Shown in pieces: positions 1-25,305 of a stretch of 25,305 nt of DNA (positions within the stretch are counted from its first letter, which is position 1; each line of letters begins with the position of its first letter). Below the pieces are notes generated by a model. That model was not told the origin of the DNA. It was given only the letters and a program-made list of their open reading frames with translations, and searched no databases. The position numbers and the translations under genes were made by a program. This stretch comes from Candidatus Omnitrophota bacterium (lineage in GTDB: Bacteria; Omnitrophota; JAUWXU01), in assembly GCA_030616145.1 (NCBI GenBank), contig JAUWXU010000001.1, positions 1-25,305 on the forward strand, given 5' to 3'.

Positions 1-1824
1 AATTGGCTGGGAAAAAGCGAAGGAGTGGAAATATTTTTTCCAGTGGTTGGGGATAAACAGGAGGTATTGAGTTGTTTTACTACTCGGGTGGATACTATTT
101 ATGGAGTTACTTATATGGTGTTAGCTCCGGAACATCCTGCCGTTGAGAGTCTAATAAAAGATGCCGGCAATAAAGATAAAATTGATAAATTTATAAAGGA
201 TGTCCGGTTCCAGGATAAGACTGAACGGCTCTCATCGGAAGTGGAGAAGGTCGGTATGTTTATTGATAGATACGTTATTAATCCGATGAGGGGTGAAAAA
301 ATACCTCTCTGGATAGCCAATTATGTCTTGATGGAATATGGTACAGGGGCAGTAATGGCTGTCCCCGCTCACGACCAAAGAGATCTCGAATTTGCTAAAA
401 AATATAATCTTCCGATAAAGGTAGTAATTGATAATCCAAAAAATCCTCTAGATGCGGTTTTAATGACTGAGGCATATATAGAAGATGGGATAATGGCCGC
501 TTCCGGTCAGTTTACCGGCCTGTCTAATCGGGTGGCGATGCAAAAAATAACCGACTACATGCAAAAAAAGAAGATAGGCCGAAGGACTATACATTATCGA
601 TTAAGAGATTGGTTGATTTCCAGACAAAGATATTGGGGTGCCCCTATTCCGATAGTCTATTGTCGCTCCTGCGGCATTGTTCCTTTACCCGATCGGGAAC
701 TTCCGGTTTTATTGCCTGAAGGTGTCCGGTTTAGACCTCAGGGGAAATCACCATTAGAAACCCAAAAGGATTTTTTGAACACAGTCTGTCCGAGATGCAA
801 AGGTCCAGCCAGACGAGAGGCAGATACAATGGATACCTTTGTTGATTCCAGCTGGTATTTTCTGAGATATCTCTCTCCTGATGACAATAAAAGAGCATTT
901 GACTCCAGACTGGTAAATAAATGGTTGCCGGTTGATCAATATATCGGTGGGGTTGAGCACGCCATTTTGCACCTTCTTTACGCCCGCTTTATCACCAAAG
1001 TTTTATATGACTTAGACCTGATAAATTTTCAAGAGCCATTCAAGGCCTTATTTACACAGGGAATGATTATTAAAAATGGCGCTAAAATGTCTAAGTCAAA
1101 AGGAAATGTCGTTAGCCCCGATAAGTTAATTTCCAGCTACGGCGCAGATACAGTCCGGGTCTATACTCTGTTTATCGGCCCGCCTGAAAAAGATGCTGAA
1201 TGGAACGATAAGGGTGTAGAGGGGGCCTATAGATTTTTAGGCCGGGTATGGCGGATGGTTGGACAAATCCTAAATTCCAAATCCCAAATTCTCCCTCGTT
1301 CCTCGGGACAGGCAAATCCCAAAATTCAAGAGTTGAGACGAAAAACTCATCAGACCATAAAGAAGGTCTCCGATGACATGGAAGGGGATTTTCATTTTAA
1401 CACCGCAATCAGTGCTATTATGGAATTGGTAAATGAGATCTACAAGTTCCAGACTGATAGAACGCAGCCCTGCGGTTTGCACTCGAAGACAGTCAAAGAA
1501 GCTGTTCGAATAGTAGTTATTTTGCTTTCGCCGTTTGCCCCTCACCTAGCCGAGGAATTATGGCAGATGCTTGGCAATAAACCCAGTATTTTCAGAACGC
1601 CCTGGCCAAGTTATGACCCGGCCATTCTAAAACAAAAAGAGATAACCGTAGTCATACAAATAAATGGCCGATTGAAACAACGCTTGAAGTTTGATGCTGA
1701 TGTTAAAGACAGCGACCTGAAGGCGGCGGCCCTCGAGGATGAAAAGATTAAGGATTGGATAAAAGACCGGCCAGTCAAAAAGATAGTGGTTGTCCCTAAA
1801 AAACTGGTAAATATTGTGGTATAA
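1..1824 (+). CDS. leuS: Leucine--tRNA ligase, 5'-truncated by the window edge
   Basis: Frame 1 is open from base 1 (NWLGKSEG, matching the LeuRS NWIGKSxG motif), so the GTG at 25 is not the true start. It has the editing-domain motif GTGAVMAVPAHDQRD, WLISRQRYWG, the CPRC zinc knuckle, DTMDTFVDSSWY, the KMSKS signature and C-terminal VVPKKLVNIVV. Stop TAA at 1822-1824. Confidence 0.98.
   Translation, partial: NWLGKSEGVEIFFPVVGDKQEVLSCFTTRVDTIYGVTYMVLAPEHPAVESLIKDAGNKDKIDKFIKDVRFQDKTERLSSEVEKVGMFIDRYVINPMRGEKIPLWIANYVLMEYGTGAVMAVPAHDQRDLEFAKKYNLPIKVVIDNPKNPLDAVLMTEAYIEDGIMAASGQFTGLSNRVAMQKITDYMQKKKIGRRTIHYRLRDWLISRQRYWGAPIPIVYCRSCGIVPLPDRELPVLLPEGVRFRPQGKSPLETQKDFLNTVCPRCKGPARREADTMDTFVDSSWYFLRYLSPDDNKRAFDSRLVNKWLPVDQYIGGVEHAILHLLYARFITKVLYDLDLINFQEPFKALFTQGMIIKNGAKMSKSKGNVVSPDKLISSYGADTVRVYTLFIGPPEKDAEWNDKGVEGAYRFLGRVWRMVGQILNSKSQILPRSSGQANPKIQELRRKTHQTIKKVSDDMEGDFHFNTAISAIMELVNEIYKFQTDRTQPCGLHSKTVKEAVRIVVILLSPFAPHLAEELWQMLGNKPSIFRTPWPSYDPAILKQKEITVVIQINGRLKQRLKFDADVKDSDLKAAALEDEKIKDWIKDRPVKKIVVVPKKLVNIVV
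1264..1327 (+). repeat. In-frame heptamer tandem repeat with an embedded 21-nt REP-like element inside leuS
   Basis: Reads caaatcc taaattc caaatcc caaattc t[ccctcgttcctcgggacaggc]aaatcc caaaattc. Removing 1293-1313 restores the 7-nt periodicity. Confidence 0.7.
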
Positions 1825-1828
1825 TTTA

Positions 1829-1947
1829 AGTAACCAGAGATCAGTAACCAGAAACCAGAATAAAAGATTTTTGTGATTTCTACCTGTCTTCCGAAACTTT
1901 AGCGTAGGAAGATACTCTGGTTTCTGGTTACTCCGAACGAAGTGAGG
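1829..1947. repeat. Composite palindromic spacer: heptamer arms forming a 17-bp perfect inverted repeat plus two short REP-like hairpins
   Basis: agtaaccagaaaccaga (1843-1859) is the exact reverse complement of tctggtttctggttact (1916-1932). Inner stem tcttcc (1887-1892)/ggaaga (1907-1912). ccgaacgaagtgagg at 1933-1947. Confidence 0.85.
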
Positions 1948-1951
1948 CTAA

Positions 1952-2758
1952 ATGTATAAAAATTTCTTTGGCCTGAATGAAAAACCATTTAATATGACTC
2001 CCGACCCCAAGTTCCTTTTTTTCAGCCGAGGACATCAAGAGGCCTTTTCTCATCTTAGGTATGGAATAAAAGAAAAGAAGGGATTTATTGAGATTACCGG
2101 CGAGGTGGGCACCGGCAAGACAACCCTTTGCCGTGCTCTGCTGAATTACCTGGATAAAGAAATCAAAACCGCCCTTATCCTGAATTCCAATTTATCTCCC
2201 AACCAGATGCTGCAAACTATTGTTGAAGAACTGGCCATCAAGCCGCGCAAAGAAAATAAGAAGGAGATTCTTGCTGCGCTGAATAATTTTCTCATTGAAC
2301 AGTTGTCTTTGGGCAACAATGTCGTTTTGATTATTGATGAATCGCAGAACATGAGTCCTTCTATGTTGGAACAAATCAGGATGCTGTCTAATCTGGAAAC
2401 AGAAAAAGAGAAGTTGCTTCAGATTATACTGGTTGGCCAGCCCGAGCTACGGGATAAACTCAAACTTCCCCATCTAAGGCAGCTGAGACAGAGAATCGCT
2501 GTTCGCTATCATATTAATCCTTTAGACAAAGAGGAAAGTTCTAAATATATCTTCCATCGATTGCAGGTTGCCGGTTCAAAAGGAGACATATCTTTTACCG
2601 ATGATGCCCTGGACAGTATCTTCGCCTATTCAGGCGGGATTCCCCGCTTAATTAATGTAGTTTGCGACAAGGCGCTGCTGGCTGGTTATGTTATGGAGAC
2701 AAGGAAAATTAACGGACAGATTATAAAAAGGTCTATTGAAGAAATAGAGGGAAGGTGA
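1952..2758 (+). CDS. ExeA/GspA-family AAA+ ATPase, without a C-terminal peptidoglycan-binding domain
   Basis: N-terminus MYxxFFGLxEKPFxxTPDPxF, Walker A GEVGTGKTT, Walker B LIIDESQ, LVGQPEL and SGGIPRLINVVCDKALL are all typical of ExeA-like ATPases. Confidence 0.9.
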   Translation: MYKNFFGLNEKPFNMTPDPKFLFFSRGHQEAFSHLRYGIKEKKGFIEITGEVGTGKTTLCRALLNYLDKEIKTALILNSNLSPNQMLQTIVEELAIKPRKENKKEILAALNNFLIEQLSLGNNVVLIIDESQNMSPSMLEQIRMLSNLETEKEKLLQIILVGQPELRDKLKLPHLRQLRQRIAVRYHINPLDKEESSKYIFHRLQVAGSKGDISFTDDALDSIFAYSGGIPRLINVVCDKALLAGYVMETRKINGQIIKRSIEEIEGR

Positions 2759-2766
2759 GTGAATAA

Positions 2767-3312
2767 ATGAGTATTGTAAACGACGCCTTAAAGAAAATCG
2801 CCGGGCAAAGGACAAAAAAGATTCTTATTGAACCTTCCAGGCCCTTTCGACAGCAGCCGGCCAGAAAAGGGGTTATAGTGGTTTTAGGGGGAATTGTTAT
2901 CCTGATTGTTTTAATCGGGTTATTTTTGTTGAAATGGCCGTTATTATTAGAGCAGGATAGAAAAGAAAATATAGCTCTGCCTTATTTGGGCAGCCAGGAT
3001 GAGAATACTGAGGGAATTACTGAAGGTGAATTTATAGAGAAAGTTTCTGGCGGGGAAATTGCAGATAAACTTGATCAAGAAGTTGAGAATGAAATTGTTA
3101 AAGAGATTACTGAGGACGAAGAATTAGCCAAAAAACCGGAGCTTTCCTTAACCGGGATTGTCTGGGGGAATGAAAGGCCCTGTGCCTTTATTAATAATAT
3201 GATGGTAGAAGAAGGTGAGATGGTTAATGGTGCAAAGGTAGTAAAGATAGATTACAGAAAGGTTCTGCTGAGTTTTGGAGAGAAAGAAATCTCTCTTTCC
3301 CTTGGCAAATAG
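2767..3312 (+). CDS. GspB/ExeB-like bitopic membrane protein
   Basis: Starts MSIVNDALKK, has one TM helix (aa ~36-58), an acidic linker and a C-terminal beta-rich domain (LSLTGIVW..AFINN..V.EGE.VNGAKVVKI). It lies directly downstream of the ExeA-like gene. Confidence 0.7.
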   Translation: MSIVNDALKKIAGQRTKKILIEPSRPFRQQPARKGVIVVLGGIVILIVLIGLFLLKWPLLLEQDRKENIALPYLGSQDENTEGITEGEFIEKVSGGEIADKLDQEVENEIVKEITEDEELAKKPELSLTGIVWGNERPCAFINNMMVEEGEMVNGAKVVKIDYRKVLLSFGEKEISLSLGK

Positions 3313-3331
3313 ATTTTTTCAGTTATTATAG

Positions 3332-3733
3332 ATGTTTAACTTAACTAGATATGAGAAAGGCATAATAGTCTTTTTAGCAGCGAGTATTGTTTTGGGATAC
3401 GGTCTCGTCTATTTCCAAAAGGTACACTCCCATACCAAAGATTTTGGTGTGGGGGTAAATGCTGAGCCTCCTCTCCCAGCTTCCTGGGTGGCCCATTCTT
3501 ATCAAAAAGAACTTCCTGCCCGTTCCATCAGGACAGTCTTTGTTATAGACATAAATAAAGCCGATTACCGGAATTTAATTCGGCTTTCCGGGATCGGTCC
3601 TGTATTGGCACAAAGGATTATTGACTACCGCAGTCGCAACGGTACCTTTAAGCGGATAGAGGAAATTAAGAATGTATCCGGAATTGGCAATAAGAAATTC
3701 GAACGAATAAAGGAGTTTCTAGTCTTAGAGTGA
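3332..3733 (+). CDS. comEA: ComEA-family DNA-binding protein (N-terminal TM anchor plus helix-hairpin-helix domain)
   Basis: IDINKA..L..LSGIGPVLAQRIIDYR...G.FK.IEEIKNVSGIGNKKFERIK is the ComEA HhH domain. It precedes comEC. Confidence 0.92.
   Translation: MFNLTRYEKGIIVFLAASIVLGYGLVYFQKVHSHTKDFGVGVNAEPPLPASWVAHSYQKELPARSIRTVFVIDINKADYRNLIRLSGIGPVLAQRIIDYRSRNGTFKRIEEIKNVSGIGNKKFERIKEFLVLE
3426..3456. repeat. 31-nt palindrome in frame inside the comEA linker
   Basis: actcccataccaaa-gat-tttggtgtgggggt forms a 14-bp stem (two G.T pairs) with a 3-nt loop. It encodes part of HSHTKDFGVG. Confidence 0.75.
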
Positions 3734-3799
3734 AATGGACACTGCCAGGATTGACTATTGCCTTTTGTTTGGAAATAATAACTGCTAATTATACCGCAA
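3722..3799 (+). repeat. 78-bp direct repeat, copy 1 (comEA stop plus first ~23 codons of comEC)
   Basis: 73/78 identical to 4681-4758 by manual alignment, with no gaps. Confidence 0.95.
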
Positions 3800-3852
3800 G
3801 TTCGATCAAAATAATCCCCTCTTATTCAGTTAAAAAATTAACACTAAATTAA
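3730..3852 (+). pseudogene. Truncated 5' remnant of comEC (40 aa), with its GTG overlapping the comEA stop
   Basis: Translates as MKWTLPGLTIAFCLEIITANYTA then unrelated sequence, ending at TAA 3850-3852. The intact comEC start reads MKWTLPGMTIAFCVGIITANYTA. Confidence 0.8.
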
Positions 3853-3880
3853 CACTAAATTAATAGTTAGCAAGTATAAT
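3838..3880 (+). promoter_or_regulatory. Three TTAA(C/T)A hexamers at 11-bp periodicity followed by a perfect TATAAT -10 box
   Basis: ttaaca at 3838 and 3849, ttaata at 3860, TATAAT at 3875-3880. There is no TTGACA-like -35 at the 17-bp position. Confidence 0.55.
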
Positions 3881-3907
3881 TTAGTTAGAAACTGGGAAAC
3901 GAATAAG

Positions 3908-4522
3908 ATGCAAGCCAAAACATGTTTTCTCATTTTGTTGTTCATTTTTTTATGTAAATCCACGCCCATTTTGGCGGGATCGATGCCTATGGAAAAGGAA
4001 GATACAGGTTTTGCTGGCAATATTGTTATTAGGCAAGAAAGGTACAAAATTGGTAGTGTTTCAATAGTCAAGCCGGTTTCGGTAGATCTGAGAATTTTAA
4101 ATATTATAAACCTTGAAGGCATAAAGTCAATCGAAGATTATGCACTGTGGTTGAAGGAAAATGTAAAATACAGAAAGGATGATAGTGCTGACGTCTGGTC
4201 TTTACCAGATGAAACGCTGACAAGAAAATATGGAGATTGTGAAGATTTTGCTTTTTTGAATGCAGCTTTTCTGCACGTAATGGGTTACAAGCCTAAAGTA
4301 ATGGCGATAGTAGGAGGGATAAGGAAAGGGGGTCACGCTATCTGTGCCTTCAGAAAAGGTGATCATTATCTATGGTTTGACAATGCCGAACTTAAAAAAA
4401 TCCCGGCAGCCTCAATCGAAGAATTTACCAAACATATTTTTCGAAGGTATGCCTGCTTGGGTCTTTTTGAAATCGACCTTGATAACAGAACTAAACATAG
4501 TTTATCTGATCAGTCTAGATAA
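3908..4522 (+). CDS. Secreted transglutaminase-like cysteine peptidase (BTLCP/LapG-like)
   Basis: Signal peptide (aa 1-23), W..P.ETL...YGDCEDFA with the catalytic Cys, then GHAIC (His) and WFDN (Asp), giving the Cys-His-Asp order of this fold. Confidence 0.8.
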   Translation: MQAKTCFLILLFIFLCKSTPILAGSMPMEKEDTGFAGNIVIRQERYKIGSVSIVKPVSVDLRILNIINLEGIKSIEDYALWLKENVKYRKDDSADVWSLPDETLTRKYGDCEDFAFLNAAFLHVMGYKPKVMAIVGGIRKGGHAICAFRKGDHYLWFDNAELKKIPAASIEEFTKHIFRRYACLGLFEIDLDNRTKHSLSDQSR

Positions 4523-4680
4523 TAAAGAAGATTAGGCATCTAAACTCAAACTTATCCTTGAGCCTGCAATCTAACATTAGCTATGTTTCATTTGCAGGTG
4601 AGACAAGTTCATAATCCCTTATTTTGTGTCCACCTTGCATCGATCCAAGTCCAAAACAATGAGAAACATCGGGAACTCTG

Positions 4681-4758
4681 GTCTGAGAGTGAAATGGACT
4701 CTGCCAGGAATGACTATTGCCTTTTGTGTGGGAATAATAACTGCTAATTATACCGCAA
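4681..4758 (+). repeat. 78-bp direct repeat, copy 2 (supplies the start of intact comEC)
   Basis: 73/78 identical to 3722-3799. Confidence 0.95.
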
Positions 4759-6227
4759 TTCCCTTTCTTTTCTTTTATGGATTTGCTTGCCTCTTTTTAA
4801 TAGGTACACTTATTTCGTTTAAAAGAGATCTGGCCTTTTACATTGCCCTTCTTTGTGTTTTCTTTTCCATCGGTGCTATCCTGTTGAAGAATTCTCAGAC
4901 TCTTCCTGCCTGTCATATTGCCAACTTCAGCCCCTATAAATCAGAGAGAGTATTTTTAAAAGGAACGATAGATAGCGATCCTTTCTCTGGGCCCAAGAAA
5001 ACCTCTTTTATTTTAAGGGCAAAAGAGCTTTATCTTGGTCAAACTCGCCGGCAGGTTTGCGGCAAGGTCCTGGTTTCAGTATTTGAGAAACATAATTTTA
5101 TCTATGGTCAAGAACTGGTTTTAGAAGGGTCTTTGTATCGCCCGTTTAATTTTCAGATTTCAGATAGATTGAATTACCGAAATTATCTTTCCGGTCAGGG
5201 TATTTATTCCCTTTTAGCGGTCAAAAAAGGTTCTCTGATCAAAGATACGGGGAAGAACTCCGGCAATTTTTTAAAATCATTTGCTTTTCGGATAAAACAC
5301 AGTATGGCGGAAGTAATTTCAAAAAGGCTTTCGCCGGTTTCTGCCAGCGTCTTAAATGCTATGTTGTTAGGTGAACGAAAGGGTGTTCCTGATTTTATAA
5401 CCGAAAACCTGTTACGCACAGGTACTGGTCACATCCTGGCAGTATCCGGCCTCCATGTGGGTATCGTGGCCTTTGTCCTGCTGGTCTTTCTAAAGGCCCT
5501 CCGCATCTTTGGCAGGGTTCGCTACGTTATCCTGATAATTTCACTGATTATTTATGCGATTCTTACCGGCGCCAGGCCTTCAGTGCTGAGGGCAACAGTT
5601 ATGGCAATAATTATTTTGGGCGGGTATTTATTCAGAAGAGAAACATCTATCTACAATTCTTTGGCGTTGGCTGCGGTGTTTATTTTGTTTTTAAATCCTG
5701 CGCAACTTTTTGGGATTAGTTTCCAACTTTCTTTCGCGTGCGTTATTTCAATTCTGTGGATTTCCCCCAAGATCAAATCGTTATTTCCTGCTTATTTGTT
5801 TGGCAAAGGCTGGCTGCGTTTTTTAGCAGTGGCCATATCTATTTCTACAGCAGCCTGGCTGGGTAGTTTAGGCCTGATTGTCTATTATTTTAAGATTTTT
5901 TCTCCAATAACTATATTTGCGAATATAATTGTTAGCGCACTTTTGCCTTTAGTTATCATTTCCGGACTTACCCTGGTGCTATTTGGAAGTTGCATTCCCC
6001 TTTTAGGAGTTATATTTGCAGCGAACTGCGAGTTTTTCACAGCGGTTCTAATTAAACTGAATTCTGTTTTAGCCGCCATTCCCGGTTCCTATTTCAAGCT
6101 TAATTCGCCGCCTCTTATTTATATTATCGGTTATTATGGTTTATTATTGTTGGTTTTTTCTTCCTATTGGCAAAGGTGGGCCTTCTTGACAAAACTTAAA
6201 GCCTGTGATATAGTTAGAGAAAAATAG
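4689..6227 (+). CDS. comEC: ComEC/Rec2 DNA uptake channel (OB-fold/DUF4131 plus competence domain; no C-terminal metallo-beta-lactamase domain)
   Basis: GTGHILAVSGLHVG motif, GARPSVLRATVM, SFQLSF and many TM helices. The start is set at GTG 4689 by homology to the duplicated, comEA-coupled GTG at 3730. ATG 4659 and GTG 4626 are in-frame alternatives. Confidence 0.93.
   Translation: MKWTLPGMTIAFCVGIITANYTAIPFLFFYGFACLFLIGTLISFKRDLAFYIALLCVFFSIGAILLKNSQTLPACHIANFSPYKSERVFLKGTIDSDPFSGPKKTSFILRAKELYLGQTRRQVCGKVLVSVFEKHNFIYGQELVLEGSLYRPFNFQISDRLNYRNYLSGQGIYSLLAVKKGSLIKDTGKNSGNFLKSFAFRIKHSMAEVISKRLSPVSASVLNAMLLGERKGVPDFITENLLRTGTGHILAVSGLHVGIVAFVLLVFLKALRIFGRVRYVILIISLIIYAILTGARPSVLRATVMAIIILGGYLFRRETSIYNSLALAAVFILFLNPAQLFGISFQLSFACVISILWISPKIKSLFPAYLFGKGWLRFLAVAISISTAAWLGSLGLIVYYFKIFSPITIFANIIVSALLPLVIISGLTLVLFGSCIPLLGVIFAANCEFFTAVLIKLNSVLAAIPGSYFKLNSPPLIYIIGYYGLLLLVFSSYWQRWAFLTKLKACDIVREK
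6186..6214 (+). promoter_or_regulatory. Sigma70-type promoter for bamD-lptE, embedded in the comEC 3' end
   Basis: TTGACA (6186-6191), a 17-bp spacer, TATAGT (6209-6214), with an extended -10 TG at 6206-6207. Confidence 0.75.
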
Positions 6228-6236
6228 TATAGCAAA

Positions 6237-7211
6237 ATGCGAAATTTTACGATTATTTTAGCCCTTTCTTTTTTACAATTTGTTTATGTTCAGGAAGTTA
6301 CGGCATTCTGGATCTGGACCCCGGATAGCGGAAAGTGGAGCAATCCGAAATATATGGCCAAAGATACTCCTGAAAGGAGCTTTGAGTATGCCAAAACCTT
6401 TTATGATTCAAAGGATTATGATGAAGCGATAAAGGGATTTGAGGTATTAATCAGCAGTTTTCCTCTTTCCGATTTGGCCAGTGAGGCCCAGTATTATATC
6501 GGCCGGTCCTATGAAGCAATGCAGAAATATTATTACGCCTATCTGGCCTACCAGAAGGTCATTGATGAGTACCCAGGTTCTGAAAGGATAACTGAAGTAA
6601 TTGCCAAGGAATATGAAATAGCTGATTTCTTTTACAATCGGGAAAAGGCAAAGATCCTCGGTAAATCGATAGGTATGTTTTCATCAAAGGAGAAGGCCCT
6701 GGAGATCTTTCAGAAGATAGTTAGCGACGCCCCGTATGGAGAATATGGGCCGCTTGCCCAATATAAGATTGGTATTTATTACAGGGACACGGCTAGATAT
6801 AAAGAGGCAATAGATGAATTTAACAAACTAATAGACAATTATCCTCAAAGCAAGTTGATTGTTGAGGCGCGATATGAAATAGCCATTTGTTTATTTGAAA
6901 TAGCTGCGCAGCGCGATTATAAACAGGCAGATATTGATAAGGCCATTAGAGAATTTCAGGATTTTCTTACAGATTATTCTGAAGATAAGCTGGCTGCTGA
7001 AGCTGTAAACAAATTGACTGAACTGAAGCAAAAAAAAGCTGAAGGAATTTTTTCAATTGCGCAGTTTTATGAAAAACAGGGTGATCTGGACAGCGCTTTA
7101 ATATATTACAAAGAAATCAGGGATTCTTTAGGAGATACCCCCTGGGTTATTAAGGCCGTAGAAAGGATTTTAGTTATTAATAAGGGGCGGGTAAATGCGA
7201 ATGATTCATAG
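6237..7211 (+). CDS. bamD: Outer membrane protein assembly factor BamD-like TPR protein
   Basis: Signal peptide and serial TPRs with BamD-type motifs (FPLSDLASEAQYYIG, YPQSKLIVEARYEIA, A...FQDFL.DY, AQFYEK.G...SALIYYKEI). It is adjacent to lptE. Confidence 0.8.
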   Translation: MRNFTIILALSFLQFVYVQEVTAFWIWTPDSGKWSNPKYMAKDTPERSFEYAKTFYDSKDYDEAIKGFEVLISSFPLSDLASEAQYYIGRSYEAMQKYYYAYLAYQKVIDEYPGSERITEVIAKEYEIADFFYNREKAKILGKSIGMFSSKEKALEIFQKIVSDAPYGEYGPLAQYKIGIYYRDTARYKEAIDEFNKLIDNYPQSKLIVEARYEIAICLFEIAAQRDYKQADIDKAIREFQDFLTDYSEDKLAAEAVNKLTELKQKKAEGIFSIAQFYEKQGDLDSALIYYKEIRDSLGDTPWVIKAVERILVINKGRVNANDS

Positions 7212-7728
7212 AGTTAAAGTCAATCTTCTTTTATTTTGTATTTTGCAAATTGCACTTTACAATATTACCGGGTGCGGATATACTGCAGGGTCTTTGCTTC
7301 CTGAACGGATTAAGACGATCGCAATCCCTATCTTCAAGAATTCTATCTCTCCGGATTCTCTGGCCTATGAATATCATCCCGGCCTAGAGGCAGACATAAC
7401 CAGGCAAACAATCGATCGATTTCTCTTTGATGGAACGCTAAAGGTTATCGAAGACAAGGATGCCGACCTGGTTTTGCGTGCAGAGTTGATTGATTATATT
7501 AAGGATCCCCTGAGATATGCCCATGACTCAAAGACTGTGACTGAGTACAGGCTTAGCGTGGTAGTAAATGTCAGCTGTTATGATACCGCAGAAGGTGATT
7601 TTATGTGGAAGCAAAAGATTATCGGTAAGTGGAACTATTTTACTAGCGCCGAGGAACAGGCCGCCTTGGAACTAGCCATTGATGATTTAGCAAAAAATAT
7701 TGTTGACAGAACGATTAAGGACTGGTAA
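7195..7728 (+). CDS. lptE: LptE-family lipoprotein (LPS assembly)
   Basis: Lipobox ITGC followed by GY, LLPERIKTIAIPIFKN, ADLVLRAEL, EYRLSVVVNV and a C-terminal helix. It lies upstream of holA, as in the leuS-lptE-holA arrangement. ATG 7201 is an alternative start. Confidence 0.85.
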   Translation: MRMIHRVKVNLLLFCILQIALYNITGCGYTAGSLLPERIKTIAIPIFKNSISPDSLAYEYHPGLEADITRQTIDRFLFDGTLKVIEDKDADLVLRAELIDYIKDPLRYAHDSKTVTEYRLSVVVNVSCYDTAEGDFMWKQKIIGKWNYFTSAEEQAALELAIDDLAKNIVDRTIKDW

Positions 7729-7738
7729 GAGTTAATCG

Positions 7739-7818
7739 CGGATTAGCACCGATTCAGATCCTAGATGGTAGAGGAGATGACGGAGTCCATTATTTATAAA
7801 ACAATCCGTGCTAATCCG
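7739..7818. repeat. 16-bp inverted repeat (15/16) built from 10-nt units, enclosing a 48-bp core
   Basis: cggattagcaccgatt (7739-7754) versus aatccgtgctaatccg (7803-7818). Confidence 0.85.
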
Positions 7819-7856
7819 TGAAAAAAGAGAATTAAAATTCGGCGAGGTAGTGTAAA

Positions 7857-8816
7857 ATGAAAAATATGCCGGTATATTTATTTGAAGGGAAAGAAGAATT
7901 TTTAAAAGAAGAGGCCCTGAGGAAATTCGAACGGGAATTTCTTAAAAATAACCCCACCGAACTTAACAGAACTCTGTTTTACGGAGATGATCTGGATATT
8001 TCCACCCTGGCCAGCGAACTTGAAGTTTTTCCAATGTTGTTTTCAAAAAGATTAATTATTATCAGACTCGCCGAGATGCTTTCTTTGTCTGTCCAGGAAT
8101 TTCTCGTTTCTTATATCAATAAGCCTTCTCCCACGACCTGCCTGGTTCTGGAAGCAGAAACCCTGAATAAGCAGAAAAAATTATATAAGGCCATATCGAA
8201 ATCTGGCAGGATAATCGTCTTTAAGAGATATTATGACAACCAGGTAAATAAATGGATTTCCCAAAGGGTAGGGTTTTATGACAAGAAGATTTTACCGGAG
8301 GCAACGGAGCTGTTGAAGGAAAATGTGGGAAACAATCTTAGATTGTTAGACGAAGCAATAAAAAAGACGGTCTTATATGTAGGAGAGAAAAAGGTTATCG
8401 GCATTGAGGATGTTGAGGAAATGGTCGGGGTAAGCCATATCGGTACAGTCTTTGATTTAATCAGCGCTATCCGGCGAAGACAGATAAATGATAGTTTAAA
8501 AATATTGCAGGAGTTAATCAAAGAAGGCAAGGAGACCTGCCATGGTATTATAGCCTTACTTTTCTGGCAATTAAAAAGGATGAGCAAGGCCAAAAAATTA
8601 TTAGGGCAAAGACTCTCTCCTAAAGAGATAGGCGGACAGTTAAATATTCATAACTTTTTTATTGAGCAATTCATAAATGAAGTGAAGGACTTTTCCCCGG
8701 AGAAATTCAAAAACAGTTTCGAATTTTTATTAGCAGCCGATACCGAAATAAAAACAGGGATCCGCCGTCCCGAGATAACTTTGGAATTGCTGATAGTTAG
8801 ACTATGCAGTCTTTAG
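7857..8816 (+). CDS. holA: DNA polymerase III subunit delta
   Basis: VYLFEGKEEFL, LELEVFPML.SKRLIIIR, VFDLISAI and C-terminal LLAADTEIKTG...ELLIVRL. It is convergent with rpsT, the usual holA-rpsT arrangement. Confidence 0.93.
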   Translation: MKNMPVYLFEGKEEFLKEEALRKFEREFLKNNPTELNRTLFYGDDLDISTLASELEVFPMLFSKRLIIIRLAEMLSLSVQEFLVSYINKPSPTTCLVLEAETLNKQKKLYKAISKSGRIIVFKRYYDNQVNKWISQRVGFYDKKILPEATELLKENVGNNLRLLDEAIKKTVLYVGEKKVIGIEDVEEMVGVSHIGTVFDLISAIRRRQINDSLKILQELIKEGKETCHGIIALLFWQLKRMSKAKKLLGQRLSPKEIGGQLNIHNFFIEQFINEVKDFSPEKFKNSFEFLLAADTEIKTGIRRPEITLELLIVRLCSL

Positions 8817-9071
8817 CTTGTTTAATTTCTTAGTCAGGCGGGATTTTTTGCGGGAAGCCCTTTTTTTGTGGATTGCGCCTTTGGATGCTGCTATATCCAG
8901 TTTTACCATAGCCTGTTGAATTAATTCTTTTGCCTGGTCGGCCTTATTTGATGAAATAAGGCCGTCAAGTTTTTTAAGGACAGTTTTTAGTTCGGATTGA
9001 ATAGCCAGATTTCTGGCATGTTTTTTTTGGGAGGTTCTTATCCGCTTAACTGCTGATTTGTGTACAGGCAT
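8802..9071 (-). CDS. rpsT: 30S ribosomal protein S20
   Basis: MPVHKSAVKRIR...N....SELKT..KK...A.SKGAIHKKRASRKKSRL. An AAGGAG RBS lies 8 nt upstream of ATG 9071. It overlaps the holA 3' end by 15 bp. Confidence 0.97.
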   Translation of the reverse strand: MPVHKSAVKRIRTSQKKHARNLAIQSELKTVLKKLDGLISSNKADQAKELIQQAMVKLDIAASKGAIHKKRASRKKSRLTKKLNKLKTA

Positions 9072-9102
9072 CAAGTATGCTCCTTTTTAAAAACTTGGAA
9101 AG

Positions 9103-9131
9103 ATAATAACACAGAATTAATTATCTGTCAA
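9103..9131 (-). promoter_or_regulatory. Sigma70-type promoter for rpsT
   Basis: On the minus strand: TTGACA (complement of 9126-9131), a 17-bp spacer, TATTAT (complement of 9103-9108). Confidence 0.75.
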
Positions 9132-9226
9132 GACGCCAATTGTTACGGTCAGCGGGTAATTGGTTAGCCGGTTAAGATTTAAAGATTTATTTTTATTGTT
9201 TGGTCTGTGGTCTGTAGTCTTTTGAT

Positions 9227-10789
9227 ATGTCGGAAGAAAGAGCATTAGCAAAGTCATTTGGAATAATAAGTTCATCAACCTTCCTCAGCCGTATCCTGGG
9301 GCTTTCCCGGGATATCTTCAGCGCCAGTCTATTCGGGGCCAGCTTGGTATGGGATGCCTTTTTAATTGCCTTTATGATCCCCAATTTACTCCGGCGCCTG
9401 TTAGGAGAAGGGGCGTTGACCAGTTCTTTCGTCCCTGTTTTTACTGAATATCTAGAGAAGAAATCAAAAAAAGAGGCCTGGCAGCTGGTCTCTGTCGTAT
9501 TCAGCGTTTTACTGGTTGTTTTAGCTCTGATAGTATTGTTGGGGATATGGATAATTAGCCTGCTTCTGAATAATTTTTCCTTCTCCATCAAGATTGCCTT
9601 AATCTTGCATCTTACCAGAATAATGCTGCCTTACATATTCTTTATTTCGCTCGTTGCCCTTTCAATGGGGATATTGAACTCTTTCAAGCACTTTGCCATT
9701 CCTTCTCTATCTCCGATAATCCTGAATATATGCTGGATTGTTGCCCTATTTTTTATCTGTCCCCGATTTGGCCAGGAGCTGGACCAGAGGATATTCGGTC
9801 TGGCCTTGGGTATTCTGCTTGGAGGAATGGTTCAATTGCTGGTTCAAATCCCGATATTGGTCAAAAAGGGTTTCAATCGTTCTAACATAAGGTTTAATCT
9901 TGACCTGAACCACCCCGGCCTAAGACGGATTGGCCGTCTGATGGCCCCGGCGGTTTTAGGTTTGGCTGTTGTCCAGATAAATATATTCGTTGATATTATC
10001 TTGGGATTAATATTGGGCAATGGCGCGGTATCGGCGCTTTATTATGGCAATCGGTTAATGCAGTTTCCGCTAGGTGTTTTTGCCATAGCCATGGGCACAG
10101 TGGTTTTACCGACGATGTCCTCCCATGTAGCGCGAAATAATATACCCCGGTTAAAACAGACGCTTTCGATGGCCCTACGGATGGTCTTTTTTATTACCAT
10201 TCCGGCGGCTATTGGATTAATGGTTCTTCGTTTTCCAATTATCAGGGTCCTGTTTCAGCGTGGCCAGTTTAGCAGTTTATCTACTAATAAGGCAGCTACC
10301 ACCCTGCTTTTTTATTCAATAGGCCTATTTTCTTATGCCGGTGTGAGAATCATTGTCCCTTGTTTTTATTCGCTCCAGGATACTATTACACCCGTTAAGA
10401 TCGGCGCCATAGCCTTAGTGAGTAACATTGTCCTTAATCTGATCTTGATGTGGCCGCTGAGGGAAGGAGGACTTGCCCTGGCCACGGCAATTTCCAGTAT
10501 GATTAATTTTTGTATTCTCTTTTTGATTTTGAGAAAGAGGATTGGCAATTTAGACGGCAAAAGGATTATTTCTTCATTCAGCCGCATACTTTTATCGGCA
10601 TCTCTGATGGGCCTGTTTTGCTGGTCAATCTCCGGAGCAGTATTATCTTATCCGGCAAGCCTATTGCATCAGGTATTGAATATCTTTATTCTGATATTAG
10701 GCGGGGTATTTATGTTTTTTGCTGTCTCTTTTATCTTGCGGGTTGAGGAACTCAAGGTGGTATCCAGATGGATATTGGGAAGAAAATAA
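9227..10789 (+). CDS. murJ: Lipid II flippase MurJ (MviN)
   Basis: SRILGLSRD, DAFLIAFMIPNLLRRLLGEGA..SSFVPVF, RLMQFPLG and GLALATAIS. About 14 TM helices. Confidence 0.97.
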   Translation: MSEERALAKSFGIISSSTFLSRILGLSRDIFSASLFGASLVWDAFLIAFMIPNLLRRLLGEGALTSSFVPVFTEYLEKKSKKEAWQLVSVVFSVLLVVLALIVLLGIWIISLLLNNFSFSIKIALILHLTRIMLPYIFFISLVALSMGILNSFKHFAIPSLSPIILNICWIVALFFICPRFGQELDQRIFGLALGILLGGMVQLLVQIPILVKKGFNRSNIRFNLDLNHPGLRRIGRLMAPAVLGLAVVQINIFVDIILGLILGNGAVSALYYGNRLMQFPLGVFAIAMGTVVLPTMSSHVARNNIPRLKQTLSMALRMVFFITIPAAIGLMVLRFPIIRVLFQRGQFSSLSTNKAATTLLFYSIGLFSYAGVRIIVPCFYSLQDTITPVKIGAIALVSNIVLNLILMWPLREGGLALATAISSMINFCILFLILRKRIGNLDGKRIISSFSRILLSASLMGLFCWSISGAVLSYPASLLHQVLNIFILILGGVFMFFAVSFILRVEELKVVSRWILGRK

Positions 10790-12177
10790 GCATTTTACCA
10801 AACAAGCCTGGTGTCTATTTGATGAAGGATAGACTCTCCAGGATTATTTATGTCGGCAAGGCCTCGAAATTGAAGGCCAGGGTTGCAGCTTACTTTCGTT
10901 CGGGTAAAAAATTTTCCTTTCAAAAACAGACCCTGATAGATTCCATAACGGACTTGGACTATATAGTTACCGGCACCGAAGTTGATGCCCTATTATTAGA
11001 GGCCAACCTGATTAAACAGCATCAGCCGAAATACAATGTTAGTTTGAAAGATGACAAGTCCTACCCCCACCTGAAATTGACTAGTAATGAGGACTTTCCG
11101 CGTCTGTTCATTACCCGCAAAAAGAAAGAGGATGGTGCTACATATTACGGTCCTTATACTGATGTCAAGCTCCTCAGAGAGGCCCTAGCCCTGATGAGAA
11201 AGATTTTTCCGTTAAGGAAGTGCAGGTCTTTTCCCAAAAAACCGTGCCTTGATTATCATCTTGGACAATGTCTGGCCCCCTGTATTGGCAGGGTGAACGT
11301 TGCTTTTTACAATCAGATAGTGAAGGAACTTATCTTATTTTTAGAAGGAAAGAGTCAGAGATTGATTGATGAACTGGCCTCAAGAATGAACGATGCTTCG
11401 GGTAAGAGGGATTTTGAAGAAGCAGCCAGGATTAGAGACAGGATCGAGGCTTTATTGAGGATAGTAAGGAAAAGTCCAACCTCTGCATCGGGCAGTTATT
11501 TGGAAGAATTAAAGGTCGTTTTGGGACTGTCTATCCTGCCCCGTCGGATTTTTGCCTATGATATCTCTGATATCCAGGGGGCCCTGGCCTGCGGGGTAAA
11601 AGTTAGCTTTTGGATGGGGAAGCTGGATAAATCTGGTTACCGGAGGTTCAGAATAAAGGGGGCCGACAAGATAGACGATTACAAAATGATGAAGGAGACT
11701 ATCAGCCGTAGTTTCAAAGAGTTACTTAAAAGAAAGGAACCCCTGCCGGATTTGCTAATAATTGACGGCGGCAAGGGACATGTTCGGGCGGTGCAGGAAG
11801 AAATGGATTCTTTGGGGTTGGGTAATATTCCAGTTGTCGGAATAGCCAAAAAATTTGAACAAATATTCTTTCCTCTAAAAAACGATCCTCTCATTTTACC
11901 ACCTGATTCTAGGTCGCTGAAATTAATTCAGAGAATCAGAGATGAGGCCCACCGTTTTGCCTTGCAATACCATCTTACCCTGCGCAGGAAAGGCGTTAGC
12001 AAATCAGCACTTGATCAGATAAAAGGGGTTGGGCCTTTGCGTAAGAGAGAATTAATAAACTATTTCGGTTCGGTAGATAAAATCAAACGTGCCCGGATAC
12101 AGGGCCTTCTCAGGGTGGATAAGATTGACAGAAAAACCGCTGAGAGTATAGTGGAGTACTTCAGGAAACATAGATAA
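10768..12177 (+). CDS. uvrC: Excinuclease ABC subunit C (compact 469-aa form)
   Basis: GIY-YIG domain (PGVYLMKD...IIYVGKA), Cys cluster (CRSFPKKPCLDYHLGQCLAPC), UVR helix, RNase H-like motifs DIS, DDY, IDGGKG, RIRDEAHRFA and a C-terminal HhH pair. Confidence 0.95.
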   Translation: MDIGKKISILPNKPGVYLMKDRLSRIIYVGKASKLKARVAAYFRSGKKFSFQKQTLIDSITDLDYIVTGTEVDALLLEANLIKQHQPKYNVSLKDDKSYPHLKLTSNEDFPRLFITRKKKEDGATYYGPYTDVKLLREALALMRKIFPLRKCRSFPKKPCLDYHLGQCLAPCIGRVNVAFYNQIVKELILFLEGKSQRLIDELASRMNDASGKRDFEEAARIRDRIEALLRIVRKSPTSASGSYLEELKVVLGLSILPRRIFAYDISDIQGALACGVKVSFWMGKLDKSGYRRFRIKGADKIDDYKMMKETISRSFKELLKRKEPLPDLLIIDGGKGHVRAVQEEMDSLGLGNIPVVGIAKKFEQIFFPLKNDPLILPPDSRSLKLIQRIRDEAHRFALQYHLTLRRKGVSKSALDQIKGVGPLRKRELINYFGSVDKIKRARIQGLLRVDKIDRKTAESIVEYFRKHR

Positions 12178-12265
12178 AAGATGTTTAAATTACAATACCA
12201 AATGACCAAAATTACCCCGTAGCAGAAGGGGTGTTTAATTCAAACCTTCAATTGCCAATGTATGA

Positions 12266-12391
12266 CAGTCTAAAGGAAAAAGAAATAACCCTTATCGCCT
12301 CTACTCCAAACAAGATCTTTCCTGTTACTTGCTGAATGTCAAAGTTGGGAAGATGGAATCTAAAGAAAAATTTAGGTCTGCTGAAAGGTAA
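12266..12391 (+). pseudogene. Possible decayed MerR-type helix-turn-helix gene fragment
   Basis: A startless reading frame gives QSKGKRNNPYRLYSKQDLSCYLL, which resembles the R..NNYRLYS.EDL wing of MerR-type HTH proteins. It has upstream in-frame stops. Confidence 0.3.
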
Positions 12392-12459
12392 TTGGTATTA
12401 TATCTCTGAAACACAAAGTAACGGCTAGATTGCGAAAAAGAAGAAAACATTAAGTAAAA

Positions 12460-14439
12460 ATGACCAAATCTCAAAAGACTAATATTGCTGCGATCATCTT
12501 AATCGCTCTTTTAGGTCTTGCTGTATATGCTAACTCTTTAGGCAATGGTTTTGTTTATGATGATGAGTTTGTAATAGAGAATAAACCCTTTTTAAGCTCC
12601 TGGAGTAACCTGCGTTATTTTTTTAGTCCCCGTTACTTTGCTGACTCTGGTGAAACTACCCACCGTCCTTTGGTTACCTTAACCTATTTTCTTGATTATA
12701 GCTTAGGAGGCCCTAACCCCTTTGCCTATCATCTGAATAATATTATCTTCCATATATTAAGTGGTATCTTATGTTACTGTTTTCTTCTTTATCTTATCCC
12801 GGCATTAGATAAAAAACTTCCCCCCAAAAGCTTGGCCCTTTTAGCTACGCTTTTATTCATTTGCCATCCCATCCAGACAGAGGCAGTCGATGGTATTGCC
12901 TTTCGGGAGGATATATTAGCTGCCCTTTTCTGTTTTGCCTCGCTTTTTTTCTATTTAAAGACCAAACTCATTTCAGGGAGAAAGAAACTTCCTTTCTACA
13001 TTCTTTCAGTCCTTTGTTATTTCTTTGCCCTTTTGAGTAAAGAATCAGCCCTTCCTTTAATCCTGATTATCTTGCTGATCGACCTATGTTATCAAAAGGA
13101 TACCCAGAGGATAAGGGACCCAGCTTATCCCTTTTTCATCAAATTTGTCCATTATTTCGGTTATATAGGAATAATCTGTCTTTACCTGTTTATTCGCTTC
13201 ATTTGGATGGTTTATCCTCTAGCACCCTTGGGTGCCGGTAAGGGAGTGGGTTATCTTGGTGGCAGCCTTTATACCGCCCTTCTTACTACCAGCCGCATCT
13301 TTGTATCCTATTTAGGCCTATTCCTTTTCCCCTTAAGACTCACTGTTGACCATTTTTCTAAATATATTCTTGACCCTTCTTATTCTTTTTTAGAACCCAG
13401 GGTCTTATTTAGCCTGCTCATCTTAGGTTTAATATTTGTCTTTATTATCCGTAGTTTTCGTTATCAGAAGATTCTTGCTTTTTCTGGGCTGTGGATTTTC
13501 ATATTCCTTCTGCCAGTCAGTAATATTTTACCTCTGAATCAGGCTATGGCTGAGCGCTACCTTTACCTTCCCTCTATAGGATTTTGTCTTTTTTTAGCTT
13601 TAGTGTTGGTTAGATTCTTTTATCTTAGCCCTAACAGATTTATGAGAAATACAGCCATTGTATCAATCATCCTCATTCTATTTCTTTATTCTCTTCGCAC
13701 CATAACCCGTAACCGTGATTGGAAGGATTCCTTTGTCCTTTGGTCAAATACAATTGAAACCTCTCCGAATAGCTGGAAGGCCCATAATAATCTTGGTATT
13801 GCATACGCCGCTATCGGCAAGACCGGGGAAGCAATAGCCTTATATAACAGAGCTATAGAGATCAATCCAGAAGAGGTTACAGGGGTGGTTACAGAGGTAT
13901 ATAGTAATCTTGGTGCTGCATACGCCGCTATCGGCAAGCATGACCAAGCAATAGCCTCATATAACAGAGCAATAGAAATCAATCCAGACTATGCGGAAGC
14001 ATATTATAACCTTGGTAACACATACAACACTATCGGCAAGACTGAACAAGCAATAGCCTCATATAACAGAGCAATAGAGATTGATTCAAGGTTTGCAGAA
14101 GCATATTATAACCTTGGTACTACATACACCGCTGTCGGCAAGACTGAACAAGCAATAGCCTCATATGACAGGGCAATAGAGATCGATCCAGATTATGCAG
14201 AAGCATATTATAACCTTGGTAAGACATACAGTGCTATCAGCAAGGTCGAGGAAGCAATAGCCTCATATAACAGAGCAATAAAGATCGATCCAAACTATGC
14301 AAAGGCCCATATTAATTTAGCGGTTACTTATTATGATGAAAAGCAGTATAGTTTAGCTATTCATCATTGTGATCGAGCAGTTGAGCTTGGTCACAGGGTG
14401 CATCCTGAATTCTTAAAAGCCCTCGAGCCGTTTCGGTAA
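12460..14439 (+). CDS. TMTC-like membrane glycosyltransferase (GT-C fold) with six C-terminal TPRs
   Basis: GFVYDD in the first extracytoplasmic loop, HRPLVTLTY, HPIQTEAVDGIAFREDILAALF, ALLSKESA and AERYLYLPSIG. About 11 TM helices, then 34-aa TPR units. Confidence 0.85.
   Translation: MTKSQKTNIAAIILIALLGLAVYANSLGNGFVYDDEFVIENKPFLSSWSNLRYFFSPRYFADSGETTHRPLVTLTYFLDYSLGGPNPFAYHLNNIIFHILSGILCYCFLLYLIPALDKKLPPKSLALLATLLFICHPIQTEAVDGIAFREDILAALFCFASLFFYLKTKLISGRKKLPFYILSVLCYFFALLSKESALPLILIILLIDLCYQKDTQRIRDPAYPFFIKFVHYFGYIGIICLYLFIRFIWMVYPLAPLGAGKGVGYLGGSLYTALLTTSRIFVSYLGLFLFPLRLTVDHFSKYILDPSYSFLEPRVLFSLLILGLIFVFIIRSFRYQKILAFSGLWIFIFLLPVSNILPLNQAMAERYLYLPSIGFCLFLALVLVRFFYLSPNRFMRNTAIVSIILILFLYSLRTITRNRDWKDSFVLWSNTIETSPNSWKAHNNLGIAYAAIGKTGEAIALYNRAIEINPEEVTGVVTEVYSNLGAAYAAIGKHDQAIASYNRAIEINPDYAEAYYNLGNTYNTIGKTEQAIASYNRAIEIDSRFAEAYYNLGTTYTAVGKTEQAIASYDRAIEIDPDYAEAYYNLGKTYSAISKVEEAIASYNRAIKIDPNYAKAHINLAVTYYDEKQYSLAIHHCDRAVELGHRVHPEFLKALEPFR
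13780..14340 (+). repeat. TPR-coding tandem repeats, 102-bp period
   Basis: The anchor gcaatagcct recurs at 13831, 13948, 14050, 14152 and 14254 (spacings 117, 102, 102, 102). Boundaries are approximate. Confidence 0.9.
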
Positions 14440-14508
14440 AAGAGGTTTAGAGTCCCTTCCGGGCTTTTTGTGTTTACGGATTTTAGCGCATTTACAATGG
14501 AGTATTAA

Positions 14509-15726
14509 ATGAGACCCTATTTCGCAATAAAGCTTGATTATTGGATAGGGAGACCGCTTTGTTTTTCTCTTTCCGTGGTTGATAAAATCAAGACAGTTTT
14601 TATTAGAAGGAGAGAAGAATTCCTTTCTCAAAAGATAATGTTTGTAGAACTTTCTGAGATGGGGGCAGTCATATTAGGATACTCGGCGATAAAAAAGGCA
14701 CAACAGCTCTATCCGGATTCTAAAATCTATTTTTTGATTTTTAAGGAAAATGCTGAAAGTGTTCATATGTTGAATATTTTTTCTAAAGAAAATGTCTTTA
14801 CTATTAGAAGTAAAAATTTGTGGGTTTTGTTTATAGATACAATCAGGGTTTTAAGAAAGATGCGCAGGGAAAAAATAGATGCGGTGATAGATATGGAATT
14901 GTTTTCAAGGTTCAGTTCTGTCTTAAGTTATTTGAGCGGAGCAAAGACAAGAGTGGGCTTTTATAAATTTTCTCTGGAGGGTCTTTACAGGGGAAATCTT
15001 TATACCCACAGGGTTATGTACAATGCTTATATGCATATAAGCAAGAACTTCCTTGCCCTCATTCATTCGCTTAAATCTTCCCACAAAGATATGCCCTTTT
15101 TTGATTTGTCCTTAATCGAAGCTAAGACAGAGGTACCCAAGATAAAAATTGATAATTCTGGAGAAGAAAATATATGGAAAAGAATTAAAGAAAATAATAG
15201 ATCTGTCAGAAAAGACAATAAACTTGTGATTTTAAATCTGGGATTGGGGGAATATTTACCTTTACGGAGATGGCCGTTAGAGAATTATATAAAATTAGCA
15301 GATAATTTAGTTCGAGATGCAAATATTTTTGTTATCCTGATCAGTCTTAAATTTGAATCTAAAGAAGTTTTAAAGAAATTATTAGATTCCCCTTGCTGCA
15401 TAAATCTTATCGGAAACTTAAATCTTGGAGAGTTAATAGATTTGTTTAACGTATCTGATCTTCTTATAACTCATGATAGTGGGGCAGGAAACATCGCTTC
15501 AGTTACAAATATTAATCTAATCAGCCTTTTTGGCCCGGAAACACCCCTTTTATACGAGCCCATAGTCGCAAATAAGACGGTTATTTATAAAAATTTGATA
15601 TGCAGCCCTTGTTTCTCTGCTTATAATCATAGACAGTCACTATGCAAAAATAATTTATGCCTTAAGAATATAACCGTTGATGAGGTCTATAAAGCCGCAA
15701 GGAGATACTTGTATAAAAATGAATAA
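14509..15726 (+). CDS. Glycosyltransferase family 9 (ADP-heptose:LPS heptosyltransferase-like)
   Basis: ELSEMGAVIL, RREKIDAVIDMELFSR, RRWPLENY, LLITHDSG, LFGPETP and a C-terminal C.PC.......C....CL..I.VDEV motif. Confidence 0.88.
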   Translation: MRPYFAIKLDYWIGRPLCFSLSVVDKIKTVFIRRREEFLSQKIMFVELSEMGAVILGYSAIKKAQQLYPDSKIYFLIFKENAESVHMLNIFSKENVFTIRSKNLWVLFIDTIRVLRKMRREKIDAVIDMELFSRFSSVLSYLSGAKTRVGFYKFSLEGLYRGNLYTHRVMYNAYMHISKNFLALIHSLKSSHKDMPFFDLSLIEAKTEVPKIKIDNSGEENIWKRIKENNRSVRKDNKLVILNLGLGEYLPLRRWPLENYIKLADNLVRDANIFVILISLKFESKEVLKKLLDSPCCINLIGNLNLGELIDLFNVSDLLITHDSGAGNIASVTNINLISLFGPETPLLYEPIVANKTVIYKNLICSPCFSAYNHRQSLCKNNLCLKNITVDEVYKAARRYLYKNE

Positions 15727-15949
15727 TCAGATTTCATACCAGCTTAAAAATATCTTGCGTCTTATGGAGGTTAAAAAGAACAGATATCTGAAAGCAGCAC
15801 CGGGCAGCATTCTTTTTCTTCTTATTATATGGATTATGAATAAGTGCAATCTGCGATGTAAAATGTGTGACCAATGGTATTGTATATTGTCCTTCGACCC
15901 TTCGACAGGCTCAGGACAGGCAAGCTCAGGATGGTTCGAAGGATGGTGA
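15719..15949 (+). pseudogene. Truncated radical SAM protein gene
   Basis: ATG 15719 overlaps the GT9 3' end. The CxxxCxxC motif (CNLRCKMC, 15845-15868) is followed after a few codons by repeat-derived sequence and a stop. An intact radical SAM barrel would need more than 200 further residues. Confidence 0.8.
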
Positions 15950-15963
15950 GCTTGTCGAACCAT
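15891..15963. repeat. Nested REP-like palindrome cluster
   Basis: Reads ccttcgac[ccttcgacaggctcaggacaggc]aagctcagg atggttcgaagg atggtgagcttgtcgaaccat. Without the bracketed 23 nt, ttcgacaagctca is the exact reverse complement of tgagcttgtcgaa. atggttcga (15931-15939) pairs with tcgaaccat (15955-15963). Confidence 0.85.
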
Positions 15964-15988
15964 TTGTAATTTGTAATTTTTGTATTTG

Positions 15989-16285
15989 ATGCCAGCTAAA
16001 CTTATTGATAGACTTTGCGGTGATTATACACCGTTTGAAAGGAAGGTCTTTAAGGCAGTTTGCCGAATACCTCCCGGAAAGACAGTTACTTATCAACAGA
16101 TAGCCAAAAAGATAGGTCGCCCGCGGGCAGTGCGGGCCGTTGGCGCAGCACTGGGAAAGAATCCTTTTCCCCTGATAATCCCCTGTCACCGGGTAATCAG
16201 AACTGATGGCAATATCGGCGGGTACCGCTGGGGAAAAAAGACTAAGAGGAGACTTTTAGAGGAGGAGCAGAAAATAGTTCATTAA
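15989..16285 (+). CDS. ogt: Methylated-DNA--protein-cysteine methyltransferase (single C-terminal domain form)
   Basis: TPFERKV...IPPGKTVTY.QIA..IGRPRAVRAVG.AL..NP....IPCHRVI with the active-site Cys intact. ATG 15989 is preferred over TTG 15980. Confidence 0.9.
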   Translation: MPAKLIDRLCGDYTPFERKVFKAVCRIPPGKTVTYQQIAKKIGRPRAVRAVGAALGKNPFPLIIPCHRVIRTDGNIGGYRWGKKTKRRLLEEEQKIVH

Positions 16286-16360
16286 CAGTAGTTTTTATAG
16301 TATAATAAAACAACAGTCTTTCATAAAATTCATTCTAATCATTTTTACCGGAGGTAATAA

Positions 16361-17462
16361 ATGCTCAGCGAATTAAAGGATAAACTGAAATCAATCGAAG
16401 AACGTTTAGAAAAAATCAGAGGTTATCTTTGACCCGGCGGGGGCTAAAAAGAGGATAGAAGAAATCCAGCAATTGATGTCCAGGCCGGGCTTCTGGTCGG
16501 ACAGCGAACAGGCCAACAAGATAATATCTGAATTTAAGGAACTGAAATCCCGGCTTGAACCCTGGGATAAATATCAGAGTCAATACCAGGACATTTTAGA
16601 ATTATCTAAACTTGTTGAAGAAGATGATCAAAAGACCTTGGTTGAACTCCAGGAAGAGTTTTTAACGTTAAGCAATGCTTTAGATAAGTTAGAATTCGAA
16701 ATATTATTAAGCGGTGAAGATGATAAGTGCAGCGCAATTTTAAGCATCAATTCCGGTGCCGGTGGGACTGAGGCCTGTGATTGGGTTCAGATGCTGGCCC
16801 GGATGTATATAAGATGGGCTGAAGCTAAAGGATTTTCTACCCGGACCGTCGACTTTTTATCTGGCGAAGAAGCCGGCTTAAAGAACGTAACTATTATGAT
16901 TGCAGGCAGATTCGCCTATGGATGGCTCAAGACAGAGATAGGCGTGCATCGCTTGGTCCGCATTTCTCCCTTTGATTCCGCCCGGCGCCGCCACACCTCA
17001 TTTGCCTCGGTAGATGTCATTCCGGAAATAGAAGGAGAGATCCCCATTGTTATTAATCCCAGCGACCTGCGGATAGACACCTACCGCTCCAGCGGCGCAG
17101 GTGGTCAACATGTGAATGTCACTGATTCAGCAGTGAGGATTACACATCTACCTACGGGAATAGTGGCGCAGTGTCAAAACGAGAGGTCACAATTTAAAAA
17201 TAAGTCTACCGCTATGAAGGTATTGAAGGCGCGGCTCTACGAAAGGGAATTGAGAGAAAAAGAACAGGAAAGGGCCAAAAAGAATCAGAAAAAAATGGAA
17301 ATTGCCTGGAGCAGCCAAATCCGTTCTTACGTGCTTTATCCTTATTCTCTGGTCAAGGACCACCGTACAGCATTTGAGACAGGTAACACCCAGGCAGTAA
17401 TGGACGGAAATATTGACCAGTTTATGGAAGCATATTTGAGAAAGTTAAAAACAAAGAGGTAA
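16361..17462 (+). CDS. prfB: Peptide chain release factor 2, with +1 programmed frameshift (366 aa)
   Basis: GGAGG RBS, ATG 16361, 23 codons to CTT TGA C (16427-16433), then the +1 frame continues into the 16473-17462 ORF. SPF and GGQ motifs are present. Confidence 0.97.
16418..16433 (+). promoter_or_regulatory. prfB ribosomal frameshift signal
   Basis: agaggt-tat-CTT-TGA-C: an internal SD-like sequence followed by the canonical slippery/stop site. Confidence 0.95.
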
Positions 17463-17466
17463 AAAG

Positions 17467-20265
17467 ATGGCGCAGCCTAAAAGGTCATTGAATCTGGCCT
17501 GGTTACGCAGGAAATTCGGATTGCCTGTTCCCAGGAATCCGTTGACTAGGTTTATTGGCACCCAAAACGAAAGGCTTTTGTTACGTTTCGGGCCATTAGT
17601 CGAGGCGATAAACTCCTGGGAGGAAAAAATCAGCCGGCTTTCAGATGATCAGCTTAAAAGAAAGACCGATGATTTTAAGGAACGGTTGCGGATGGGCCAG
17701 ACAATGGACGATATTCTGGTTGAGGCATTCAGCGTTGTCCGCGAGGCTGGCCGGCGCACTGTTGGCATGAGACATTTTGATGTCCAGCTGATTGGCGGGA
17801 TAGTTCTGCATCAGGGTCATATTGCCGAAATGGCCACTGGTGAAGGGAAGACGCTGGTGGCCACTCTGGCGGTCTATTTGAATGCCCTGAGCGGCAAAGG
17901 GGTTCATGTTGTTACAGTTAATGACTATCTGGCCAGAAGAGATCGGGCCTGGATGGGGCCGCTCTATGAATTTTTGGGTCTTTCCTGCGGAGTTATTCAA
18001 CATGATGTGAGTCCTGACCAGCGGCAAAAGGCCTATGGTTGTGATGTAACTTACGGCACGAACAATGAATTCGGTTTTGATTACCTGCGGGATAATATGG
18101 TCAGCAGGGCAGAGGACAGGGTGCAACGGCCGTTGCACTATGCCATCGTTGATGAGGTGGATAGCATATTAATTGATGAGGCACGGACACCCTTAATTAT
18201 TTCTGGGCCGTCTGAAGAGTCAACCGATAAGTATTATAAAGTAAATAAAATTATTCCCCGTCTTAAAAAGGGCAGCCGTGATGAGGCTACCAAGGAAGAA
18301 AGCGAAGATTTTATAATTAATGAAAAGGACCGCACGACTTATCTTACTGAACAGGGGGAGGTCCATGCGGCAAAGCTTCTGGGGCTGGACAATCTTCACG
18401 ATCTGGACACCATGGAATACAAACATCATGTAAATCAGGCCCTGCGCGCACACTATAATTTTAAGCGCGATGTACACTATATGATAAAGGATGGCCAGAT
18501 AATGATTGTAGATGAGTTTACCGGCAGGATAATGCCTGGAAGACGGTGGAGCGATGGCCTGCATCAGGGAATAGAGGCCAAGGAAAATGTGGAGATCAAA
18601 AGAGAGAATCAGACTTTAGCCACCGTCACCTTCCAGAACTATTTTCGGATGTATGAAAAACTTGCCGGTATGACCGGTACAGCTGTTACCGAGGCCATGG
18701 AGTTTAATCAGATCTATAAATTGGATGTGATAGTTATTCCTACCAACAGACCTTTGATCAGAACCAACTATCCCGATGTAATTTACAAGACAGAGAAAGA
18801 AAAGTTCAAGGCAGTGGTGGATGAAATAGAGGAATCTTATAAAAAACGACGGCCAGTTTTAGTGGGCACGATAACCATCGATAACTCAGAAAGACTGAGT
18901 CAGCTATTGAGGAACAGAAACATTCCCCATAATGTATTGAATGCCAAATATCATCAGAGAGAGGCCCAGATAGTAGCTCAGGCAGGACATTTAGGCGCGC
19001 TAACCATAGCTACCAATATGGCCGGGAGAGGGACAGATATTTTATTGGGAGGAAATGCTGAAACAATGGCCCGGGAGATTATTGATAAAAAATTGTCTTC
19101 TGGCGAGGTCCTCTCCGAAGGAGATAAACAAAAGATTATATCGCGATTGAGGGAACAGACCTCTAAAGAACATGATCAGGTCGTCAGGTTGGGCGGACTC
19201 CATATTATCGGTACAGAACGGCACGAGGCGAGAAGGATTGATAATCAGCTCAGAGGCAGGGCCGGTCGGCAGGGCGATCCTGGTTCTTCCCGATTTTATC
19301 TGTCTCTTCAGGATGACCTGATGAGGATATTTGGTTCGGATAGGATTGCTGGTCTTATGGATCGGCTGGGTATGGAGGAAGGCCAGGAAATAGAACACCC
19401 GTTTATTACCCGGGCTATTGGGACAGCCCAGAAACGGGTGGAGACAATGAACTTTGAGATTAGAAAACAGCTGTTGGAATTCGATAATGTTATGAATAGT
19501 CAAAGAGAGGTAATCTATAAAGAACGCCGGATGGTCCTGGAAGGTAGTGAGATCAAAGAACATATTTTGGGCATGATGGATGGTGTCCTGGATAGAGATC
19601 TGACAAACTATATCAACCCTGATATTAATCAACAAGACTGGGACTTAAGCGGCTTAAGGCAACAGCTGAAATTAAGATTTCCAATAAGGATAGAGGATTC
19701 AGAATTAGGGAACCTTTCTTATGACCAGATAAAAGAGAATTTATTTAATAGGATTATTGATGCCTATAATCAAAAAGAAAATACTATTTCAGCAAAAGTC
19801 CTCAGACATCTGGAAAGAGTTGTTTTATTGCAGATTGTGGATTCGAAATGGAAAGACCACCTTTATTCCCTGGATATCCTCAGAGGAGGAATAGGCCTCC
19901 GGGCATATGGCCAGCGGGATCCCCTGGTTGAGTATCGGCATGAGGCCTATCAAATGTTTTCTACTATGATTGAGAGCATAAAATCCGATATTATTGAATT
20001 TATCTTTAAGGTCCAGGCCGTCTCTGGAGAAAAAAGGGTTAGTGTTTTTGACCGATCTGAGCAGAAATTGGTTCACCCCGAGGCCCGCCAGATGAAAAGT
20101 CTTCCTTCAGAATCTTCGCCGGCAGAAGAGAAAACACCTTTGCCATTTTCTTCCCCAGCCGCTGATAAAAGTGCTCCTTATCAGAGGAAGGGACGCAAGG
20201 TCGGCAGGAATGAGCCCTGTCCCTGCGGCAGCGGGAAAAAATATAAACATTGCTGCGGGAGATAG
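17467..20265 (+). CDS. secA: Preprotein translocase subunit SecA
   Basis: [47 protein letters not shown] and a C-terminal SEC-C zinc motif [13 protein letters not shown]. Confidence 0.99.
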
Positions 20266-20326
20266 CGGATAGACAATAATATTGCCTATTCGCCCGCTAA
20301 CCAATTAATCAACGTAGTCGACTTTT

Positions 20327-20800
20327 ATGAAGGCAGTAATCCAAAGAGTAAGCAAGGCAGAGGTAAAAATAGATGGCCGTGTTATTTCCGAAATAGGCAA
20401 GGGCTTAGTTATCTTTCTGGGCATAGAAAAGACAGATGGTTTAAAGGATGTTGAATTTTTGGCTGAGAAGATAACAAAACTCAGGTGTTTTGAGGACCAG
20501 CGAGGCAAGATGAACATTTCCCTTGGTGAGGTGAACGGAGAACTACTGGTGGTTCCAGAAGTTACCCTTTGTACCAACCTCATCAGCGGACGGCGGCCCG
20601 GTTTTGAGAATGCGGCTCAGCCAGAGCTTGCTGAAAGTCTTTATCGGGATTTTATAAATCTATTGTCCAAGCGGAACTTTAGAATTAAACAAGGCAGGTT
20701 CAAGGCCCATCTGATTGTTACGATATTCAATGATGGACCGGTGACGTTCGTTTTGGATAGCCATTCTATAAAGGCAGAGTCAGAGAGAGAGGGAAGATAA
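20327..20800 (+). CDS. dtd: D-aminoacyl-tRNA deacylase (DTD1 family) with a divergent SQFTL motif
   Basis: MKAVIQRVSKAEV.IDG..I.EIGKGL, KI..LR.FED..GKMN, GRRPGF and NDGPVT. Confidence 0.92.
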   Translation: MKAVIQRVSKAEVKIDGRVISEIGKGLVIFLGIEKTDGLKDVEFLAEKITKLRCFEDQRGKMNISLGEVNGELLVVPEVTLCTNLISGRRPGFENAAQPELAESLYRDFINLLSKRNFRIKQGRFKAHLIVTIFNDGPVTFVLDSHSIKAESEREGR

Positions 20801-20827
20801 AGTTTGATACTTTTATAGGAGGAAGTT

Positions 20828-21682
20828 ATGAATACATTAAAGACGGGAATCCTGTTGACTTTTCTAACATTGCTTTTAGTTTTTATTGGAAGATTAATCG
20901 GCGGTCCTGTGGGAATGGTAACAGCTTTTATAATCGCCTTAATAATAAATGGCGTAAGTTACTGGTTTTCTGACAGGATAGTTCTGGCAATGTATCATGC
21001 CAAAGAGGCCTTGCCTGATGAGGCCCCGCAATTATATCAGATAGTTGGCGACCTGGCTCAGAAGGCAAATCTACCCTTGCCCAGAATCTATATTATTCCC
21101 AGCCAGACCCCTAACGCCTTTGCTACCGGCAGAGATCCCCAGCATGCAGCAGTAGCAGTGACTAAAGGCATCTTAAATATTTTAGACCGCGATGAGCTGG
21201 AAGGTGTCTTGGCCCATGAGTTGTCCCATGTCAGAAATCGGGATATCCTGATCGGTTCAATGGTTGCTACCATTGCCGGTGCCGTGTTTATGTTGTCAAA
21301 TATAGCCAGATTTGCTGCCTTGTTTGGCGGCTACAGGGGCAGCCGGAATAGAGGGGGCGGAATTGTTGGATTGTTGGTAATGACAATAGTGGCGCCGATT
21401 GCTGCAATGTTAATCCAGATGGCCATATCCCGCTCCCGGGAATATCAGGCTGATAGTTCAGGGGGAAGACTCTCTGGACAACCTCTGGCATTGGCCAGTG
21501 CTTTAAAAAAATTACATTCAATGAACAAGAAAATACCGATCAAGGCCAATCCATCCACCGCCCATATGTTTATTGTCAGTCCTTTGGCTGGCGGCGGCCT
21601 GGCAAACCTGTTCAGTACCCATCCGAGGGTAGAAAATCGGATAGAGGCGTTAAAAAGGCTTGATGCTGATTTACAGAGATGA
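20828..21682 (+). CDS. htpX: Zinc metalloprotease HtpX (M48)
   Basis: [19 protein letters not shown] (HExxH), [11 protein letters not shown] and LFSTHP. AGGAGG RBS upstream. Confidence 0.96.
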
Positions 21683-21837
21683 AAGTTAATATCAGATATA
21701 TAAAAGACAAAGACCTGTTTGAGCTGCAGTTTGTTGAACCCCACCTGCGCTCGCACATTTTATTGAATAGACAGCAGTTGAATCAATTCAGGGCGTCTTT
21801 AGAAAAGGCCCTTATTGAAAGTAAAAAAAACAGATGA
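21679..21837 (+). CDS. Hypothetical 52-aa protein, below the ORF-track cutoff
   Basis: [52 protein letters not shown]. It has ATGA overlaps with both the htpX stop (21679-21682) and the next gene's start (21834-21837). Confidence 0.8.
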
Positions 21838-22484
21838 TGGATGCAAAAAAGATGCTACGGGCCTTTTATGATAGATTATTTGAATTTTTCGGTCCGCAGA
21901 AATGGTGGCCGGCCCGCTCGCGATTTGAGATTATCCTTGGGGCTATCTTGACCCAGAATACCAGCTGGAAAAATGTGGAAAAGGCGATTAAGAATTTACG
22001 TTCCGCAGGGGTATTAGACTATCGAGGATTAAAAGAGCTTAGTCAGCGCCGGCTCGCCTCGTTGATTAAGCCGGCGGGTTACTACAACATTAAAGCAGAG
22101 CGGTTAAAAAACTTCATTAATTTTTTAAGTTTGGAGTATCAGGGAAATCTAACTAAGATGTTGAAAGAAAAGACGTTGGTATTGCGGCAAAGCTTGCTCA
22201 AGGTGAAGGGAATAGGTAAAGAAACAGCTGATTCAATAATATTGTATGCCGCCGGGAAGCCGGTTATGGTAATAGATGCCTACACCAAAAGAATATTTTC
22301 GAGACACAGATTGATTTCCCCAGATTCCTCCTACGATCATGTCCAGGAACTGTTTATGGACAACCTGCCCAAGAGCCCTATTTTCTACAACGAATTTCAC
22401 GCCCTGATTGTCAGACTGGGTAAAGAGTATTGTGTCAAAAAGCCCAGATGCGATGCTTGCCCAATAGCAGCCTTAAAGTATTGA
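21834..22484 (+). CDS. Endonuclease III-like HhH-GPD DNA repair protein
   Basis: FGPQKWWPA.SRFEIILGAILTQNTSWKNVEKAI, PAGYYNIKA.RL, HhH motif KVKGIGKETADSI, VIDAYT.RI, YNEFHALIV and a C-terminal Cys cluster. Confidence 0.88.
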   Translation: MMDAKKMLRAFYDRLFEFFGPQKWWPARSRFEIILGAILTQNTSWKNVEKAIKNLRSAGVLDYRGLKELSQRRLASLIKPAGYYNIKAERLKNFINFLSLEYQGNLTKMLKEKTLVLRQSLLKVKGIGKETADSIILYAAGKPVMVIDAYTKRIFSRHRLISPDSSYDHVQELFMDNLPKSPIFYNEFHALIVRLGKEYCVKKPRCDACPIAALKY

Positions 22485-22491
22485 TTCAGTT

Positions 22492-24045
22492 ATGAAATTA
22501 ATCAGGACTTTTTTACTCTGTCTTTTTTCGGCCTTCCTTTTGATTTTGTCTTTTCCCCGGCCTGAGTTGGCGTATTTTGCCTGGTTTTCCTTTGTTCCCC
22601 TTTTTGCGGCTATTGATAAGCTGGATAGAAAATCCGCATTTTTGTTTTCCTATCTTACCGGCGTTATTTTTTTTCTGGGTACGCTTTACTGGATTGGTTA
22701 TGTAAATGTTTTTGGATTGATAGCCCTGGTATTGTATCTAGGGCTTTATTTTGGTATCTTCGGCTTGCTTGTTAATCGTTTGCACTCTGGCTTCGGAGCC
22801 CTTATTTTAGTTCCGTGTTTTTGGGTAAGTTTGGAATATCTCCGCAGTCATCTTTTTAGCGGATTTGGCTGGCCAGTACTCGGATATTCCCAGTATCTCA
22901 ATCTTTCTCTTATCCAGATAGCAAAACTTACCGGTGCCTACGGTGTTTCTTTTCTAATAATAATGGTCAATATGCTTATCTTTCAGGGAATAAGGGGCCT
23001 CAGGATTATCCCGAGAAAGGAGGTTTCTTACCAGGGCAGACAGAACTCAAAGTTATTGATTAACCTCAGTATTGTTTTGCTGATTTTGATATCGGTATTT
23101 ATCTATGGCCGCATTCAGCTTTCCCAAAGGACTGGGGCAAGAATAAAGGTAGGGTTAGTCCAGGCCAATGTGCCACAGCAGGAGAAGTGGGATCCTGCAT
23201 TTAAATATCTGATTCTGGAAAAATATCAAGCACTAACCAGATTGGTTTCCCTGCAAAGGCCAGATATAATCATCTGGCCGGAGACAGCTATTCCGGGATA
23301 TCTGGTTGATGGAAGTGAAGTCCTGGGTTATGTTCTTAACTTGGCAAGAGAAGTAGGCATTCCTTTGTTGATCGGTAGCCCCTTTCTGAATAATAGCAGT
23401 GAGGTCTATAATTCTGCTTTTTTAGTGTCGGGGAAAGGTAAAATTCTTACCCGTTACGACAAGATACATTTAGTCCCCTTTGGTGAATATATTCCCCTGG
23501 GCAGAATATTTTCATTTGTTGCAAAGATAGACAAGAGGGCAGCTGGAGACCACTTTAGCCACGGCAGGGACTACACCATATTCAAGATACCAACTTCTGG
23601 CGGCCAGGAGCCAGGGACAAGCTTTGGCGTCCTGATTTGTTTTGAGGATATATTTCCGGGTTTGGTAAGGGAGTTTGTCAGGAAAGGGGCGGACTTTATG
23701 GTTAATATTACAAATGATGCCTGGTTTGGAACCTCCGGCGCACCCTATCAACATACTCAGGCCCTGGTCTTGAGGGCAGTTGAGAACGGTATTGGCATAG
23801 CCAGGTCTGCTAATACCGGCATTTCCTGTATCATTGAACCGAGCGGCAAGATAACCCGGCGGATATCAGATGCCCAGGGTAATCATATATTCATAACCGG
23901 GTATTTAGCCGGGGACGTAGCGCTTTTAAGCAGCCCTACTTTTTATACCAGATTCGGTGATCTATTTACCTATCTTTGTATTTTAATTTCAATAGGTTGG
24001 GTTATTCTTGACAAGGTAAGGAATCTTCTATATAATGCTACCTAA
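22492..24045 (+). CDS. lnt: Apolipoprotein N-acyltransferase
   Basis: N-terminal TM bundle and nitrilase-fold triad motifs WPET (Glu), YDKIHLVPFGEYIP (Lys) and ICFED (Cys), plus TNDAWFG and RSANTGIS. Confidence 0.96.
   Translation: MKLIRTFLLCLFSAFLLILSFPRPELAYFAWFSFVPLFAAIDKLDRKSAFLFSYLTGVIFFLGTLYWIGYVNVFGLIALVLYLGLYFGIFGLLVNRLHSGFGALILVPCFWVSLEYLRSHLFSGFGWPVLGYSQYLNLSLIQIAKLTGAYGVSFLIIMVNMLIFQGIRGLRIIPRKEVSYQGRQNSKLLINLSIVLLILISVFIYGRIQLSQRTGARIKVGLVQANVPQQEKWDPAFKYLILEKYQALTRLVSLQRPDIIIWPETAIPGYLVDGSEVLGYVLNLAREVGIPLLIGSPFLNNSSEVYNSAFLVSGKGKILTRYDKIHLVPFGEYIPLGRIFSFVAKIDKRAAGDHFSHGRDYTIFKIPTSGGQEPGTSFGVLICFEDIFPGLVREFVRKGADFMVNITNDAWFGTSGAPYQHTQALVLRAVENGIGIARSANTGISCIIEPSGKITRRISDAQGNHIFITGYLAGDVALLSSPTFYTRFGDLFTYLCILISIGWVILDKVRNLLYNAT
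24008..24036 (+). promoter_or_regulatory. Perfect consensus sigma70 promoter for lysS, embedded in the lnt 3' end
   Basis: TTGACA (24008-24013), a 17-bp spacer, TATAAT (24031-24036). Confidence 0.85.
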
Positions 24046-24153
24046 ATAAGCACGGATTATAGCGTACGGATGCGCGTTGGACCAAGATTTTCATCTACAA
24101 GGTCTACCGATAATTAACGCAACAGATTAACCAGCTAACCATTTTTACCGGCC

Positions 24154-25305
24154 ATGATGACAAAAAATGAATTAATGGAGATAAAGCTTAAAAAGGTGGA
24201 ACTTATTAAAAAGGCCGGGGTTTATCCCTATGGTGCAAGGTATCTAAGGTCTCACCGGATAAAAGAGGTACTCGAACAGTTCAAGCAGGATTTAGAGGTC
24301 AATCTGGCCGGTCGGATTATGGCCTTGAGGCGCCACGGCAAAACAGTATTTTTTGACATCAAGGATGAGACAGCAAAGATTCAGGCCTACATTAATATTG
24401 CTGAGTTGGAGGAAGGGAAGCGGAATCTCTTTAATAATATAGACATAGGGGATTTTGTCGGCCTTAAGGGGGTGCTTTTTAAGACCAAAACAGGTGAGAC
24501 AACAGTCAGGGTTGCTGAATTTACCATCCTTAGTAAATGTCTAAGAATTCTGCCTGAAAAGTGGCATGGGCTCAAGGATGTGGAGACCAGATATCGTCAG
24601 CGTTATGTGGATTTAATAGTAAACGATGAGGTAAAAAGGGTATTTTTGCTCCGCAGCCGCGTATTAAAAGAAATCAGAAATTTTCTTAACTTACGTGGTT
24701 ATCTGGAGGTTGAAACTCCGATGATGCAACCTATTCCGGGCGGAGCTGCGGGTAGACCGTTCAAGACCCATTCTAATGTATTAGATACTGATTTTTATTT
24801 AAGGGTAGCTCCCGAGTTATATCTTAAGAGATTAATAGTGGGGGGTTTTGAAAAGATTTACGAAGTCAATAAATGCTTTCGCAACGAGGGGCTTTCTACC
24901 CGGCATAATCCAGAGTTTACTATGCTGGAGGTTTATCAGGCCTATGCTGATTATGAAGATATGATGAATTTGACCGAGGAACTCATTACCTTTTTAGCCA
25001 GGGAGATTTTGGGAAAGGTGAAATTTGATTTTCAGGGAAACAGCATAGATCTTTCCAGTTGGAAAAGGATTTCTTTTAGTACGTTGATGAAAGAGGCCTA
25101 CGATATAAATCCCCAGGAGAATATCGAACAATGGATTAAAAAACTTGCCAGAGGCGGTGTTGAGATAGAGGCAAAGAATATCAGCCGGTCCCAGATTTTA
25201 AACATAATCGCTGAACTGATTGAGCCAAAATCCCACGGCACGCCGACGTTTGTTGTGGACCTATTTAGTGAATTGTGCCCCCTGGCCAAGAGAAAGCCGG
25301 ATAAT
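24154..25305 (+). CDS. lysS: Lysine--tRNA ligase (class II), 3'-truncated by the window edge; absent from the ORF track
   Basis: Open for 384 codons from ATG 24154 (or 24157) to the window end. It has AGRIMALRRHGK, LPEKWHGLKDVETRYRQRYVDL, EVETPMM, YLRVAPELYLKRLIVGG and FRNEGLSTRHNPEFTMLE. Confidence 0.97.
   Translation, partial: MMTKNELMEIKLKKVELIKKAGVYPYGARYLRSHRIKEVLEQFKQDLEVNLAGRIMALRRHGKTVFFDIKDETAKIQAYINIAELEEGKRNLFNNIDIGDFVGLKGVLFKTKTGETTVRVAEFTILSKCLRILPEKWHGLKDVETRYRQRYVDLIVNDEVKRVFLLRSRVLKEIRNFLNLRGYLEVETPMMQPIPGGAAGRPFKTHSNVLDTDFYLRVAPELYLKRLIVGGFEKIYEVNKCFRNEGLSTRHNPEFTMLEVYQAYADYEDMMNLTEELITFLAREILGKVKFDFQGNSIDLSSWKRISFSTLMKEAYDINPQENIEQWIKKLARGGVEIEAKNISRSQILNIIAELIEPKSHGTPTFVVDLFSELCPLAKRKPDN

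Follow-up and report, generated by a model that had tools for sequence, protein, structure and literature searches.

A protease gene lodged between comEA and comEC in uncultured marine-sediment Omnitrophota, probably by an old insertion that duplicated the gene junction

One group of uncultured Omnitrophota from marine sediment has a gene for a putative secreted cysteine protease wedged between the DNA-uptake genes comEA and comEC and bracketed by a direct repeat made of the junction of these two genes. The window, that is, the whole stretch of 25,305 nucleotides analysed here, carries this arrangement in the features listed below. We consider it probable that the locus goes back to an old single insertion with a long target duplication, followed by ordinary inheritance and with no programmed switch. 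Neither a new regulatory switch nor a new class of mobile element is revealed by it.

3332 to 3733, forward strand: comEA, 133 aa, with a transmembrane anchor, a variable linker and a HhH DNA-binding domain (Pfam HHH_3, 6e-21).
3718 to 3799, forward strand: repeat copy 1, 82 nt (84 nt ancestrally, with the end GCAATT), holding the 3' end of comEA, the native comEC GTG at 3730 and about 23 codons.
3730 to 3852, forward strand: comEC stub, a 40-codon ORF that retains the native AAGGAG/GTGA coupling to comEA.
3800 to 3907, forward strand: left non-coding part of the insert, AT-rich, with 2-3 copies of the 11-nt unit TTAACACTAAA and with TATAAT at 3877-3882.
3908 to 4522, forward strand: cargo gene for a predicted secreted cysteine protease of 204 aa with a transglutaminase fold (DUF553/BTLCP-like); a signal peptide stands at the N-terminus.
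4523 to 4676, forward strand: right non-coding part of the insert, carrying the conserved in-frame ATG at 4659.
4659 to 6227, forward strand: comEC, with DUF4131 and Competence domains.
4677 to 4758, forward strand: repeat copy 2, holding a remnant of the comEA tail with the Shine-Dalgarno sequence (SD) lost, the native GTG at 4689 and the true comEC N-terminus.

A repeat search showed the two copies to be 93% identical over 82 nt, with 6 mismatches and a start-to-start distance of 959 nt; since no second long repeat was found within 2500-6000, a chance origin of the pair can be excluded. The preliminary description of this DNA had recognized the duplication and its spacing, but had drawn it slightly too short, at 78 nt with 5 mismatches. 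The longest exact run common to the two copies in the window is 26 nt. Copy 1 takes in the last 16 nt of comEA, stop codon included, together with the GTGA stop/start overlap, and is preceded by an AAGGAG that is absent upstream of copy 2, while copy 2 continues into an intact comEC. The details given earlier for the two copies were borne out by ORFs, alignments and domain searches: in copy 1 the overlap, a 40-codon frame that runs to a stop and Glu in place of Gly, and behind copy 2 a whole comEC with no clear SD, in which both domains of the ComEC channel were found (Competence, 1e-55; DUF4131, 2e-23). The same holds for the proposal that the duplication kept comEC whole, as copy 2 reads into the full-length frame, and for the statement that one gene lies between the repeats with no recombinase or transposase, the cargo gene being the sole ORF there with a family match in the ORF and Pfam survey. 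The neighbours of the insert are comEA, comEC, a TPR/YfiO protein, lptE and holA, and in many families of the Omnitrophota a comEA orthologue immediately precedes comEC. The GC content of the insert is 31-39%, with about 37-45% nearby, and the low values are confined to the AT-rich leader; a clear foreign signature is absent. A scan of 3200-5000 against Rfam gave no relevant match.

The cargo product is a transglutaminase-like cysteine protease as judged by family HMM, catalytic triad and predicted fold. It scored 37.6 bits against Pfam DUF553 (cut-off 20.5), and among 28 homologues C111 and H143 of the triad Cys111-His143-Asp158 were invariant and D158 was present in at least 90%. The AF2 model (pLDDT 86) was matched by Foldseek to 3isr, LapG and CPR-C4. 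Like the LapG/BTLCP and CPR-C4 proteases, the cargo would share this fold (Foldseek E 1e-4, TM 0.4-0.5), a Cys-His-Asp triad and a predicted exported or periplasmic location, but identity to them is just 13-20%, and in contrast to LapG its best Pfam family is DUF553 and not Peptidase_C93, and it has no LapD partner. With a dN/dS of 0.25-0.44, the gene is under purifying selection, and it appears to be inherited as an ordinary accessory gene. Its likely promoter is the segment at 3800-3907, where the perfect TATAAT is kept across alleles; in a promoter scan, predicted sites were no more numerous than in shuffled sequence. The nearest homologues beyond the lineage, at 56-66% identity, are found in unrelated gene neighbourhoods, where no repeats flank them. 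As none of 8 other members of the cargo family is bracketed by repeats, the family is not a general repeat-flanked cassette. For the contigs of P0004, P0009 and P0041 gene maps alone were used.

The same arrangement was found in six other contigs from independent assemblies, at 90-96% identity, and the cargo with its junctions was also present in Logan contigs of four runs belonging to four studies. That the locus is an assembly artefact, namely a chimeric join or a mixture of strains at a short repeat, might be suspected from the fragmentation of the MAG (116 contigs) and from the chimeric state of other contigs of the population, L050 and the 5' end of L044, a contig that opens with 289 nt of GC-rich, unrelated DNA and of which the 3' part alone was used here. 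However, five contigs assembled by different programs from different samples (L047, L052, L054, L056 and L057) run from comEA or copy 1 through comEC and cover both repeats and the insert in one piece, and the longest exact run between the copies is too short at 26 nt to favour such a join. For practical purposes the independent contigs have already refuted this reading, to which we assign next to no probability.

The preliminary description had held that the cassette was inserted into formerly overlapping comEA and comEC genes, and empty sites confirmed this. Uninterrupted GTGA-overlap junctions occur in three close relatives that form one clade (88-95% identity), in a more distant contig (these four being L048, L051, L053 and L049) and in two family-level genomes (G001 and G002), and the site is therefore a true insertion polymorphism. 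Within the lineage empty sites are restricted to the sister clade, whose empty alleles group together with support of 95/96. A comparison of related junctions had been suggested in the expectation of empty sites or different cargo; the former were found, but all seven occupied alleles hold the same cargo, none of them a larger or different one. The core had been proposed as a query for further copies next to an integrase; a search of the 670-kb, 72%-complete MAG gave one copy only, that of the window.

The insertion is old and stably inherited, and that it is not very recent had been supposed from the mismatches: the two copies differ within genomes at 3/82 to 7/82 positions (4-9%), and cassette haplotypes differ from each other by up to 9%. 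Across alleles there is no position at which copy 1 consistently differs from copy 2; L047 has a copy 2 identical to the inferred ancestor, and the empty site agrees in sequence with both copies. The copies were thus identical at formation, and therefore it was resident sequence that was duplicated.

According to the account we favour, a foreign fragment of about 875 nt, consisting of a promoter, the one protease gene and a 3' tail, would have entered the 4-nt comEA/comEC overlap in an ancestor of the lineage, and the event would have duplicated about 84 nt of resident DNA, from the last 16 nt of comEA to the first ~23 codons of comEC. The insertion would have survived because neither competence gene was broken, comEA being completed by copy 1 and comEC receiving an N-terminus of its own from copy 2. 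Thereafter comEC would probably have been read through from upstream and started at the ATG of the insert, while both the native start region in copy 2 and the comEC stub behind comEA decayed; the sister clade and all more distant relatives have the uninterrupted junction. Homologous recombination might later have deleted the cassette precisely through the repeats and shuffled alleles between lineages.

The state of the two coding ends fits this course. The stub of 25-40 aa is a decaying relic: its length across alleles is 40 or 25 aa, the 25-codon form of the L047 group being due to a 46-nt deletion, and at residue 15 the Gly of copy 2 and of all relatives is replaced by Glu, a change specific to the window (Gly15Glu). 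In copy 2 the AAGGAG has been lost in 6/7 occupied alleles, and the native start GTG 4689 has become CTG in L052. The in-frame ATG 4659, 10 codons upstream of the native GTG and contributed by the insert, is conserved in 7/7 occupied alleles; it is probably the present comEC start, judging from this conservation, and its use would add 10 residues, MRNIGNSGLR, to the protein. Two other candidates are less constant, as ATG 4710 (comEC codon 8) of the window is TTG in other alleles and the upstream in-frame GTG 4626 is not conserved. The absence of an SD is no handicap for comEC, since roughly every second gene of the window does without one and the insert supplies an ATG in 7/7 alleles. For comEC, occupied alleles give a dN/dS of 0.19-0.21 and an empty one gives 0.18, so that the gene is under equal constraint (dN/dS about 0.2) with or without the insert.

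These results bear on the earlier suggestion that the cassette acts as a switch on DNA uptake. Excisable elements in competence or sporulation genes are represented by the comK prophage of Listeria and skin in sigK of Bacillus subtilis, and by analogy a reversible or programmed excision could silence or uncouple comEC and release it again. The cassette shares with these elements the flanking repeats and the competence-related locus; excision between its repeats would exactly restore the GTGA coupling, the very junction that empty alleles show, and copy 2 in the window has no SD. But the comK prophage and skin split their target, which does not function before they are excised by a recombinase of their own, whereas the cassette leaves comEC whole and comes with no recombinase. 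An "off" state is not what the insertion produces, given a comEC that is undamaged and shows as much constraint in occupied as in empty alleles. The substitute ATG, the many neighbouring genes that do without an SD and the absence of any terminator in a scan between cargo and comEC argue in the same direction, and a 959-nt circle with neither origin nor integrase could not re-insert. The occupied state has moreover been stable over up to 9% divergence, the arrangement being fixed within the lineage across that range. As regards the empty and circle junctions that mapping of reads had been proposed to reveal, neither a joint skipping 959 nt nor a circle junction was seen over 2500-6500 in contigs of the four public runs, in which rare variants are dropped. 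One joint that goes back 919 (X4, 32-nt side) was considered as a circle junction and rejected, as it matches the left junction of the L047 type, where copy 1 ends in GCAATTCC and the 46-nt deletion follows. We regard a switch as very improbable.

How the fragment came in is a separate matter. As the origin we would propose illegitimate insertion accompanied by a long target duplication, for instance through repair of a staggered break or template switching during uptake of foreign DNA, and we give it a chance somewhat short of even; since we know of no bacterial insertion mechanism that routinely gives an 84-nt target duplication, this step is a guess. A donor of the fragment was not found. 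An alternative is Campbell-type integration, in which a small circle carrying the protease gene and an 84-nt copy of the junction, perhaps after natural transformation, entered by a RecA single crossover; the cassette may spread between strains in the same way. A single crossover yields exactly what was found, a direct duplication of resident sequence around an insert with copies identical at origin, and the locus itself encodes DNA-uptake machinery. As in the integrants that circular DNA gives by a single crossover in naturally transformable bacteria, both adjoining genes keep the complete shared region, and recombination between the repeats restores the junction. The cassette differs from such integrants in that no circular donor is known, that the homology is only ~84 nt, which is short for efficient RecA recombination, and that it is a natural, ancient and fixed allele with a selected gene and not a laboratory construct. 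The reading also presupposes a circle in which a foreign gene was already linked to the lineage's own junction, and does not say where it came from, and no junction of such a circle occurs in the contigs. The disagreement between cargo and flank histories described below and the resemblance of L044 to a recombinant with its crossover at the repeat would both suit it, but discordant histories are equally explained by ordinary allelic replacement through long flanks. On balance we hold a Campbell-type origin to be unlikely.

Integrative elements offer another comparison. In a decayed, non-autonomous element of the CIME kind the repeats would be attL and attR and the recombinase would be encoded elsewhere. 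Direct repeats of 82-84 nt around an insert at the end of a conserved gene agree with this, as does the variation in presence between sister lineages, and a MAG that is only 72% complete leaves room for a recombinase in trans. On the other side, there is no integrase in or beside the cassette, no second copy in the MAG and no other cargo at the site in the seven alleles; the repeats are the lineage's own fast-evolving sequence and not a conserved att core, and copies 4-9% apart, with a left-boundary deletion in one group, are unlike maintained att sites. SXT likewise places foreign DNA at the 5' end of a conserved gene, regenerates that end and leaves the gene functional, but it is an element of ~100 kb with its own tyrosine integrase and Xis and a short att core, which excises and transfers, whereas the cassette has one gene, no recombinase and no sign of excision. 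A CIME-like origin is accordingly improbable in our judgement. An IS element, transposon or MITE was rejected: there is no inverted repeat at the ends of the insert and no transposase, the duplication is 84 nt and not 2-14 bp, and the sequence is single-copy in the MAG.

Some findings sit less well with the favoured account of an old insertion: as the flank tree and the dS values show, the later history of the cassette was not simply vertical and involved a precise loss or lateral exchange of alleles. In the best flank tree the occupied alleles are paraphyletic; their monophyly has an AU p of 0.18 with concatenated flanks, 0.35 with the left flank and 0.027 with the right flank, which alone rejects it. 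Because monophyly is not decisively rejected, a gain plus a precise loss and a single gain are indistinguishable, and one precise loss by recombination through the repeats is possible and compatible with the trees. Between the window and L052, dS is 0.10 for the cargo, 0.28 for comEC and 0.17 for AAA_22; the cargo value lies below that of comEC and not clearly below that of AAA_22, so that this comparison does no more than suggest a lateral transfer of the cassette. Copy 2 of L044 retains 12 extra nt of the comEA tail, and a single fixed boundary fails unless there was later recombination.

It is conceivable, though we think it quite unlikely, that these are traces of a recombinase-free mobile unit that cycles between related Omnitrophota strains, leaving as a circle and returning as one by natural transformation and the host's homologous recombination at the 84-nt repeat. 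If true, a gene cassette would target the competence operon that imports it and would have left its marks in the discordance of cargo and flanks, in the recombinant L044 and in the precise loss, should there have been one, and such a minimal mode of mobility would deserve attention. Apart from this, the locus is a clean and replicated natural case of a gene wedged between translationally coupled, overlapping genes with neither broken, made possible by the long target duplication, and of a duplicated start region falling into decay, with a new start codon coming from the insert. In an uncultured phylum with small genomes, a DNA-uptake locus that varies by presence or absence of an insert and by shuffling of its alleles is also indirect evidence of active homologous recombination in these populations.

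In the literature on Omnitrophota and comEC we found nothing on this locus. Another insert between comEA and comEC, in family f12, encodes a PpiC-type isomerase lipoprotein with no duplication of the junction and is a different phenomenon. The comEC of the window lacks the C-terminal metallo-beta-lactamase nuclease domain, its 533-aa frame holding only the two Pfam domains, and comEC frames are about 510-560 aa in relatives of the same family, compared with about 800 aa in other families of the Omnitrophota.

The comEA/comEC junction of the window lies in the gene order leuS, AAA_22 (ExeA-like) ATPase, GspB-like protein, comEA, insert, comEC, TPR/YfiO lipoprotein, lptE and holA. The source MAG (670 kb, 116 contigs, 72% complete) was placed in Omnitrophota by named homologues, and public runs sharing words with the locus were metagenomes of marine sediment, cold seeps and the subsurface, spread over 13 studies. 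The junction contains the following features:

3332-3733: comEA (HHH_3, 6e-21)
3718-3799: direct-repeat copy 1
3730-3852: comEC stub, a 40-codon ORF with a comEC-like beginning, then unrelated sequence and a stop
3908-4522: cargo gene, the only gene between the repeat copies
4677-4758: direct-repeat copy 2
4659-6227: comEC, its full frame entered from copy 2 (DUF4131 and Competence domains)

The 82-nt copies differ at six positions, start 959 nt apart and were the sole long repeat found near the insert by the repeat search. A preliminary description had the repeat and its spacing right and put its extent and divergence slightly short (78 bp, 5 mismatches); the stub, the intact comEC at copy 2, the single gene and the lack of a recombinase were all seen again on re-examination. 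Copy 1 includes the last 16 nt of comEA and the GTGA stop/start overlap. No recombinase or transposase was detected at the insert by ORF and family scans, nor inverted repeats at its ends by the repeat search, and a genome search of the 72%-complete MAG found one copy of the cassette. Copy 1 also holds a sigma-70-like match (3751-3779, TTGACT-17-AATAAT, 10/12), which is weaker in copy 2 (4710-4738) through a T-to-A mismatch giving ATGACT; promoter-like sites in total were no more numerous than in shuffled sequence.

In many Omnitrophota families comEA lies directly upstream of comEC. The two family-level relatives G001 and G002 have a GTGA overlap between these genes and no insert, and the cargo gene was found in neither genome. 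Closer relatives came from scanning metagenomes for the ComEC N-terminus or, for contig L053, via ComEA homologues. Contig L048, 92-95% identical to the window, has one junction copy and no cassette, and L051 (88-90%), L049 (77-82%) and L053 (about 91%) are likewise empty; judged from gene maps, a further empty contig shares an ENA sample with an occupied contig of a different lineage. Five contigs of different sample and assembler origin each carry the cassette and both repeats in one piece (L047, which equals L055, L052, L054, L056 and L057), L044 carries its right half, and the cargo with its junctions was covered by Logan contigs from four runs, each of a different study. Mis-assembly is excluded by these independent contigs. 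The cassette is thus a real insertion into formerly overlapping comEA and comEC, as had been proposed, and its presence differs between sister lineages. Several contigs have peculiarities of their own. L052 (1-1070) carries rplN-rplX upstream of AAA_22, where the window, L048, L053 and L057 have leuS, reflecting a rearrangement or chimerism of the contig. In L050 (1-1226, BART01003016) window 7641-6794 (lptE/TPR) is inverted and joined to comEC 4794-5164, owing to an inversion within the locus or to chimeric assembly. L044 begins with unrelated GC-rich coding sequence (1-289), a contig artefact, and the end of L056 (1115-1177) looks like a Nextera-type sequencing adapter.

When all repeat copies and all empty junctions were aligned, there was no position at which copy 1 consistently differed from copy 2, and the inferred ancestral junction was identical to copy 2 of L047; at four of the six mismatches of the window copy 2 has the derived base, at the other two copy 1. 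The copies were therefore initially identical to resident DNA, and it is the target that was duplicated, an element-borne look-alike being ruled out. The ancestral repeat was 84 nt (TCTGG to GCAATT), and a single insertion duplicated it. In L044 alone, copy 2 extends 12 nt further into the comEA tail and includes AAGGAG, and the J/comEC 5' sequence of this contig has four informative sites in common with the empty allele L051, suggesting that L044 is a recombinant of occupied and empty alleles.

Both flanking genes are intact and the insertion has persisted long under selection; the product survived because only an event duplicating the overlap keeps both overlapping genes whole. Three origins were ranked. 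Our tentative first choice is that a foreign fragment was inserted illegitimately, with a long target duplication, possibly by staggered-break repair or template switching, since this requires no donor already carrying the junction of this lineage. Campbell-type integration of a circle, which would leave the same direct repeats and does need such a donor, appears rather unlikely. A decayed integrase-dependent element, with no recombinase found at the insert, is improbable. In its effect the cassette resembles an insertion-duplication integrant. It differs from integrative elements in having no recombinase, from IS elements and MITEs in having no terminal inverted repeats, short target duplication or extra copies, and from excision switches in that comEC is not disrupted; it is a repeat-flanked single-gene islet.

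The concatenated-flank tree groups the empty ingroup alleles (L048, L051, L053) in a single clade (95/96) and leaves the occupied alleles as an unresolved basal grade. Monophyly of the occupied alleles costs 8 lnL units and is not rejected by the concatenated flanks (AU p 0.18) or the left flank (p 0.35), and is rejected by the right (p 0.027). With these mixed results two histories fit: the cassette was gained once, on the branch to an occupied clade, or it was gained at the base and later lost once and precisely, as recombination between the repeats would bring about. The window cargo is closest to that of L052 and its flanks to those of L047 and L057, and dS between window and L052 is 0.10 in the cargo vs 0.28 in comEC. 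This conflict, also seen between the cargo and flank trees, is moderate evidence of homologous exchange across the locus. None of the tree and dS evidence demonstrates ongoing mobility. No 959-nt skip joint of an empty site was present in contigs of four public runs, and a single "goes back" joint, considered as a circle junction, was rejected, being explained by an L047-type left junction.

The repeat copies differ at 3/82 positions in L047, 6/82 in the window and 7/82 in L052, and cassette haplotypes are up to 9% apart, so the insertion is about as old as its carrier clade, in keeping with the earlier view that it is not very recent. The cargo is constrained (dN/dS 0.25-0.44). As comEC is equally constrained with the insert (0.19-0.21) or without it (0.18), the insertion does not disable it, which speaks against the proposed switch on DNA uptake. 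An in-frame ATG in insert-derived sequence (4659), placed 10 codons before the native GTG, is retained in 7/7 occupied alleles. L052 has CTG instead of that GTG, and 6/7 alleles no longer have AAGGAG ahead of copy 2, a pattern suggesting that comEC now starts at the insert-supplied ATG. The missing Shine-Dalgarno sequence is unremarkable here, as roughly half of the window's genes lack one. The terminator scan found none between cargo and comEC, which makes transcriptional read-through plausible. A perfect TATAAT upstream of the cargo (3877-3882) is conserved across alleles. The stub is a relic: three haplotypes encode 40 aa, a 46-nt deletion has shortened it to 25 aa in the L047 group, and most of the changes that it has gained in L052 are non-synonymous. 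Nearby (3838-3866) an 11-nt unit, TTAACACTAAA, is tandemly repeated in variable number: the window has two copies, L052 and L057 have three each, and the L047 group, with that deletion, retains about 1.5.

The 204-aa cargo protein has a signal-peptide-like N-terminus and matches DUF553 above threshold, as well as Transglut_core and, more weakly and below cut-off, Peptidase_C93. Across 28 aligned homologues, all Omnitrophota where a source was named, C111 and H143 never vary, and at least 90% of the sequences share D158. The AlphaFold model (pLDDT 86) matched the folds of 3isr, a Cytophaga putative cysteine protease, of the periplasmic protease LapG and of the CPR-C4 protease (E about 1e-4, TM 0.4-0.5), and the cargo is predicted to be a secreted transglutaminase-fold cysteine protease. 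Its nearest relatives outside the lineage (56-66% identity) lie in unrelated neighbourhoods with no flanking repeats, one adjoining an IS3-type OrfA fragment and another a pilin gene. In L045 an IS3-family OrfA-like frame (1563-1685, by eye) lies about 350 nt downstream of a 61%-identical homologue, which hints that members of the family occur in mobile neighbourhoods.

The neighbouring com genes also vary. The comEA linker (3400-3570) is hypervariable: ComEA of close relatives (122-152 aa) is only 73-81% identical, with flanks 90-96% identical, L052 has 34 differences from the window within 3422-3571, and a contig of public run X3 has 73 nt (3421-3495) swapped for 40 other letters. ComEC in the window's family and in family f5 (L003; L006, L010, L014) is about 510-560 aa and has no C-terminal metallo-beta-lactamase domain, and the window has no separate gene for one after comEC; in other Omnitrophota families the comEC frame reaches about 800 aa, and the one inspected, L005, has an HxHxDH motif. 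In family f12 (G026, G028) comEA and comEC are separated by the gene for a lipoprotein of about 330 aa, a peptidyl-prolyl isomerase of the PpiC/SurA type:

L004, 2969-3958, minus strand: isomerase lipoprotein gene
L005, 423-1433, plus strand: isomerase lipoprotein gene

No junction duplication was found around it, and it is a second, independent exported-protein gene at the comEA/comEC junction.
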